A DNA stretch of 64,000 nucleotides. Source: Pontiella sp. GTDB lineage: Bacteria; Verrucomicrobiota; Kiritimatiellia; Kiritimatiellales; Pontiellaceae. The notes beneath the pieces were generated by a model, which made no database searches, was not told the DNA's origin, and saw only the letters and a program-made list of their open reading frames with translations. Positions 1-64,000 of the stretch are shown here, piece by piece; positions within the stretch are counted from its first letter, which is position 1; each line of letters begins with the position of its first letter. The DNA lies in contig JBNKHE010000009.1 in the NCBI GenBank assembly GCA_050290185.1, positions 64,001 through 128,000 of the forward strand. Reading direction: 5' to 3'. Both the position numbers and the translations under genes were made by a program.

Positions 1-257
1 AAGTGACCTATATTGTCGAGAACCTGAAAATTGCCAAGCGGCTGAGCGTCACCGACCTTTTCACAGGCATGGTTTCCCGTCAGGAGATTGTCTGTACTTT
101 CCTTGCGGTGCTTGAACTGATAAAACTGAACCGCATTGCCGCGGTGCAGGGCGATCATTTCGGCGAAATCGTGGTGGAGCCGCGCGAGCCGGAGCCGGAG
201 CAGATGGCCGTGGATGAGCCGGGCGAACCGGAGCCGGTGGAAGATCAGTTGTTTTAG
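1..257 (+). CDS. scpA: Segregation/condensation protein A, C-terminal part (5' end outside window)
   Basis: C-terminal motif IVCTFLAVLELIK...VQGDHFGEI; directly upstream of scpB. Confidence 0.85.
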   Translation, partial: VTYIVENLKIAKRLSVTDLFTGMVSRQEIVCTFLAVLELIKLNRIAAVQGDHFGEIVVEPREPEPEQMAVDEPGEPEPVEDQLF

Positions 258-271
258 GACGGAGCACGAAC

Positions 272-1024
272 ATGAGCGAAAGCACGGTAGATGTACTTCC
301 AGAACTGAAGCAGATTGTGGGGGCATTGCTGTTCGCGGCCAAAGAGCCGCTGACCGTGAAGCGCATCCGCAAGGCGATGATTGAAACCGGTAATGGATTT
401 TCCGGCCCCTACGAACAGTATGCCAAAGCAACGGATACGCAAATCGAGGGAGCGATCGAGCAGTTGCAGGAGGATCTGGATAAGGCCAAGCTGGGGCTCA
501 ACGTTGCGCTTGTGGCGGGGGCCTACCGCCTTCAGAACGACGCTTCCTGCGGACCTTTTGTCCGTGCCTTGCTCGAAAAAAACCAGGTGATGCGGCTTTC
601 CAAGCCGGCCCTTGAAACCCTGGCGATCGTGGCCTACCGCCAGCCGTGTCTGCGCTCGGAGATCGAGGAGGTGCGCGGGGTGTCGGTTGATGCCGTTTTG
701 CGCAAGCTCATTGATATGCAGCTGGTACGCGTGGTGCGCCGCAGCGAGCTTCCGGGCCGCCCGTGGCTGTTTGGAACAACCCAGAAGTTCCTTGAGCATT
801 TCGGTATCAACCAGATCGAGGATCTGCCCGGCAGTCAGGAACTGAAGCGAGCCATGCCGGTGAATGAAAAAAAGAAGAGCACTGAAACCTTCCCGAAAAT
901 GGAGGAGGAACTCAGCGAAAAAGCCGGTGACGACGGAGAGGCCGAAGCATCTGTTGCCGCGCTTGACGAGGAGATCCAGGGTAGTGAAAAGCCTGTGGAG
1001 GATGAGGAAAAAAATGAATCTTGA
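272..1024 (+). CDS. scpB: SMC-Scp complex subunit ScpB
   Basis: EALLF-like GALLFAA, LSKPALETLAIVAYRQP, RSEIEEVRGV, PGRPWLFGTTQKFLEHFG; GGAG RBS. Confidence 0.95.
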   Translation: MSESTVDVLPELKQIVGALLFAAKEPLTVKRIRKAMIETGNGFSGPYEQYAKATDTQIEGAIEQLQEDLDKAKLGLNVALVAGAYRLQNDASCGPFVRALLEKNQVMRLSKPALETLAIVAYRQPCLRSEIEEVRGVSVDAVLRKLIDMQLVRVVRRSELPGRPWLFGTTQKFLEHFGINQIEDLPGSQELKRAMPVNEKKKSTETFPKMEEELSEKAGDDGEAEASVAALDEEIQGSEKPVEDEEKNES

Positions 1025-2078
1025 CGACCTGAGAAACCAGATCGACTCGCTCGACTCTGAAATTGTCCGCCTGTTGAACGAGCGCATCAATGTGGTGCTT
1101 GAAATCGGCGAGGAAAAAAAGAAAAACGGCGCGGAAATCTATGTGCCGTCGCGTGAGCGACAGGTCTTTGAAAAAATCAAGAGCCTGAACGCCGGTCCGC
1201 TTCCGGAAGAGTCCGCCCACGCCATCTACCGCGAAATCATGTCGGCTGCGCTGGCACTGGAAACCGAAATGAAGATTGCCTATCTCGGTCCGGAGGCCAC
1301 CTTCACGCATCAGGCGGCGCGCGGCAAGTTCGGGGCCAGCGTCGAGTATCTGCCCGCCAGCACCATCAGCGAAGTGTTTGACCGGGTGCAAAACCGCACG
1401 GCCGATTATGGTGTCGTGCCGATCGAAAACTCCACCGAAGGCGCCGTAACGCATACCTTCGACCTGTTTGCCACGACGCCGCTCAAGATTTGCGCCGAAA
1501 TCTATCTCCCCATCTCGCAGACCCTACTGTCGAAATATCCGAGAGATGAAATCACGAAAATCTACAGTAAAGATGTTGCTTTTGGTCAGTGCCGCGGCTG
1601 GTTGCGGACCAATATGCCAAACGCCCAGCAGGAGGCGGTCGACAGCACGGCCCACGCCGTGCAACTGGCGCTGGAAAATCCTGGTACCGCCGCCATCGCC
1701 AGCTCCATGGCGTCCGACATGTACGATATCGAAGTCCTCGCCACGAACATTCAGGATATTCAGGGCAATACGACCCGATTCCTGGTCATTGGCCAGAAAT
1801 ACGGACCGGCCACAGGCAACGACAAAACCTCAATCGTCTTCGGCGTAAAGCACAAGGTTGGCGCGCTCTACGACGCACTTTCCGTCTTCAAGGCCGACAA
1901 CATCAACATGACCAAGATCGAATCGCGCCCCAGCAAGAACAAGGCATGGGAATATTATTTCTTCGTAGACATCGACGGTCACGCCAGCGACGAAAAAGTA
2001 GCTCGCGCGCTAGAAGACCTGCAAGAGCATTGTACCGTCATGACCATCCTTGGCTCCTATCCCAAGGCCGAACTGTAA
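1014..2078 (+). CDS. pheA: Chorismate mutase/prephenate dehydratase (P-protein)
   Basis: LDDLRNQIDSLD AroQ domain, IAYLGPEATFT, PIENSTEG, NTTRF, ACT domain MTKIESRPS; ATG at 1014 overlaps the scpB stop region. Confidence 0.95.
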   Translation: MNLDDLRNQIDSLDSEIVRLLNERINVVLEIGEEKKKNGAEIYVPSRERQVFEKIKSLNAGPLPEESAHAIYREIMSAALALETEMKIAYLGPEATFTHQAARGKFGASVEYLPASTISEVFDRVQNRTADYGVVPIENSTEGAVTHTFDLFATTPLKICAEIYLPISQTLLSKYPRDEITKIYSKDVAFGQCRGWLRTNMPNAQQEAVDSTAHAVQLALENPGTAAIASSMASDMYDIEVLATNIQDIQGNTTRFLVIGQKYGPATGNDKTSIVFGVKHKVGALYDALSVFKADNINMTKIESRPSKNKAWEYYFFVDIDGHASDEKVARALEDLQEHCTVMTILGSYPKAEL

Positions 2079-2093
2079 TCCGGTTTCTTTGGC

Positions 2094-3197
2094 ATGACGA
2101 CCTCTCTTGATCCCCGCGAAATGGAACTGCTGCGGGAGGTGGTATCGCTCCCGACCGCGCCGTTCCATGAGAAACGGGTGCAGGCGTATATCCGGGCCTG
2201 GGCGGAGTCCAACGGAATCGATTGTACGCAGGATCCGGATGGCAACATCCTGCTGTGCTACCCGGGCAAGGGCCGCCGGCCAAAAAAACCGTGGGTGTTG
2301 CAGGCCCACATGGACCATCCTGGATTCTCTTTCATCAAGCGGCGCGGCCGCATTGCCCAGGCCTGGTTCCGGGGCGGTGTGCTCAAGGACTATTTCGCGG
2401 GCTCCCGCATGTGCTTCCATCCCGAAGGCCATGACGCGGTTCGCGGAACCGTACGCTCCGTCCGGCGCGACAAGGAAACCGGGTTTCTGCGTTGCCGGAT
2501 TGAACTGGATCAGAACGCCGACCTCGAGGAGGGCACGCTTGGGATGTGGGACCTTCCGTGCTGGCGCAAGCGCGGCGACATGCTGTCGCTTCGGGTTGCC
2601 GACGATTTGTGCGGCGCGGCGAGCATACTGTTGACGCTGGCGCGTTTAAAGCGCGCGGGTTCCGGACGAACAACGTATGGGCTGTTGACCCGTGCTGAAG
2701 AAGTCGGTTTTGTCGGGGCTATTTCCGCGGCCAAGCATGGGCTGGTTGATCCGGCCTGGCCGGTGTTGGGCATCGAAATGTCCAAGGAGCAACCCAATGC
2801 CAGGCTGGGTGGCGGGGCTGTAATTCGCGTTGGCGACGCACTGACGGTCTTTGACCCGGCTCTGACCGCGCTCATGCGGCAGACCGCCCGTGACTTGGAA
2901 AAGAATAAGCGGACATCGCACCTGAAGTATGTCTCTTCGCTCATGCCCGGCGGCAGTACCGAATCCACGGGACTGGCCCAAATGGGGTATCAAACGTGTG
3001 CCGTCTGCCTGCCGCTCGGAAACTACCACAACATGGGTGGAAACTCGATCGCGCCCGAAAAAATCAATCTGCGGGATTTCGAAGCCCTTCTGGCATTGCT
3101 GGCCGAAGTGGCGCAGCGCGATCCGGATTCCGCCTGTGGCGGCGGATTGAAACAGCGCCTGCTGGAAAATCACCGCAAGTGCTCGTCCTTGCTGTGA
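2094..3197 (+). CDS. M20/M28/M42-clan metallopeptidase
   Basis: AHMDHPGF, ADDLCG, RAEEVGF, GNYHN metal-ligand motifs. Confidence 0.75.
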   Translation: MTTSLDPREMELLREVVSLPTAPFHEKRVQAYIRAWAESNGIDCTQDPDGNILLCYPGKGRRPKKPWVLQAHMDHPGFSFIKRRGRIAQAWFRGGVLKDYFAGSRMCFHPEGHDAVRGTVRSVRRDKETGFLRCRIELDQNADLEEGTLGMWDLPCWRKRGDMLSLRVADDLCGAASILLTLARLKRAGSGRTTYGLLTRAEEVGFVGAISAAKHGLVDPAWPVLGIEMSKEQPNARLGGGAVIRVGDALTVFDPALTALMRQTARDLEKNKRTSHLKYVSSLMPGGSTESTGLAQMGYQTCAVCLPLGNYHNMGGNSIAPEKINLRDFEALLALLAEVAQRDPDSACGGGLKQRLLENHRKCSSLL

Positions 3198-3685
3198 TCC
3201 CGCTTAGGATAGTCGAAGTCCAACAGTGTGGCGGGACAGGTACCGGCATTTTTCCAGGAATCTGTTATTAGCTCAAGGGTGGCCACGCCGCAGGTTGGCA
3301 TGCCTCCGATCCGTTCCCCGGATAGCAAGTCGGCTAGCCAGCTCATGGAAGGGTTGTGGCCGACAAGCATCGCTGAATCGAACCGGTCCGACACATTATG
3401 GATAATGTTCATCAGGGTCTCAGGGGCAGCTTCGTAGATGCGATCGTTGAACAGTACTGATTCCATCGCTACGCAGATTTCAGTGGCCAGCCGTTCGGCC
3501 GTTTGGCGGGCGCGCATGGCGGGGCTGCTGATAATGATATCAGGAGAGAGGGACCGCTTTCGTAGCTGGCATCCCATCTCCGGTGCATCGCGCAGTCCAC
3601 GCTTGTTGAGCGGGCGGTCGAAGTCGGAGAGGTGGTTGTGCCAATCCGAGTTGGCGTGGCGCACGAGATAGAGCGTTTTAGCCAT
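3170..3685 (-). CDS. sixA: Histidine phosphatase, SixA family
   Basis: LYLVRHA, DFDRPLNKRG, SSPAMRARQTA, LVGHNP. Confidence 0.85.
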   Translation of the reverse strand: MAKTLYLVRHANSDWHNHLSDFDRPLNKRGLRDAPEMGCQLRKRSLSPDIIISSPAMRARQTAERLATEICVAMESVLFNDRIYEAAPETLMNIIHNVSDRFDSAMLVGHNPSMSWLADLLSGERIGGMPTCGVATLELITDSWKNAGTCPATLLDFDYPKRDHSKDEHLR

Positions 3686-4067
3686 TCAATGCTCCGAAAG
3701 AGTATGGCAGCAGCTCGCCGAGAGTGATTGTTTCGCATCCATTGGCGTTGGCTACATAAACGGGTAAGTCGGCGGAACAGAATTCTGCCAGCACCTGACG
3801 GCAGGCTCCACAGGGAACGGGAGTCGGTTCGCCGGAGGCGGCAATGGCGATCGCCTTGAAGGTCGTTTGACCTGTAGCAACGGCGGAAAAAACCGCGGTA
3901 CGTTCGGCGCAGTTGGTCAGGCCGTAGGAGGCGTTTTCCACGTTGCAGCCGGTGAAGACGGTTCCATCTTCGCACAGCAGGGCCGCTCCAACCTTGTAGT
4001 TGGAGTAGGGCGCATGCGCATGGTCCAGCGCCTTGCGGGCGGCGTCAACCAGTTCAGCGGGATTCAT
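3678..4067 (-). CDS. cdd: Cytidine deaminase
   Basis: APYSNYKVGAA, GCNVENASYG, CAERTA, PCGACRQ. Confidence 0.95.
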   Translation of the reverse strand: MNPAELVDAARKALDHAHAPYSNYKVGAALLCEDGTVFTGCNVENASYGLTNCAERTAVFSAVATGQTTFKAIAIAASGEPTPVPCGACRQVLAEFCSADLPVYVANANGCETITLGELLPYSFGALNG

Positions 4068-4881
4068 GGGCCAGCTCCTCCAGGAAGGTTTCGATGGTTT
4101 TTTTCATGCGGGGCATGGTTTTGGCGGCCGTTTCGTTAACATCCTCGTGGGTGAGTTTCGTCGGGCTGATGCCCGCCGCCCAGTTGCAGATGCAGGAGAG
4201 ACCGGCCACGCGCATGCCGAGTGCGTTGGCCACGATGGCTTCGGGGACCGTTGACATGCCGACGGCATCGGCGCCCATGGCGGCGAACATCTTGATTTCC
4301 GCGGGGGTTTCGAAGGTGGGGCCCGTGGTGGCAATGTAGGTGCCGGTGGCGTCGGCCCCGGCATTCATGAGTTTATGCCATAGTTCTTTGGTGTAGACTT
4401 CCGACTGGTCGGGGAAGCGGGTGCCAAGATTGGAGTTGTGAGGACCGATCAGCGGGTTGGATCCGAGCATGTTGATGTGGTCTTCAATCGCCATGAGCGA
4501 CCCCGGCGGCAGGTTGGTGCTGATGCCTCCGGCGGCATTGGTCAGCAGGATGGTATCGGCGCCGAACGCATGCAACAGGTAGACGGGTAAAATAACCGGG
4601 GTCCAACCCGCCCCTTCGTACCAGTGGCGCCGGCCTTGGAAGATAAACAGTTCCATGCCGCCGATGGCTACGAGGCGAATCTTGCCGGCGTGTCCCATGA
4701 CGCCGGTGATTCCAAGTCCAGGAATGTCGGCATAAGGGATTTCAGGGCCTTCGAAGTTTGCCGCGGCTTCACCCCAGCCGGAACCGAGAACAAGGCCGCA
4801 TAGGGGGGTGGCATCCGGCCAGGCCTGCTTTAGGAAGGCGACGGCCTTGTCGAGGACGGACTGGTTGATTTGTATATCCAT
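4054..4881 (-). CDS. punA: Purine nucleoside phosphorylase (trimeric PNP family)
   Basis: LVLGSG, GHAG, QGRRHWYEG, LTNAAGG, GPTFETPAE, VGMSTVPE. Confidence 0.9.
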   Translation of the reverse strand: MDIQINQSVLDKAVAFLKQAWPDATPLCGLVLGSGWGEAAANFEGPEIPYADIPGLGITGVMGHAGKIRLVAIGGMELFIFQGRRHWYEGAGWTPVILPVYLLHAFGADTILLTNAAGGISTNLPPGSLMAIEDHINMLGSNPLIGPHNSNLGTRFPDQSEVYTKELWHKLMNAGADATGTYIATTGPTFETPAEIKMFAAMGADAVGMSTVPEAIVANALGMRVAGLSCICNWAAGISPTKLTHEDVNETAAKTMPRMKKTIETFLEELAHESR

Positions 4882-4929
4882 GCCCAAAGCTTAGTTGGCC
4901 AGCGGATGCGAATCAACATCTAGTCGGGT

Positions 4930-5760
4930 TTAATGGGTGGTGTTGCTTCCCAACATCATGATAGCGGCGACGAGGACCAGTACGACCACGATGGCGCGCA
5001 GGAACAGCTCCGGCATTTTCACGGAAAGTTTACTCCCATAATAGACCCCGGACAGCGATCCCACCGCCATGATGATGGCGGTGGTGTAATCCTGTGCCCC
5101 GCGGGTCCCATAGATCAGCGCGGTAATCATGGTAAGGATGAAGGCGATGAATATAGCCGTGCCGACCGTGCGCGAGGTAGCCAGATCGAAAAGGATGATC
5201 AGGAGAGGCACAATCAGCACGCCGCCGCCAATGGAGGTGGCGCCAATAAGTCCGCCGCAAATGGCGCCCAGCAGGATGCACAGTTCGATGCGAACCACCT
5301 TTTTTTCCTGGATGTGTTCGGCAAGTTCTCGTTCCTTTTCGACCACTTTCGGCCGGGCCCGGGTAATCATGTTGAACACCATCATGAACACAGAGAAGAA
5401 GACGACACCGACGATGAAGCGCATCAGGACGCGTTTGAAATGGAGATCCTCTCCCTGGCTGCTGACCCATATCGCCGTGATGATATTGGCCGGTACAGCC
5501 CCTATGAGAAAACGTGTGGAGATGCTCCAGTCGATGGTTTTCAGTTTGCAGTGATGTATTGTGGCCGTGATCTTGGTCAGGAACGCGTACAGTGTGGTGG
5601 TTCCGACTGCGGTGATCGGATCAATGCGCAGGATCAGGGTCAGCGCCGGCAGGACCAGTACACCTCCCCCGACGCCGGTCAGCCCGATGCAAAACCCGAT
5701 GACCGTGCCGAGCATAAGACGCAGGACTATTTCCGTTATGGATAGGTCGAAGATTTCCAT
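4930..5760 (-). CDS. TauE/SafE (sulfite exporter) family membrane protein
   Basis: Two repeats GLTGVGGGVLVLP / GATSIGGGVLIVP, multiple TM segments. Confidence 0.85.
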   Translation of the reverse strand: MEIFDLSITEIVLRLMLGTVIGFCIGLTGVGGGVLVLPALTLILRIDPITAVGTTTLYAFLTKITATIHHCKLKTIDWSISTRFLIGAVPANIITAIWVSSQGEDLHFKRVLMRFIVGVVFFSVFMMVFNMITRARPKVVEKERELAEHIQEKKVVRIELCILLGAICGGLIGATSIGGGVLIVPLLIILFDLATSRTVGTAIFIAFILTMITALIYGTRGAQDYTTAIIMAVGSLSGVYYGSKLSVKMPELFLRAIVVVLVLVAAIMMLGSNTTH

Positions 5761-5814
5761 TTATTCATCCCAAAAGGAAAGGAGAGTAGCGGTCAAACGG
5801 AGGCTGTGCCAATC

Positions 5815-6999
5815 CTATTGTGATGCCAGTCGAGCGATGTTGAGCAGGACTGTGCAGACCGTCAGGTATTCCCTGATATCCACGTATTCCTCCAACTGGT
5901 GGAACTTGTGCGAGCCTGTTCCGAGGGTGACGGTTGGCAGCCCTTTTTCGTTGAAGTTATTGGCGTCGAGCCCGGCATCCATCACCAGCGGGTTGGGTTT
6001 CAGTCCCGCGCCTTCGACGGCTTTTCCGGCGATCTTTACGCAGGTTTCCGATTTGTTCAATCGGAACGCATTGTAGTCGCTGACGGTGGAGAATTTGACC
6101 GAGCCAGATTTGCCGGCATCGTTGATCACCGACTTGGCAGCCCACTCAAAACTGGTTTTATGGATCCTGATGATCTGCTTCAGAAACGCAGGGCTGTGGC
6201 TGCGGCATTCGCCGGTCATCATGACCCGATCCATGACCTGGTTGTTGGCTTCGCCTCCGTGCATGGTGCCTAGGTTGGATGTGCCCTTGCGATTGCCTTT
6301 CTGGATACGGCCGAAATATCCTTGTTCGGAAATGCGGGCCAACGCCTTTGAGGCAATCAAACCGGCGGAAATTCCTTTTTCCGGCTCCAATCCCGCATGG
6401 ACGGATAGGCCTTTTATTTCGGCCTGCCAGCGCACGGCGCTCATTGCACCGATCACCAGTTCGTTGGGGAATTGTCCGTCGAGATTGAAGCCCATCACGG
6501 GATTGCCGAGATCCTTGAAACGCACCATGCGCGAGCCATGCAGACCATTTTCTTCGGCGATTGGAAAAAGCAAGGTGATCGGCGGGTGGGGGATTTTGTT
6601 TTTCAGGAGGGTTTCAACCATGGTGACGATCGCCGCGCAGCCGGAGCGGTCGTCGCCGCCGAGGCCGGTCTTCCCTTTTGGTACCACGCGGTTGCCCTTC
6701 ACGACCGGAACTGCTCCTTTGCAAAGCGGCACTGTGTCCATGTGCGCCGAAAACATAATGCGCGGTGCCGTCTTGACCGTTCCCGGCAGTTGGACGATCA
6801 GGTTGCCCGTTTCATAGCCTTCGCCCAAACGCGCTTGCGCATCGTCGGTCTTGATCCACGCCTTTTTGCAGCCGGCGGCAACGAGTTTTTGCGTGATGGC
6901 TTCGGCGACTTTTGATTCCCGTCCGGTCGGGCCTTCTACGGAAAGCAGATCAAGCAAGTGGGTAAGTGCGCGGTCTTTGTTAACCAGTGATGATTTCAT
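5815..6999 (-). CDS. M20 family peptidase T-like metallohydrolase
   Basis: SAHMDTVP, GGDDRSG, AEENG, HAG.EPEKGIS, GECRSH, DANNFN, HQLEE. Confidence 0.85.
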   Translation of the reverse strand: MKSSLVNKDRALTHLLDLLSVEGPTGRESKVAEAITQKLVAAGCKKAWIKTDDAQARLGEGYETGNLIVQLPGTVKTAPRIMFSAHMDTVPLCKGAVPVVKGNRVVPKGKTGLGGDDRSGCAAIVTMVETLLKNKIPHPPITLLFPIAEENGLHGSRMVRFKDLGNPVMGFNLDGQFPNELVIGAMSAVRWQAEIKGLSVHAGLEPEKGISAGLIASKALARISEQGYFGRIQKGNRKGTSNLGTMHGGEANNQVMDRVMMTGECRSHSPAFLKQIIRIHKTSFEWAAKSVINDAGKSGSVKFSTVSDYNAFRLNKSETCVKIAGKAVEGAGLKPNPLVMDAGLDANNFNEKGLPTVTLGTGSHKFHQLEEYVDIREYLTVCTVLLNIARLASQ

Positions 7000-7274
7000 A
7001 AACGAGTTCTTTCGGTTCGTTGGGTTCTCCCGATGCTTCGAAGGCGTGAACTCTTTTGGGTGAAAGTGTCATGCCATCGTATTGCTTCTCAATAATCCAC
7101 GGGGAATGCATGCTAACGAGGATACGCATTGTGCCGGAGGAATGGCAACGTCAATTCGCCGCTTACAAGCTTGTGGAACCTTAAATTCCAGCCCGCCTCC
7201 GGTCGGGAGCTGCTGAGCGGGTAGCGCCGTGTGTTGAGTTTCTGATCCGGTGCATAAGAAGTGTTTGTCGACCA

Positions 7275-7290
7275 TGGCATTCAAAATGCT
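7275..7290 (+). promoter_or_regulatory. Possible sigma-54 -24/-12 promoter upstream of the histidine kinase
   Basis: TGGCATTCAAAATGCT has GG-N10-GC spacing, about 95 bp before the ATG. Confidence 0.3.
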
Positions 7291-7382
7291 CTTATGTACA
7301 TTTACGGATCTGATGCGAGTGAGTTCAGGCCGGAGACGCGGACTGCATTTAGCGGGAGCTGGCTTTAGTGTGAAGGAGATCT

Positions 7383-10300
7383 ATGGGCGATAAGGATCAA
7401 TTTTCAGCCGAGCTGCAAGAGCTGCGCGAGCGCGCCGAATGGCGGTTAACGCCAAACGGCAAGCGGGATATCGAGCGGATGTCGATCGAGGATATCGCGA
7501 AAGTCCTTCATGAACTGGAAACGCGCCAGATTGAACTGGCGCTGCAGAATAAAGAATTGCAGCGGACCCATGGCCAGCTAATTGAGACGAGCGATCAGTA
7601 CACCCATCTCCCCGAGCAAAAGCAGGCGGAGAAGGCGCTGCGGGAGAGCAAGTCCTTCCTTCGTGGCTTGATCAACGCGATCCCCGACCCGGTTTTGTTG
7701 AAAGATCCGGAGGGGGTCTTTCTGGCCTGCAATTCGGCGTTCGCGCACCTGTATGGTGTAAAAGAAACAGAGGTTTGCGGTAAGACCGATTACGATTTTG
7801 TTGACAAGGACGCGGCGGACTTTTTCCGCGCCAACGACCGTAAGGCCATTGCGGTCGGTGCCAGCATAAACGAAGAGCACCTGATCTTTACAGATGGCAG
7901 CTACGAGGGCGACTATGAAGTCCTCAAGTCCCCGATGCGGGATCTGGAAGGTAATCTCATTGGGGTGCTGGGCATCGCCCGCGACATCACCGACCGCAAG
8001 CGTGCGGAAGCGATGGCCCAGGAGAGCGAGAGCCGCTTGCGGGAAGCTCAGAGGATGGCACAACTGGGAAGCTGGAAATGGGATATCAAGACCGGTGATG
8101 TCGAATGGTCCGATGAATTATTCAACATCTTCCATCTCGACCCTAAAGAGTTTACCCCGAAAATCGATTCCATCCTGGCGTTGTCTCCCTGGCCCGAAGA
8201 TCATGAGCGTAACAATGAGTTGATCAAACGCGCGACGGAAAACCATGAACAGGGGTCATACGAACAGAGGTTCCTTCTTCCGGATAAGAGCATTGGTTAT
8301 TACTTCTCAACATTCCGGGGAATCTATGACGACGACGGGGCTCTCGTTTCCATGATTGGAACCGCACAGGACATCACCGAGCGCAAGCGGGCGGAACAGG
8401 CGCTGCGGGAGAGCGAGGAAAGGTATCGGGAGCTTTTCGAAAGCTCCCGCGATGCCATCATGACCATTGCGCCCCCTTCCTGGAAGTTCACGTCAGCAAA
8501 TGCTTCCGCCGTGAAGATGTTCAGGGCTCAGAATGAGGCGGATCTTATGACCTATGGGCCGTTGGAATTATCGCCCGAAAAGCAGCCGGACGGGCGCGCG
8601 TCCAGCGATATGGCCCCGGGAATTCTCGAAACAGCCATGCGCGAAGGTTCCGTCTTTTTCGAGTGGAACCAACGACGCATCGACGGCGAAGAATTTTCCG
8701 CCACCGTGCTTCTCAGCAGGGTGGGTTCCGGAGAAGGGGCGTTCCTTCAGGCAACCGTCCGCGACGTCACCGAGCGCAAGCAGGCGGAGGCTGCGGTTGC
8801 CCAGGAACAGAAACGGCTCAAGTTTATTTTCGAGGCCCTGCCCGTTGGCATATGCTTGAATCGGATCCATGGCGATGGGAGCGTATTCCACTTGATCAAT
8901 GAGGCCCACCTGCAGATTGCCGGCATCCGGCGCGAAGAGGACGAGCCGGAGATCTGGAGGCAGATCACTCATCCCGACGACCGCGACCAGCGGCAGTTTT
9001 TTTTAAAGCAGATGGACGAGGGGGAAATAAGTTCTTTCTCGATGGATAAGCGCTATGTCCATCCGGATGGACGGAATATATGGGTCGAGTTTACTGCACA
9101 GCGGCGAAAACTGGACAACGGAGGCTACGAGGATTTATGTACTGTGGTGGACATCACCGAGCGCAAGCGTGCTGAGGCGCTGGTACGGGCGAGCGAGAGC
9201 CGGCTGCGGGATGCTCAGAGGATTAGTCACCTAGGCGATTGGGAACTCGACCTCGAGACCGCAATGTTTACCTTTTCGGAGGAGATGAACCGTCTCTGCG
9301 AGCGCGATCCCATGGCCGGACCGTGCCCGCTTGCGGAAGCCATGGAGCTGTTTTTCGAGCAGGATGCCGTTGCCGCGCGCCAGTATATGCAGCGTGCGGT
9401 CGAAACGGGGGAAGGCTGGGAGCATGAACACCGCGCTTGCCTGCCCAGTGGTAGAGAAGCCTGGTTCCGTGGCACCGGCAAGGCCGTCAAAGACAACTCG
9501 GGCAAGGTGGTCAGGCTTCAGGGTACCTCGCAGGACATCACCGAGCGCAAGGAAGCGGAGGCGGAACGGCAGCGACTGGAAAGGCAGTTGCGCGAGGGGC
9601 AGCGGCTGGCCTCGATCGGTGTGCTGGCCGGCGGGATCGGGCACGAATTCAACAATATCCTGCAAACCATTACGGGCTATTGCGAGATTATGCTCATGGA
9701 AATAGAGGCCCAATCCACTCATCGCCAGACTATCCTCGAAATCGAGGCGGCGGCCAGCCATGCCGGGGAACTGACCCGGGAGTTGCTGGCCTTCAGCCGG
9801 CAAGGGTCGTTGGAGTGCGAGGTGGTGGATCTCAGTGGGGTACTCCGCGACGGCGAATCCCTGCTGCTGCAGGCGCTGGATGAAACCACCCACCTGAAAC
9901 TGGAGCTGGATCCTCAGCTGAAGCCGGTTTTTGCTGACGCCGCTCATATCCGGGAGGTGGTCATGAATCTGGTCGCCAATGCCCGCGATGCCATGTCGGA
10001 CGGAGGGACCGTGACCCTTTCCACGATGAACCGGACGATCACCGAAGAGGATCTTCCCGGACTGTCCAACGCCAAGGCGGGCTCGTTTGCTTGCTTCTCC
10101 GTGGCGGATACCGGTTGCGGGATGAACAGAGAACAGTTGGCGCATATGTTTGATCCGTTTTACACCACCAAGCCGGTGGGCAAGGGATCCGGGCTGGGGC
10201 TCGCCACCGTCTATGGTATTGTGCAGGAACACAACGGATGGGTGTCGGTCGCCAGCGAGCCCGGCCAGGGATCTGTATTCACGGTCTTCCTGCCGGTCCT

Positions 10301-10703
10301 AAGCGGGGACATCGGGGATGGCCTTCCAGAGGCCAAGGGCCTGACCCAGCGGAAAATCCTGCTGGTGACGGCCGACGTTATGACCGGCGAGATTCTTCAG
10401 GGGCTGGGATATGCGGTGACCCTGGTTGAAACCGCTCAGGCAGCCGAAGACGTCTTTGCCCGGAAGAACGGGGCGTTCGATCTGCTCTTTATGGATGTGA
10501 TGCTGCCCGACGGCAACGGGATTGATCTGGCCGACGCCTTGCTCGAACGAAGCCCTGGATTACCGGTACTGCTCTTCTGTGATTGTACCGATAAAGCAGT
10601 CAACAACGGGCGGATCACCACAAGTGGGTATCGCTACATAAAAAAGCCGTTCAGCCTGAATCATCTCATGGATGCTTTCGAGCAAGGCTTCAAGGCAGGA
10701 TAA
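7383..10703 (+). CDS. Cytoplasmic multi-PAS hybrid sensor histidine kinase with degenerate receiver
   Basis: Five PAS/PAC units ending DITERK, H-box GIGHEFNNIL, NLVANARDAM, DTGCG, GSGLGL, C-terminal REC; AAGGAG RBS. Confidence 0.92.
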   Translation: MGDKDQFSAELQELRERAEWRLTPNGKRDIERMSIEDIAKVLHELETRQIELALQNKELQRTHGQLIETSDQYTHLPEQKQAEKALRESKSFLRGLINAIPDPVLLKDPEGVFLACNSAFAHLYGVKETEVCGKTDYDFVDKDAADFFRANDRKAIAVGASINEEHLIFTDGSYEGDYEVLKSPMRDLEGNLIGVLGIARDITDRKRAEAMAQESESRLREAQRMAQLGSWKWDIKTGDVEWSDELFNIFHLDPKEFTPKIDSILALSPWPEDHERNNELIKRATENHEQGSYEQRFLLPDKSIGYYFSTFRGIYDDDGALVSMIGTAQDITERKRAEQALRESEERYRELFESSRDAIMTIAPPSWKFTSANASAVKMFRAQNEADLMTYGPLELSPEKQPDGRASSDMAPGILETAMREGSVFFEWNQRRIDGEEFSATVLLSRVGSGEGAFLQATVRDVTERKQAEAAVAQEQKRLKFIFEALPVGICLNRIHGDGSVFHLINEAHLQIAGIRREEDEPEIWRQITHPDDRDQRQFFLKQMDEGEISSFSMDKRYVHPDGRNIWVEFTAQRRKLDNGGYEDLCTVVDITERKRAEALVRASESRLRDAQRISHLGDWELDLETAMFTFSEEMNRLCERDPMAGPCPLAEAMELFFEQDAVAARQYMQRAVETGEGWEHEHRACLPSGREAWFRGTGKAVKDNSGKVVRLQGTSQDITERKEAEAERQRLERQLREGQRLASIGVLAGGIGHEFNNILQTITGYCEIMLMEIEAQSTHRQTILEIEAAASHAGELTRELLAFSRQGSLECEVVDLSGVLRDGESLLLQALDETTHLKLELDPQLKPVFADAAHIREVVMNLVANARDAMSDGGTVTLSTMNRTITEEDLPGLSNAKAGSFACFSVADTGCGMNREQLAHMFDPFYTTKPVGKGSGLGLATVYGIVQEHNGWVSVASEPGQGSVFTVFLPVLSGDIGDGLPEAKGLTQRKILLVTADVMTGEILQGLGYAVTLVETAQAAEDVFARKNGAFDLLFMDVMLPDGNGIDLADALLERSPGLPVLLFCDCTDKAVNNGRITTSGYRYIKKPFSLNHLMDAFEQGFKAG

Positions 10704-10752
10704 AACGAACTATTGAACGGTTAGAGCCACGGATGTTCTGTCAGAGCATGGA

Positions 10753-12048
10753 TTAAGTCGAAGCCGCTATGGTTTCCAAAACGAGCGGCGGTGCTTCTAC
10801 GGGCTGATCCACGATTTTAAAAGCGGTTTTCATTGCGTGCAACAGCTCGGTTTCATTTTCATGGCCGTTCGAGTGGATAAGGCAGAGCGGTTCTCCTGCT
10901 TCGACGGATTCGCCGATCTTTTTCAGGTCCGACAGGCCGACTGCGGGATCGATGGAATCGGTGATTTGAGCGCGTCCGGCGCCGAGCAGCAGGCAGGCAC
11001 GGCCGATGACCTCGGCGTCGGCCTTGGAGATAAAACCGGATTTCGGGGCGGGCAGGGGAGTTTGTTTTTCTGCCGGCGGGAGGTCGGTATCGGAATCGCC
11101 GCCATGGCAGGTGACCATTTGTTTGAATTTCTCCAATGCCGTTCCGTCTTCCAGATGTGTGGTTGGATCCGTGATCCCTCCTTCGAGGTCATGGACCTCG
11201 GCGACACCTAGCATCCGTTTTGCGAGTTCGATGGTGAGTCCCTGTGAATCGGCGGGTCCGTTACCTTTGAGAATATCCAGCGATTCGCGCACTTCGAGCG
11301 CGTTGCCGACGGCTCGTCCGAGCGGCTGGTTCATGTCGGTAATGAGTGCCACGACTTTTTTGCCCATGGCCGTGCCGGTGTCTATCAGCGCTCGGGCCAG
11401 TTTGCGCGCGTCGTTGATATTCTTCATGAAGGCGCCGGATCCGCATTTGACGTCGAGCACGAGCGCGTCGATGCCTTCGGCCAGCTTTTTTGACATGATG
11501 CTGGAGACGATCAGCGGGATGGAGGGGACGGTGGCGGTGACGTCGCGCAGGGCGTAGAGCTTTTTATCGGCGGGGGCGATTTCGGCGGTTTGGCCGATCA
11601 TGGAACAACCACAGGTTTCCAATGTTTTAAAAAATTCGGATTCGGAGAGTCCGGTGCGGTAGCCGGGGATTGCTTCAAGCTTGTCGAGCGTGCCGCCGGT
11701 GATGCCAAGGCCGCGGCCGGAAATCATCGGAACAACAGCGCCGCAGGCGGCGACGAGCGGGGCCAGAGGGATGGATATCTTGTCGCCGATACCGCCGGTG
11801 GAATGTTTGTCGACCTTGGCACCCGGAATGCTACTAGGATTAATGACTTTGCCGGATTCCATCATAGCCAGGGTGAGATCGGCGGTTTCACGGGCGGTCA
11901 TGCCCTTGAAATAGATGGCCATGGCAAGGGCCGCCATCTGGTAGTCGGGAATGGCCCCGGTGGTATAGCCGGCGATAAAGGCGCGGATTTCTTCGGGGGC
12001 AAGTTCAGCGCCGTCGCGTTTTTTCTCGATGATCCATTGGGGAAGCAT
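10753..12048 (-). CDS. pdp: Pyrimidine-nucleoside/thymidine phosphorylase
   Basis: KKRDG, DKHSTGGIGDK, SGRGLG.TGGT.DKLE, APADKKLYALRDVTATV, SIMSKK. Confidence 0.95.
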   Translation of the reverse strand: MLPQWIIEKKRDGAELAPEEIRAFIAGYTTGAIPDYQMAALAMAIYFKGMTARETADLTLAMMESGKVINPSSIPGAKVDKHSTGGIGDKISIPLAPLVAACGAVVPMISGRGLGITGGTLDKLEAIPGYRTGLSESEFFKTLETCGCSMIGQTAEIAPADKKLYALRDVTATVPSIPLIVSSIMSKKLAEGIDALVLDVKCGSGAFMKNINDARKLARALIDTGTAMGKKVVALITDMNQPLGRAVGNALEVRESLDILKGNGPADSQGLTIELAKRMLGVAEVHDLEGGITDPTTHLEDGTALEKFKQMVTCHGGDSDTDLPPAEKQTPLPAPKSGFISKADAEVIGRACLLLGAGRAQITDSIDPAVGLSDLKKIGESVEAGEPLCLIHSNGHENETELLHAMKTAFKIVDQPVEAPPLVLETIAAST

Positions 12049-12176
12049 GGCGGCAAGATACGCGGGACGACGGATTTATGGCAATGTCAAAAGCCAATGT
12101 TGAATTTTGGACGGGTTCCTGATATATCTGTGTCGTTTATGTCGGGATCGGAAAAACATACGCAGGTTTTTGCTTT

Positions 12177-15100
12177 ATGAAGAAAATGTCGTTCAGGCTC
12201 TTTGGTCTTCCGGCCGCGGGAACCCTTGCCCTAGGGTATCTGATCATAGGTATAATCTGGATTTCCTGGTCCGACAAGGCTCTCCGCGGTTTGGTGCCCG
12301 ATCCCTATCTGCAGGATGTTTTCCAGACGTATAAGGGGTGGTTCTATGTTTTTGCCACAGCTCTGCTTCTCTATGTTGCCTTGAAGCGTGTTTTTGGTCG
12401 TGTTCGTAAGGCCCAGGAGCAAAAGGCGGAGAGCGAAGAGCGTTTCCGCATACTGTTTGAACAAGCTGAAGACGGGATAATGTTGATCGGACTTAATGCC
12501 TGTATCATCGACTGCAATCCGGCCATCTGCCGGATATTCGGAGTCGCTTCCAAAGCGGATGTGATCGGCCGTTCCGTATTGGATTTTTCTCCTGAGCGAC
12601 AGAAAGGTGGTCGCCTTTCGGTGGATATTGTTGCGGAACTGACCGACGCGTTTGGGGCGGGGAAGCCGCAGCGGTTCTATTGGCAGCATGTTCAACCTTC
12701 CGGAGCCGCGGTTGATGTAGAGGTATCTGTTAGCGTGATGAAGATGGGCGGGGGAACCCAGCTTCAAGCCATTGTCAGGGATATTACCGAACTTACGCAG
12801 GCTCAGGATGAGGTGGCCCGGGAACGGCATAGGCTTAAGTTCATTTTCGACTCTTTGCCTATCGGCATCTGTTTGAACCGGATGCATCCCGACGGGAGGG
12901 AAACCCGCCTGATCAACGATGCCCACCTGCGCATGGCCGGTATTCACCGCGAGCAGGACGAGCCAACGACCTGGTTCAATATCAGCCATCCCGACGACCG
13001 CAGTCGGCATCGGGCTCTTACCGAACAGATCGAAAAGGGGGAGATCAACCGGTTCACGATGGATAAACGCTATGTCCGGACGGACGGACAAATTGTTTGG
13101 GTCATGTTTTGCCTGCAACGGCGGAAAATGGATGATGGCGGTTTCGAGGATTTGACCGCCGTAGTGGACATTACCGAGCGTAAGCATACGGAAAAATTAT
13201 TGTTCAGGCGGGAGCAGGAGTTCCGCGCCCTGGTGGAAAACTCGCAGTATCTTATTGCCCGCTATAATCGAGACTGCCAGCGCATTTACGTCAACCCCGC
13301 GTATTTGGAAATGGCCCAGATGCCCCGGGATCAATGGATTGGCACCGCTCCCGAATTCCGTTCGCCGCTGTCGCCGGCCGATGCGGCGGTGCTTCAGGGG
13401 ATATTACACCGGGTACTGGATGGCGGGGCTCCGGAATCCGTTGACCTTCCCGTAACGAAGGGGGATAACTCGAAGTGCTGGTACCATATTCATGTCGTTC
13501 CAGAGCATGGTCCGGAAGGCGGAGTGGAGAGTGCTCTGCTGACGGCCCACGACATTACCGAGCGCAAGCGGGCCGAAGAAAGGCTGATGGAGAGTGAGGC
13601 GCGCTTCCGCGGTCTGGTGACTCAGGCCGGAGATGCATTCTTCCTGCATGACCGCAAAGGTCGGATTCTAGACGTGAACCCGAACGCCTGCAGTAGTCTG
13701 GGCTACACGCGTGAAGAACTGCTCTCTATGACCGTGTCAGATATCGATGTGATGGTGGGGGTCAACCGGAGCAAGGAGCAGATCTGGGATGCGCTCCAAC
13801 CTGGGAAACCCGTCACGTTCGAGGGGCTGCATTGCCGCAAGGACGGTTCCACGTTTCCGGTCGAGGTGCGTCTGGGCATGCTGGAGTTGGGTAATGATAA
13901 GTGTCTGTTGGGATTGGCTCGCGATATCACGGACCGGAAGCAGGCGGAAGAATCTATACATAAGGCGGCCCTTCGACTTAACGAAGCGCAACGTATCGCC
14001 CATGTCGGCAATTGGGAGCTGGATCTGGCGAACAATGTTCTTACATGGTCCGACGAGATTTTCCGGATTTTCGAGATTGATTCAGACCGGTTTAGTGCTA
14101 CGTACGAAGCGTTTCTCAACGCCATACATCCGGATGACCGGGAGGCCGTAAGAATGGCCTACGAAAACTCGCTCCAAACCAAAGCTCCGTACTCGATTGA
14201 GCACCGCCTTTTATTCTCTGACGGGCGAATTAAATATGTATGTGAGCAGTGTGAAACGGTATATGAGGGAGATAAACCTATTCGTTCAATAGGAACCGTG
14301 CAGGACATTACAGAACGCAAGTTAACTGAGAAGGAAATAAAGCAGGTTCAGGAGGATCTGCAATATATCCTCAACAACACCCACGACGTCATTTTCCAGA
14401 TCGACCTGAAGGGGAACTACATCTTTAGCAACGTTGCCGCAGAGCATATGACCGGGTATCCATTGGAGCGATTGCTGGGCATGAACATGATGGAGTTGAT
14501 CGCGCCGGAGCACCAGCAGATGGTGGCGGGGCGCCTTCAGAAACGCATCGCCGGCGAACTGGATGAAACCACATACAGTTTCGAGATTATCCATAAGAGC
14601 GGGCGTCGCGTCTGGGTCGAGTTGGAAACCAAGGGGGTGTTCAGTGCGGAAGGAACGCTTCAGGCGATCCAAGGGGTTGCACGCGATGTTACCGAGCGAA
14701 AGCGCATGGAGGATGCGCTCGAAAAGCGGATTGTCGCCCTCACTCGGCCGTTTGACCAAGTGGACGACCTTGTGTTCGAGGACCTGTTCGATGTCGAGGA
14801 GATCCAGCGCATTCAGGACCAGTTTGCCGCAGCCACCAACGTGGCTTCGGGCATCATCCGCCCGGACGGGAGCCCCATTACGAAGCCTACCAATTTTACG
14901 CGCCTGTGCGGGGATGTCGTCCGCAAGACGGAGGCGGGTTGCGCAAACTGCCGAAAGTCCGATCTTTTCCTAGGCCGCTACCACCCCGAAGGTCCGGTTG
15001 TTCAGCCGTGTCTCAGCGGCGGTCTTTGGGATGCCGGCGTTAGTATTGTCGTGGGCGGAAAACATGTCGCCAGCTGGTTGATCGGCCAGGTCCGCGACGA

Positions 15101-16850
15101 GACCCAGACCGAGGAAAACATGCGCGCCTATGCGCGTGATATCGGCGTCGACGAAAAGGAGTTCATGGAGGCGTTCGAAGAGGTTCCCCAGATGTCGCGC
15201 GAGCATTTCGAACAGATTTCCGAGGCGTTGCACTCACTCGTAAAGCAACTTTCTACCACCGCATACATGAATATGCAGCAGGCACGTTTCATCGCGGACG
15301 AAAAGAAGCGCACCGACGAGCTCCTTCATCTTTCCACTGCCATCAACCAGTCGGCCGAGACCGTGGTCATTTCCGATGCGAAGGGAATTATCCAGTACGT
15401 CAATCCTGCCTTTGAGAAGACGTCGGGATACACTCGGGATGAGGTGGTTGGCCAGAATCCCCGTATCCTCAAAAGCGAGATCCATAGCGAAGCGTTCTTC
15501 AAGGATATGTGGGGAACCATCTTGGCGGGGCAACCCTGGAATGGGCAGATACACAACCAGCGCAAGGAGGGTTCGCCGTATGTTGTGGACGCAACGATTT
15601 CCCCGATTCTCAGCCAGACCGGTGAAGTAGTCAACTTTGTAGGGGTGATGCGCGATATTACCAAAGAGCTGAGCCTGGAAGAGCAGTTCCGCCATTCCCA
15701 GAAAATGGAAGCCGTCGGTCGTTTGGCCAGCGGGGTGGCGCACGACTTCAACAATATCCTGCAGACTATTCTGGGCTTTTGCGGGGTCCTCCTCTTGGAA
15801 AGCGCTGGGCAGGATGCGCTCCAGCAGGATGTGCTGGAAATTCAAAATGCCGCCAAGCGGGCTGGTGGCCTGACCCGCCAGTTGCTCGCCTTTGGCCGAA
15901 GGCAACCCTTCATGAAGGAGCAGATTGATCTCAATCTGGTTCTTGCTGAGCAGACCAATATGCTGTGCCGCCTGTTGGGTGAAAATTTAAGTCTGGACTT
16001 TGATCCCTCAGAAAAACTCGGATGCGTTAAGGCGGATCGTTCGCAACTGGAGCAGGTCATCATGAATCTGGTGGTGAATGCGCGCGATGCGATGCCCCAT
16101 GGGGGAGCGATCAAAATATGTACAGATAACGTTATCTTCAATGAAGATGAGATCATGATCCAGACTAGCAACAGGGAGTTCGTCTGCCTGTCTGTGACGG
16201 ATACAGGTATGGGGATGAATGAAGAAGTTCTTGATCATATATTTGAACCCTTTTTCACCACCAAGCCCGTTGGGGAGGGCACCGGACTCGGGCTCTCCGT
16301 GATTTATGGCATCGTTGATCAGCATGGAGGATGGATTGAGGTCAAAAGCAAGCCGGGAGAGGGGACGACGTTCAAGGTTTACCTGCCGAGATCTATCGGC
16401 GAGAAGGGGCACGTCCAGCCAACCGACGATCAGTCATACATCTTATCCCAATCCTATGGGAATAGGCAGAAATCAATTTTGCTGGTGGAAGATGATCCTC
16501 AGGTCCGCAGGTTGGCCTCGTTGGTGTTGGCCGAAGCAGGATACGCGGTCAAAGATGCAGATAGCGCAGAAGCGGCAGCAGTTGCTTTTGAAAAAGATGG
16601 CGGCCGTTTCGACCTACTCTTGATAGACGCGGTTTTACCGGACCTGGCCGGTACCGACCTGGCCGATGAGTTGAACAGCCAAAAGGCCGGAATCCCCGTG
16701 ATCATTTTTAGCGGGTATGCCGATGAGCGCATCCGGATGGGCCTCATAGAGGAAAGGGGCTATAATTTCCTGAGAAAACCCTTCAGCACGGAATCCCTTC
16801 TGAATATAGTTCAGTCAGTACTGAGTCGAAGGGCAATAAGATATCGTTGA
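12177..16850 (+). CDS. Membrane-anchored multi-PAS/PocR hybrid sensor histidine kinase
   Basis: Two N-terminal TMs (WISWSD...QTYKGWFYV), about 7 PAS units, PocR-like domain (FTRLC...C..SD...GLWDAGVSI...WLIGQV), AHDFNN, HATPase, intact REC (LLVEDD...D...SGY...KPF). Confidence 0.92.
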   Translation: MKKMSFRLFGLPAAGTLALGYLIIGIIWISWSDKALRGLVPDPYLQDVFQTYKGWFYVFATALLLYVALKRVFGRVRKAQEQKAESEERFRILFEQAEDGIMLIGLNACIIDCNPAICRIFGVASKADVIGRSVLDFSPERQKGGRLSVDIVAELTDAFGAGKPQRFYWQHVQPSGAAVDVEVSVSVMKMGGGTQLQAIVRDITELTQAQDEVARERHRLKFIFDSLPIGICLNRMHPDGRETRLINDAHLRMAGIHREQDEPTTWFNISHPDDRSRHRALTEQIEKGEINRFTMDKRYVRTDGQIVWVMFCLQRRKMDDGGFEDLTAVVDITERKHTEKLLFRREQEFRALVENSQYLIARYNRDCQRIYVNPAYLEMAQMPRDQWIGTAPEFRSPLSPADAAVLQGILHRVLDGGAPESVDLPVTKGDNSKCWYHIHVVPEHGPEGGVESALLTAHDITERKRAEERLMESEARFRGLVTQAGDAFFLHDRKGRILDVNPNACSSLGYTREELLSMTVSDIDVMVGVNRSKEQIWDALQPGKPVTFEGLHCRKDGSTFPVEVRLGMLELGNDKCLLGLARDITDRKQAEESIHKAALRLNEAQRIAHVGNWELDLANNVLTWSDEIFRIFEIDSDRFSATYEAFLNAIHPDDREAVRMAYENSLQTKAPYSIEHRLLFSDGRIKYVCEQCETVYEGDKPIRSIGTVQDITERKLTEKEIKQVQEDLQYILNNTHDVIFQIDLKGNYIFSNVAAEHMTGYPLERLLGMNMMELIAPEHQQMVAGRLQKRIAGELDETTYSFEIIHKSGRRVWVELETKGVFSAEGTLQAIQGVARDVTERKRMEDALEKRIVALTRPFDQVDDLVFEDLFDVEEIQRIQDQFAAATNVASGIIRPDGSPITKPTNFTRLCGDVVRKTEAGCANCRKSDLFLGRYHPEGPVVQPCLSGGLWDAGVSIVVGGKHVASWLIGQVRDETQTEENMRAYARDIGVDEKEFMEAFEEVPQMSREHFEQISEALHSLVKQLSTTAYMNMQQARFIADEKKRTDELLHLSTAINQSAETVVISDAKGIIQYVNPAFEKTSGYTRDEVVGQNPRILKSEIHSEAFFKDMWGTILAGQPWNGQIHNQRKEGSPYVVDATISPILSQTGEVVNFVGVMRDITKELSLEEQFRHSQKMEAVGRLASGVAHDFNNILQTILGFCGVLLLESAGQDALQQDVLEIQNAAKRAGGLTRQLLAFGRRQPFMKEQIDLNLVLAEQTNMLCRLLGENLSLDFDPSEKLGCVKADRSQLEQVIMNLVVNARDAMPHGGAIKICTDNVIFNEDEIMIQTSNREFVCLSVTDTGMGMNEEVLDHIFEPFFTTKPVGEGTGLGLSVIYGIVDQHGGWIEVKSKPGEGTTFKVYLPRSIGEKGHVQPTDDQSYILSQSYGNRQKSILLVEDDPQVRRLASLVLAEAGYAVKDADSAEAAAVAFEKDGGRFDLLLIDAVLPDLAGTDLADELNSQKAGIPVIIFSGYADERIRMGLIEERGYNFLRKPFSTESLLNIVQSVLSRRAIRYR

Positions 16851-16880
16851 TTATATGAACAATCGAATTTGGGAGCTATC

Positions 16881-17249
16881 ATGGCACGTATTTTACTGAT
16901 TGATGATGACCCGTCCATACGGGCGATATTTAAACGCTATCTCGAAGCGCATGGCTATGAGGTCGATGAAGCGGCTGATGGGAATGCGGGGTTGTCGAGC
17001 ATAGCGGGCTGTGCGCCTGACCTGGTTGTCACCGATGTCATGATGCCGGAAAAAGATGGTTTGGAAGTGGTGATGGAATTGCGGAAAAGCAATCCCGATT
17101 TGCCGGTCATTGCCATATCCGGCGGAATGCGGATTGCTCCCATGGATTTTCTTCCGACCATCAAAAAGTTCGGTGCCTGCAAAGTCTTCTACAAGCCGGT
17201 TGAGCTTGAAGAATTGCTGGGTGCTATATCCGAACAGCTGGCAACATAA
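16881..17249 (+). CDS. Single-domain response regulator (CheY-like)
   Basis: ILLIDDD, VTDVMMPEKDG, ISGG, KPV. Confidence 0.92.
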   Translation: MARILLIDDDPSIRAIFKRYLEAHGYEVDEAADGNAGLSSIAGCAPDLVVTDVMMPEKDGLEVVMELRKSNPDLPVIAISGGMRIAPMDFLPTIKKFGACKVFYKPVELEELLGAISEQLAT

Positions 17250-17267
17250 TGCAATACGTCCTGCTGT

Positions 17268-18746
17268 CTACTGCAGGCGGGCCACTACGCCTTGTTCGCC
17301 GAACATGAATGAAACCTTGATAAAGGCGATCTTCCGGCCGATTTTTTCGCTCTCCGCCTTTCGCGCGGCTTCGACGGCTTCTTCCTTCAATGCCATGTCG
17401 CCTCCACAGGTCTTGATCGCGGCTTCTACTGAGCGGAAGCGGGTCGTCTTGATGATTTCGGCCATTTCAAAGAGGCCCATCAACAGATTGGCGCCATAGC
17501 CGCGGCCGATCGCATCATAGCCCGGCCGGCCGAAGCCGTGGTCCGAGGCCGGCGCATGGTCGGGGCGGAAAACGCCTTGCCAGCCGAGGTCGACGAGAGT
17601 GTGCACGACCTTGGCGAGCTCCTCGCGATGTTCAGCGTGGTGGCCTTCCCGGAAATTCTTTCCGTCGGTTTCGATCGGACGCAGGTGGATGTGCGGGAAT
17701 ATTTCCTCAATAGACATCCCCTTCATGCTGCCGTATTCAGCAATTTCTCGGATAACTGTGGTGATATCGCGGTTTTTCTCCGCGGCCATCAGCGAGCCGA
17801 TGCACATGTTCACGCCGCAACCATGATCGAGCAAAAACTTATAGCCCTGGCTGCCTCCCACGGCGCGTGGCGTGCCTAGGAAGGGAGAGAAGGCCGGGTC
17901 GTCCGCATGGCAGCACAGGCGCACGCCGGCGGCGTTGGCCACCGGGACCACGGCATCGAGGAAGTAGGCGATGTGCTCCTGCAGCTCTTCACGCGACATC
18001 CCTTCATATTTGGAAACGGCGGCCCGGAAATCATCGAGGGTGAAACCTTCCTGAGCGCCCGGAAGGCCGGCCGTGATCATATCAATCAGTTGCTGCTGCC
18101 GTTCCGTGTTGCCGGCCAGATAGCGATCCCAGTATTGCCGGGCGTCCTCAATCTCTTCGGCGGAGAAGGATCCGTCATCGATATAGGACTGTTCATTGTC
18201 GTGGCGCTTAAGGAGGAAAATATCAAAGGCGGCGAAGGCGGCATGGATATATTTCAGGGTCTTGGAGCCGTCCGGCAGCGAGGTGATGCTGGTGCGCGTC
18301 CAGTCAGCCACCAGCATGAAATTGCCCACAACCTTGTTCACCCCGAAGCGGCCCAGATTCTGCAGGCTTTGCTTGTAGTTGTTGATGTGCTGTTCGCGGT
18401 TGGGGCTGCCGTTCTTGATATCTTCGGTGAAGACCAAACTCTCGGCCGTATCCCAAACCAGCCCCGTGCGTTGTCCGTATGTGCTGTACCACTTGTATAA
18501 ATCCATTCCCGTCAAGTCGGCCGGTGCATCGGACTGGGGCAGGAACTCGACCTCGATTTTGCGCCGGGCAATCTCGACTTCCGTCCAGACTTCGCCGGCA
18601 GGAATGTGGTGAAGAGCCGAAATAATGTTTGTAATGCCCGGTGTCTGTTGAATGTTGCGGATTGTGATCGTATCTTCCGGCCCAAACCAGCGCATTCCGG
18701 CACGTACCCGTTCCCGATTCCAGTTCTGGTTGAAAATTTCGCTCAT
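17268..18746 (-). CDS. uxuA: Mannonate dehydratase, divergent long form
   Basis: MRWFGPED, ALHHIPAGEVW, EDIK.G...R, DWTRT, H.DDP, C.GS, RPDH, PGY...GR. Confidence 0.8.
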   Translation of the reverse strand: MSEIFNQNWNRERVRAGMRWFGPEDTITIRNIQQTPGITNIISALHHIPAGEVWTEVEIARRKIEVEFLPQSDAPADLTGMDLYKWYSTYGQRTGLVWDTAESLVFTEDIKNGSPNREQHINNYKQSLQNLGRFGVNKVVGNFMLVADWTRTSITSLPDGSKTLKYIHAAFAAFDIFLLKRHDNEQSYIDDGSFSAEEIEDARQYWDRYLAGNTERQQQLIDMITAGLPGAQEGFTLDDFRAAVSKYEGMSREELQEHIAYFLDAVVPVANAAGVRLCCHADDPAFSPFLGTPRAVGGSQGYKFLLDHGCGVNMCIGSLMAAEKNRDITTVIREIAEYGSMKGMSIEEIFPHIHLRPIETDGKNFREGHHAEHREELAKVVHTLVDLGWQGVFRPDHAPASDHGFGRPGYDAIGRGYGANLLMGLFEMAEIIKTTRFRSVEAAIKTCGGDMALKEEAVEAARKAESEKIGRKIAFIKVSFMFGEQGVVARLQ

Positions 18747-18954
18747 ATCACTCCCCCCGGTTGGTTAAAGCGCTGAAATATGGCGAGCTCGCGTTATATA
18801 ATCAATAAATTACTTGATTGGTATTCGAATAAAGTTCAGTTTTCAAACCATTGAGCCGGCGTTGCTTGCCCTCGTGGCCCGCTAGGTTGTAGGAATTGAA
18901 TTTAGTGTGCCCTTTTACATTGAACCCACGATTTTAGGTAAGGATAATCCCATT

Positions 18955-20034
18955 GTGCAAAATGAAACGGCAGTAGAAAAAAAGTATTCTTTGATTGTTC
19001 CCACCAGCATGGGGATTCGGTTGACTCCTGCTGATTCGCAACCGTTCCATTGCAGTGATATGTTCAAGATGCAGGCCACGAGCGCGGAAAGCAACGTAGC
19101 CAGTGTGGCCTCGTATCTGGGAATGCCGGTGAAGGTGCTGACGGCCTTTGTCAAGGGAAGCCCTGTGTCGCACTTTATCAAGGATAATCTCGGAAGCCGC
19201 CGCATGGATTTCGAGGGCCCCGAGTTTGAACAGGGCGACCCGTGGGGCTACCGTCACCAGATCAACATGGCCGACAGCGGCTGGGGTTCGCGTGGTCCGC
19301 GGGTGCAGAACGACCGGGCCGGTGAAGTCGGTCGCGAACTCTGTGTAGAGGATTTTGACCTGGATCGTATCTTTGGACAGGAAGGGGCAACGATCGTGCA
19401 TCTTTCAGGACTGATTGCTGCGCTGTCACCCAAGACCAGCCAATTCTGTCTGGATATCGCGCGCATCGCCAAGGAAAATGGATCGCTTATCTCCTTCGAT
19501 CTCAACCACCGGGCCAGTTTCTGGAAGGGCCGCGAAGAAGAACTTAGCCAAGCGTTTTCCGAAATCGCTTCGCGTAGCGATATCCTGATCGGCAACGAGG
19601 AAGACTTCCAGCTTTGCCTTGGTATCAAGGGACCGGAGGCCGGCGGCAAGGGACTCGATGAAAAGATCGACGGCTTCAAACAAATGATCGGCCGGGTCCA
19701 GACCGCTTATCCCAATGCCCGCTATTTTGCAACCACGCTCCGGGAAGTGGTTTCTGCCAATACCCATCTGTGGGGTGCACTGGTCACGGATGGCAAGGAA
19801 TGGGAGGTCATCCATCCACGTGAAATAGGGGTCTTTGACCGTATCGGTGGTGGCGATGGCTTTGTGGGCGGACTGCTTTATGGGATACTCAGGAATTGGG
19901 ATGTAAAAAGATGCGCACGCTTCGGCTGGGCCAGCGGAGCGCTTGCGGCGACGATGCTGACCGATTATGCCCAGCCGGTGGACGAAGACCAAGTCTGGAG
20001 CATATGGGAAGGCAACGCACGGGTTAAGCGTTAA
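18955..20034 (+). CDS. PfkB family sugar-acid kinase (KdgK-like)
   Basis: SAESNVA, SFDLNHR, GNEED, DRIGGGDGF; start uncertain (GTG 18955 with AAGGA RBS, or GTG 18907). Confidence 0.85.
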   Translation: MQNETAVEKKYSLIVPTSMGIRLTPADSQPFHCSDMFKMQATSAESNVASVASYLGMPVKVLTAFVKGSPVSHFIKDNLGSRRMDFEGPEFEQGDPWGYRHQINMADSGWGSRGPRVQNDRAGEVGRELCVEDFDLDRIFGQEGATIVHLSGLIAALSPKTSQFCLDIARIAKENGSLISFDLNHRASFWKGREEELSQAFSEIASRSDILIGNEEDFQLCLGIKGPEAGGKGLDEKIDGFKQMIGRVQTAYPNARYFATTLREVVSANTHLWGALVTDGKEWEVIHPREIGVFDRIGGGDGFVGGLLYGILRNWDVKRCARFGWASGALAATMLTDYAQPVDEDQVWSIWEGNARVKR

Positions 20035-20074
20035 TCAACGAGTTGGATATTCAATACAAATATAGAGGTGAAAA

Positions 20075-21526
20075 ATGGCAAAGGCAGATATCGGATTGAT
20101 TGGTTTGGCGGTGATGGGCGAAAACCTCGTCCTCAATATGGAGAGCAAGGGATTCACGGTTGCGGTGTTTAACCGCACGGTGGAAAAGGTCGATAAGTTT
20201 GTTTCCGGGCGCGGTGCCGGAAAGAACTTTATCGGATGCCACAGTATCGAAGAACTGTGCGCCAGTCTGGAGCGTCCGCGCAAGGTAATGATGCTCGTCA
20301 AGGCAGGCCAGGCGGTCGACGACTTCATTGAAAAGACCATCCCGTACCTCGAAGAAGGCGACATTATTATCGACGGCGGCAACAGCCATTTCCCCGACAC
20401 GATCCGTCGTGCCCAATACGTCGAAAGCAAGGGCATGCTCTATATCGGAACCGGTGTCTCCGGTGGCGAAGAGGGCGCATTGACCGGCCCCTCCATCATG
20501 CCCGGCGGATCTCCGGCGGCATGGGACGCCGTGAAACCGATCTTTCAGAAGATTTCCGCACACACGGATGCCGGCGAGCCTTGCTGCGAATGGGTCGGCA
20601 AAGACGGCGCCGGCCACTTCGTTAAGATGGTGCACAACGGCATAGAGTATGGCGACATGCAGATGATCTGCGAAACCTACCAGATAATGAAGGAAGGCCT
20701 TGGCCTCTCGAACGCTGAGATGCACGAAGTCTTCGCACAATGGAACGAGGGCGAACTCGATTCCTATCTCATTGAAATCACCCGCGATATTCTCGGCTAC
20801 AAGTCCGAAGACGGCGAAGAGGTGATCGATCAGATTCTCGATACAGCCGGACAAAAGGGTACGGGCAAATGGACGGCCGTTTCTGCGCTGGATCTCGGCC
20901 AGCCCCTGACGCTCATCGGTGAAGCCGTCTTCGCCCGGTGTCTTTCGGCGCTTAAGGATGAACGGGTCGCGGCATCGAAGGTATTGAGCGGTCCAGCCGT
21001 TTCATTTGATGGCGATAAAGCGGCATTGATCGAGGATCTCAAGCAGGCTCTTTATGCGTCGAAGATTGTTTCCTATGCGCAGGGCTACCAGCTCATGCGG
21101 GAAGCGGCCAAGGAATATGACTGGAAGCTCAACAATGGTGAAATCGCGCTGATGTGGCGCGGTGGTTGCATCATCCGCTCGATTTTCCTCGGTAAGATCA
21201 AGAAAGCCTTCGATACCAACCCCGACCTGGTGAACCTGCTGCTCGATCCATTCTTCAAGAATGCAGTTGAGAATGCACAGGCGTCCTGGCGTCGCGTTAT
21301 TATGAAATCGGTTGAGCTGGGTATTCCGATGCCGACGATCAGCGCGGCTTTGGCCTATTACGACGGCTACCGCGCCGCCCGCTTGCCGGCCAACCTACTG
21401 CAGGCGCAGCGTGATTATTTCGGTGCGCATACCTACGAGCGTCTCGATAAGCCGCGCGGCGAGTTTTTCCACACCAATTGGACGGGTCGCGGTGGAAATA
21501 CTTCCGCTTCCACCTACATTGTTTAA
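20075..21526 (+). CDS. gnd: 6-phosphogluconate dehydrogenase (NADP, decarboxylating)
   Basis: [55 protein letters not shown]. Confidence 0.98.
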
Positions 21527-21545
21527 TTCAATATCGTCCGCCTTC

Positions 21546-21577
21546 CTCGTTATCGACCCCAATGGGTCGATAACGAG
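21546..21577. repeat. 14-bp perfect hairpin between gnd and the LarA-family gene
   Basis: CTCGTTATCGACCC-caat-GGGTCGATAACGAG, followed by ACGAG(TGCG) short repeats. Confidence 0.7.
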
Positions 21578-21601
21578 TGCGGGGACGAGTGCGAAGACGA
21601 G

Positions 21602-22888
21602 ATGATGATCAGTAGATTTGGCGAACAGATTTCCATTTCCGCAGACGAGTTGAAAGAACTCGTTATGCAGGTGCTGGCGCAGGCAGGTGAACTGAAGCGC
21701 GTACTGGTACTGCCGCCGGACCACACCCGCCTCAATTCAATGGCGGGGCCGATCACGGCCATGGTCTATGAAAAGCTGACCGCCGACGGAGTTGAGGTCG
21801 ATGTCTTGCCGACATTGGGTACCCATAACCCGATGACGGAGGCCCAACTGCGAATGATGTTCGGCGACTCGATTCCGCTTGACGTTTTCAAGGTGCACGA
21901 CTGGCGTAACGGAATCGTTCGCAAGGGCGTTGTTGAAGGCGAGATACTTGCCGAGCTTTCGGGAGGCAAGCTCGACTACTCGGTCGGAGTCGAAGTCAAT
22001 CAGATGCTGTTTGCCGACTATGATTTGATTCTTTCGGTGGGGCAGGTGGTTCCGCACGAAGTGGTAGGCATGGCCAACTACACGAAGAACATTGTGGTGG
22101 GTGCCGGCGGTTCGGACATCATCAATAAATCGCATTTTCTTGGTGCGGTGGCGGGCATTGAAAATATTCTCGGTCAAACCGATACGCCGGTGCGCCGGCT
22201 GTTCAATCATGCGGTTGAAACTTATCTTCCCGATTTGCCGATCACCTACATCCTAACAGTGATGGAGCAGGACTACACGACCCGCGAAATGCACATGCGC
22301 GGTTTCTATGCCGGCGAGGATATCTCCGTCTTTGAAGAGGCTTGCAAGCTGGCACGTGCCGTGAATATTACGCTGCTCGACCGCGAGCCGAAGAAGGTTG
22401 TGGTCTATCTCGACCCGCACGAGTTCCAGAGCACATGGCTCGGAAACAAATCGGTTTACCGTACCCGCATGGCGATCGCCGATGACGGAGAGCTGATCGT
22501 GCTGGCCCCTGCACTCAAAGAGTTTGGTGAAGATCCGACTATTGATCGACTAATCCGCAAGTTTGGCTACTGCGGAACCCCGGCCACGCTCAGGTTTGTC
22601 GAGGAAGATGAAGAACTGCGGAGTAATCTCGGTGCGGCGGCCCACCTGATTCATGGATCATCAGAAGGACGCTTCAAGATCACCTATTGCCCCGGTGAAA
22701 ATGGAGTGACGCTCGACGAGGTGCGCTCGGTGGGATTCGAAGCGGCGGCGTATGATGAAATGGCGGCGCGCTACAACCCGGAAACGCTCAAGGACGGCTT
22801 CAATACGATGCCCGATGGTGAGGAAATATTTTATATCAGCAATCCGGCCCTCGGACTTTGGGCCTATCAGGATAAGTTCAGTACATAG
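21602..22888 (+). CDS. LarA (lactate racemase) family nickel-pincer epimerase, probable mannonate/gluconate 2-epimerase (GntE-like)
   Basis: PPDHTR, LGTH.PM, HDWR, VVPHEVVGMANYTKN; hexuronate context. Confidence 0.8.
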   Translation: MMISRFGEQISISADELKELVMQVLAQAGELKRVLVLPPDHTRLNSMAGPITAMVYEKLTADGVEVDVLPTLGTHNPMTEAQLRMMFGDSIPLDVFKVHDWRNGIVRKGVVEGEILAELSGGKLDYSVGVEVNQMLFADYDLILSVGQVVPHEVVGMANYTKNIVVGAGGSDIINKSHFLGAVAGIENILGQTDTPVRRLFNHAVETYLPDLPITYILTVMEQDYTTREMHMRGFYAGEDISVFEEACKLARAVNITLLDREPKKVVVYLDPHEFQSTWLGNKSVYRTRMAIADDGELIVLAPALKEFGEDPTIDRLIRKFGYCGTPATLRFVEEDEELRSNLGAAAHLIHGSSEGRFKITYCPGENGVTLDEVRSVGFEAAAYDEMAARYNPETLKDGFNTMPDGEEIFYISNPALGLWAYQDKFST

Positions 22889-22897
22889 GAGAACCAC

Positions 22898-24142
22898 ATG
22901 GCGATTGATCCAAAATATACATTGGGATGCGGGGACCGCTTCGGCCGTCAGGGTGAGGCACAGTTGAAAGCCTATATCGAAGCCGGTAAACGTGGGATCA
23001 TGGTCTGTCCGGTCTGGAATAAATCGCATCGTGAACACATGACGGTTCACACCGCCCCGCAATCAGTGCGGGCCAAAGCCGATGCCGCCGTCAAAGCGTT
23101 GGCATGGGAGCAGGATTACTATGTGGATGCGGACCATATTTCATTGAAGAATGTCGATGGGTTCATCAATGCATCGGACTTCTTTACGCTGGATGTAGCG
23201 GATTACATCGGGGAGGCTGCTGATCCCGGTTCCATTGAAGATTTTGTTGTGGCCATGACCGATCTGGTGGGTGAGATCAGGCTGCCGGGCGTGAATGAGC
23301 CGCTGCAGGTTTCTTCCGGGGATATCCGCACGATTGCGGAAAAATATCTTTTTGCGGTGCAGGAAGCCGGGCGCATTTACCGTCATATCGAAGAGAATAA
23401 AGACGGAAAATTTGAGGTGGAGGTTTCCATGGATGAAACCGATGATCCGCAGAGTCCGGTTGAAATGCTCTTCATTCTGTCGATGATTGCCCGCGAAGGG
23501 ATTCCGCTCGATACAATCGCCCCGAAGTTCAGCGGACGGTTCAACAAGGGCGTCGACTATGTTGGTGATGTTGACCAGTTTGAAAAGGAATTCGAACAGG
23601 ATGTGGCGGCTTTGAAATTCGCTTCCGAAAAATTTGGATTGAAAGATAGCCTGCGCCTGAGCGTGCATTCCGGAAGCGACAAATTTTCGATCTATGCACC
23701 GATGAACCGTGTGATCAAGAGGTTTGGTGTAGGCCTGCACGTTAAGACGGCTGGTACCACCTGGCTCGAGGAGATGATCGGTCTGGCCGAAGCCGGCGGT
23801 GAAGGTCTGAATGTGGCGAAAAAAATCTATGCAGGAGCCCTCAACCGTTATGATGAACTGGCTGCTCCCTATGCCACCGTCATCGATATCGATCCCGATC
23901 AGCTTCCTTCGATTGAAACGGTCGAAGGTTGGGACAGCGCCGCTTTCGCCAATGCCCTGCGCCATGAACTGGACTGCCCGGAATACAACCCGAGCTTCCG
24001 CCAGCTGATCCACGTCGCCTACAAGGTGGCCTATGAGTTGGGTGACGAGTATTATAAGGCGCTGGAGGATTTTTCGGAAATCATCGGGCGCAACGTCAAG
24101 AGAAACCTCCTCCACCGCCACATCATCCCTGTTTTTGGATAA
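22898..24142 (+). CDS. uxaE: Tagaturonate/fructuronate epimerase
   Basis: GCGDRFG, DADH, EVSMDET, APKFSG.F.KGVDY.GD, LSVHSGSDKFSIY, HVKTAGTTWLE. Confidence 0.92.
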   Translation: MAIDPKYTLGCGDRFGRQGEAQLKAYIEAGKRGIMVCPVWNKSHREHMTVHTAPQSVRAKADAAVKALAWEQDYYVDADHISLKNVDGFINASDFFTLDVADYIGEAADPGSIEDFVVAMTDLVGEIRLPGVNEPLQVSSGDIRTIAEKYLFAVQEAGRIYRHIEENKDGKFEVEVSMDETDDPQSPVEMLFILSMIAREGIPLDTIAPKFSGRFNKGVDYVGDVDQFEKEFEQDVAALKFASEKFGLKDSLRLSVHSGSDKFSIYAPMNRVIKRFGVGLHVKTAGTTWLEEMIGLAEAGGEGLNVAKKIYAGALNRYDELAAPYATVIDIDPDQLPSIETVEGWDSAAFANALRHELDCPEYNPSFRQLIHVAYKVAYELGDEYYKALEDFSEIIGRNVKRNLLHRHIIPVFG

Positions 24143-24162
24143 GCAATAAACGAGAGTTTGTA

Positions 24163-25569
24163 ATGAAGAAGTTCATGGATAAAGATTTTCTGCTTAAAAC
24201 CGGGACGGCGAAGAAACTTTACCACGATCATGCGGCTAAAATGCCGATCTATGATTACCACTGCCACTTGCCGCCGCAGGACATAGCGGAGGATAAGCAA
24301 TACGAAAACCTCGGTGAAATATGGCTGGGCGGCGACCACTACAAATGGCGTGCCATGCGCACCAACGGCGTGAACGAGGAGTTTTGTTCGGGTAGTGCTT
24401 CGTGGCGCGACAAGTTCCAGAAATGGGCTGAAACCGTGCCGCAGACGATCCGCAATCCGCTCTACCACTGGACGCATCTTGAATTGCAGCGCTATTTTGG
24501 AATCGATACGCTGTTGAGCCCGGCCACGGCGGATGCCATCTACGACGAATGCACCGCCAAGCTGCGAACACCGGAATATTCCGCACGCAACCTGATGCGC
24601 AAGATGAACGTCAAAGTGGTCTGTACGACGGACGATCCGACCGATTCGCTGGAATATCATAAACAGATTGCCGCCGATGGATTCGAGGTTAAAGTCTTGC
24701 CAACGTTTCGTCCTGACAAGGCCGCCAATCTGTCCGATCCCGTGGCGTATCAGAACTATATCCATGCACTTTCAACGGTATCGGGAATCGAAATCCGGGA
24801 CTTTGAATCGTTAGTGGACGCCATCGATAAGCGGCATGACTATTTCCACTCCGTCGGGTGCCGGTTGTCAGACCACGGTCTGGACTATGTACCGGTGGCG
24901 GATGCCACGGGAACCGAGCTGAATGATATTTTCCATAAAGCGATGAAGGGCAAGCATGTTTCGCAACATGAAGCCGACGCGTTCCTGCTGGCCTTTCTGC
25001 AGGAAGTTGGAATGATGAATCATCAGCGCGGCTGGGCGCAGCAGTTCCATGTCGGGGCGTTCCGTAACAACAGCAGCCGTCTGTACAAGGCACTGGGTCC
25101 GGATACCGGCTTTGATTCGATTGCCGATTACCAGCAAGGACCAGGGCTGGTCAAATTACTCGACCGGCTCGATAGCTCGAACCAGCTGGCAAAATCCATT
25201 CTCTATAACCTCAATCCGGCCGACAATGAACTGATGGCGACGATGATTGGAAACTATCAGGACGGCTCCTTCCCGGGTAAGATGCAGTTCGGTTCCGGCT
25301 GGTGGTTCCTGGACCAGAAGGATGGCATGGAGAAGCAGATGAATGCGCTCTCCGCGCTTGGCCTGCTCAGCCGGTTCGTGGGCATGCTGACTGATTCGCG
25401 CAGCTTCCTGTCGTATCCACGTCACGAATATTTCCGCCGTATCCTTTGCAATCTGCTCGGTAACGATGTTGAAAATGGCGAAATCCCGCCGGACATGGAG
25501 TTGCTTGGCCAGATGGTTGAAAACATCTGCTACAACAACGCCGTCGATTATTTCGATGTTGAGGTGTAG
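24163..25569 (+). CDS. uxaC: Uronate isomerase
   Basis: DYHCHL, DHYKWRAMR, NPLYHWTHLEL, GSGWWFLDQ, GMLTDSRSFLSYPRHEYFRR. Confidence 0.98.
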   Translation: MKKFMDKDFLLKTGTAKKLYHDHAAKMPIYDYHCHLPPQDIAEDKQYENLGEIWLGGDHYKWRAMRTNGVNEEFCSGSASWRDKFQKWAETVPQTIRNPLYHWTHLELQRYFGIDTLLSPATADAIYDECTAKLRTPEYSARNLMRKMNVKVVCTTDDPTDSLEYHKQIAADGFEVKVLPTFRPDKAANLSDPVAYQNYIHALSTVSGIEIRDFESLVDAIDKRHDYFHSVGCRLSDHGLDYVPVADATGTELNDIFHKAMKGKHVSQHEADAFLLAFLQEVGMMNHQRGWAQQFHVGAFRNNSSRLYKALGPDTGFDSIADYQQGPGLVKLLDRLDSSNQLAKSILYNLNPADNELMATMIGNYQDGSFPGKMQFGSGWWFLDQKDGMEKQMNALSALGLLSRFVGMLTDSRSFLSYPRHEYFRRILCNLLGNDVENGEIPPDMELLGQMVENICYNNAVDYFDVEV

Positions 25570-25630
25570 CGGTTCCTGGGCTTCAGCGAGTGCTGCTCCG
25601 ATGGGTATTTTAACCGGTGATGGCTCTACG

Positions 25631-25891
25631 TCATTTCCGGTGGAATCTCGTCTTGAACCGTTCCCCCATGTGATGAACACGTTGGGTCAGATTCGGGAAC
25701 TTCAGGTGTATCCGGTCCCGGATGCGGCCGAATAGCGGAACGTGGTCGGCTAATAGAAATATTCCGATGACGATACTCAACAAGCCTTGGCCCGGTGTGA
25801 CCAGCATGATGATGCCGGTGAGGATAAAAAACCATCCCACGATGTGCTTGAGCACGAGCTTGGTATGCCTGTTCCAGATCAGCCGTTTCAT
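25631..25891 (-). CDS. Small membrane protein, PGPGW-domain family
   Basis: GIIMLVTPGQGLLSIVIG helix-turn-helix membrane motif. Confidence 0.65.
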   Translation of the reverse strand: MKRLIWNRHTKLVLKHIVGWFFILTGIIMLVTPGQGLLSIVIGIFLLADHVPLFGRIRDRIHLKFPNLTQRVHHMGERFKTRFHRK

Positions 25892-26123
25892 GATGAACCT
25901 GCGGTTCGGTTAATGGTTATTAGCTATTCCCGATCCAGGACCGATTGTTTTCCCAATAAAAATACGAATTAACTGATAGCAGCCGCAAAGCGGCATAAAA
26001 AGAAAACCACGAAATTGACAGGAAAGCACGACTCAAACCTCTACGTTTCGTTGCCGGACTTCCTCACCGCAGCCGCTGAAGGGGGGGGACAGCGGTGTGT
26101 TGCGGTGATTCCGTGGTTTGGAG

Positions 26124-27887
26124 TTAGAGACCCTCGAGCTCTTCCCAGCGTTCATAACATTTTTCGAGTTCATGGGGAATCGCTTCGGCGCGGGCGGTGG
26201 CCGAGGCGATTTCGTCCTTATTCTGCTGGTAGAAGGCAGGATCGGTCATGGCCTGCTGGAGATCTTCCAGTTCGGCTTCCAGCTGCTCGATACGGTGAGG
26301 GAGGTTCTTCAATTCCTCCCGTTCCTTGTTGGTCGGCTTTCGGGTGGACTTTTGTTTTGCTGGTTTGGGAGTTTCTTCCACCTGCTGAGTGCCTGGGGCT
26401 GCTTGTCTCTGCAGCAGCCAGTCATCGTAGCCGCCGGCGTATTCGCCGATCTGTCCGTTGCCCTCGAAAACCAGCGTGCTGGTCACGACATGGTTGAGGA
26501 AGGAGCGGTCATGGCTGACGAGCAGGAGCGTTCCTTCGTAGTTCGCCAGCAACTCTTCGAGCAGATCAAGCGTTTCCATATCGAGGTCGTTGGTCGGCTC
26601 GTCGAGCACCAGCACGTTCGCGGCTTTGGTAAAGAGCTTCGCCAGCAACAGTCGGTTGCGCTCGCCGCCGGAGAGTACAGTCACGGGCGAACGCGCCCGG
26701 TCCGGCGTGAAGAGGAAATCCTGCAGGTAGCCGAGCACGTGTTTCTTGCTTCCGCCGATGGTGATGAACTCTTCCATACTGACGTTTTCGGCGACGGTCT
26801 TGGTTTCGTCGAGCGTGGCGCGATGCTGGTCGAAATACGCGACCTCCAGCTTGGTGCCGTGATCCACCGATCCCGTTTTGGGGGTCAGTTGGCCGAGCAG
26901 TAGCTTGATTAACGTCGACTTGCCACAGCCGTTTGGGCCGATAATGCCAATCTTGTCGCCACGCATGATATTGGCACTGAAGTTCTCAATGATGGGGGAG
27001 CCATCGTAATTGTATGAAATCTGTTTCGCTGTGATGACCTTGCGGCCGGATTGTCCGGCTTCAACCAATTGCATATTGACCGAGCCCGTGCGTTCTCGGC
27101 GTTGGCTGCGGTCGTTTCGCATTTTTTCGAGTTCGCGTACACGGCCTTCATTGCGGGTGCGCCGCGCCTTGATGCCCTTGCGGATCCAGACCTCTTCCTG
27201 TGCCAGCTTCTTGTCGAACTGGGCCCATTGTTCCGCCTCACCGTCGAGCAGGGCTTCCTTCCGATTCAGGTAGGTGTCGTAGTCGCACGCCCACGAATGC
27301 AGTTTGCCGCGGTCGAGTTCGACGATGCGCGTGGCGAGCTTGCGCAGGAAGGTGCGGTCATGCGTCACAAACAGGATTGTGCCTTGGTAGCGGCCGAGGA
27401 AGTTTTCCAGCCACTGGATCGATTCGATATCCAGATGGTTGGTCGGCTCGTCCAACACGAGGATGTCCGGTTCGCAGACCAGCGCCCGTGCCAGCAGGAC
27501 GCGCCGCTTCTGTCCGCCCGAAAGCTCCTCGAAACGCCACTCGTTTTCCAGTCCAACCAGCGAGACCGCCTTGTCGACGAGCTGGTGTGAAACATAGTCG
27601 TCGTGCGGGTTTGCCAGCCCCTGGAACACCACCGCCTCGACGCTATCCGCCAGATCATGCGGTACGTTCTGCCGCAGTCGTCGCACCTTCAGTCCCGGCT
27701 GACGGATGATTTCTCCGGCATCGGGCTCGATGAAGCCGCTGACAATTTTCAGCAGCGTCGATTTTCCTTCTCCATTGCGGCCAACCAGGCAGATGCGTTC
27801 GCCGCGCTCGATCTGGAGCGTCGCGTCGTCCAGTAGCTGGGGACCGCCGAAAGCCTTGTGGATATTCTGTAAACTGAGTAATGCCAT
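26124..27887 (-). CDS. uup: ABC-F family ATPase Uup
   Basis: Two ABC domains (GRNGEGKST, LSGGQ, LDEPTNHLD; GPNGCGKST, LSGGE), EEVWIRKGIKARRTRNEGRVR linker, C-terminal coiled coil ending RWEELE. Confidence 0.93.
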   Translation of the reverse strand: MALLSLQNIHKAFGGPQLLDDATLQIERGERICLVGRNGEGKSTLLKIVSGFIEPDAGEIIRQPGLKVRRLRQNVPHDLADSVEAVVFQGLANPHDDYVSHQLVDKAVSLVGLENEWRFEELSGGQKRRVLLARALVCEPDILVLDEPTNHLDIESIQWLENFLGRYQGTILFVTHDRTFLRKLATRIVELDRGKLHSWACDYDTYLNRKEALLDGEAEQWAQFDKKLAQEEVWIRKGIKARRTRNEGRVRELEKMRNDRSQRRERTGSVNMQLVEAGQSGRKVITAKQISYNYDGSPIIENFSANIMRGDKIGIIGPNGCGKSTLIKLLLGQLTPKTGSVDHGTKLEVAYFDQHRATLDETKTVAENVSMEEFITIGGSKKHVLGYLQDFLFTPDRARSPVTVLSGGERNRLLLAKLFTKAANVLVLDEPTNDLDMETLDLLEELLANYEGTLLLVSHDRSFLNHVVTSTLVFEGNGQIGEYAGGYDDWLLQRQAAPGTQQVEETPKPAKQKSTRKPTNKEREELKNLPHRIEQLEAELEDLQQAMTDPAFYQQNKDEIASATARAEAIPHELEKCYERWEELEGL

Positions 27888-28031
27888 TTTAGTTATTGAA
27901 TGATGGGTGTTGTTTGACAGGGGTTGCCAGTACTGCGTCCCAACAACTATCAACGAACACTCGTCAACTCCTTCTGCGGAGCAGAAGCGCGCATTCTCCA
28001 GATTTTATCCGCGATGGAAAGGAAGAAAGTT

Positions 28032-28054
28032 TATAGTTCCGCCTTTAGGCGGCT
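28032..28054 (+). repeat. REP-like palindromic element (family 1)
   Basis: TATAGTTCCGCCTTTAGGCGGCT; 22/23 identical to the copy at 48855. Confidence 0.7.
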
Positions 28055-28072
28055 CTGCGGTATAAGTTGCGC

Positions 28073-28576
28073 ATGGCCATAGAGAAATACAGGTTGCCGT
28101 TGATGGATGTGGAGAACGTGCTGCCGATCCTCAACAAGATCTCCATTCTGGGTGGGTTGGACGATAAACAGCTCTACACCGTGTTTCATCTACTGGAAGT
28201 GGAGCATTACCAAAAGGGTGAGTTCATTTTCCGGCAGGGTGATGCTCCCAGCCATATTCGCATTATCCGTTCGGGCCGGGTGCGGATGGTTGAAAACGTT
28301 GATGGCACGCCGATGGAACTAGTCGAATTTAAGACGGGCGACTGTTTTGGCGAGGTTTCGGTTCTGGCCATCCATCCACATACCGCCAGTGCCTTGGCCA
28401 TTGAAAAGACCGATCTGCTGGTGGTACCGCGTGATAAACTGTTCCATCTCTATCATTCCGATCCCCAACTCTTCGGCATGCTGATGATGAACATTGCCCG
28501 CGAGGCCTGTCGCCGGCTCAGCAAGACCGAAGACGTTATGCTCCACTATGCGCTGGAAGCAAAGCCGGGGCAGTAG
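28073..28576 (+). CDS. Stand-alone cyclic-nucleotide-binding domain protein
   Basis: IFRQGD, IIRSGRV, GDCFGEVS, HTASALA; no HTH. Confidence 0.85.
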   Translation: MAIEKYRLPLMDVENVLPILNKISILGGLDDKQLYTVFHLLEVEHYQKGEFIFRQGDAPSHIRIIRSGRVRMVENVDGTPMELVEFKTGDCFGEVSVLAIHPHTASALAIEKTDLLVVPRDKLFHLYHSDPQLFGMLMMNIAREACRRLSKTEDVMLHYALEAKPGQ

Positions 28577-28833
28577 GGCGTTAACAGAAGAGCGCAAAGG
28601 GCTCGTTTTCGCCGTTTTAGCGCTGATGCCGCTATTCGGTTGGTTTTATCATTTTCCTTGGGCAACCGGGCCGGCTGCGATACGTACCACCCGCTGTTGG
28701 CCTGCAACGGAAAAAATTAAAACCGTGCAGTAATTGGTCTGAATTGGGTTTGTAAACCGTCTGGGACGATCTTTGCATTGTCCTATTCTTGCCAGGCGGA
28801 TCAAACGAAGGTCGTCCCGCCAAAGACGGATCG

Positions 28834-29697
28834 CTAGATATCAATGCCGATGAACTTCCTGAGCACCATGCCGATCAGAAAACTGATGGCCGATACGCCC
28901 AGGCTAAGCCCTGCCATTTCGAGGAAACGCTTTTTGAACGAGACCTCCTGCACGACGGAGATGTAGTAGTTGAATGCGGCGACGATCACCAAACCTATCG
29001 AAAGCGTGATGGCCAGGCAGAGGTAGTATGAGGAAAAGAGCAGGTAGGGGGCGATCAGCGAAACGACAGTAATCACATAGGCTGTGCCGGTGTAGACGGA
29101 AGCCTTGAGCGGGTTCTGGTCGGAGTTTTCCGATTTGGTGGACAGGTATTCGGACACGGCCATCGAGAGCGCGGCGGCGAGGCCGGTGATACTGCCGGTC
29201 AAAGCAATCAGCTTGGTGTTCTGGAGTGCCAGGGTAAGGCCGGCCAATGCCCCGGTGAGTTCGACGAGCGCATCGTTCAGTCCGAGCACGATCGAGCCCA
29301 CGTAGCGCAGGCGCTCCTCATCGAGCATCTCGATCAATTCCTGTTCGTGATCGTTTTCCTCGTCGATAATGTGGCCGATTTCCAACTCTTCGAGTACATG
29401 CCGGTAATTTTCCTGGGCGGCGTCCTCACCGGCCTCCATAAGCTTGATGGCAAAGGTGAATCCGAGCAGGCGACTGATCAGGTCATACTTGAGAATGGTC
29501 AGCCGGTGGGGGCCGATGTCCTTCCCGGTATGCACTTTCCACTCGTGGTAGTGGCGCAATTCATCTTTTGCGATCTGTTCGAGAATTCTGCGGTTCTTTT
29601 CATCCCTGGCCATACGGGCCAGCCGAAGATAGATATGGTTCTCGGTGATCTCGTTGCGCTGGAACAGCAGCAGTTTGTCAGATTGGTTCGCTTTCAT
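28834..29697 (-). CDS. Rubrerythrin/ferritin-like plus VIT1/CCC1 membrane protein (MbfA-like iron exporter)
   Basis: N-terminal E..E...Y, DELRH, ENDH ferritin-type ligands; VLGLNDALVE, ALSMAVSEYLS CCC1 motifs. Confidence 0.85.
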   Translation of the reverse strand: MKANQSDKLLLFQRNEITENHIYLRLARMARDEKNRRILEQIAKDELRHYHEWKVHTGKDIGPHRLTILKYDLISRLLGFTFAIKLMEAGEDAAQENYRHVLEELEIGHIIDEENDHEQELIEMLDEERLRYVGSIVLGLNDALVELTGALAGLTLALQNTKLIALTGSITGLAAALSMAVSEYLSTKSENSDQNPLKASVYTGTAYVITVVSLIAPYLLFSSYYLCLAITLSIGLVIVAAFNYYISVVQEVSFKKRFLEMAGLSLGVSAISFLIGMVLRKFIGIDI

Positions 29698-29763
29698 GCC
29701 ACTCTTCTATAAGAACCCGCCATAAGAATCAATATTGAGGACAGACAGGAAGGGCGCTGGCGA

Positions 29764-30486
29764 TTAAATGCCGCCGCCATTCTTGAAGTTGAGGTGCAGG
29801 CCGCATTCCTTGTGCTCGGTGCTTTCCCACCACCAGCGGCCGGCGCGCTCGTCCTCGCCCTCCTTGCAGGGGCGGGTACAGCAGGCGCAACCGATGGAGA
29901 GGTAGCCTTCGTCGTAGAGCCGGTTGTGCGGAACCTTGTGCTCCTCGACGTAGTACCAAAGATCGGACTTGGTCCAGTGGATGAGCGGGTTGATCTTGAC
30001 CAAGCCCGGATGGACCGGATCCTCTTCGATGATGTTGAGTCCCTGGCGGGTGTCGCTCTGGTCCATTCGTCGTCCGGTGATCCAGGCATTGTAGCCCTCG
30101 AGTGCGCGGCCGAGCGGCTCGACCTTGCGGATGCCGCAGCATTCCTTGCGGTTTTCGATACTTTCCTTGAAGGAAAACAAACCCTTCTCGGTTTCCAGCT
30201 TCTGGACGGCTTCAAATTTGGGGAAGATCCATTCGATGTTGATGCCGTACTTGCGGCGGATCGCTTCGGCGCATTCATAGGTCTCTTCCGGCAGTCGACC
30301 GGTATCCAGCGAAAAGACGCGAACGGGCTTGCCGACCTGATGGAGCATGTCCAGCAAGACCAGACCGCCCAGCTGGAGGCTGGTGGCCATGGTGATCTTG
30401 TTGCCAAAATGGTCGATGGCACGCGACAGTATCTCCAGTGAATCCTTCGGATCCACTCCTTCGAATATCTTTTCGTAATCAGTCAT
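29764..30486 (-). CDS. cysH: APS/PAPS reductase (Fe-S APS-type)
   Basis: LDTGRLP.ETY, ECCGIRKVEPL, SIGCACCT, RAGRWWWE, KECGLH. Confidence 0.95.
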   Translation of the reverse strand: MTDYEKIFEGVDPKDSLEILSRAIDHFGNKITMATSLQLGGLVLLDMLHQVGKPVRVFSLDTGRLPEETYECAEAIRRKYGINIEWIFPKFEAVQKLETEKGLFSFKESIENRKECCGIRKVEPLGRALEGYNAWITGRRMDQSDTRQGLNIIEEDPVHPGLVKINPLIHWTKSDLWYYVEEHKVPHNRLYDEGYLSIGCACCTRPCKEGEDERAGRWWWESTEHKECGLHLNFKNGGGI

Positions 30487-30489
30487 GGG

Positions 30490-30562
30490 ATAAACACGAA
30501 GGCTCCAAGTACGCCAAGTATTCAGCGTTGCGGTTCCTCGAGTCCTTTGTGCCTTAGTGTTT
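30490..30562. repeat. Imperfect intergenic inverted repeat
   Basis: AAACACGAAGGCTCCAAG ... CTTTGTGCCTTAGTGTTT between cysI and cysH. Confidence 0.45.
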
Positions 30563-30569
30563 CAAATTG

Positions 30570-32291
30570 TTAAATTCCGCTGGAGATGAACCCTTCTGGG
30601 TTCTTATGAAAGTCGCGGCCGTCGTAGACGGCGGGAACGATGCCGGTGCGGACGACGAAATCGCCGAATCCTTCACCTTTTTCGCGTTCCTTGGCGTATT
30701 GCGCGATGAGCGGTTCAAGCGTTTCGAGGATCTCTTCTTCGCCGATGTTTTCGCGGTAGAGCTTGTTCAGGCGCGTGCCTTTTCCGTCGCCGCCGAGCAG
30801 CAGATTGTATTTCCCCGGGGCCTTGCCGACAAAGGCGATTTCCGCCAGGAAGGGGCGGGCGCAGCCGTTCGGGCAGCCGGTCATGCGGATGACGATGGGC
30901 TGCTCGGAAAGGCCGTTCTTGTCGACGATCGCTTCGAGCTTGGTAATGAGGCTGGGAAGGTAACGCTCGGCCTCGGCCATGGCCAGGGTGCAGGTGGGCA
31001 GGGCGACGCAGGCCATGCTGTTTTGACGCAGCACGCTGACGTCGCGCAGCAAACCATGTTCGCGTGTCAGCTTTTCGATCTCGTCCTTTTTGCTCGTCTC
31101 CACCTGTGCCACGATCAGGTTCTGCGTGGCAGTCATGCGGAAGTCGCCACCGTGCAGGTCGGCAATTTTCAGCAATCCTTGCAGCATCTGCGGGCCGTCT
31201 TCATAATCGATGATGCGGCCCTGTTCGATGTACATCGTCAGGTTCCAGGTGCCGTCTGCGTTTTCGGTCCAGCCGAAGCGATCGGAATGCATGGTGAATT
31301 CATATGGAGCCGGCTCGGCAAATTTAACGCCGGAACGCTCTTCGACATGCTTCTTGAAGGTTTCCACACCCATGTCATCGATGGTGTATTTCAGACGGGC
31401 ATGCTTGCGATCGGTGCGGTCGCCGAAATCGCGCTGGGTGGTGACGATGGCTTCGGCCACCTTGCAGATATCTGCAGGCACGACGAAGCCGAGGTTTTTG
31501 GCGATCTGCGGATAGGTGGCGGTTTCGCCGTGGGTATTGCCCATGCCGCCGCCGGCGAGAATATCATATCCCTTGAGTTTGCCGTCTTCGACGATGGCGA
31601 CCAGGCTCAGGTCGTTGCCGTTGACATCCACATCGTTGTGCGGTGGAACGGCTACAGCAACCTTGAACTTGCGCGGGAGGTAGGTGTCTCCGTAGATCGG
31701 CTCCTTTTCCTCTTCGTAGTTGGCGATCTTCTCTTCGTCGAGCCAGATTTCGTGGTAGGCGCGGGTGCTCGGCAGCAGGTGGGTGCTGATGGCTACGGCA
31801 TCGGCATAAACCTGCTTGTGCAGGTCCGATTCCACCGGATTGGTGTTGCAGAGCACGTTGCGGTTGACGTCGCCGCAGGCGGCGATGGAGTCGATCATGG
31901 CCTTGTTGAGACGCTGGATCAGCGGCTTGACGTTGCGCTTGAGGATGCCGTGGTGCTGGAAGGTCTGGCGGGTGGTGAGGCGTAGGCCGCCGCCCGTCAG
32001 TTCCCGGGAGATGGCATCGATGGCTTTCCACTGCTCGGCGGTGATGACGCCGCCGGGGACGCGGGCGCGGAGCATGAAGCTGTAGAGCGGCTCCAGCTTC
32101 TGGTGGCGGCGCTCGTCGCGCAGGTCACGGTCGTCCTGTTGGTAGAAGCCGTGGAACTTGGTCAGTTGGGTGTCGTCGCCGTATAGGGCGCCGGTGGTGG
32201 CATCCTTCAATCCCTCTTCGATGGTTCCGCGCAAATGGCGGCTGCGGGCCTTGATGTGTTCGACTTCGGTCAGTTTCTTTTCGTCGTTCAT
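30570..32291 (-). CDS. cysI: Assimilatory sulfite reductase hemoprotein
   Basis: KFHGFYQQDDRD, RLTTRQTFQ, YLPRKFK, ACVALPTC.LAMAEAER, TGCPNGCARP. Confidence 0.97.
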   Translation of the reverse strand: MNDEKKLTEVEHIKARSRHLRGTIEEGLKDATTGALYGDDTQLTKFHGFYQQDDRDLRDERRHQKLEPLYSFMLRARVPGGVITAEQWKAIDAISRELTGGGLRLTTRQTFQHHGILKRNVKPLIQRLNKAMIDSIAACGDVNRNVLCNTNPVESDLHKQVYADAVAISTHLLPSTRAYHEIWLDEEKIANYEEEKEPIYGDTYLPRKFKVAVAVPPHNDVDVNGNDLSLVAIVEDGKLKGYDILAGGGMGNTHGETATYPQIAKNLGFVVPADICKVAEAIVTTQRDFGDRTDRKHARLKYTIDDMGVETFKKHVEERSGVKFAEPAPYEFTMHSDRFGWTENADGTWNLTMYIEQGRIIDYEDGPQMLQGLLKIADLHGGDFRMTATQNLIVAQVETSKKDEIEKLTREHGLLRDVSVLRQNSMACVALPTCTLAMAEAERYLPSLITKLEAIVDKNGLSEQPIVIRMTGCPNGCARPFLAEIAFVGKAPGKYNLLLGGDGKGTRLNKLYRENIGEEEILETLEPLIAQYAKEREKGEGFGDFVVRTGIVPAVYDGRDFHKNPEGFISSGI

Positions 32292-32303
32292 GGTAAACTC
32301 CTT

Positions 32304-32372
32304 TGATCGTGATCCGTGACGGTTGAGTCGTGATTGTTCCTCAGTCACGCCTCACGTTTCACTCTTCACGTT
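32304..32372. repeat. Heptamer-type tandem repeats in inverted arrangement
   Basis: CGTGA-type units followed by TCACGCC TCACGTT TCACTCT TCACGTT between cysJ and cysI. Confidence 0.5.
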
Positions 32373-34178
32373 TTAATATACATCTCGCTGGTAGCGTCCA
32401 TCCTTGTGGAGCTGGACCAGGTATTCCTCCGCTTCCTCGGGGGAGTGGCCTCCCTTTTCGACGATGACGTCGAGCAGGGCCTTGTGGACATCGTGTGCCA
32501 TGCGGCTTTCGTCGCCGCAGACATAGACATGCGCGCCGCGCTGGAGCCAGTTCCACAACTCCGAGGCCTGTTCGGCGATGCGGTGCTGGACATAGACCTT
32601 GTGGTCCTGGTCGCGCGAGAAGGCAAGGTCGATGCGGTTCAAAACTCCGTCGTTCAGGTATTCCTGCCACTCGGTCTGGTAGAGGAAATCCTCGGTAAAG
32701 TGCGGGTTGCCGAAGAATAGCCAGTTTTCGCCAGCGGATTCGGTGGCGGCGCGTTCCTGAATGAAGGCGCGGAACGGCGCGATTCCGGTTCCCGGTCCGA
32801 TCATGATGACCGGCTTGCTCGCATCTTCGGGCAGACGGAAGTTGTCGTTGGATTCCACATAGATCAGTACGTCTTCACCTTCCTTGAGACGATGGGCGAG
32901 GTAGCCAGTAGCGCCGCCGAGATGGTAGTGCCCGTGGGCCTCGTATTCCACCACGCCGAGGGTCAGGTGCACTTCCTCTTCCACTTCGCTCTGGCTGGAG
33001 GCGATGGAGTAGAGGCGCGGCGTCAGCTTGCGCAAGAGCCCGATGAAGGCCTGCGGGTCGATGGCGGCGGGATACTGCCGTACTACGTCGATGATCTGCC
33101 GGTCGTCGATATATTCGCGCAGGGTTTCGGTGGTTGAAGCTATTTTTCGCAACTCGTCGTTATCGGCGAGATCGGCGTATTCCAGTACGAAGGAAGGATG
33201 CAGCAGCGTCAGTTCGTAGACTTCAACCAGCGCTTCGTGGATCGTGCGGGGTTCGTCGTTGACGTGGACGGTTGCCTGCGGATCGATTTGCATCAGGCCA
33301 AGCAGTTCGGTCACCAGCTCCTCGTCGTTCTTGAACCAGATGCCCAGCGAGTCGCCCGGCAGATAGTTCAGGCCGGAGCCTTCCAGATCGATTTCGATGT
33401 GGCGGATATCCTTTTCGGAATAGCGGCCAGTGATCTTCTGGCAGTTGAGCAGGCGGGTCTTCAGCGGCTTCTTGCGGCTGTAGTGCGCGGTGGGTACTGC
33501 GCCGAATCCGCTAACGGATGAAGCCATCGCGGGGGCGCCGCCTTCGGGAATGATGGCTTTCATGGCGGCCACGGCCTTGGGAATCCAGGCTTCGGCGCCA
33601 TCGTCGAAATCGACATCCAGATCGACGCGGTCGAGAATGCGCTTTCCGCCCAGCTCTTCCAAACGGGCATCGAAATCCTTGCCGATCTTGCAGTAGAACT
33701 CGTAGCTACTGTCGCCGAGTGCCAGCACGGCATAGTGGAAGTCCTCAAGCTTCGGCGGCTTGTTGGAATGGATGTATTCGGCCAGCGCCAGTGCATCGTC
33801 CGGCGGATCGCCTTCGCCCTGGGTGCTTACGATGACCAGCGCATGCTTGAGCTTCTTGAGGTTCTTTTCCTTGAACTTGCCCATGGAGACCAGCTCGGTA
33901 TTCAGTCCGGCTTCCTTGGCGGCTTCGTTCAGCTCCTCGGCTACCGAGCGGGCGTGACCCGTCTGCGAGCCGTAGAGAATCGTGAGCACGTTGTCCGCTT
34001 CGCCGATCGGCATGCCGGCCGGCAATCCCTGGACCGAGCCTTGGGCGCTCAGGCCGGAAAAGTAGCCGCCGACCCAGGCCAGCTGGGAAGGGGATAGGGT
34101 TTGGGCCAGCTGGTTCAGCTGTGCAATCAGTTGGGGATCGAGCCCAGCACCGGTGGAATGTGTAGGTTGTGTTGACAT
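32373..34178 (-). CDS. cysJ: Assimilatory sulfite reductase flavoprotein
   Basis: QLAWVGGY, YGSQTG, STQGEGDPP, PRLYSIASS, GPGTGIAPFR, YVCGD, RYQRDVY. Confidence 0.97.
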   Translation of the reverse strand: MSTQPTHSTGAGLDPQLIAQLNQLAQTLSPSQLAWVGGYFSGLSAQGSVQGLPAGMPIGEADNVLTILYGSQTGHARSVAEELNEAAKEAGLNTELVSMGKFKEKNLKKLKHALVIVSTQGEGDPPDDALALAEYIHSNKPPKLEDFHYAVLALGDSSYEFYCKIGKDFDARLEELGGKRILDRVDLDVDFDDGAEAWIPKAVAAMKAIIPEGGAPAMASSVSGFGAVPTAHYSRKKPLKTRLLNCQKITGRYSEKDIRHIEIDLEGSGLNYLPGDSLGIWFKNDEELVTELLGLMQIDPQATVHVNDEPRTIHEALVEVYELTLLHPSFVLEYADLADNDELRKIASTTETLREYIDDRQIIDVVRQYPAAIDPQAFIGLLRKLTPRLYSIASSQSEVEEEVHLTLGVVEYEAHGHYHLGGATGYLAHRLKEGEDVLIYVESNDNFRLPEDASKPVIMIGPGTGIAPFRAFIQERAATESAGENWLFFGNPHFTEDFLYQTEWQEYLNDGVLNRIDLAFSRDQDHKVYVQHRIAEQASELWNWLQRGAHVYVCGDESRMAHDVHKALLDVIVEKGGHSPEEAEEYLVQLHKDGRYQRDVY

Positions 34179-34356
34179 TTTTCGCTAAATCCTTGTTTCT
34201 ATACCCTCGACGCGAGCGATTCATTTTTCCATGTTCCGCTGGCGTTTCTTAAATTGATGGCGGCGACAATACCCGATAAAGTGATCGTTTCAATCATATA
34301 ATTTACAAAACTGTACGTGATATACATGATTTAAATACCTACTAGAGTGTAAGCAA

Positions 34357-35145
34357 ATGCCTGAACCCAACCTAACCTGTGCCTATTCGTCCTGTCCAAA
34401 CGATACGTTTATCTTCTGCCAACTGGCGCAGGAAGCGGGTATCGACACCCATCTGCACGATGTAGAGACCCTCAATCGCTGGGCGTTCGAGGGAAAATTC
34501 GACGTCACCAAGCTTTCGTTTCATGCATGGCTGTTGGTGCAGGATTCCTATCAACTGCTTAATGTGGGGGCCGCACTTGGGCGTGGATGCGGGCCGTTGG
34601 TGATTAGCCAAGAGACTTGCGATTTGACGTCAAAGTCCGTGTTCGCCGTTCCCGGGGAATACACCACCGCCCATCTGCTGTTGCGCCTATGGCGTCCGGA
34701 TATCGAAAACCGCGTCTTCATGCCCTTTGATCACATCATGGACGCCGTTGCCGCCGGCGACGTCGATGCCGGGGTGATCATACACGAGGGGCGCTTTGTT
34801 TATCGGGAACGCGGCTTCCATTGCCTTCAGGATCTTGGAGAGTGGTGGGAAACGAAAACCGGCCAACCGATTCCGCTGGGTTGCATCGCCGCGAAAAAGA
34901 GTCTGGGTGTCGAGCGCATCGCAGCGTTTGAGCAACGCTTGAAGGCTTCAATCGAGTTTGCCTTCGGCTATCCGGATTCGACAAAGGAATATGTAAAGGC
35001 GCACGCACAGGAGCTATCCGAGGAAGTTACCCGCGAGCACATCAAAACCTACGTCAACGATTTTACCCTCGATCTCGGAGTCGAAGGTCGCGAAGCGATT
35101 GACCAATTACAGACAATGGCGAAGGCTGCAGGAGTTATTCGATGA
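34357..35145 (+). CDS. mqnD: 1,4-dihydroxy-6-naphthoate synthase
   Basis: YSSCPNDTFIF, DVETLN, GAALGRGCGP, PGEYTTA, IIHEGRF, DLGEWWE, PIPLG, YVNDFT. Confidence 0.92.
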   Translation: MPEPNLTCAYSSCPNDTFIFCQLAQEAGIDTHLHDVETLNRWAFEGKFDVTKLSFHAWLLVQDSYQLLNVGAALGRGCGPLVISQETCDLTSKSVFAVPGEYTTAHLLLRLWRPDIENRVFMPFDHIMDAVAAGDVDAGVIIHEGRFVYRERGFHCLQDLGEWWETKTGQPIPLGCIAAKKSLGVERIAAFEQRLKASIEFAFGYPDSTKEYVKAHAQELSEEVTREHIKTYVNDFTLDLGVEGREAIDQLQTMAKAAGVIR

Positions 35146-36527
35146 TCGGGATTTTGTTTGCAACGGAGATGGAGGCCAAGCCGTTTCTGGATCGGGGTGA
35201 GCCGGAAGGGACGGTAACGGTCATTTCCGGGATGGGGATGGAAGCGGCCCGTATTGCCACGGAACAGTTGATTGAGGAACATGGTTGCACAACCGTTATC
35301 AATGCGGGTGTTTGTGGTGCTTTGCATAACCGGCTCGAACGTGGCGCGGTCTACCGCGTCTCGATGGTCAGCACCGAAAACCTGAAAACCGCCGTCAATG
35401 TGGGCGTGGGAATTGGCCTGAAAAAACTGGTTACGGTAGAGGAACCGGTCTTTCAACCGGAGCGAAAACGCGAACTTTCGAAGCAGGGCGATCTCGTGGA
35501 CATGGAAGGCTATGCCGTGGCCCGCGTCTGCGAGGAACACAACGTCCCCTGTATCATGATCAAGGGCGTCACCGACTTCGGCGACCACAACGGCAAGGAA
35601 GATATCCAGAAGCATATCGACCCGGTTTCACAGACCGTGGCCGAGGCCATCATGATGTGTCTACAAAAGCCGGAACCCAAGAACGGTGAATCATCGACGT
35701 TGATGCAAAAACTCCATTCCTTCACCAAGGTGGAACATACGATCTTCAGCCTGCCGCTCTTGTTTGCCGGCGCGTGGCTGGGCGCCGGCGGCATGCCTTC
35801 GCTAAGATCATTGCTTTTAATTGCGTTGGTTGGGCTTGGCGCGCGCACCTTCGGCATGGCAATCAACCGCATCCTCGATAAGAATATCGACGCCAAGAAT
35901 CCGCGCACGAAAAACCGCGAACTGCCATCGGGCAAGCTTTCGATGGGGCAGGGCTATGCCGTGGCCATGGTCGGGATTGTCCTGTATTTCGTCGGATGCG
36001 CTTGGCTGGGCAGTGCCGTGCTGAAGCTATCATGGGCGCCTTTGATTCCACTTTCGCTCTATTCCCTGCTTAAACGCTTCACACCGCTATGCCACTACGG
36101 CATCGGGATCTGTTTGGCGACCGCTCCCTTGGGGGCGTTTGTTGCGGTGACCAACAGTCTGGCGTTCTCGCATGAAGTACTGTTGCTGTCGCTCTTTACC
36201 TTCTGCTGGATGAGCGGCTTCGACATCATCTACGCGCTTCTCGATATCGACTTTGACCGCGAGCATAGAATACGCAGTATCCCGGCCAAGCTCGGTGCCG
36301 GCGGAGCCCAGTTGGTAGCAGCCAGTACGCATCTGGTTTCCTTTGCCGCGCTGGTGCTGCTTTGGATGTCGGTCGGTGGTGCGTTGTCGTTTGTGGCGTT
36401 GCTGGTTTCGGCCACCGCCTTCGGCGCGGCCTACTTGCAGAGCATCCCGGTGCATGCTAGGTTCTTCCCAATCTCTGCCATCGTTGGCATCTTCGGCGCG
36501 CTGGTGGTTCTTTTAGGAGCTGGTTAA
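35142..36527 (+). CDS. Fusion: MTA/SAH-nucleosidase-family (MqnB-like) domain plus UbiA-family prenyltransferase (MqnP-like)
   Basis: N-terminal ATEME, SGMG, NAGVCG, VDMEG, KGVTD; C-terminal KVEHTIFSLP, NRILDKNIDAKNPRTKNRELP, GFDIIYALLD; one continuous frame. Confidence 0.88.
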   Translation: MIGILFATEMEAKPFLDRGEPEGTVTVISGMGMEAARIATEQLIEEHGCTTVINAGVCGALHNRLERGAVYRVSMVSTENLKTAVNVGVGIGLKKLVTVEEPVFQPERKRELSKQGDLVDMEGYAVARVCEEHNVPCIMIKGVTDFGDHNGKEDIQKHIDPVSQTVAEAIMMCLQKPEPKNGESSTLMQKLHSFTKVEHTIFSLPLLFAGAWLGAGGMPSLRSLLLIALVGLGARTFGMAINRILDKNIDAKNPRTKNRELPSGKLSMGQGYAVAMVGIVLYFVGCAWLGSAVLKLSWAPLIPLSLYSLLKRFTPLCHYGIGICLATAPLGAFVAVTNSLAFSHEVLLLSLFTFCWMSGFDIIYALLDIDFDREHRIRSIPAKLGAGGAQLVAASTHLVSFAALVLLWMSVGGALSFVALLVSATAFGAAYLQSIPVHARFFPISAIVGIFGALVVLLGAG

Positions 36528-37087
36528 TGAACTTGGTTGTGGCAATGACGGGCGCTTCGGGTGCGCTGGCGACGAAGCTGCTGGTGGAAAAATCGCAGTG
36601 GCCGGTGACGCTGGTGGCGAGCAAGATGGGACGATTCGTCTACGAACAGGAAGTCGGCCCATTCGCGGAACTCGAAGAAAAGGCTGCCGAAGTATGGAAG
36701 GATGCCGATCTGACGGCCACCATCGCATCCGGATCGGTGCCCACTGTGGGCATGGTAATCATGCCGTGCTCGGCCAACACGCTGGGTAAGGTGGCGTCTG
36801 GTATTGCGGACTCGCTGGTGACGCGCGCTACGCATTGTCAGCTCAAGGAAGGGCGCAAGGTCGTGCTCTGCGTCCGTGAAGCGCCGTGGACGTTGCTGAA
36901 TGCGCAAAACGCCGCTAACATTGCTGCTGCCGGTGGCACCATCATGCCTATGTCTCCGCCGTACTACATGGCAATCGGTCGCGATCCCAATTCCGTTTCC
37001 ATGGCTGAGATGCTCGGCTATTACGTTGATCACGTCCTCTCCCTCTTCGGCCAGGAAGCGCCGAAAACCTGGAAGGATATCCGCTGA
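36527..37087 (+). CDS. ubiX: Flavin prenyltransferase UbiX (MqnM role)
   Basis: AMTGASG, IASGS, PCSANTL, LKEGR.VVL..RE.P. Confidence 0.92.
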   Translation: MNLVVAMTGASGALATKLLVEKSQWPVTLVASKMGRFVYEQEVGPFAELEEKAAEVWKDADLTATIASGSVPTVGMVIMPCSANTLGKVASGIADSLVTRATHCQLKEGRKVVLCVREAPWTLLNAQNAANIAAAGGTIMPMSPPYYMAIGRDPNSVSMAEMLGYYVDHVLSLFGQEAPKTWKDIR

Positions 37088-37123
37088 GTTGTGGTTAGAG
37101 CGTATAAAATGTAGCCCTTCTGA

Positions 37124-37175
37124 TGGAGGGACGATGTCCTCATCGTCCGCGGACAACGAGGACGTTATCCCTCCA
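37124..37175. repeat. Paired REP-like elements (family 2) in inverted orientation
   Basis: TGGAGGGACGATGTCCTCATCGTCCG / CGGACAACGAGGACGTTATCCCTCCA between convergent ubiX and ubiD. Confidence 0.7.
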
Positions 37176-37216
37176 ATATGGTGAGGGCGCGGCTATGGCC
37201 CTCCTCTTACTAAGCT

Positions 37217-39025
37217 CTAGAACGCGATCCCGCTATCGGCCAGCAGTCGATCCACGCTGGCATTGACGGCCGGGTCTTCAATCAGCGGAGGGGCGTGGTG
37301 CGGCTTGAGGCGGGCGTCGATGATCAGCGGTCCCTTGCATCCCCAGTGCTTGAACCGGATCTGTTCCCCGACCCCGTGCACATCGTGCGACGGATTGGAG
37401 CGGGTGAAGGTGAGCCACAGGAAGTTGTCGAATTGTTCGGCGCAGAAGGCGGGATCATCGCACAGCACCACTAGCGGGAAGGTTCCGATTTCCGGTTGTT
37501 CCGACAGAGTGTTCGCGAGGGCTTCGATTTCAGCGCCAGCGGCATCATGATTCGAGAAGGCAGGGCCGGGAACCGCCAGAATGCCGGGGGCGACTACGGC
37601 GCCATCGATGGGCGGGAGCTGCGTGCCGAGGCGGCGCACAGGAGGTCCATTGGCGGCAAACACGACCTTGGATCCATGGTTCAGGGCCGTGCCGGAATAG
37701 TCGAGGGTATCGATGCTTGTTTCCGTCTGGAAGTGAAGGTCGCGCTCCCATTGGATGCGTTCGAGCAGGTGGGTGAAGAAGGCCGGGATGTCGTGGATGT
37801 CTAGATCCGGGTTGTCGGCTTCGTTGACGATGAATAGGTATTTGGCCAGCGAGAGTTGTCCCTTTCCGAGAATCGCGTTGGCCAGCGTGAGTATTTCCGA
37901 CGGACGGATGGTTTTCATGTAGGGAGTGTAGCGCTCCCGGCCAATGGCCAGCAGCAGCGGGTGGACCCCGGCGGCATCGACGGCATGTACGGCTTTGAGG
38001 CCCGGAATCTCGGCGGGGATGGCCGCGCCGGTCATGGCATGGATTATTTCACCGAAGGTGGTATCTTCTTGCGGAGGCCGACCGACGACCGTAAACGGCC
38101 AGATGGCGTCGCGTCGGTGGAAGACCTCTTCGACTTTCATGCAGGGAAAGAGGTGGTCCAGGCTGTAGTAGCCCAGATGATCGCCGAACGGACCCTCGCG
38201 TTTGAGCGTTTCGTCAATGGTTCCGAGAATGCAGAAGTCGGCCTCGGCCGCCACCGTCCACTCCCCATGGCGTGTGTATCGGAAACGCCGGCTGCCGAGC
38301 ACGCCTGCAAAAGCCGTCTCGGGCATGCCTTCCGGCAGGGGCATGACGGCCGCGAAACTCATGGATGGCGGACCCCCAATGAAGATGGCGACGCGGAACG
38401 GGCGGCCGCGGTCCTGATGCAGTTTCTGGTGTACACCGATGCCGCGGTGAATCTGGTAGTGCAGTCCCACCTCGCGGTCGGGTTTATATTCGTTGCCGGC
38501 CTGTTGGATACGGTACATGCCCAGATTGCTTTTCATCGGGTTGCCGGGATGGTCGGGGTGTTCGCTGTAGACCTGCGGCAACGTCACGAAAGGGCCTCCG
38601 TCATCGGGCCAACTGACGATTTGAGGAAGGTCCGAGAGCTTTGCCCGGCACTCCAGCACGGGTGCGCGGCGCGGCGGCACCCGTTTGGGCAATGCATGCA
38701 GCGCCGCCATGCCGGCGGAAATGGCATTCAGTGGTTGCTTCAGCAACTGGCCTGGATCGGCTTTTGCGCTCACCAGAGTGGTCACTTGGTCATAGGTGTC
38801 CGCAAAAAGCAGGCGCGCGCGTTCCGGTGTGCCGAACAGGTTTGAAATGCAGGGGAAGGCGCACCCTTTTACCCGTTCGAACAGGATGGCCGGTCCGCCT
38901 GCACGATAGGCGCGCCGTTGGATTTCCGCCATCTCCAGGTAGGGATCGACCTCGTCCCGGATCCGCAGCAGTTGACCGTGCCGCTCCAGTGCCTCGACGC
39001 ATTCGCGTGTACTTTTATAACCCAT
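37217..39025 (-). CDS. ubiD: UbiD family prFMN-dependent decarboxylase (MqnL role)
   Basis: SNLFGT.ER, WPDDGG.FVTLP, NLGMYR, EGPFGDHLGYY, VGRPPQED. Confidence 0.92.
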   Translation of the reverse strand: MGYKSTRECVEALERHGQLLRIRDEVDPYLEMAEIQRRAYRAGGPAILFERVKGCAFPCISNLFGTPERARLLFADTYDQVTTLVSAKADPGQLLKQPLNAISAGMAALHALPKRVPPRRAPVLECRAKLSDLPQIVSWPDDGGPFVTLPQVYSEHPDHPGNPMKSNLGMYRIQQAGNEYKPDREVGLHYQIHRGIGVHQKLHQDRGRPFRVAIFIGGPPSMSFAAVMPLPEGMPETAFAGVLGSRRFRYTRHGEWTVAAEADFCILGTIDETLKREGPFGDHLGYYSLDHLFPCMKVEEVFHRRDAIWPFTVVGRPPQEDTTFGEIIHAMTGAAIPAEIPGLKAVHAVDAAGVHPLLLAIGRERYTPYMKTIRPSEILTLANAILGKGQLSLAKYLFIVNEADNPDLDIHDIPAFFTHLLERIQWERDLHFQTETSIDTLDYSGTALNHGSKVVFAANGPPVRRLGTQLPPIDGAVVAPGILAVPGPAFSNHDAAGAEIEALANTLSEQPEIGTFPLVVLCDDPAFCAEQFDNFLWLTFTRSNPSHDVHGVGEQIRFKHWGCKGPLIIDARLKPHHAPPLIEDPAVNASVDRLLADSGIAF

Positions 39026-39148
39026 GATGCGCCGCATCCTACCGAATCGGGGGTTGTCCTTCCACTTCTTACGCAACAAACCGTCCACACCCCAATCGGT
39101 CATAGATCTTCGTTGCCTTTCCTGTAGTTGTTACGAATACTTGGGTGC

Positions 39149-39868
39149 ATGGATCGCAGTACAACAGATCGGGATACGCTGATATCCGCCGAGGAAAACC
39201 GCAAAATGTTTGATCGCATTGCGAAGAACTATGATGCGGCGAACCGGGCGATTTCGATGGGCATGGACCGCGGGTGGCGGCGCAAGACGGTCCGGCTGCT
39301 GAAACCGTTTCGCGGAGGCCGCTATCTGGATGTCGGTACGGGCACCGGCGATTTGGTTTTCGAAATTCTTGACCAGTCGGGGAATGTGCTGGTGGACGGA
39401 ATCGATCCGGCGGAACAGATGCTGGCCATTGCCCGCAGTAAGGCGGCTAAAAGGGATATTGGCGATGCGGTTAACTTTTTTGCCGGTGATGCGCTGAATC
39501 TGCCGATGGAGAGCGATACCTTCGATGGTATCGTTTCAGGGTTTTGTTTCCGCAATATTGAACGGCGTCAGAAGGCGCTGGAGGAGATGCGGCGGGTGCT
39601 CAAGCCGGGTGGCATGCTGGTGATTCTGGAGGCGACCTATCCCGAGAGCGCACTGATTCGTTTAGGGTACAAGCTATATGCGCCCATGGTTCCATTGATC
39701 GGGCGGATGCTGGGCGGCGGTTCGGCCTACAAATATCTGGTCGATTCGATCGAAGATTTCCCGAAGCCGGAAACGGTAACCGACATGTTCAGTGCTGCAG
39801 GATTTTCGCATGTGCAATATACACCGCTGACCTTTGGAACCGTGTGCATTTTTTCAGGGAAGAAATAA
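39149..39868 (+). CDS. menG: Demethylmenaquinone methyltransferase (UbiE/MenG)
   Basis: MFDRIA..YD..N...S.G.D..WR, LDVGTGTGD, RVLKPGG, YKYLVDSI..FP. Confidence 0.92.
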   Translation: MDRSTTDRDTLISAEENRKMFDRIAKNYDAANRAISMGMDRGWRRKTVRLLKPFRGGRYLDVGTGTGDLVFEILDQSGNVLVDGIDPAEQMLAIARSKAAKRDIGDAVNFFAGDALNLPMESDTFDGIVSGFCFRNIERRQKALEEMRRVLKPGGMLVILEATYPESALIRLGYKLYAPMVPLIGRMLGGGSAYKYLVDSIEDFPKPETVTDMFSAAGFSHVQYTPLTFGTVCIFSGKK

Positions 39869-39874
39869 CGGGAT

Positions 39875-40618
39875 ATGGCTAAAACCGAATTCATTTTTGC
39901 GGGGGCGCCGTACAGCAACTCGGCGCCGTTGGTGGATAAGCTGACGGAGGTCGATCCGCGTGTGCGGGTGATCAACGACCATCCGGCCAATCTGGTGCGC
40001 GACCTCAATGCCGGCAGGGCTGACGTCGCCCTGATCCCCGTGGCCCATCTTTTTGCGCACCCGGAGCTGACCATGCTGGAAGGGTTGGGTGTCGCCGCCG
40101 ACGGGCCGGTGCAGAGCGTGCTGCTCAAGTGCAACAAACCGATGGGGCAGATCAAAACCGTAGCGCGTGATCCGGCTTCAGCGACATCGAATGCATTGGC
40201 GACGCTGCTATTGAAGCGCTATTTCAAGCAGGATGTGGCGGTGGTCGATTTTGGCCATATTGAAACCCCGGATGCGGCCGTGGTGATAGGCGATCGAGCC
40301 CTGTGTGCCGAACCGGCTCCGGCCGGGGATATCGATCTGGGGGACGCATGGAAAAAATGGACCAAGTTGCCTTTTGTGTTTGCCGTATGGGCGGTCCGCG
40401 CTGAGTTTCCGGAAATCGAGACCGTCACGGAAATCACGCATAAAGCCTATGCCGAGGGTTTTCTCGCGGTCGAGTCAATTGCTACGCGGTACGTGGATCA
40501 GCTGGGCGGTTCGCTCGATTTCTGGGTCGATTACCTGGACAACTCAATTCACTACCGGCTCGATGAGCGGGATCTGGAGGGTATGGAGCTGTTTCGACGG
40601 TACTTATCCAAGCGGTAG
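39875..40618 (+). CDS. mqnA: Chorismate dehydratase (futalosine pathway)
   Basis: YSNSAPL, G.V.SV, SATS..L, VIGDRAL, DLG..W..WT.LPFVFAVW. Confidence 0.92.
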   Translation: MAKTEFIFAGAPYSNSAPLVDKLTEVDPRVRVINDHPANLVRDLNAGRADVALIPVAHLFAHPELTMLEGLGVAADGPVQSVLLKCNKPMGQIKTVARDPASATSNALATLLLKRYFKQDVAVVDFGHIETPDAAVVIGDRALCAEPAPAGDIDLGDAWKKWTKLPFVFAVWAVRAEFPEIETVTEITHKAYAEGFLAVESIATRYVDQLGGSLDFWVDYLDNSIHYRLDERDLEGMELFRRYLSKR

Positions 40619-40642
40619 ATGGATTTGGCCAGGGGATTGGTG

Positions 40643-41812
40643 TTACAGGTTGTCGATGTATTCCGCGACTTTCTTGCCCACGTAATCCAGGACCTGGGAA
40701 GCATATTCCAATCCGTAGGCATAGCCTTCGAGTTCGTCGTGCAAAAAGCCCGTCAGGGCCTCCTCGTCCGATTGTTTCTCAACCTGCAGGGAAAAGCGGT
40801 GGGTGATGTTGGCGAGATCATGTGCACTCTTGTAAACTTCATCGCGCAACTTGCTCTGCTGGGTTCGTGAAAGGCGGTTCTTCCGTATAACCTCATTAAC
40901 CCGTTCCACCATCTTGTTGTGGACGGTGGACCAGCTGGTCAGGCTGATGTCGGGGTAGTCCTCGTGGGGTACAGGGTCAAACGGGGCATCGTACCAGCCA
41001 TCGATGATCGCGGCCACGGATTCGATCGTGTGCTGGGTGACGAGATAGGGCTTGCCGAACCTTTCATTGTACCATCGCCAGTTTACAGGAACAAACGCCA
41101 CATCGGTCAGGCGGTAGCAGAAGCGGCGGGTCTTGTTCTCAAACCGGGCCTTTTCTTTGTCATCGTCCTCCTCGCTCGGGGCTGAAAATTGCACAAAGCT
41201 GGCAATACCGATGACCTCTTTGTCCAGATTGAGCACGGGACTTCCGCTGTTGCCGGCTACAAACTCGGCCGAGACTTCGACCAGGTCGGAGCCTACGCCA
41301 TTGACCTTGCCGTAGAGCTCGGTGGCCACGCCGCCGCCTTCGCTGTTTCCGAATACCGCCAGCGGAATACCGATGGCGAGTTTTTTACTGATGACAAGCG
41401 CATCATCGCGTTCATCAATCACAATTCGTGCAATGTCGCGCTCTTTGGACAGTTCAACGCCCAGAGGTTTGATTTCCTCTCCCGTAACGGTCTTGAGATT
41501 GATTTTGTCGGCACCCAAAATTACATGCTGGTTGGTGTAGATATAGGTTTTTCCATTATCCTTGGCGATGAATCCGCTTCCGACGAAGCGTCCAATACTG
41601 GAGTCGCATTCGATGATGACCAGGTTTTGCGCCACGTCGTTAAAGGAATAGGTGAATTGTGTTTTAACGTCCTTTTCGTCGACGTGTTTGGACTCCTCTG
41701 ATTTCTTTTGGTCCTTCTCTTCAGCCTGTACCGTAAAGGCAACTCCCATACTCATCAGGATCAAGCAAAGCCAGCGGGTAGAAAATGGTTTCCAGGTGCG
41801 GCATTCAGTCAT
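40643..41812 (-). CDS. Secreted trypsin-like (S1) serine protease, paralogue 3
   Basis: Signal peptide; GSGF, TNQHV (His), RDIAR (Asp), GNSGSP (Ser). Confidence 0.85.
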   Translation of the reverse strand: MTECRTWKPFSTRWLCLILMSMGVAFTVQAEEKDQKKSEESKHVDEKDVKTQFTYSFNDVAQNLVIIECDSSIGRFVGSGFIAKDNGKTYIYTNQHVILGADKINLKTVTGEEIKPLGVELSKERDIARIVIDERDDALVISKKLAIGIPLAVFGNSEGGGVATELYGKVNGVGSDLVEVSAEFVAGNSGSPVLNLDKEVIGIASFVQFSAPSEEDDDKEKARFENKTRRFCYRLTDVAFVPVNWRWYNERFGKPYLVTQHTIESVAAIIDGWYDAPFDPVPHEDYPDISLTSWSTVHNKMVERVNEVIRKNRLSRTQQSKLRDEVYKSAHDLANITHRFSLQVEKQSDEEALTGFLHDELEGYAYGLEYASQVLDYVGKKVAEYIDNL

Positions 41813-41921
41813 TGGACTTCTCCCTTTGGCTTCGCTGTTTGATTGTGCGGCTCACGCAACCCGCATCCTGCAATATTTGCAGGCTGATAGCAAGTGGGAC
41901 CGGGCGTACATTGCCTCTGGA

Positions 41922-41943
41922 TAAAACGCCAGCATATGCTGGC
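41922..41943 (-). terminator. Probable intrinsic terminator after protease paralogue 2
   Basis: On the minus strand GCCAGC-atat-GCTGGC then GTTTTA, overlapping the TAG stop. Confidence 0.5.
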
Positions 41944-43139
41944 TACATCGCGGGGAGCTTGGTGTTGAAGTAATTGATGACTTCCGCAGCATACTCAAAT
42001 GCACCTTTATACCCTTCAAATTCGTCACGCAGGAATTCGGTAAGATCCCGTTGCTGCAGTTTCATCCCCAGATTGCGGGCATGCCGTTCGCAGTATTTGG
42101 CAAGGGCCTTTGTGCTTTTTCCAACCTCGACCCGCCGCTGGTTGCCGGAGCTGCTCACGGCGCGGTTGTGCTGGCCCGACCATCGCTCCAGTTCGGAGTC
42201 GATATAGCTTTCCGAAACCGTATTGAACGGGGCTTCAAAAAAACCGCCCACCACATCGAAGACGGAGTCAACGAGCGCAACCGTTTCCTGATAGGGCTTG
42301 CCGTACTTTTCGTTGTACTGCCGCCATCGAACCGGGGCCCATTTCTCATTGGTAAGGCGGTAGCAGAAGCGGCGGGTTTTGTTTTCGAACTTGGTGTTTT
42401 CTGTCATGCGGCTTGGCCGCGAGAAGCGCACGTAGCTGGCAATGCCAATGACTTCCTTGTTCTTGTTGATGACGGGGCTGCCGCTGTTTCCTGAAACAAA
42501 TTCGGCCGAAACCTCAACCAGATCGGCACCGACGCCGGTCACTTCACCGTAGAGCTCGGTGGCCACGCCTCCGCCTTCGCTGTTGCCGAAGACGGCCAAT
42601 GGCATATTCATGAGCACGTTTTCGCTGATGGTCAGGGCGTCGTCGCGATCGTCAATGGGCAGTCGTGCGATATCGCGTGTAAGGGCGAGTTCCACGCCTT
42701 TCGGGGCGATGTGTTCTCCGGCAACCGTGGCGAATTCGATGCGGTCGGCCCCCATGATGACGTGCTGGTTTGTGAAGATGTAGGTCTTGCCGTCCATGCG
42801 TGCAATAAAGCCGCTGCCGGCCGAGTCGCCCAATTCGGAGCTGCATTCGATGATGACCAGGTTTTGCGCAACATCATCGAACGAGAACGGGAAATCCGCT
42901 CCTTCGTCGGCCGAAGCTTCCTCATCTTTCTTTTCATCCTCCGACGGGGTCTCCTCCGCTGGTTCCTCGCTGGAGGAAAGGTCCCCGCCGTCCTGCGATT
43001 GATTGCTTTGGCCATCCTGCGGTTCTTCGGCCCGGGCCTGGATGCATAAACAACCCATGGACAGCAGAAGCATGCAGAGGAGGTATCTGAGCAAAGCCGG
43101 CGGTTGGAGCTTGGTTTTCATAGGCGGTCTCTTTTGCAT
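41943..43139 (-). CDS. Secreted trypsin-like (S1) serine protease, paralogue 2
   Basis: Signal peptide, acidic linker, TNQHV/RDIAR/GNSGSP triad; start may be 43121. Confidence 0.85.
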   Translation of the reverse strand: MQKRPPMKTKLQPPALLRYLLCMLLLSMGCLCIQARAEEPQDGQSNQSQDGGDLSSSEEPAEETPSEDEKKDEEASADEGADFPFSFDDVAQNLVIIECSSELGDSAGSGFIARMDGKTYIFTNQHVIMGADRIEFATVAGEHIAPKGVELALTRDIARLPIDDRDDALTISENVLMNMPLAVFGNSEGGGVATELYGEVTGVGADLVEVSAEFVSGNSGSPVINKNKEVIGIASYVRFSRPSRMTENTKFENKTRRFCYRLTNEKWAPVRWRQYNEKYGKPYQETVALVDSVFDVVGGFFEAPFNTVSESYIDSELERWSGQHNRAVSSSGNQRRVEVGKSTKALAKYCERHARNLGMKLQQRDLTEFLRDEFEGYKGAFEYAAEVINYFNTKLPAM

Positions 43140-43154
43140 GGTGGAGTCAACCGA

Positions 43155-44375
43155 TCATTTGAAGTGAAAATACTGGATGTCGGATAGTTTGTTGCCGAAA
43201 TGGTCGATGAATTCCGCGGCATACTCCAGGGAATAAACCTGGTCTTCAAACCGCCCCCTCAGGTATCCTGTCATATCCCGCTTGGACAATTTCATTTCAA
43301 CGTGCCGCGATTTCCGCTCGCAAAATTCCGAGAGGGCTTCGGCACTATCGCCAATATCGTTGCTGATCTGCTTGTTGATGTTGTCCAGTTCGTGCCGGGT
43401 GGCGCGGCCTTTGTCGCTGAGTCGCACGATCTTGCCGACCATGTCGTTATGCGCCTTGGCCCATTTTTTCAGATCGTAGTCCCTGTGCTCGTTGGATACG
43501 GGGCCGAAGGGATCCACGACCCAGCCGTAGACGATATCCAGGATCGAGTCCACCAATTCTTCGGTTTCCATAAAAGGTTTTCCGTAGTTTTCGGTGTACC
43601 TTTTCCAGTTAACCGGCATCCACTTGACATCGGTAAGGCGGTAGCAGAAGCGGCGGGCTTTCTTTTCCGGCTTTGTGTCGTCGTCGGCATCATCGTCTTT
43701 CAGGTTGTAGAAGCGCACGTAGCTGACAATGCCGATGACTTCGCGATCCTGGTTGAGCGTGGGGCTACCACTGTTGCCGGAAACAAATTCGGCCGAGACT
43801 TCCACGAGATCCGCCCCGACACCGGTGACTTTCCCGTAGAGCTCGGTGGCCACGCCGCCCCCTTCACTGTTGCCGAATACGGCAACCAGCATATCCATCG
43901 CCGGTTTGTCGCTGATGGTAAACCCTTCGTGCGGGTCGTTGGCTGCCAGCGGCAGCCGGGCGATGTCGCGCGTGAGCGAAAGTTCCACTCCGCGCGGAAT
44001 GACCCGGTCACCCGTCGTGGTTTTTATATCGATCTGCGCGGCACCCATAATGACATGTTGGTTCGTAAAAACATAGGTCTTGCCATTCATCTTGGCTATG
44101 AACCCGCTGCCGACATACCGGTCGCCCGCATCGTTTTCGCACTCAACGGTTACGAGGTTGTCGGCCACGTCGTTGAACGAGTAGGGGAACTGGGCTTTGA
44201 TCTCCTCCTGTTGCTTCTTCTTCTTGGCCTCGAGTTCAGCTTGCTCGGCTTTTTCCTCTTCCGTCAGCTCCTCTCCGTCGTCGGCCCAGGCATTACGGGA
44301 TCCGATAGCGAAAGCCAGAAACGCCAGGCAAAGGAAAAGTTTAAAAATGGTTGGGTAATGGGATCGGTTAGTCAT
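43155..44375 (-). CDS. Secreted trypsin-like (S1) serine protease, paralogue 1
   Basis: Signal peptide ending AWA, TNQHV/RDIAR/GNSGSP triad; start overlaps the stop of the upstream gene. Confidence 0.85.
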   Translation of the reverse strand: MTNRSHYPTIFKLFLCLAFLAFAIGSRNAWADDGEELTEEEKAEQAELEAKKKKQQEEIKAQFPYSFNDVADNLVTVECENDAGDRYVGSGFIAKMNGKTYVFTNQHVIMGAAQIDIKTTTGDRVIPRGVELSLTRDIARLPLAANDPHEGFTISDKPAMDMLVAVFGNSEGGGVATELYGKVTGVGADLVEVSAEFVSGNSGSPTLNQDREVIGIVSYVRFYNLKDDDADDDTKPEKKARRFCYRLTDVKWMPVNWKRYTENYGKPFMETEELVDSILDIVYGWVVDPFGPVSNEHRDYDLKKWAKAHNDMVGKIVRLSDKGRATRHELDNINKQISNDIGDSAEALSEFCERKSRHVEMKLSKRDMTGYLRGRFEDQVYSLEYAAEFIDHFGNKLSDIQYFHFK

Positions 44376-45255
44376 CGTCTTTTCCTTCCTCGCTGTCTTC
44401 GGCATTCGCATCTGCCGCTTCAGTATCCGTGGCGGCATCTTCTTCCACCTTGGTGTCGCCGCCCGCCTGTTCCTCGCCTGCGCCGGCAGCATCTTCGAAG
44501 TACTCGATCTTGCGCTGAACTGTGCGTTCGTAGACCTTTTCTTTTTTCCCTCCGCCAATGTCGTAGCGTACCATGATCCGCTGGGTCCAGTTGCAATGAT
44601 CATCGGTGACGAGATATTCGTAGGAGTGCAGGCGCTCTGCTTTCTCCTGGTGGTAGTGCTGGCGTTCCATATCAATGAAGCCGTTGTCCGCCCATTTGTA
44701 GTAATAGGTGTAGGCTGGCTTCCGGCCTTCGATACGCGTAAACTTGGTTTTGCGGTTGTTTTCGTCACGCTTGTATTTATAGGTGAGAATCGGCTTGTGA
44801 TCCTTGTCTACCAGCTTATAGGACACGATGTATCCTTCCGGAGAGTAGGTCTCAAGGCCGATCCGTCCGGTCTTGATTTCCTGTAGTGCAATCTGGCGGG
44901 TTTCGGGGTTGAGGACAACCTTCCATTCGTAAGCCTTGTCCTCTTCCTTGTTGTGGTAGGACATACGGTCGTAGCAACCGTTTTCGTCATATTTGAAGGA
45001 TCTGGTTTCGACCAGTGTTCCTTCTTCGTCGTTTTCTGTAATTTTGAGCAGGTTGCCCGTTTCGTCGTACTCCCGCTTTTCGGTCGTATACTCGCCCGAT
45101 ACATTCTGCCAGACCTTGAGCTCAACGCTTTTGACCGGTCCGTGCAGGTCGGTATCCTTGATGTCCGGCACCATGATGTCGAGATGTGTGGGGCTGGCCA
45201 TCAGGGAGGAAAGAATCCCAGTAGCCAATACCGCCGTAGTAAATAGTCTTTTCAT
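44368..45255 (-). CDS. Secreted YD/RHS-repeat-like beta-hairpin protein
   Basis: Signal peptide, LHGPVKSV start, EYDETGNLL, KYDENG, YEY...D..NWTQR, RKIEYF, acidic tail. Confidence 0.65.
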   Translation of the reverse strand: MKRLFTTAVLATGILSSLMASPTHLDIMVPDIKDTDLHGPVKSVELKVWQNVSGEYTTEKREYDETGNLLKITENDEEGTLVETRSFKYDENGCYDRMSYHNKEEDKAYEWKVVLNPETRQIALQEIKTGRIGLETYSPEGYIVSYKLVDKDHKPILTYKYKRDENNRKTKFTRIEGRKPAYTYYYKWADNGFIDMERQHYHQEKAERLHSYEYLVTDDHCNWTQRIMVRYDIGGGKKEKVYERTVQRKIEYFEDAAGAGEEQAGGDTKVEEDAATDTEAADANAEDSEEGKDDD

Positions 45256-45396
45256 GGTAATCACCCCAAATTTATAGGCTATTTGTACGGATTATTCCGT
45301 GCAACTCAAAGTAATTATCTTGGTTTATCTTGTGCGTAGTGACGAATTACCTCGATCCATCTAAAATTGTGCGTTAGCAATTAAGTGGTTCTATCT

Positions 45397-46209
45397 ATGG
45401 TTTATGATTTAGTTATACTCGTACTCAGCGCCGCAACCATTGTTGCATCGGTTCGCTATCTGCTCGTTCCCGGCATTGGACGGGTTGGAGCCGTACTTAA
45501 GTTTTCAGCAAAGCTCCGGGGTCAGATCATTGGTTATGCCACCAGTGTTCCGGAGTTTACCGTCTTGATGGCGGGTGCGTTTAACGGCGTTTTCAATGCC
45601 GGCATGTGGAACATCGCTTCTTCGAACATAATCAATCTTGTATTGTTTCTCGTTACCGTGGTGGCATTCCGTCAGCAACTGGATTTGCGCAATAAAAGCT
45701 TTTCCGATGAAATCACCTTTGGAATTTTGTCGATTATTATCCCGTTGGGTATGTTTGTGCTGCATATCGGAACGGGATACGGAACAGCTCTCGGCCTGGT
45801 TATTTTCTTCGTGCTCTACAAGGTGCTCGACAAGCGCTTAAACAAAGCCGGAAAGCCAGCCATCGTGCCGCCGGGGTCGGAGAGCAGCACATGGTGGGGA
45901 GGGAGCATCATGTTGGTGGCAGGGGTTGCGGTAATTCTTTTAGCGGGCCGTTTCCTGGGAGCCAGTGCCGGTGCTTTGGTTAAGCAACTCCATGTTCCGG
46001 CCTGGGCCGTAGGCTGGATTCTCGGACTGGTAACCTCGGTCTGTGAGCTGGCCTCGTTTATCGAGATCTACCGCATCCACCGCCCGAAGGATTCTCCCAC
46101 ACATATCAAAGACACGCAGGAAGCACTCGATGCGTTGGTCGCGTCGAATATTTCCAATCTGGGGCTGATTCTGCCTTTGGGTATGGTAGTCTATCTCATG
46201 GTCGCCTGA
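45397..46209 (+). CDS. Divergent Ca2+/cation antiporter (CaCA)-like membrane protein
   Basis: Alpha-repeats GYATSVPE...SSNIIN and GLVTSVCE...SNISN. Confidence 0.7.
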   Translation: MVYDLVILVLSAATIVASVRYLLVPGIGRVGAVLKFSAKLRGQIIGYATSVPEFTVLMAGAFNGVFNAGMWNIASSNIINLVLFLVTVVAFRQQLDLRNKSFSDEITFGILSIIIPLGMFVLHIGTGYGTALGLVIFFVLYKVLDKRLNKAGKPAIVPPGSESSTWWGGSIMLVAGVAVILLAGRFLGASAGALVKQLHVPAWAVGWILGLVTSVCELASFIEIYRIHRPKDSPTHIKDTQEALDALVASNISNLGLILPLGMVVYLMVA

Positions 46210-46218
46210 GAGAGGCGG

Positions 46219-47100
46219 TTACACGACCTGATCTGCGGGCTCTTTACCGCCTGATCGAAACAGTCTCATCCGCCAGGCGATGATGCCGGCTCCGATAATC
46301 ATGAGCAGGGAATAAAACTGCCCTTTGCTGATCCATCCGATGAAGAATTCGCCGTTGTCGGGTTCGCGAAAAAACTCCATCGCAATACGAGCCGTGGCGT
46401 AGAGTACCAGATAGCAGGCACTAAGTGCGCCGGGCCGTTTGGGCAGGGATGTCCTGCGTAGTAGAAGCATGATGGAAAAAACGAGAAAACCCTCGCAAAA
46501 AGCCTGGTAGAGCTGCGAAGGATGGCGTGGTTGAAGGGCGCCGCTGGCAATAGCCGCCTGAATTTCGGGCATGTTGTAGTTCCCGTAACTGTACCCCAGT
46601 TCCTGCGGAAATATCATGGCCCACTTGACGTGGCTCACACGTCCCCACAGTTCCCCGTTGATAAAATTAGCCAGTCGGCCAAAAGCGAATCCAAGTGAGG
46701 AAATACAAGCCATATGGTCGGTCAGGTTCCAGAACGATTGGCCGTTTTTCCGCGCATACCAGGCGATAAATACAATGACCCCGATAAATCCGCCGTGGCT
46801 CGACATACCGCCTTCCCAGACGCGGAACAGGGAAAGAGGGTCCTCCAGCAGGGAATCGAATCCATAGAACAACTCATAGCCAATACGCCCGCCGAGAAAT
46901 ACGCCGAAAAAAGCCAGTGTCACCATGAAATTGCTGACTTCCGCGGGGGCGACTTCAAATTCTCCCCGTTTAGACCAGCGGCGCAGAAATAGAATAGCGA
47001 CCATGAAACTCGCCAGATAGGATAGCCCGTACCAGCGGATGGCTACCGGTCCGCCCAGCTTCAGAACGATCGGGTTGATATGGTGAATGTAATGCGTCAT
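46219..47100 (-). CDS. lgt: Prolipoprotein diacylglyceryl transferase
   Basis: IRWYGL, GGRIGY, WEGGMSSHGG, GRLANFINGELWGR, RHPSQLY, EFFREPD. Confidence 0.97.
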   Translation of the reverse strand: MTHYIHHINPIVLKLGGPVAIRWYGLSYLASFMVAILFLRRWSKRGEFEVAPAEVSNFMVTLAFFGVFLGGRIGYELFYGFDSLLEDPLSLFRVWEGGMSSHGGFIGVIVFIAWYARKNGQSFWNLTDHMACISSLGFAFGRLANFINGELWGRVSHVKWAMIFPQELGYSYGNYNMPEIQAAIASGALQPRHPSQLYQAFCEGFLVFSIMLLLRRTSLPKRPGALSACYLVLYATARIAMEFFREPDNGEFFIGWISKGQFYSLLMIIGAGIIAWRMRLFRSGGKEPADQVV

Positions 47101-47498
47101 GACGGCTCACTATATGGATGCTATCGGTGTAATCAAAACCAATCGTCCGCTTTTCTTATTCAGCGCGGAGTCTGCGGGTCCACAACTGATTTTCTGTTGG
47201 ATCCCGGGGAAATTCAGCAGCCATCGACTCTCCAACCCTAAAAGGAGAACCTCAAATGGATGGTAGGGGAAACCTGCCGGTGAGCAGGCAAACGGGGGTC
47301 CGTTGCCATCCGGCATTCACCCCGGATCGCGCCGGCCTCGGCATGATCCATATCCCACATAGTTTCGTGCACATCGTGGAGGGGCGGTGGACGCACCCGA
47401 CTGCGGGCAACGAGGCTGTTTTTCCTCCCGGCAACGGCATGCCAATTAGCATGCGTTATCGGTTCAGGCTCTCCGGTAGATAGGCTATACATTGCGTC

Positions 47499-47963
47499 AT
47501 GAAACGAACCATCATAGATGCTGTAATCAAAAAAATGGAAATTGAACTGACGCGTCAGGCGCAAGCCAACGCGCAGTCAAACGCGGCGACAGCATTCAGT
47601 GCCGCGAACGCCGACAAGCAGCGCGATACCACGGGTGTCGAAGCGGCATTTCTGGCGCAGGGCTACGCAAAGCATTGCATGGACCTCGCGCATCAGCTTG
47701 AACAAGTGAAGTCGATGGACGTGGAGGATTTTTCGGGGCAGGAGATCGATGTCGGCGCGCTGGTTGAAGTCGATATGGATGGCGAAACCGATTGCTACTT
47801 GCTGCTCAGCTGCGGAGGAGGAATCGAAGTGGAAGTCGAGGACCGGAAGATAACCGTCATCACCCCCGATGCTCCGCTGGGAAAGGCCCTCATGGGAAAC
47901 ATCGAAGCCGGTTTTATCGAACTTCCCTCCGGCCTCGAAGGCATTATCCTGAACGTGCTTTAA
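47499..47963 (+). CDS. GreA/GreB-family protein (atypical)
   Basis: N-terminal coiled coil with DTTGVEAAFLA; C-terminal IDVGALV...VITPDAPLGKALMG. Confidence 0.75.
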   Translation: MKRTIIDAVIKKMEIELTRQAQANAQSNAATAFSAANADKQRDTTGVEAAFLAQGYAKHCMDLAHQLEQVKSMDVEDFSGQEIDVGALVEVDMDGETDCYLLLSCGGGIEVEVEDRKITVITPDAPLGKALMGNIEAGFIELPSGLEGIILNVL

Positions 47964-48015
47964 ACTACGAAATACGCCAAAGACGCGAAGCTTGAACGAC
48001 GACGCTTTTTCATCG

Positions 48016-48843
48016 TTAGCCGTCCTTGCATATGGCGTTGTGCGGTGCGGTGAGGTCATTGATGATACGGGCGGCCATGGCGAAACCGAAGCTTCCGGTG
48101 ACGAACGTGGCCGAGCCGAAGCCAAACTGGCAGTCGAGTTGTTTGGGGCCGTCGCCTGCATTGGGTTTTTCATAGCAAACTCCGCCTTCGGGGTGGGGAT
48201 AGCGGATCGGCTCGGCGGAGAAGACGCAGGGGATTTGGAATTTTTTCTTATGCTGACCGCGCATGTCGAGGTTGCGGCGCAGTTGCTTTCGGATCGAGGC
48301 GAGCAGGGGGTCGTTATAGGAGTCGCGCAGGTCGGTGGTGCGGATTTGCGTGGGGTCAACCCGGCCGCCGGCGCCGCCGGAAACGATCACGGGAATCCCC
48401 ATTTTCCGGCATTGGGTAATCAGATGGATTTTGGCGTTTTTACGGTCGATGGCATCGACCACGTAGGAAAGGTTCGCGGTGATCAGCTCGTCGGCGTTTT
48501 TGTCGGTGTAGAATTCGCGGATGGCATTGACGGTGCACTCGGGATTGATCAGGTGAATGCGCTCGGCGAGGATATCGACTTTGGCGCGGCCGGCAGTGCC
48601 GGTCATGGCGTGGATCTGGCGGTTGGTGTTGGAAAAGCAGATATCGTCCCAGTCGACCAGCGTAAGATGGCCGATTCCGCTGCGGGCCAGCGCCTCGCCG
48701 ACCCACGAGCCGACACCGCCGACACCCACGATCAGGACATGCGCCTCACGCAGGGCATTCACCGCCGGTTTTCCGTACAGCCGGAACAGGCCGCCGAAGC
48801 GATGCTCGTATCCGCCGGTTTCTATGGGTTGCTGGTCATTCAT
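48016..48843 (-). CDS. tcdA: tRNA threonylcarbamoyladenosine dehydratase (ThiF family)
   Basis: RFGG..RLYG, GVGGVGSW..EALARSG, NTNRQIHA, DPL...R..LR, CVFS.E, GFGSATFVTGSFG. Confidence 0.92.
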   Translation of the reverse strand: MNDQQPIETGGYEHRFGGLFRLYGKPAVNALREAHVLIVGVGGVGSWVGEALARSGIGHLTLVDWDDICFSNTNRQIHAMTGTAGRAKVDILAERIHLINPECTVNAIREFYTDKNADELITANLSYVVDAIDRKNAKIHLITQCRKMGIPVIVSGGAGGRVDPTQIRTTDLRDSYNDPLLASIRKQLRRNLDMRGQHKKKFQIPCVFSAEPIRYPHPEGGVCYEKPNAGDGPKQLDCQFGFGSATFVTGSFGFAMAARIINDLTAPHNAICKDG

Positions 48844-48854
48844 GGGATAAGGTA

Positions 48855-48943
48855 TATAGTTCCGCCTTCAGGCGGCTTCACTTTCTTAATACGACAGACC
48901 GGCCAAAGCCGGAACTGCGGACATTCCAAAGGCGGGAACTATA
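48855..48943. repeat. Cluster of REP-like elements (family 1)
   Basis: TATAGTTCCGCCTTCAGGCGG, then inverted variants CCGGCCAAAGCCGGAACT and AAAGGCGGGAACTATA. Confidence 0.65.
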
Positions 48944-49053
48944 TTCGGGGATCGTCTTAATTCAAGGGCTAAAACCGGCCTTCCAGTCGGGGTTTATCGC
49001 TCGGATTTTAGGGTTTTCATAGGTTGGATGAACCCTGTAGGATGCGCGCCATT

Positions 49054-50082
49054 ATGGAACCTATCAATCAGCGTAAACTGGATCATATCAATATCGTGTC
49101 CGAGGATCGTGCCATCGATCGGCGGCAATATTATTTTGATCGTGTTCGGCTGACCCATCGCGCATTACCGGAACTGAACCTGGCCGAGATCGATCCCTCC
49201 ACCAGGTTTCTCGGGAAGGACCTCTCGTTTCCGCTGCTGATTTCATCCATGACGGGTGGGGCGGATGAGGAACTGGTGAAGATCAATCGCAACCTTGCCC
49301 GTGCGGCGGAAGCGGAAGGCGTGGCACTGGCGGTTGGCTCCCAGCGCGTGTTCCTTTCCGACACTGCTGCGCGTGAAAGCTTTGAGCTGCGGGAGACGGC
49401 GCCTTCGACGGTTCTGATCGGGAATCTCGGCGCGGTGCAGTTGAACTACGAAATGGGTTTTGCCGATTGCGAAGCCGCCGTAAAAATTCTGGATGCGGAC
49501 GGCCTTTATCTGCATCTCAATCCCTTGCAGGAAGCGGTGCAACCAGAGGGAGATACCGATTTTTCCAGTCTGCAAAACAAGATCGCCGTAATTGTGAAGA
49601 CGCTCAGGCAGCCTTTGATCGTCAAGGAGGTGGGCGCAGGAATTTCAGCGGTTGATGTTGAACGCCTTCTGGCGGCAGGCGTCAAGTATATCGATGTGGC
49701 CGGGAGCGGGGGAACCTCCTGGAGTATGGTCGAAAGCCGTCGAAGCGATCAGCCGGAGCTTGGAGAACTGTTCAGTGACTGGGGGATCCCGACTCCGGTT
49801 GCCCTGATGCAGATGAAACCCTACCGGCAGGAAATGACCTTGATTGCCTCCGGGGGAATTCGCAACGGCATCGACATGGCGAAGAGCATGGTTCTAGGCG
49901 CATCCCTGTGCGGTATGGCAAGGCCGTTCCTGAACCCGGCGCGCGAGTCGGCGGATGCTGTACGTGAAGTAATCCGGCGAATCAAGCGGGAGTTTGTTAC
50001 GGCCATGTTCCTGTTGGGTATGGAAAAGACCGAAAATCTAATTGGCAACGAGGAGCTTGTTCTTGATGAAGATTGGAATTGA
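49054..50082 (+). CDS. fni: Type 2 isopentenyl-diphosphate isomerase
   Basis: RKLDHI, HRALPE, ISSMTGG, VGSQR, HLNPLQE.VQPEGD, VKEVG.G, GGTSW, SGGIR. Confidence 0.95.
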   Translation: MEPINQRKLDHINIVSEDRAIDRRQYYFDRVRLTHRALPELNLAEIDPSTRFLGKDLSFPLLISSMTGGADEELVKINRNLARAAEAEGVALAVGSQRVFLSDTAARESFELRETAPSTVLIGNLGAVQLNYEMGFADCEAAVKILDADGLYLHLNPLQEAVQPEGDTDFSSLQNKIAVIVKTLRQPLIVKEVGAGISAVDVERLLAAGVKYIDVAGSGGTSWSMVESRRSDQPELGELFSDWGIPTPVALMQMKPYRQEMTLIASGGIRNGIDMAKSMVLGASLCGMARPFLNPARESADAVREVIRRIKREFVTAMFLLGMEKTENLIGNEELVLDEDWN

Positions 50083-51238
50083 TAGAATCAGTTTCTACAC
50101 CTCGCACTACTTTGTAGATCTCAAGACGCTCGCGGATGCGCGGATGGTTGAGTCGGACAAATATTATGTGGGCATCGGCCAGGAAACCATGGGGATTCCT
50201 TCGCCCGACGAAGATGTGGTCACTCTTGGAGCCAGCGCAGCCTGGCCCTTGATGCAGGATGGTGATTTAGAGGATGTCGAGCTCCTGCTGTTTGCGACGG
50301 AAAGTGGCATCGATCAATCCAAGGCGGCAGGTATCTATGTGCACGGGTTGCTGGAAATGGCACCGCGTTGCCGGGTGGTTGAGCTGAAGCAGGCCTGCTA
50401 CAGCGGCACCGCCGCGCTGCAGCTGGCCATTGGTTTTGTGGCACGCAATCCCGGCAAGAAGGCATTGGTGGTCGCTTCGGACATTGCCCGCTACGAGCTG
50501 GGCAGTCCCGGCGAAGCCACGCAGGGCTGCGGTGCCGTGGCCATGCTGATTTCCGCCGACCCCCGGCTGGTGGCGATTGATCCCGAGTGCGGTTACTATA
50601 CCGAGGATGTGATGGATTTCTGGCGACCCAACTATCGCTCCGAAGCCCTGGTGGACGGCAAGTATTCCACCATGGTCTATATCCACGCGTTGATTGAGTC
50701 GTGGAAACAGTATGCGGAGCAGACCGGACTTTCCCTCTCCGATTTTGACCGTTTCTGCTATCACATTCCCTTTACTAAAATGGCGGAAAAGGCACACCAG
50801 AAACTCTGCCGGAAATTCAAGGTCGAGATCGACAAGACGCAGATGCAATCCCTCCTTGAGGAATCGTTGCGCTACAGCCGCATTACGGGCAACTGCTACG
50901 CCGGTTCGATGTATGTTGGACTGGCCTCACTCCTGGATACGGCGGAGGAGGATCTGGCGGGTAAGCGGATTGGGTTCTACAGCTATGGATCCGGCTGCGT
51001 CGGGGAGTTTTTCAGCGGTGTGGTCCAGCCCGGATACCGCGATTTTCTCTATGCCGAACAGCACCGGAATATGCTGGATAACCGCACTGAACTGACGTAT
51101 CAACAATACGAAGATATCTTTAATTACGGGGTGCCGACCGATGGCGGGGAATATGTTTTCCCGCAATACAAGACCGGGCCGTTTCGGTTTTCGGGAATCA
51201 GTCAGCATAAACGCGAATACGAATCGTTGGTGGAGTAG
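50066..51238 (+). CDS. mvaS: Hydroxymethylglutaryl-CoA synthase
   Basis: IGID, ATESGIDQSKA, KQACYSGT, GEATQG, DFWRPNY, HIPF, GNCYAGSMY, SYGSG. Confidence 0.95.
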   Translation: MKIGIDRISFYTSHYFVDLKTLADARMVESDKYYVGIGQETMGIPSPDEDVVTLGASAAWPLMQDGDLEDVELLLFATESGIDQSKAAGIYVHGLLEMAPRCRVVELKQACYSGTAALQLAIGFVARNPGKKALVVASDIARYELGSPGEATQGCGAVAMLISADPRLVAIDPECGYYTEDVMDFWRPNYRSEALVDGKYSTMVYIHALIESWKQYAEQTGLSLSDFDRFCYHIPFTKMAEKAHQKLCRKFKVEIDKTQMQSLLEESLRYSRITGNCYAGSMYVGLASLLDTAEEDLAGKRIGFYSYGSGCVGEFFSGVVQPGYRDFLYAEQHRNMLDNRTELTYQQYEDIFNYGVPTDGGEYVFPQYKTGPFRFSGISQHKREYESLVE

Positions 51239-51241
51239 CTC

Positions 51242-52246
51242 ATGAAAGCGGTGGCGCCGGGAAAATTGATCCTCAGCGGCGAGCATGCGGTGGTTTACGG
51301 GAAACCGGCCATTGCCATGGCGATCGATCGCAATGCGGTCTTCGAGCTCACGCCGCAAGCCGGCGACCGGATTTCCTTTGATCTACCCGGAGACGCCGAC
51401 AGCGAATCGTTTACCCTGATGGCCCTGCGCGATTTCAAGCGACGTGTCGAAAAGAAATACCGTGAATTCCTGACGGGCGACATCGGCATAGGCTACGTGC
51501 TTGCTGCGCCGGCCGATCTTTTTCGCTTTGCATTCATCAACACGCTCGACGGTCTGCACCGGACGCTCGACTCAGGCATGGTGCTCAAACTGCGTTCCAG
51601 CATTCCCATGGGTTGCGGAATGGGGTCTTCTGCCGCTACCGTGTTGAGCGAGATCCGTGCCATGGGCCACTTTCTCCGCGTCGATTTCAAGCCCGAGTGG
51701 TATTATGAATACAGTCTTGAAGCCGAAAAGCTTCAGCATGGAAATCCCAGCGGGGTCGACTCCTACATTTCGCTCCACGGCGGTTGCGCCCGTTTCGAGC
51801 AGGGGCAGGCCCGTTCCATGGCTTTGCCGCGCATGAAGATGTTCATGGTGCAGACCGGGATTCCTGAATCAACCACCGGCGAATGCGTCATGGAGGTGGA
51901 GCGCAAGTTCCGCTCCAGCGCGATCTGGAGCGAATTTGAAGATGTGACTAACGCTTTCGAAGATGCGATTCGTAATAATAATGTTCAGAAACTCCATTGG
52001 CTGATCCGCGAGAACAATCGGCTGCTTTCCGCCATTGGCGTTGTACCACCTTCCGTCCAACGGTTTATTGCCGATATCGAAAAATGGGGCGGATCCGCCA
52101 AGGTGTGCGGGGCAGGCTCCGTAACGGGCGAAAAGGGCGGTATTGTCCTTGTGGTTTCCGACCAGCAGCCGACCGAAATCTGTCAACGATACGGATATCC
52201 CGTTTCGCCTGTGCGCGGTGATCCGCTCGGTACCCGAATCATTTAA
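51242..52246 (+). CDS. mvk: Mevalonate kinase (GHMP family)
   Basis: APGKLILSGEHAVVYG, PMGCGMGSSAA, HGNPSGVD, AKVCGAG. Confidence 0.85.
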   Translation: MKAVAPGKLILSGEHAVVYGKPAIAMAIDRNAVFELTPQAGDRISFDLPGDADSESFTLMALRDFKRRVEKKYREFLTGDIGIGYVLAAPADLFRFAFINTLDGLHRTLDSGMVLKLRSSIPMGCGMGSSAATVLSEIRAMGHFLRVDFKPEWYYEYSLEAEKLQHGNPSGVDSYISLHGGCARFEQGQARSMALPRMKMFMVQTGIPESTTGECVMEVERKFRSSAIWSEFEDVTNAFEDAIRNNNVQKLHWLIRENNRLLSAIGVVPPSVQRFIADIEKWGGSAKVCGAGSVTGEKGGIVLVVSDQQPTEICQRYGYPVSPVRGDPLGTRII

Positions 52247-52249
52247 CCC

Positions 52250-53182
52250 ATGGCCGACGTTGCCGCCATCACCGTTTCCGCACCCGGCAGCCTCATGTTG
52301 CTTGGAGAGCATGCCGTATTGCATGGCCATCGGGCTTTGGTGTGCGCGATCAACCGTCGCATAACCGTTCGTCTTTCCCCCTTGGAGGAGGATGAGGTGC
52401 AGATTGTTTCCGGGCTGGGAAACTATGAAAGCCCTCTGATGGAGTTGGTTGATCACCCGGCTCTCCGTTTCGTCATACAGGCCGTTCGGCAGCATGTCGA
52501 CCAGCTTCCCTCCGGGTTCGAATTGCGGATCGAATCCGAATTTTCAGCGGATATTGGCTTTGGTTCCTCTGCGGCGGTCACGGTGGCCACCCATGCCGCA
52601 ATTTTCAACTGGCTTCTCGGTGAGCCGCCGGAAAACGAACTGCTTTTCCACCAGGCATTGAAAACCGTTCATGCCGTCCAGGGCAGGGGATCGGGAGCCG
52701 ACCTAGCGGCCAGTGTATTCGGCGGGATCGTGAATTATACCACGGCGCCAACATTCCAGCCCATCGCGATTTCCATGCCGCTCAGCGCCGTGTATTGCGG
52801 CTATAAGACACCGACGCCAGAGGTGATTCTTAAGGTGGAACAGTTGCGGGCCGATAATGCGGACACGTATGAACGGATCTTTGCGGAGATGGATCGCGGT
52901 GCGGCGAATGCAATGGAATGTCTCCGCAATCACGATCTGCCCGGCTTCGGCAGGATTCTGAACCGCAACCAGCAACTGATGGATGAAATGGGAGTCAACA
53001 CACCGGAACTACAGGAAATCGTCGACGCTCTGCACGCCTGCCCGGATGTCTTCGGCGCGAAGATTTCCGGGTCGGGGATGGGGGATTGCGCTATCGGAAT
53101 CGGCTATGCCGACTTGAAGGATCTCGGCTATCCGGTCTACCATCTCGAAATTTCACCGAATGGATGCGAATACCATGACTGA
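52250..53182 (+). CDS. Second GHMP kinase, probable phosphomevalonate kinase
   Basis: SAPGSLMLLGEHAV, GFGSSAAVTVA, VQGRGSGADLAAS..GG, KISGSGMGDC; operon position. Confidence 0.75.
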   Translation: MADVAAITVSAPGSLMLLGEHAVLHGHRALVCAINRRITVRLSPLEEDEVQIVSGLGNYESPLMELVDHPALRFVIQAVRQHVDQLPSGFELRIESEFSADIGFGSSAAVTVATHAAIFNWLLGEPPENELLFHQALKTVHAVQGRGSGADLAASVFGGIVNYTTAPTFQPIAISMPLSAVYCGYKTPTPEVILKVEQLRADNADTYERIFAEMDRGAANAMECLRNHDLPGFGRILNRNQQLMDEMGVNTPELQEIVDALHACPDVFGAKISGSGMGDCAIGIGYADLKDLGYPVYHLEISPNGCEYHD

Positions 53183-53984
53183 GCAAAGTCTGAAAGAGCG
53201 TTTCTACGTCGTCATCTTCGAAGCCGACACCCCCGCGGGAAAGCTGTTCGATGTCCTGTTGTTCATGGCGATCATAATCAGCGTTGCTCTGACCATGCTG
53301 CAGAGCGTCAATCCAATCCGGGCCAGTCATGGAACGCTTCTCTTCGCTTTGAACGCCGGTTTCACGGGACTGTTTACGATCGAGTATTCCCTGCGGCTGT
53401 GGTGTGCCAGGAACACGGTCCGCTACGCCCGCAGTTTTTTCGGCGTGGTCGATCTGCTGGCGGTCCTGCCGTACTATATCGGCCTGATGATTCCCGGCAC
53501 GCGTTTCCTTGATGTCGTCAAGGTGCTGCGGATGCTGCGGATCTTCCGGGTGCTGAAAATGACGCAGTACGTGGGGGATGCGGACCTGCTGATGAATGCG
53601 TTGGCCTCGAGCCGTCGCAAGATCGGCATATTCCTCGTGGCCGTCATGACCATTGTGGTGATTGTCGGTTCGCTGATGTATGTGATTGAAGGGGAGGAGC
53701 ATGGTTTTACCAGCATACCTTGTGCGGTGTACTGGGCCATTGTAACGCTCACCACGGTCGGTTACGGCGATATTTCGCCGCAGACACCGGTCGGCCAGTC
53801 GCTGGCGGCTTTGATCATGATTCTCGGCTACAGCATCATCGCGGTGCCCACCGGAATCATAACCGCCGAGCTGGGTCTGGAAACGGCCCAACGCAAAAAT
53901 AACCGAACATGCAGTGCCTGCGGGCATTCACAGCACGACATCGACGCTTTGTGTTGCAAGCAGTGCGGAACCAAGCTGGGCTAG
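53175..53984 (+). CDS. Voltage-gated K+ channel family ion transporter with C-terminal Zn-ribbon
   Basis: S4 LRMLRIFRVLK, filter TTVGYGD, CSAC...C.QC. Confidence 0.92.
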   Translation: MTEQSLKERFYVVIFEADTPAGKLFDVLLFMAIIISVALTMLQSVNPIRASHGTLLFALNAGFTGLFTIEYSLRLWCARNTVRYARSFFGVVDLLAVLPYYIGLMIPGTRFLDVVKVLRMLRIFRVLKMTQYVGDADLLMNALASSRRKIGIFLVAVMTIVVIVGSLMYVIEGEEHGFTSIPCAVYWAIVTLTTVGYGDISPQTPVGQSLAALIMILGYSIIAVPTGIITAELGLETAQRKNNRTCSACGHSQHDIDALCCKQCGTKLG

Positions 53985-54934
53985 GCCGTTTTTTGGATCC
54001 GGCGGCGCAACCGCCAGCCTTCCATCGAAAATGCAATGCGGTCGAGCAGCGGAGCGCACAGGTTGCCGAGCAGGACGGCGTAGACGATCGCTTCGGTATA
54101 GTAGGTGAAGTGCCGGATCAGCGCATTGCTCACCCCCATGATGATGCCGCATGCGATTTTCCCGCTCTTGCTCATCGGTGTGGAGACCGGGTCGGACACA
54201 ATAAAGACCGCGCTGAATACCGTGGCGGCGGACAAGAGATTGAAGAGCGGCGAGTTACCGCACAAGGTCGTCGTGATCGCGAAGGACAATAAAAAGGCGG
54301 CCGGCGCCCGCCACGCCACGATGCCTTTCCAGCAGAGTACGATGCCGATCAGCAGGAGAATGACGGGAAAAGTTTCGCCGGGGCTGCCAGGCACCATTTG
54401 AAAGAGATCCTCCCAGGTTCCTTCAATAGGTCCAAACAGGAGGGTGGACCAATCGAGGGCATAGCCTTCTCCGCGGTAGAGTTCCTGCGGCGTGGCAGCG
54501 GATACGACATCCACGGTTGGATTTCCCCACGAGACCATATCATTGCTGTATGCCATCATCAGGAAAAACCTGCCGGCCATGGCGGCGTTTAAGCGCAGCG
54601 TTCTTTTCCGGTTCGGCAACTTCACGAACCATACCGCGATGAGGATGGCGTAGAGCATGGGCAGGAACGGCATATGGGGGGGGGCGCTGGCGGCGAGGAG
54701 TGCGGCGGTCAACCCTGAGCTGATGCCATTGAAGCGGATCTGCCTTCGTACGACCATTGCATAGACACCTTCGGCCACCATGCCGAGCAGGGTGTAGCCG
54801 ATCATTTGAAACACGAAGGACGAATGGTAGAGGATGCTGTAGATCGTGGCGGGCACCAGCAATGCCGCGAATGCCCAGTAGGCCATGGCGGAGGAGCGCG
54901 CGCCGATGCGCAGGAAGGGGCTGGCTAAAGGCAT
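53981..54934 (-). CDS. RnfD/NqrB-like membrane subunit
   Basis: LNAAMAGR, flavinylation-type DVVSAATP, PGSPGET, SDPVSTP, YAVLLGN..APLLD. Confidence 0.88.
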   Translation of the reverse strand: MPLASPFLRIGARSSAMAYWAFAALLVPATIYSILYHSSFVFQMIGYTLLGMVAEGVYAMVVRRQIRFNGISSGLTAALLAASAPPHMPFLPMLYAILIAVWFVKLPNRKRTLRLNAAMAGRFFLMMAYSNDMVSWGNPTVDVVSAATPQELYRGEGYALDWSTLLFGPIEGTWEDLFQMVPGSPGETFPVILLLIGIVLCWKGIVAWRAPAAFLLSFAITTTLCGNSPLFNLLSAATVFSAVFIVSDPVSTPMSKSGKIACGIIMGVSNALIRHFTYYTEAIVYAVLLGNLCAPLLDRIAFSMEGWRLRRRIQKTA

Positions 54935-55953
54935 TTCTTTCCCTCCTTCAGCGTTTGGACGATGGGAATGTCCGATGGGCAGACGGCAGAACAAACGCCG
55001 CATAGGAAACATTCGGTCATTTGGGCGCGGAAGGCCTCTGACCGGGTGTTGTTTTTTGCGATGCGCTCAACCAATGAATAGGGATGCAGACCAAGCGGGC
55101 ACGACGTGTTGCAGGCCCCGCACCGTATGCAGGGCCGTTCATTCGATTCAGCCTCGGTCCGTTCCAGGATGATCAGCGACAGGGTGGTTTTTTTTACAGA
55201 ATCTCCCGGTTGAACTTCAGTGCCCATCATAAGCCCGGAGTCGGCAATAAGGTGCTTGGTTGCATCGAAGGGCAGTTTAAAGGCAGCAATGATATCTTGA
55301 ATGGGACGCCCGACCGGGACGATGATATTTCTATAAAACCGCACCGAAGGCATGGCCAGGGTCAGCGGCCGCTCGACAACCGGGACCCCGTCGATGATCG
55401 CCCGACCAATGGCGCGAAGCGATACAACGTTTTGAACGAGGTACCCCAGCTGGTAGGGGCGAATGCCTGGTGGCGGGATCTTTCCCTCGAGCTTCTTGAG
55501 AATCAGTTTTTCCGCTCCGGCGGGATAGCGGTTGGAGCAGGTAGTGATTTCAAAATCAGGATAGAGATCGCTGAGTATTGGAAGATGTTCCGGATGTCTC
55601 TGAACCGCGAGAATCACTCGTTTCGCGCCAACCGCCCTGGCGCTGGCCTTGGCGCCGGCAATGACCCATTCGTGGTGATGCAGCAGAATCGTCTGGTCGA
55701 TGGTAACGCCGGGTTCGCATTCAACGCCATTGATGACCAGCGTATGGGCCGCAGTGTTTGTGCGTATCTTGACCGAGGAGGGGAAACCACTGCCCCCCAT
55801 GCCGACCAATCCGATCTTATCGAGGAAAAGGGAGAAGGCTTCCGCATCGCTTGGTTCATAATCGGCGCAAGGTTGCTCCGGAGTGGCGAAGAGGATCTCC
55901 GGCGGATCAAAGTTCGGGAGTCCGGCCCAGTCGATTTTGATACGGCGGAGCAT
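54925..55953 (-). CDS. RnfC-like FMN/2x[4Fe-4S] subunit, N-terminally shortened
   Basis: GLVGMGGSGFP, INGVECEP, YPAGAEK, QNV, CIRCGAC...CP and CFLCGVC...CP. Confidence 0.88.
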   Translation of the reverse strand: MLRRIKIDWAGLPNFDPPEILFATPEQPCADYEPSDAEAFSLFLDKIGLVGMGGSGFPSSVKIRTNTAAHTLVINGVECEPGVTIDQTILLHHHEWVIAGAKASARAVGAKRVILAVQRHPEHLPILSDLYPDFEITTCSNRYPAGAEKLILKKLEGKIPPPGIRPYQLGYLVQNVVSLRAIGRAIIDGVPVVERPLTLAMPSVRFYRNIIVPVGRPIQDIIAAFKLPFDATKHLIADSGLMMGTEVQPGDSVKKTTLSLIILERTEAESNERPCIRCGACNTSCPLGLHPYSLVERIAKNNTRSEAFRAQMTECFLCGVCSAVCPSDIPIVQTLKEGKKCL

Positions 55954-55956
55954 GGT

Positions 55957-56466
55957 CTACGGCTTCTTGGGCCAATCGGGTTTGACGTCCATTTCAAGGG
56001 CGGTCCGGCGCGCCATGTAGTTCAGGTAGCCCGTGGTTTTGATGTGGTAACGGGTCGCCCCGCTCACGCAGTCTACCGCCGATTTTTCGGCATGCGGATC
56101 GAACGGTATATTCTTGAATTGCTTCAGGATGGATTGAACCTCCCTGCGGTCCTTCGGCTTTTTGATTTTTAAAATATCGGGGAACACCACTTCACGAAGT
56201 ACGAATCCGTTTTCCGTTTTGTCGACAATGACGATGCCGGTGATGGGCTTGAATGATTCTATCTCGCGCACGGCAATGCCTGTTTTCGGCATGCCGTCTT
56301 TATCGTATGCAATGTACATGCGCTCAATGGTACGCGAATAGGGATCGTCCGAAATCCTGACATCCAGACCTGCCGTGGCCTGTTCGATGACCGCGGCGGT
56401 TTCATCCGCATGGACTGCGGCGCACGCCGCCAGCAGAATGCAATATATGAATGTTCTAAATCGCAT
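55957..56466 (-). CDS. Secreted FMN-binding (RnfG/NqrC-like) protein
   Basis: Signal peptide ending VHA; VDCVSGAT flavinylation motif near the C-terminus. Confidence 0.75.
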   Translation of the reverse strand: MRFRTFIYCILLAACAAVHADETAAVIEQATAGLDVRISDDPYSRTIERMYIAYDKDGMPKTGIAVREIESFKPITGIVIVDKTENGFVLREVVFPDILKIKKPKDRREVQSILKQFKNIPFDPHAEKSAVDCVSGATRYHIKTTGYLNYMARRTALEMDVKPDWPKKP

Positions 56467-56500
56467 GGTGATTCTCGTATGCCCGGTTGTAATGCAATAG

Positions 56501-56530
56501 GGAACCGTCCCGCTCGAACAGGACGGTTCC
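56501..56530. terminator. Intergenic hairpin after the porin gene (partial terminator or stabiliser)
   Basis: GGAACCGTCC-N10-GGACGGTTCC perfect 10-bp stem; weak U tract on the minus strand. Confidence 0.5.
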
Positions 56531-56550
56531 GTGGTAAATAGTGGTGTATC

Positions 56551-57789
56551 CTACTGGAATATCCAGCCCATGCCGAGATTGAACTGGTTGTTTGGATCCG
56601 CTCCCGCCTCGTCGTAGCGGAACTGGTAGCCCGTTTTGAGGACAAACTGCTGGGTCAGCGGAACGTTCACGCCCACGGTCAGAACCGTGCGTTCGTTGTC
56701 TCCACTTTGGGCCGCATTGGAGGGAACCTGGTATTGCGTGTCGTATTTTTCGTAGCGCACAAACGGAATGACATCCGCCTCGGCCAGCTTGCCGCTCTTG
56801 CACAAGTCGGGCAGCACGCTCACCCCGCCTTCAAGATACCAACCCAGGATTTGGTCCGCTACATCCTGGCCGAATGCATTGTTGAGCGCTGCTGCATCGG
56901 AATTAAATCCCTGCGCCAGAACGCCTCGGCATTGAAAGCGAGAAAGATAGTACTCAAAATCGACACAATACATCCCGAAGTCGTTATCGATTCCATTTCC
57001 GCCGCCGCCATCGGCGTTGTCGGTGCCTCCGTAGTAACCGGACAGACCTAACCGAAGATCCTGATCGGCTTCGATCAGCGGATAGAAATCGATACGGCCG
57101 GTAAAGGCCGGATCACCCAATCCGCTGCGTTCTTCGGTGCGTCCGCCGCGGATGCCTTCTGCACCGTCGAACCCGGATCCATCAAGGCCTCCCACGACAT
57201 AGGCCTGATAGCTTAGCCAGCTGAAAGGGGAGCCAAACAGCCCCGCGCCTTCCGGAAACCAGGTGGTGGGGATAAGGTCATGGGTAAAGCTGGGCCGTTC
57301 CACGCCCAGAAACAGAGTCGGTTCATGATGCTGGTTGATGATGCCGATCGGCGCAAGCAGGCGCCCGACGCGAATGTTGACGGCGTCGTTCAGGAGGAAA
57401 TCAACATAGAGTTGCTCTATGGCGACTTCGCCGCCGGCCCCATCGGTTACGAATGCATGTTCGAGTTCGACCTCCGAGGTCAGTCGGATCCAATCGTTGA
57501 AGTCGTAGCCGGCATAGACCACCAATCGGTGGATGTCGAATACGCTGTTGCCATTCTCAACGAAGTTTCCGTGGATCTCTCCGTAGCCGCCCAGATGTAG
57601 CTTGTCGGCTGGCGCAACGGTACCGCCAAGATCCATTTGCTGGCCCTTGAGCGCTGCAATCTCCGCGTTGGCTTCAGCCATCTTCTTTTCGAGCACCTGG
57701 ATCCGGGCGTCATCGGCAGCGAATGCCGTTCCCGCCAACGCAACTGCGACAGCCACTGCACCAAGCGGTTTTATATTTACAAATATCAT
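56551..57789 (-). CDS. Outer-membrane beta-barrel porin with N-terminal coiled coil
   Basis: Signal peptide (AFA), coiled coil, GGYGE...DIHR...ELEHA, aromatic C-terminal strand GMGWIFQ. Confidence 0.8.
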   Translation of the reverse strand: MIFVNIKPLGAVAVAVALAGTAFAADDARIQVLEKKMAEANAEIAALKGQQMDLGGTVAPADKLHLGGYGEIHGNFVENGNSVFDIHRLVVYAGYDFNDWIRLTSEVELEHAFVTDGAGGEVAIEQLYVDFLLNDAVNIRVGRLLAPIGIINQHHEPTLFLGVERPSFTHDLIPTTWFPEGAGLFGSPFSWLSYQAYVVGGLDGSGFDGAEGIRGGRTEERSGLGDPAFTGRIDFYPLIEADQDLRLGLSGYYGGTDNADGGGGNGIDNDFGMYCVDFEYYLSRFQCRGVLAQGFNSDAAALNNAFGQDVADQILGWYLEGGVSVLPDLCKSGKLAEADVIPFVRYEKYDTQYQVPSNAAQSGDNERTVLTVGVNVPLTQQFVLKTGYQFRYDEAGADPNNQFNLGMGWIFQ

Positions 57790-57840
57790 ATCCTCGATCT
57801 CCTTGTTTTATATTGTTCCACATGAAAAGCGCAGGATAAT

Positions 57841-57888
57841 TTAGTTGCTCCTAACAAAAGTCAATCCGATTGTTTAGATTTAATCTAA
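57841..57888. promoter_or_regulatory. Two TTAG-N6/7-CTAA palindromes, candidate DtxR/MntR-family metal-repressor sites
   Basis: TTAGTTGCTCCTAA (57841) and perfect TTAGATT-T-AATCTAA (57874), flanking a minus-strand TTGACT. Confidence 0.5.
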
Positions 57889-57929
57889 TTTATGACGGGG
57901 TTTCGCTCGTAAAAACCGATGTATCAAGG

Positions 57930-57958
57930 TTGACGGGGTTTTGGGCGTTGGGTACTGT
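57930..57958 (+). promoter_or_regulatory. Sigma-70-like promoter of gap
   Basis: TTGACG-N17-TACTGT. Confidence 0.55.
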
Positions 57959-57974
57959 TCCCGCTCATTTTTAA

Positions 57975-59012
<1,038 letters not shown>

Positions 59013-59036
59013 GTATCGATCGATACACTTCGATTC

Positions 59037-59068
59037 AAAAAGCGTCCCGTTTTCGGGGCGCTTTTTTT
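59037..59068 (+). terminator. Intrinsic terminator of gap (bidirectional type)
   Basis: AAAAAGCGTCCCG-tttt-CGGGGCGC-TTTTTTT. Confidence 0.9.
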
Positions 59069-59223
59069 GTCATCTTGCGGAAGTAAAAATCCGCAGGAAG
59101 CGATTTCCGATTAGGGCACCGGTCCGGCTTCGTAGTCGAAGCTATTGTTCATTTCTTGTTTTAAATCTTATTGTGTTTCGAGAAAATCTGTAATAAATTT
59201 TATGAATAAATGGAGAATTAAAA

Positions 59224-59853
59224 ATGAAATCATTCAGGTTGAATATAGGATATGTTTGCTCGGTTGCCTTGGTGTTCTCGGTTCTTTTGCCATGTTCGCA
59301 GGCAGATGTTGTACCGATCACCGTAGCGGGATCGGGACCGGGCGGCGATGCGAGCATAACCTTCCCTGAAATCGAGTTTACCTCCACCATCAATTCTTCA
59401 GCGCCATTTTTAGCGGTAGTGATTCAGGGGGCTTCCCAAAGGGGTTCGGGAGAAAGCTGGTATGCGGAAACCACTCAAACGCTCACGTTTTCCATCAATG
59501 GTGGGGGTTCGTATGCTTTTGACTCCGTGCTTGATGGAAACGACATACAGTATCCCGCTCTTTATACAACAGCTGATACAATCATTGGTTCGATTGCGGA
59601 ACCGTTGGCCATCAGCATAGGGGATAAGATCACCATCGCCGCCGGATCCTTGTCGCTGATTCAGGCGGAACCAAACTTTATCGCTCCAAGCTCAGGCAGT
59701 TATGAAGTTTCGTTGATCGATTTCAACGCGAACGGTGGAAGTGGCGGTGTCATGGCATCATTCGCAAGTGTCATTCCTGAACCGTCAACCAGCGTCTTGC
59801 TGGTTGCCGGGTTTTTGGCCATCCTTGGTATCAGAAACAGGTTCAGTATCTAA
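59224..59853 (+). CDS. PEP-CTERM sorting-domain surface protein
   Basis: Signal peptide (SQA), C-terminal VIPEPSTSVLLVAG...LGIRNR; GGAG RBS. Confidence 0.85.
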   Translation: MKSFRLNIGYVCSVALVFSVLLPCSQADVVPITVAGSGPGGDASITFPEIEFTSTINSSAPFLAVVIQGASQRGSGESWYAETTQTLTFSINGGGSYAFDSVLDGNDIQYPALYTTADTIIGSIAEPLAISIGDKITIAAGSLSLIQAEPNFIAPSSGSYEVSLIDFNANGGSGGVMASFASVIPEPSTSVLLVAGFLAILGIRNRFSI

Positions 59854-59860
59854 AAGCCAT

Positions 59861-59926
59861 CTGGAACGACAACGCGTGGGCTACTCCTGCAAGGTGCTCG
59901 GCCTGATCAAAGTTGCCACTGGTTAG
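59861..59926 (+). pseudogene. Degenerate duplicate of the gap 3' end
   Basis: 47/55 nt match to 58946-59000 including a 1-bp deletion; reads ...GYSCKVLGLIKVATG*. Confidence 0.8.
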
Positions 59927-59950
59927 GTTCAGCTTGAAATCAGTGTTCGG

Positions 59951-59981
59951 AAAAGCGTCCCGTTCCGGGGCGCTTTTTTTT
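59951..59981 (+). terminator. Second copy of the gap terminator
   Basis: AAAAGCGTCCCG-ttc-CGGGGCGC-TTTTTTTT, same stem as at 59037. Confidence 0.88.
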
Positions 59982-60089
59982 ATGGCAGCAGGGGCGGCCG
60001 GCCCAGGGAGTGCCACGGGAAAAACGCCGAGTTTGCCTCCCGTTGGTTGGCACTTGCATTGTTGGGCGGATCCCATGTATTTTTCCGGC

Positions 60090-61169
60090 ATGGAATCCAT
60101 CCAACAACTCAAGCGTCTGTTCACCGTGTCCGCCAAGCGCGGGCAAGTACCGGGAACGATGGTCTACACGGGTAAGCGCAAGGATGAGCCGTTGCGCATC
60201 ACCGTTATCGACTACAACGCCGACAACATATCCGAGAAGGCGGATGCCCGGATCGAGGATTGCGTGGCCTGCAAGGATTCCGGCACGGTTTCGTGGATCA
60301 ATATCGATGGACTCAATGACACTTCCGTCATCGAAAAGATCGGCGAAACGTTCGATATTCATCCGTTGGTGCTCGAGGATATCCTGCACACCACCCAGCG
60401 GCCCAAGCTCGAAGACCATGCCGACTATCTTTTCCTGGTGGTCCGCATGCTCTACATCCCTCCAGGTGCCGAGGAAATCCAGTCGGAGCAGCTGAGCTTC
60501 ATCCTGACCGAAAATTGCCTGTTCACCTTTCAGGAGCGGGCCGGCGACGTGTTTGATGAAGTCCGCGACCGTATCCGCCAAAACCACGGGCGCGTCCGCA
60601 AAATGGGGGCGGACTATCTGCTCTATGCGCTCATGGACGCCATCGTCGACAACTATTTCCTGATCATGGAAACCACCGGCGAGAAGATTGAGGATATCGA
60701 GCAGTCGATGATGGAAAACCCAAATTCACTTTTGCTGAACAAGCTCTACCGGATGAAGCGCGAGCTCCTCTACATCCGCAAGTCGACCTGGCCCCTGCGC
60801 GAAGCGGTCGGCGGGCTGGAGCGCGGGGAATCCACCCTGCTCAAGAAAAAAACCTCGGTCTATATCCGCGACCTCTATGACCATACCATCCAGGTTATCG
60901 ACACAGTCGAAACCTTCCGCGACATGCTCAGCGGCGTGCAGGATCTCTATCTCTCCAGCATGGGGCAGAAAACAAACCAGGTGATGCAGGTGCTCACCGT
61001 TATTGCCACGATATTCATCCCGCTCACCTTCGTGGCCGGCATTTACGGCATGAATTTCGAGTTCATGCCGGAGCTGCACTGGAAATACAGCTATCCCGTA
61101 ATCTGGCTGGCGATGATCCTGATTGCCGTCGGCATGCTCGCCTACTTCCGCCGGAAAAAGTGGTTTTAG
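60090..61169 (+). CDS. corA: Magnesium/cobalt transporter CorA
   Basis: HPLVLEDI, QRPKLE, DLYDH, FIPLTFVAGIYGMNFEFMPEL. Confidence 0.95.
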   Translation: MESIQQLKRLFTVSAKRGQVPGTMVYTGKRKDEPLRITVIDYNADNISEKADARIEDCVACKDSGTVSWINIDGLNDTSVIEKIGETFDIHPLVLEDILHTTQRPKLEDHADYLFLVVRMLYIPPGAEEIQSEQLSFILTENCLFTFQERAGDVFDEVRDRIRQNHGRVRKMGADYLLYALMDAIVDNYFLIMETTGEKIEDIEQSMMENPNSLLLNKLYRMKRELLYIRKSTWPLREAVGGLERGESTLLKKKTSVYIRDLYDHTIQVIDTVETFRDMLSGVQDLYLSSMGQKTNQVMQVLTVIATIFIPLTFVAGIYGMNFEFMPELHWKYSYPVIWLAMILIAVGMLAYFRRKKWF

Positions 61170-61228
61170 GTGCCGAGGTGGTAGTGCCCGTGGGCAGGCG
61201 GTGCAGGGCTGGCTCCTTGAGCCCGCCT

Positions 61229-61251
61229 CCGCGATCCTGGATCGCGGCTAC
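61229..61251 (-). repeat. GTAG-type REP-like palindrome
   Basis: Minus strand GTAG-CCGCGATCC-A-GGATCGCGG. Confidence 0.6.
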
Positions 61252-61307
61252 ATGGATCCTGTAGAATATTGCAGAAACCTTGGTGCTGTTCCTGCTAAGT
61301 TTGCCTC

Positions 61308-62291
61308 ATGCAGTTTATCAACGCGTCCATTTCAAGCCTCGGTGCATTTGCGCCCTATGTCTGCCTCATTCTCTTTCTTCTGGCGAGCCTGCTGGTGGTT
61401 TGGCGGTTGGAGGTGCTGTCGGGTCAGGGGGTGGAAGGCACGGTTCTCGGCACGATCTTCATGCCGTTCTGCTCGGGTATGGGCAACATCGTCTTTGCCG
61501 TGGTCATGGCTCGGAACGCAGGTAGCGGAGATGACGTGCTGATCAACTGCCTCTTCAACAACGTGACCAATCTGACGCTGCTCATCGGCGCACCGGTGCT
61601 GATCTGGAGCATGGCCAGCATTCCGCGCAAGAAAACCCAAGTAGCCTTGCGCGAGTTCCGGATGGGGCGGTTGTCGTTGGCGCTCAATCTGGTGGCCGCG
61701 CTTTTCTTTTCCTTCATCGTGTGGCTGTTGGCGGCCGATGGTGAATTGGCGCGAACCGACGGTGTAGTGCTACTGTCGCTCTTTATCTTCTGGCAGTGCT
61801 TCCACGTCTACGATGTCAAAAAGACCAATCTGCTCAAAAAGAAGAGCTATCCCAAAACCCTTCCGATCGACGTTGCTCTTCTGCTGGTCGGCGCCTTCGC
61901 GATCTTTGTCAGCACCGATTGGCTGGTGCAATGGTTCCAGTCATTCGAGAGCGATCATTTTCCGCCGCGTCTGTTGGGGTGGGCGAGTGGTGTGCTGATG
62001 GTGTTGCCAAATGCGCTACTGGCCTTTTACTACGGCGCCAAAAACCGCATGGACGTGGTCTATACCTCGCAATCGGGCGACGCCCATATCTGCATTCCGC
62101 TCTGCATCGGTTTGTTTGCTTCCATGCAGGCCATCCCGACCGGCGCGTTTTTGCAGCGGTCGCTTCTCATGCTTATGGGGCTATGCGCAGCGCATCTGCT
62201 GTTTGTAGTCGTGGTGGGGCGGCTGCCACGCCTGTTTGCCGCATTGTTCCTCGCGGCATTCGGCTATTTCCTGTGGGCGGGTCTGGCGTAG
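61308..62291 (+). CDS. Polytopic membrane protein with CaCA-like two-repeat architecture
   Basis: About 10 TMs, GTVLGT...NNVTNLTL in the first half, LMVLPN...GDAHIC in the second half; canonical acidic residues absent. Confidence 0.6.
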   Translation: MQFINASISSLGAFAPYVCLILFLLASLLVVWRLEVLSGQGVEGTVLGTIFMPFCSGMGNIVFAVVMARNAGSGDDVLINCLFNNVTNLTLLIGAPVLIWSMASIPRKKTQVALREFRMGRLSLALNLVAALFFSFIVWLLAADGELARTDGVVLLSLFIFWQCFHVYDVKKTNLLKKKSYPKTLPIDVALLLVGAFAIFVSTDWLVQWFQSFESDHFPPRLLGWASGVLMVLPNALLAFYYGAKNRMDVVYTSQSGDAHICIPLCIGLFASMQAIPTGAFLQRSLLMLMGLCAAHLLFVVVVGRLPRLFAALFLAAFGYFLWAGLA

Positions 62292-62296
62292 CGTGC

Positions 62297-62346
62297 TGGA
62301 GGGTCGCAGGCCTCTGCGACCGGGCGGTTAGGCCACCACCCCTCCA
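62297..62346. repeat. Paired REP-like elements (family 2)
   Basis: TGGAGGGTCGCAG-gcct-CTGCGACC ... CCCCTCCA between convergent genes. Confidence 0.55.
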
Positions 62347-62763
62347 TCAGGAAATGGGATCCGAAATAAACGCTTCGACCAGCTCGGAAAAGTGGATCTG
62401 TGCCGTGGTCCATTTCGGGTTGCTGGTGATTTCCCCGGTGCTTTTGGCCGTGTTGTTGAACAGCACGAAAATATTTTCGCCGGCGCAGATATGGGCATCG
62501 AATCCGGAGCCATAGCCCTCGTGCGAGAAGGCAAAGTCGCCCACTTGCGTATTTGCGGGATCCAGCGTATTGCGCAGGGCGGCGAGATCGGCATTAAAGT
62601 TTTCCAGAAAGGCGTTTTTGCGGGTGCCGCCATATTCGATCAGCTTCCAGCCTGTAGTGGTTTTTTCTACCAGTGCCCATTCATTGAACACCGGTTCATC
62701 TACAACCCGTTCCATGCTGATCAATGCGGTTTCAATATGGTCTGCCACGGCTTCCTTGTTCAT
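62347..62763 (-). CDS. Hypothetical protein
   Basis: 138-aa ORF with AAGGGG RBS that fills the gap; no motif recognised. Confidence 0.7.
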   Translation of the reverse strand: MNKEAVADHIETALISMERVVDEPVFNEWALVEKTTTGWKLIEYGGTRKNAFLENFNADLAALRNTLDPANTQVGDFAFSHEGYGSGFDAHICAGENIFVLFNNTAKSTGEITSNPKWTTAQIHFSELVEAFISDPIS

Positions 62764-62844
62764 TCTAATCCCCTTGTAAAAGTTGGTCTCCTAGTCTAGC
62801 GATTTCCGGGCCAATCTCAACTATGTTCTCGAGTGCGACGACTT

Positions 62845-62946
62845 CGGCCGGTGCGCAGCTATGCGGGTTCGCGGGGCATCCTGGTCAAGACCGATGAAAT
62901 TGACGCCCGGGTGATCACGATGTTCAGTGAAACCGCCAAGCCCCGC
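62845..62946 (+). mobile_element. IS110-family transposase remnant
   Basis: RPVRSYAGSRGILVKTDEIDARVITMFSETAKPR matches the IS110 P.QVR.FA...G...KTD..DA..IA.F segment; no full ORF. Confidence 0.7.
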
Positions 62947-63121
62947 GTTATTGGTGCCATGTCCGCCTGGTACGCTCCGCTAAACGATAGATGTCATTTT
63001 GTTCACTATCTGCCAAGGCAATGCGGAATCAACGAAGCCGACTATTCATGTATGATCCGCCGTTGCCGGTGACCGTTGCGTTCCGCGTTGCTGCACACAT
63101 CGCAGGGTCAATGGTTGCCGT

Positions 63122-63592
63122 CTAATGCACGTCTTCACCGCGAACCATGTGCAGGGCGTGTTCGAGGGAACGGAGGATTTCGTGCATGTATTCGCGGACG
63201 GCTTTGACGCTGCCGGGCAGGGTGTAGACGAGGGTGGTGCCGATGACGCCGGCGACGGAGCGGGAGAGCAGTGCCGAAGGCAGTCTCTCGCCGTGCTTGG
63301 TGCGGATGAATTCCATGATGCCGGGAATTTCGCGGTCGAGCATGGGGTTGATGACGTCGGGCGTAATGTCGCGTGGGCCGATGCCGGTGCCGCCGGTGGT
63401 GATGATCACGTCGAATTTCGGTGCCCGCTTTATCTGCTCGCGCAGCGTGTCGGCGTCGTCGCCGATCAGGACCGATTCAATGTCGGCATCTGCGAAATGG
63501 GCCTTCAGCAACTGGACGATCTCCGGCCCGCTGCGGTCTTCATATTCCCCGCGCACCGCACGGTCGGAAAGGGTAATAACTAAAACTGTCAT
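63122..63592 (-). CDS. mog: Molybdopterin adenylyltransferase MogA/MoaB family
   Basis: TLSDR, DRSG, TTGGTGIGPRDITP, SRSVAG, LPGS. Confidence 0.9.
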   Translation of the reverse strand: MTVLVITLSDRAVRGEYEDRSGPEIVQLLKAHFADADIESVLIGDDADTLREQIKRAPKFDVIITTGGTGIGPRDITPDVINPMLDREIPGIMEFIRTKHGERLPSALLSRSVAGVIGTTLVYTLPGSVKAVREYMHEILRSLEHALHMVRGEDVH

Positions 63593-63615
63593 TGCTTATT
63601 CCTCGGTGGGATTTC

Positions 63616-63690
63616 GACAAAATGATTATGGACAAAATAATTTTCCGATCGACTGCTGCATCGAATCATTCTGTCCATAATCATTTTTTC
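63616..63690. repeat. 27-bp imperfect inverted repeat with internal tandem units
   Basis: GACAAAATGATTATGGACAAAATAATT versus reverse complement of 63664-63690 (24/27 match). Confidence 0.75.
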
Positions 63691-64000
63691 GGATTCTGTT
63701 TCGTTTTTTCGAGCAGGATGATGTTTCCGATTTCCATGGTTTTGTCGACGGCCTTGCACATGTCGTAGATGGTGAGCAGGGCGGTGGAGACGGCGGTGAG
63801 GGCTTCCATCTCGACGCCGGTCTGGCCTGTGCAGATGACGGTGCTTTCGACGCGGATTCCGGAGGCTTCCGGCACGGCTTTGACGTCGATCTTCGAGAGC
63901 AAGAGGGGATGGCAGAGCGGGATCAGTTCGCCGGTTTTCTTGGCGGCCATGACGCCCGCCAGCTCGGCGGTGAGCAGTACGTTGCCCTTTTTCATTTGGT
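63681..64000 (-). CDS. moaC: Cyclic pyranopterin monophosphate synthase, C-terminal part (5' end outside window)
   Basis: [37 protein letters not shown]. Confidence 0.95.

Follow-up and report, generated by a model that had tools for sequence, protein, structure and literature searches.

The closest described relatives of the locus analysed here are the Rnf complex (RnfABCDGE), the NQR/RNF-like two-subunit systems and the PepSY-like flavinylation clusters for iron assimilation. RnfD has been described as carrying electrons only, with Na+ passing through RnfA/E (PMC11889175); another proposal lets Na+ pass through NqrB/RnfD as well (PMC12174285). For the NQR/RNF-like systems, too, the one-way flow of electrons from NAD(P)H to the outside is a proposal (PMC8238504). 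Fermenting cultures of Pontiella desulfatans and P. sulfatireligans also reduce sulfur, ferric citrate and AQDS, by a route left unexplained in the part of the species description used here (PMC7356697).

Layout of the locus and the porin promoter

The analysis covered a window of 64,000 nucleotides from Pontiella sp. Four minus-strand open reading frames in it encode a porin, a secreted protein (G'), an RnfC-like protein (C') and an RnfD-like protein (D'). The features are as follows.

53175–53984, plus strand: K+-channel-type gene (PF00520), head-on with D'; context only, adjoining the module in only some relatives
53981–54934, minus strand: D', RnfD-like membrane subunit, 317 aa from the likely start; PF03116 (E 9e-50), DVVSAATP motif
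54925–55953, minus strand: C', RnfC-like NADH/FMN subunit, 342 aa; PF01512 and two 4Fe-4S motifs, without the RnfC_N barrel domain
55957–56466, minus strand: G', secreted RnfG-fold protein, 169 aa; VDCVSGAT motif, predicted flavinylation site Thr138; family absent from Pfam
56501–56530, minus strand: 13-bp hairpin 3' of the porin stop codon, with a weak U-tract; terminator-like in relatives
56551–57789, minus strand: outer-membrane porin, 412 aa, 16-stranded with an OprP/OprO-like fold and an acidic barrel (predicted); an independent cassette
57836–57864, minus strand: sigma70-type porin promoter, with a second short palindrome (box 2, 57841–57854) between −35 and −10
57873–57889, minus strand: box 1, a 17-bp palindromic, Fur-like operator; predicted as the likely iron repressor site of the porin
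58017–59012, plus strand: gap (GAPDH), divergent neighbour kept in most Pontiella loci; context, outside the module

This layout agrees with the preliminary description, which had named four co-oriented genes with these motifs and an operon ending head-on against a K+ channel gene; the stop codons of D' and the channel gene overlap, and neither rnfA/E/B nor apbE was found in the operon, as had been stated. An assembly artefact was ruled out, because overlapping contigs from a second DNA run tile positions 53000–59014 with zero differences. An Rfam scan of the window and of six related loci gave no family at gathering score, and nothing credible at E ≤ 10 in the porin leader. The single RNA run found shows only gap-like reads.

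Profile searches recovered the proposed domains in C' and D', whereas G' had no Pfam or NCBIfam match and the porin scored 16.6 bits against the PF07396 (Porin_O_P) cut-off of 20.9 bits. The AlphaFold model of the porin (pLDDT 82) has 16 strands and matches OmpM1, OprP and OprO in Foldseek (E ≤ 1e-12), consistent with the OprP/OprO-like barrel of Porin_O_P; PF07396 is carried by 20–74% of the members of its Atlas neighbours. Residues 59–412 are acidic (48 D+E versus 20 K+R). Homologues of the porin lie inside or beside feo operons and also head FMN_bind–PepSY–ApbE clusters.

Box 1 is one mismatch from a perfect 17-bp palindrome, and none of 2000 shuffles of the intergenic region gave one as good; the metal-repressor-type box reported before the porin is therefore real by this test. 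A copy with four mismatches covers the −10 region of feoABC in the same genome, and the box was also found before flavodoxin and TonB-receptor/FecCD genes. An operator common to iron-uptake genes thus occurs together with a fur gene, as in a Fur regulon; the genome has one fur gene and one DtxR-family gene. Because the genome-wide matrix was built including the window's own site, the top rank of that site is a circular result; of the four next-best matches, three were not iron genes by inspection. The porin promoter (57864–57836) lies downstream of box 1 at a position conserved in porin-linked relatives, in a scan where promoter-like sites were no commoner than in shuffles (3 versus 2.7). Box 2 presumably resembles DtxR-type operators. 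The arms and spacing of box 1 are those of the Riemerella Fur box, as given in the part of PMC5609570 used here. These iron-regulon marks, which the preliminary description had anticipated, suggest that the porin is probably iron-controlled and on at iron starvation, with Fur and the DtxR-family protein as candidate repressors.

The metal box goes with the porin and not with the other three genes: it is present in one of 52 G' upstream regions, and no iron box was found upstream of G' in porin-less loci. The hairpin at 56501–56530, which the terminator scan did not call, separates the porin from G', C' and D' within a 94-nt porin–G' spacer that folds at −27 kcal/mol. Linked relatives keep a terminator and a G' promoter in this position. 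The trio therefore looks constitutive. In this genome, the long porin leader is lost, the U-tract of the hairpin is weak and the −35 element of the G' promoter is unrecognisable, which makes it plausible that transcription from the iron-controlled promoter reads through.

The three-gene unit and its distribution

The conserved unit is three genes, G', C' and D', and the porin lies outside this core. The trio is intact in 34 of 53 distinct G' loci (families f1, f4, f16, f17 and f25, and metagenomes) and recurs across Kiritimatiellia without its own rnfA/E/B. Among these 53 loci, genes of the rnfA/E/B type occur in only three, and all three are the ordinary rnf or nqr operon of their genome; six subunits encoded together, as in canonical Rnf, were not found for the trio. 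A split canonical Rnf was ruled out, since a search for a separate rnf operon and apbE found complete rnfABCDGE, nqrA-F and apbE outside the locus, with the rnf operon on another contig. D' was found in 35 of 89 genomes, 34 of them with G', and G' without D' in seven of 41 (one at a contig end); G' may therefore take electrons from elsewhere. FeoB is present in 80 of the 89 genomes and is thus non-discriminating. Neighbouring genes for an M48 peptidase, a methyltransferase, MMPL and thiL, each seen in a few loci, were not counted as parts.

The preliminary description had treated all four genes as one unit that would fall if the porin linkage were not conserved. The linkage is kept in part: the porin adjoins G' in 13 of the 41 G'-carrying genomes of the order, but in no locus outside Pontiella, and it was not found in ten of the 41, including all six of family f4. 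The four-gene order occurs in eight of the 53 loci, and a conserved four-gene operon was ruled out by these counts. More usually the porin stands alone or with another FMN_bind gene. In the genus Pontiella, 31 genomes have both porin and G', four G' only, six the porin only and 12 neither, and D' occurs in 22 of the 26 genomes in which the porin has no FMN_bind gene of its own versus three of the eight in which it has one; these tables were tallied by hand over non-independent kin and are inflated by draft gaps. The porin and trio of the window do not group with other porin-linked loci, which hints at a second, independent joining.

The motifs and eight cysteines of C' are kept in 36 of 36 aligned rows, so that by its sequence motifs C' is predicted to be an RnfC-type subunit with an FMN/NADH site and two [4Fe-4S] clusters. 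RnfC_N is lost in C' of Pontiella and family f4 and kept in deeper members. When D' was aligned to Acetobacterium woodii RnfD (9eri_D; residues as defined in PMC11889175), Thr148 (covalent FMN) and the riboflavin ligands Asn116 and Asp248 were found to be kept, in 41, 41 and 40 of 41 rows, respectively, so D' is predicted to hold both RnfD flavins. C' and D' are 31% and 27% identical to the RnfC and RnfD of the same genome, and NCBIfam scores stayed below the cut-offs (TIGR01945, 232 < 246; TIGR01946, 115 < 207). In trees with canonical RnfC/D, both form separate clades (D' support 100/100, tree of 31 rows; C' SH-aLRT 100, quick tree of 22 rows), with few outgroups (six RnfC; 12 RnfD/NqrB). 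Among 72,556 plasmid records no close D' was found (best 29–33%).

The AlphaFold model of G' (pLDDT 93.5) aligned to RnfG (7zc6_G) with a VIA Z of 11.0, an rmsd of 5.0 and 150 residues aligned. Foldseek returned only weak RnfG/NqrC rows (best E 0.014), Atlas matches were under 0.9 and a G' profile found no match among the sequences of solved structures. The family comprises 64 clusters at 50% identity, with the flavinylation threonine kept in 59 of 60 aligned members, and is a flavinylation-motif family overlooked by Pfam-based surveys. Canonical RnfG is membrane-anchored and matches PF04205; G' has the RnfG fold, no PF04205 match and, where RnfG has its anchor, a short signal of the cleavable type (1.67 versus 2.52 in 19-residue hydropathy), and from its sequence looks soluble in the periplasm. 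An extracytosolic [ST]GA[ST]-type motif and an apbE gene, the marks of ApbE flavinylation, are both present. Flavinylation of Thr138 (G') and Thr148 (D') by the unlinked ApbE is thus predicted with high confidence. One G' adjoins apbE (locus L046), and apbE is present in four of five small genomes.

Seven streamlined genomes keep G'–D' without C', a form found at genome sizes of 0.9–1.7 Mb. D' has lost its N- and C-terminal RnfC-binding loops in all seven, whereas the N-terminal RnfC-binding motif is kept in 34 of 34 other genomes; in the seven, D' would need another donor, perhaps quinol. In two sister genomes (G007 and G041, 79% and 87% complete) no RnfA/E, NqrD/E, NqrA, RnfC/NuoF or COX1 was found, and G'–D', the porin and FeoB are kept. 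Two others (G009, 87% complete; G042, 61%) keep G'–D', with neither porin nor FeoB found. That G'–D' is kept in such strongly reduced genomes points to its value as a minimal unit.

Electron path and alternative readings

The reading that we prefer, with a probability of about 0.4, is that the trio is the NADH-to-periplasm half of Rnf, a one-way, non-pumping flavin wire, with Fe(III) reduction for uptake as its probable use in Pontiella. Electrons would pass from NADH to FMN and the two [4Fe-4S] clusters in C', to riboflavin and the covalent FMN (Thr148) in D', and on to the covalent FMN (Thr138) of soluble, periplasmic G'; the outward flow would be favoured by the membrane potential. G' would then reduce ferric iron that had entered through the porin, itself under separate, iron-repressed control, and the Fe(II) would be taken up by FeoB. 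The absence of the Na+-pumping RnfA/E pair from the module and the intact C'–D'–G' cofactor chain support the earlier suggestion of a chain other than an ion-pumping Rnf. We consider it likely that the trio is independent of RnfA/E and, a little less firmly, that electrons flow outward; for the outward cases in Pontiella, iron as the acceptor has about an even chance. P. desulfatans and P. sulfatireligans both encode G', so the module is a concrete candidate for their unexplained reductions.

The main rival keeps the same outward wire but makes it a constitutive, general outlet to any periplasmic acceptor (sulfur, quinone analogues, ferric citrate or oxidised proteins), balancing fermentation or keeping the periplasm reduced, with the porin a neighbour inserted at the gap locus. 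We regard it as doubtful but serious. It would fit a G' promoter of its own without an iron box, the lack of a linked porin outside Pontiella, the divergence of the trio from gap in most Pontiella loci and the reductions by the two G'-encoding species; the co-occurrence of porin and G', and the complementarity of D' with the porin's own FMN_bind gene, speak against it. So does K. glycovorans, which shows the same reductions in the part of PMC7356697 used here; the two genomes from other families, f2 and f3, and most of f4 gave no G'/D'. The strict form of the preliminary description, a single dedicated, co-regulated trans-envelope conduit with G' docked on the porin, gains from the plausible read-through in this genome and is made very improbable by the rarity of the four-gene order, the terminator and internal promoter of linked relatives, and the usual company of the porin.

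Two further readings concern the trio itself. C', D' and G' could be alternative subunits that team up with RnfA/E/B (or NqrD/E) of the canonical operons in a second ion-pumping complex: half of the six Rnf subunits are represented, with every cofactor residue kept; RnfA/E or NqrD/E is also present in each whole-trio genome checked, and G' persists without C'D' in several genomes. The 27–31% identity to the native subunits, the long separate clades and the short signal of G' make this unlikely, as does the persistence of G'–D' in G007 and G041, and of G' in G319 (94% complete), in none of which an A/E-type gene was found. Alternatively, the wire could run inward, with G' passing periplasmic electrons to D' and then to C'/NAD+, or to quinone, as in NqrB, where C' is lost. 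C'-less genomes do keep UbiA-family genes, and five of the seven keep Nqr-type genes; in Rnf itself, forward transfer goes from G through D to C (PMC11889175). No periplasmic dehydrogenase was found conserved beside the trio. Inward transfer to NAD+ works against the membrane potential and calls for a donor of very low potential; we rate this reading as quite improbable.

Extending the preferred reading, we tentatively suggest, as a rather speculative possibility, that Pontiella rebuilt reductive iron uptake from half of Rnf. The parts would be an acidic porin repressed by iron, a soluble ferric reductase with the RnfG fold, and an RnfC–RnfD wire that spends NADH and membrane potential to bring low-potential electrons to the periplasm; streamlined relatives would have cut this to a two-protein RnfD–RnfG unit working without Rnf, Nqr or RnfC. 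If so, RnfD would be a free-standing transmembrane electron carrier. The trio offers what is probably a natural, pump-less Rnf half, in which the disputed Na+ transport by RnfD/NqrB can be tested directly.

Comparison with Rnf and other flavin-based systems

No description of a G–C–D module was found in the literature searched, a scope that stopped short of the PMC8238504 cluster table and the bioRxiv supplements. By homology or by fold, C', D' and G' correspond to RnfC, RnfD and RnfG (9ERI, 7ZC6, 8AHX; PMC11889175), with the residues for FMN, two [4Fe-4S], riboflavin and covalent FMN. Rnf differs in having RnfA/E/B; the trio would therefore have no ferredoxin input and no A/E Na+ pump. The PepSY-like clusters (PMC8238504) share the porin family, which heads porin–FMN_bind–PepSY–ApbE and porin–FMN_bind–feo clusters in other Verrucomicrobiota; the present locus lacks the canonical FMN_bind and PepSY/cytochrome genes, whose place is taken by G'–C'–D'.

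By analogy, the trio would work like the published NQR/RNF-like systems, yet it falls outside their definition. Both have a single Rnf/Nqr electron-transfer branch in which an NqrB/RnfD-type membrane subunit adjoins an extracytosolic NqrC/RnfG-type flavoprotein (PMC8238504; 10.1101/2024.03.13.584918, in the part used here), and for both a one-way transfer from NAD(P)H to the outside is proposed, sometimes tied to iron uptake in the published cases (PMC8238504). In those systems the membrane subunit carries the donor as a fused NqrF-type NAD-binding domain (PF03116 with a C-terminal PF00175), whereas the 317-residue D' has PF03116 only and the donor is a separate RnfC-type Fe–S flavoprotein. 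The RnfD flavinylation threonine is lost there, according to the part of Huang (2024) used here, and kept in all 41 D' rows; their G-like subunit is membrane-anchored, whereas G' appears soluble. They occur mainly in Actinobacteria/CPR and the present module in Kiritimatiellia; next to the NqrF-fusion type, the trio would be a second one-way flavin wire that was built independently.

The locus and its genome

ORF, domain and palindrome checks agreed with the preliminary description of the four minus-strand genes with their motifs, of the K+-channel gene that meets them head-on and of the palindrome upstream (box 1, a 17 bp candidate operator).

53981-57889, minus strand: genes for a porin, G′ (RnfG-fold, predicted to be secreted; VDCVSGAT, Thr138), C′ (RnfC-like) and D′ (RnfD-like; Thr148)
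49024-53182: mevalonate-pathway operon encoding type-2 IPP isomerase, HMG-CoA synthase and two GHMP kinases (translations inspected), kept beside the module in several relatives

Positions 53000-59014 were reproduced by a second DNA run with zero differences. A separate complete rnf operon and apbE were sought and both are present in the genome of the window (3.6 Mb, 95.5% complete; assigned to Pontiella by the names of its homologues): contig C1 holds rnfA-B-C-D-G-E, and contig C5 holds nqrA-F and the one copy of apbE. C′ shares 31% identity with the native RnfC and D′ 27% with the native RnfD, and both score below the NCBIfam cut-offs; together with the complete rnf and nqr operons, this identifies them as extra paralogues. 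That they are missing pieces of a split Rnf is ruled out by the complete rnf operon and the low identity. Many small contigs of bin G000 bear differing initiator-tRNA copies, suggesting that some short contigs in it are foreign.

Distribution and properties of the trio

The conserved unit is G′-C′-D′. Among 89 genomes of Kiritimatiellales, G′ was found in 41, D′ in 35 and both in 34; in one further genome (G054) an insertion took out G′ and the start of C′. The trio is intact at 34 of 53 distinct G′ loci, 26 of them without the porin. The four-gene synteny put forward earlier is thus not conserved, as porin and intact trio coincide at only 8/53. The other loci comprise G′-D′ only (seven), G′ alone (five), porin and G′ without an intact C′D′ (three) and contig-end truncations (four). 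Five families of Kiritimatiellia have members with the trio, which was also seen on metagenome contigs, and in a phylum-wide sample of 301 genomes D′ was found in ten, all within this class. Pontiella desulfatans and P. sulfatireligans both encode G′, the latter in a trio with no adjacent porin.

At three distant loci (L043, L063 and L064) a UbiE-like methyltransferase gene adjoins G′, and two of these also share a 332-336-residue protein with no Pfam match. Another partial Rnf/Nqr arrangement, annotated as RnfD-FMN_bind-NqrD-NqrE-2Fe-2S, lies on Ilyobacter polytropus plasmid pILYOP01 (L129), with no RnfC/NqrA gene annotated within 2.7 kb upstream.

In seven streamlined Pontiella genomes of 0.9-1.7 Mb (G007, G008, G009, G013, G041, G042 and G048; loci L020-L024, L053 and L054), D′ directly follows G′ with no C′ between them. 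An RnfC/NuoF-family gene was not found in any of the five searched, and apbE was found in four of five. The D′ terminal loops, which bind RnfC in Rnf, are missing in all seven, whereas the D′ N-terminal motif is kept in 34/34 other genomes. G007 and G041 retain porin and FeoB alongside G′-D′, and G009 and G042 keep G′-D′ where neither porin nor FeoB was found.

No Pfam or NCBIfam entry matched G′, and an FMN_bind search of the window's genome found RnfG and NqrC only. The G′ profile gathered 64 clusters at 50% identity, and of 60 aligned members all but one have the flavinylation-motif threonine. On its structure model (pLDDT 93.5), G′ is a divergent RnfG: the best match was RnfG (7zc6_G; Z = 11.0, r.m.s.d. 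5.0, 150 residues aligned), followed by Borrelia BB0365 and then by two more RnfG and NqrC chains, and Foldseek also ranked RnfG top, weakly (E = 0.014). Judged by hydropathy and sequence pattern, its N-terminus resembles a cleavable signal more than it does the membrane anchor of RnfG. G′ of the window contains a lipobox-like stretch; 58/60 family members have none.

The FMN/NADH motifs and eight cysteines of C′ are kept in 36/36 rows. In NuoF of complex I a glutamate favours NADH over NADPH; its equivalent is kept in 33/36 C′ rows. PMC11889175 places FMN on T156 of Acetobacterium woodii RnfD, with riboflavin held by N123 and D249, and the D′ equivalents are kept in 41/41, 41/41 and 40/41 rows, respectively. 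Set against canonical RnfC and RnfD, each paralogue formed a separate clade: D′ with support of 100/100 against 12 RnfD/NqrB rows, and C′ likewise supported in a quick tree against six RnfC rows, few outgroups being used and long branches flagged in both.

The porin and its probable iron control

The porin is a separate cassette, probably under iron control. By gene coordinates it directly precedes G′ in 13 of the 41 G′ genomes and is located away from it in 18, with none found in ten; trios from outside Pontiella lack a porin, so the linkage originally proposed is not conserved. The porin model is a 16-stranded OprP/OprO-like barrel, but acidic. Some homologues are flanked by feoB and feoC or belong to a flavodoxin-feoB operon, and others come first in FMN_bind-PepSY-ApbE clusters. 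At L010, L083, L086 and L119-L122 a porin paralogue precedes a canonical FMN_bind gene and the gene for a 142-164-residue membrane protein. This protein has several histidines, lacks a Pfam match and may be a small cytochrome b that takes the place of PepSY. In G055 (L078:5911-7126) the porin orthologue is split across two frames, with an intact trio elsewhere.

With up to four mismatches allowed, box 1 was found before 22 of the 34 distinct porin-type leaders (37 rows minus three reverse-strand duplicates) but in only 1 of 52 regions upstream of G′. In the window's genome a copy with four mismatches spans the promoter of feoABC, and relatives have box 1 ahead of flavodoxin genes, TonB-receptor/FecCD genes and genes linked to imelysin. 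The sequence is similar to the Fur box of Riemerella (PMC5609570).

In relatives the porin is preceded by a leader of roughly 160 nt that is structured and conserved (e.g. L035:252-413 and L008:10075-10237; also L108-L117). Neither the window nor G000 has this leader; it has no Rfam match and occurs in 32 of the 89 genomes, all Pontiella. In an alignment fitted to the structure, 93% of cells pair and 12 pairs vary on both sides (0/500 shuffles). The leader stands before the porin, AraC-flavodoxin-radical-SAM operons and operons for TonB-receptor/FecCD, in most cases with box 1 ahead of it, and is a candidate riboswitch or small RNA of the iron regulon. A small unannotated protein gene that follows an imelysin-type gene and is preceded by box 1 and the leader (L111:4939-5289 and L115:36-353) is a candidate new iron-regulon gene.

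Porin-linked relatives retain a T-tract hairpin, as well as the G′ promoter that porin-less loci have. The window has a weak T-tract and no recognisable −35 element, which makes read-through from porin into G′ plausible here. The window's porin and trio are placed apart from the other porin-linked loci. Within Pontiella, 31 genomes have both porin and G′, four G′ only, six porin only and 12 neither (p = 7e-5); those with neither lie mostly, not exclusively, in one part of the tree (21 canonical Rnf loci). D′ is present in 22/26 genomes in which no dedicated FMN_bind gene accompanies the porin versus 3/8 in which one does (p = 0.017). Both tables favour a functional tie between porin and trio, but as hand tallies of non-independent kin and incomplete drafts they are suggestive only.

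Proposed electron path and known systems

By sequence, the parts of the module are exactly the Rnf branch from NAD(H) to the periplasmic flavin. Without RnfA, RnfE and RnfB there would be no return path to ferredoxin, and the membrane potential would favour outward electron flow. On these grounds we prefer, at a probability of about 0.4, an energy-spending wire fed by NADH and ending at soluble G′, with Fe(III) the likeliest acceptor in Pontiella. In P. desulfatans and P. sulfatireligans ferric citrate, sulfur and AQDS are reduced along an unexplained route, but PMC7356697 reports the same activities for K. glycovorans. A general periplasmic electron outlet ranks next and is a weaker possibility.

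A/E subunits borrowed from the canonical operons would make the module ion-translocating. PMC11889175 finds RnfD to be an electron carrier only, with Na+ passing through RnfA/E; a competing proposal puts an Na+ path in NqrB (review, PMC12174285). Borrowing appears unlikely: A/E-type genes occur at 3/53 G′ loci, each an ordinary operon, and searches of the sisters G007 and G041 (79% and 87% complete) gave no RnfA/E, NqrD/E, NqrA or COX1. Inward flow to NAD+, which the membrane potential would not favour, is less probable still. A strict four-gene conduit could accommodate read-through in the window and fits poorly with the porin-less trios; we consider it the least probable reading.

The module is real. 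One-branch NQR/RNF-like systems are already a published concept (PMC8238504; bioRxiv 2024.03.13.584918); for the G-C-D form no account was found in the main texts searched. The trio would work in a similar way to those systems, yet without their defining NqrF fusion and lost threonine.
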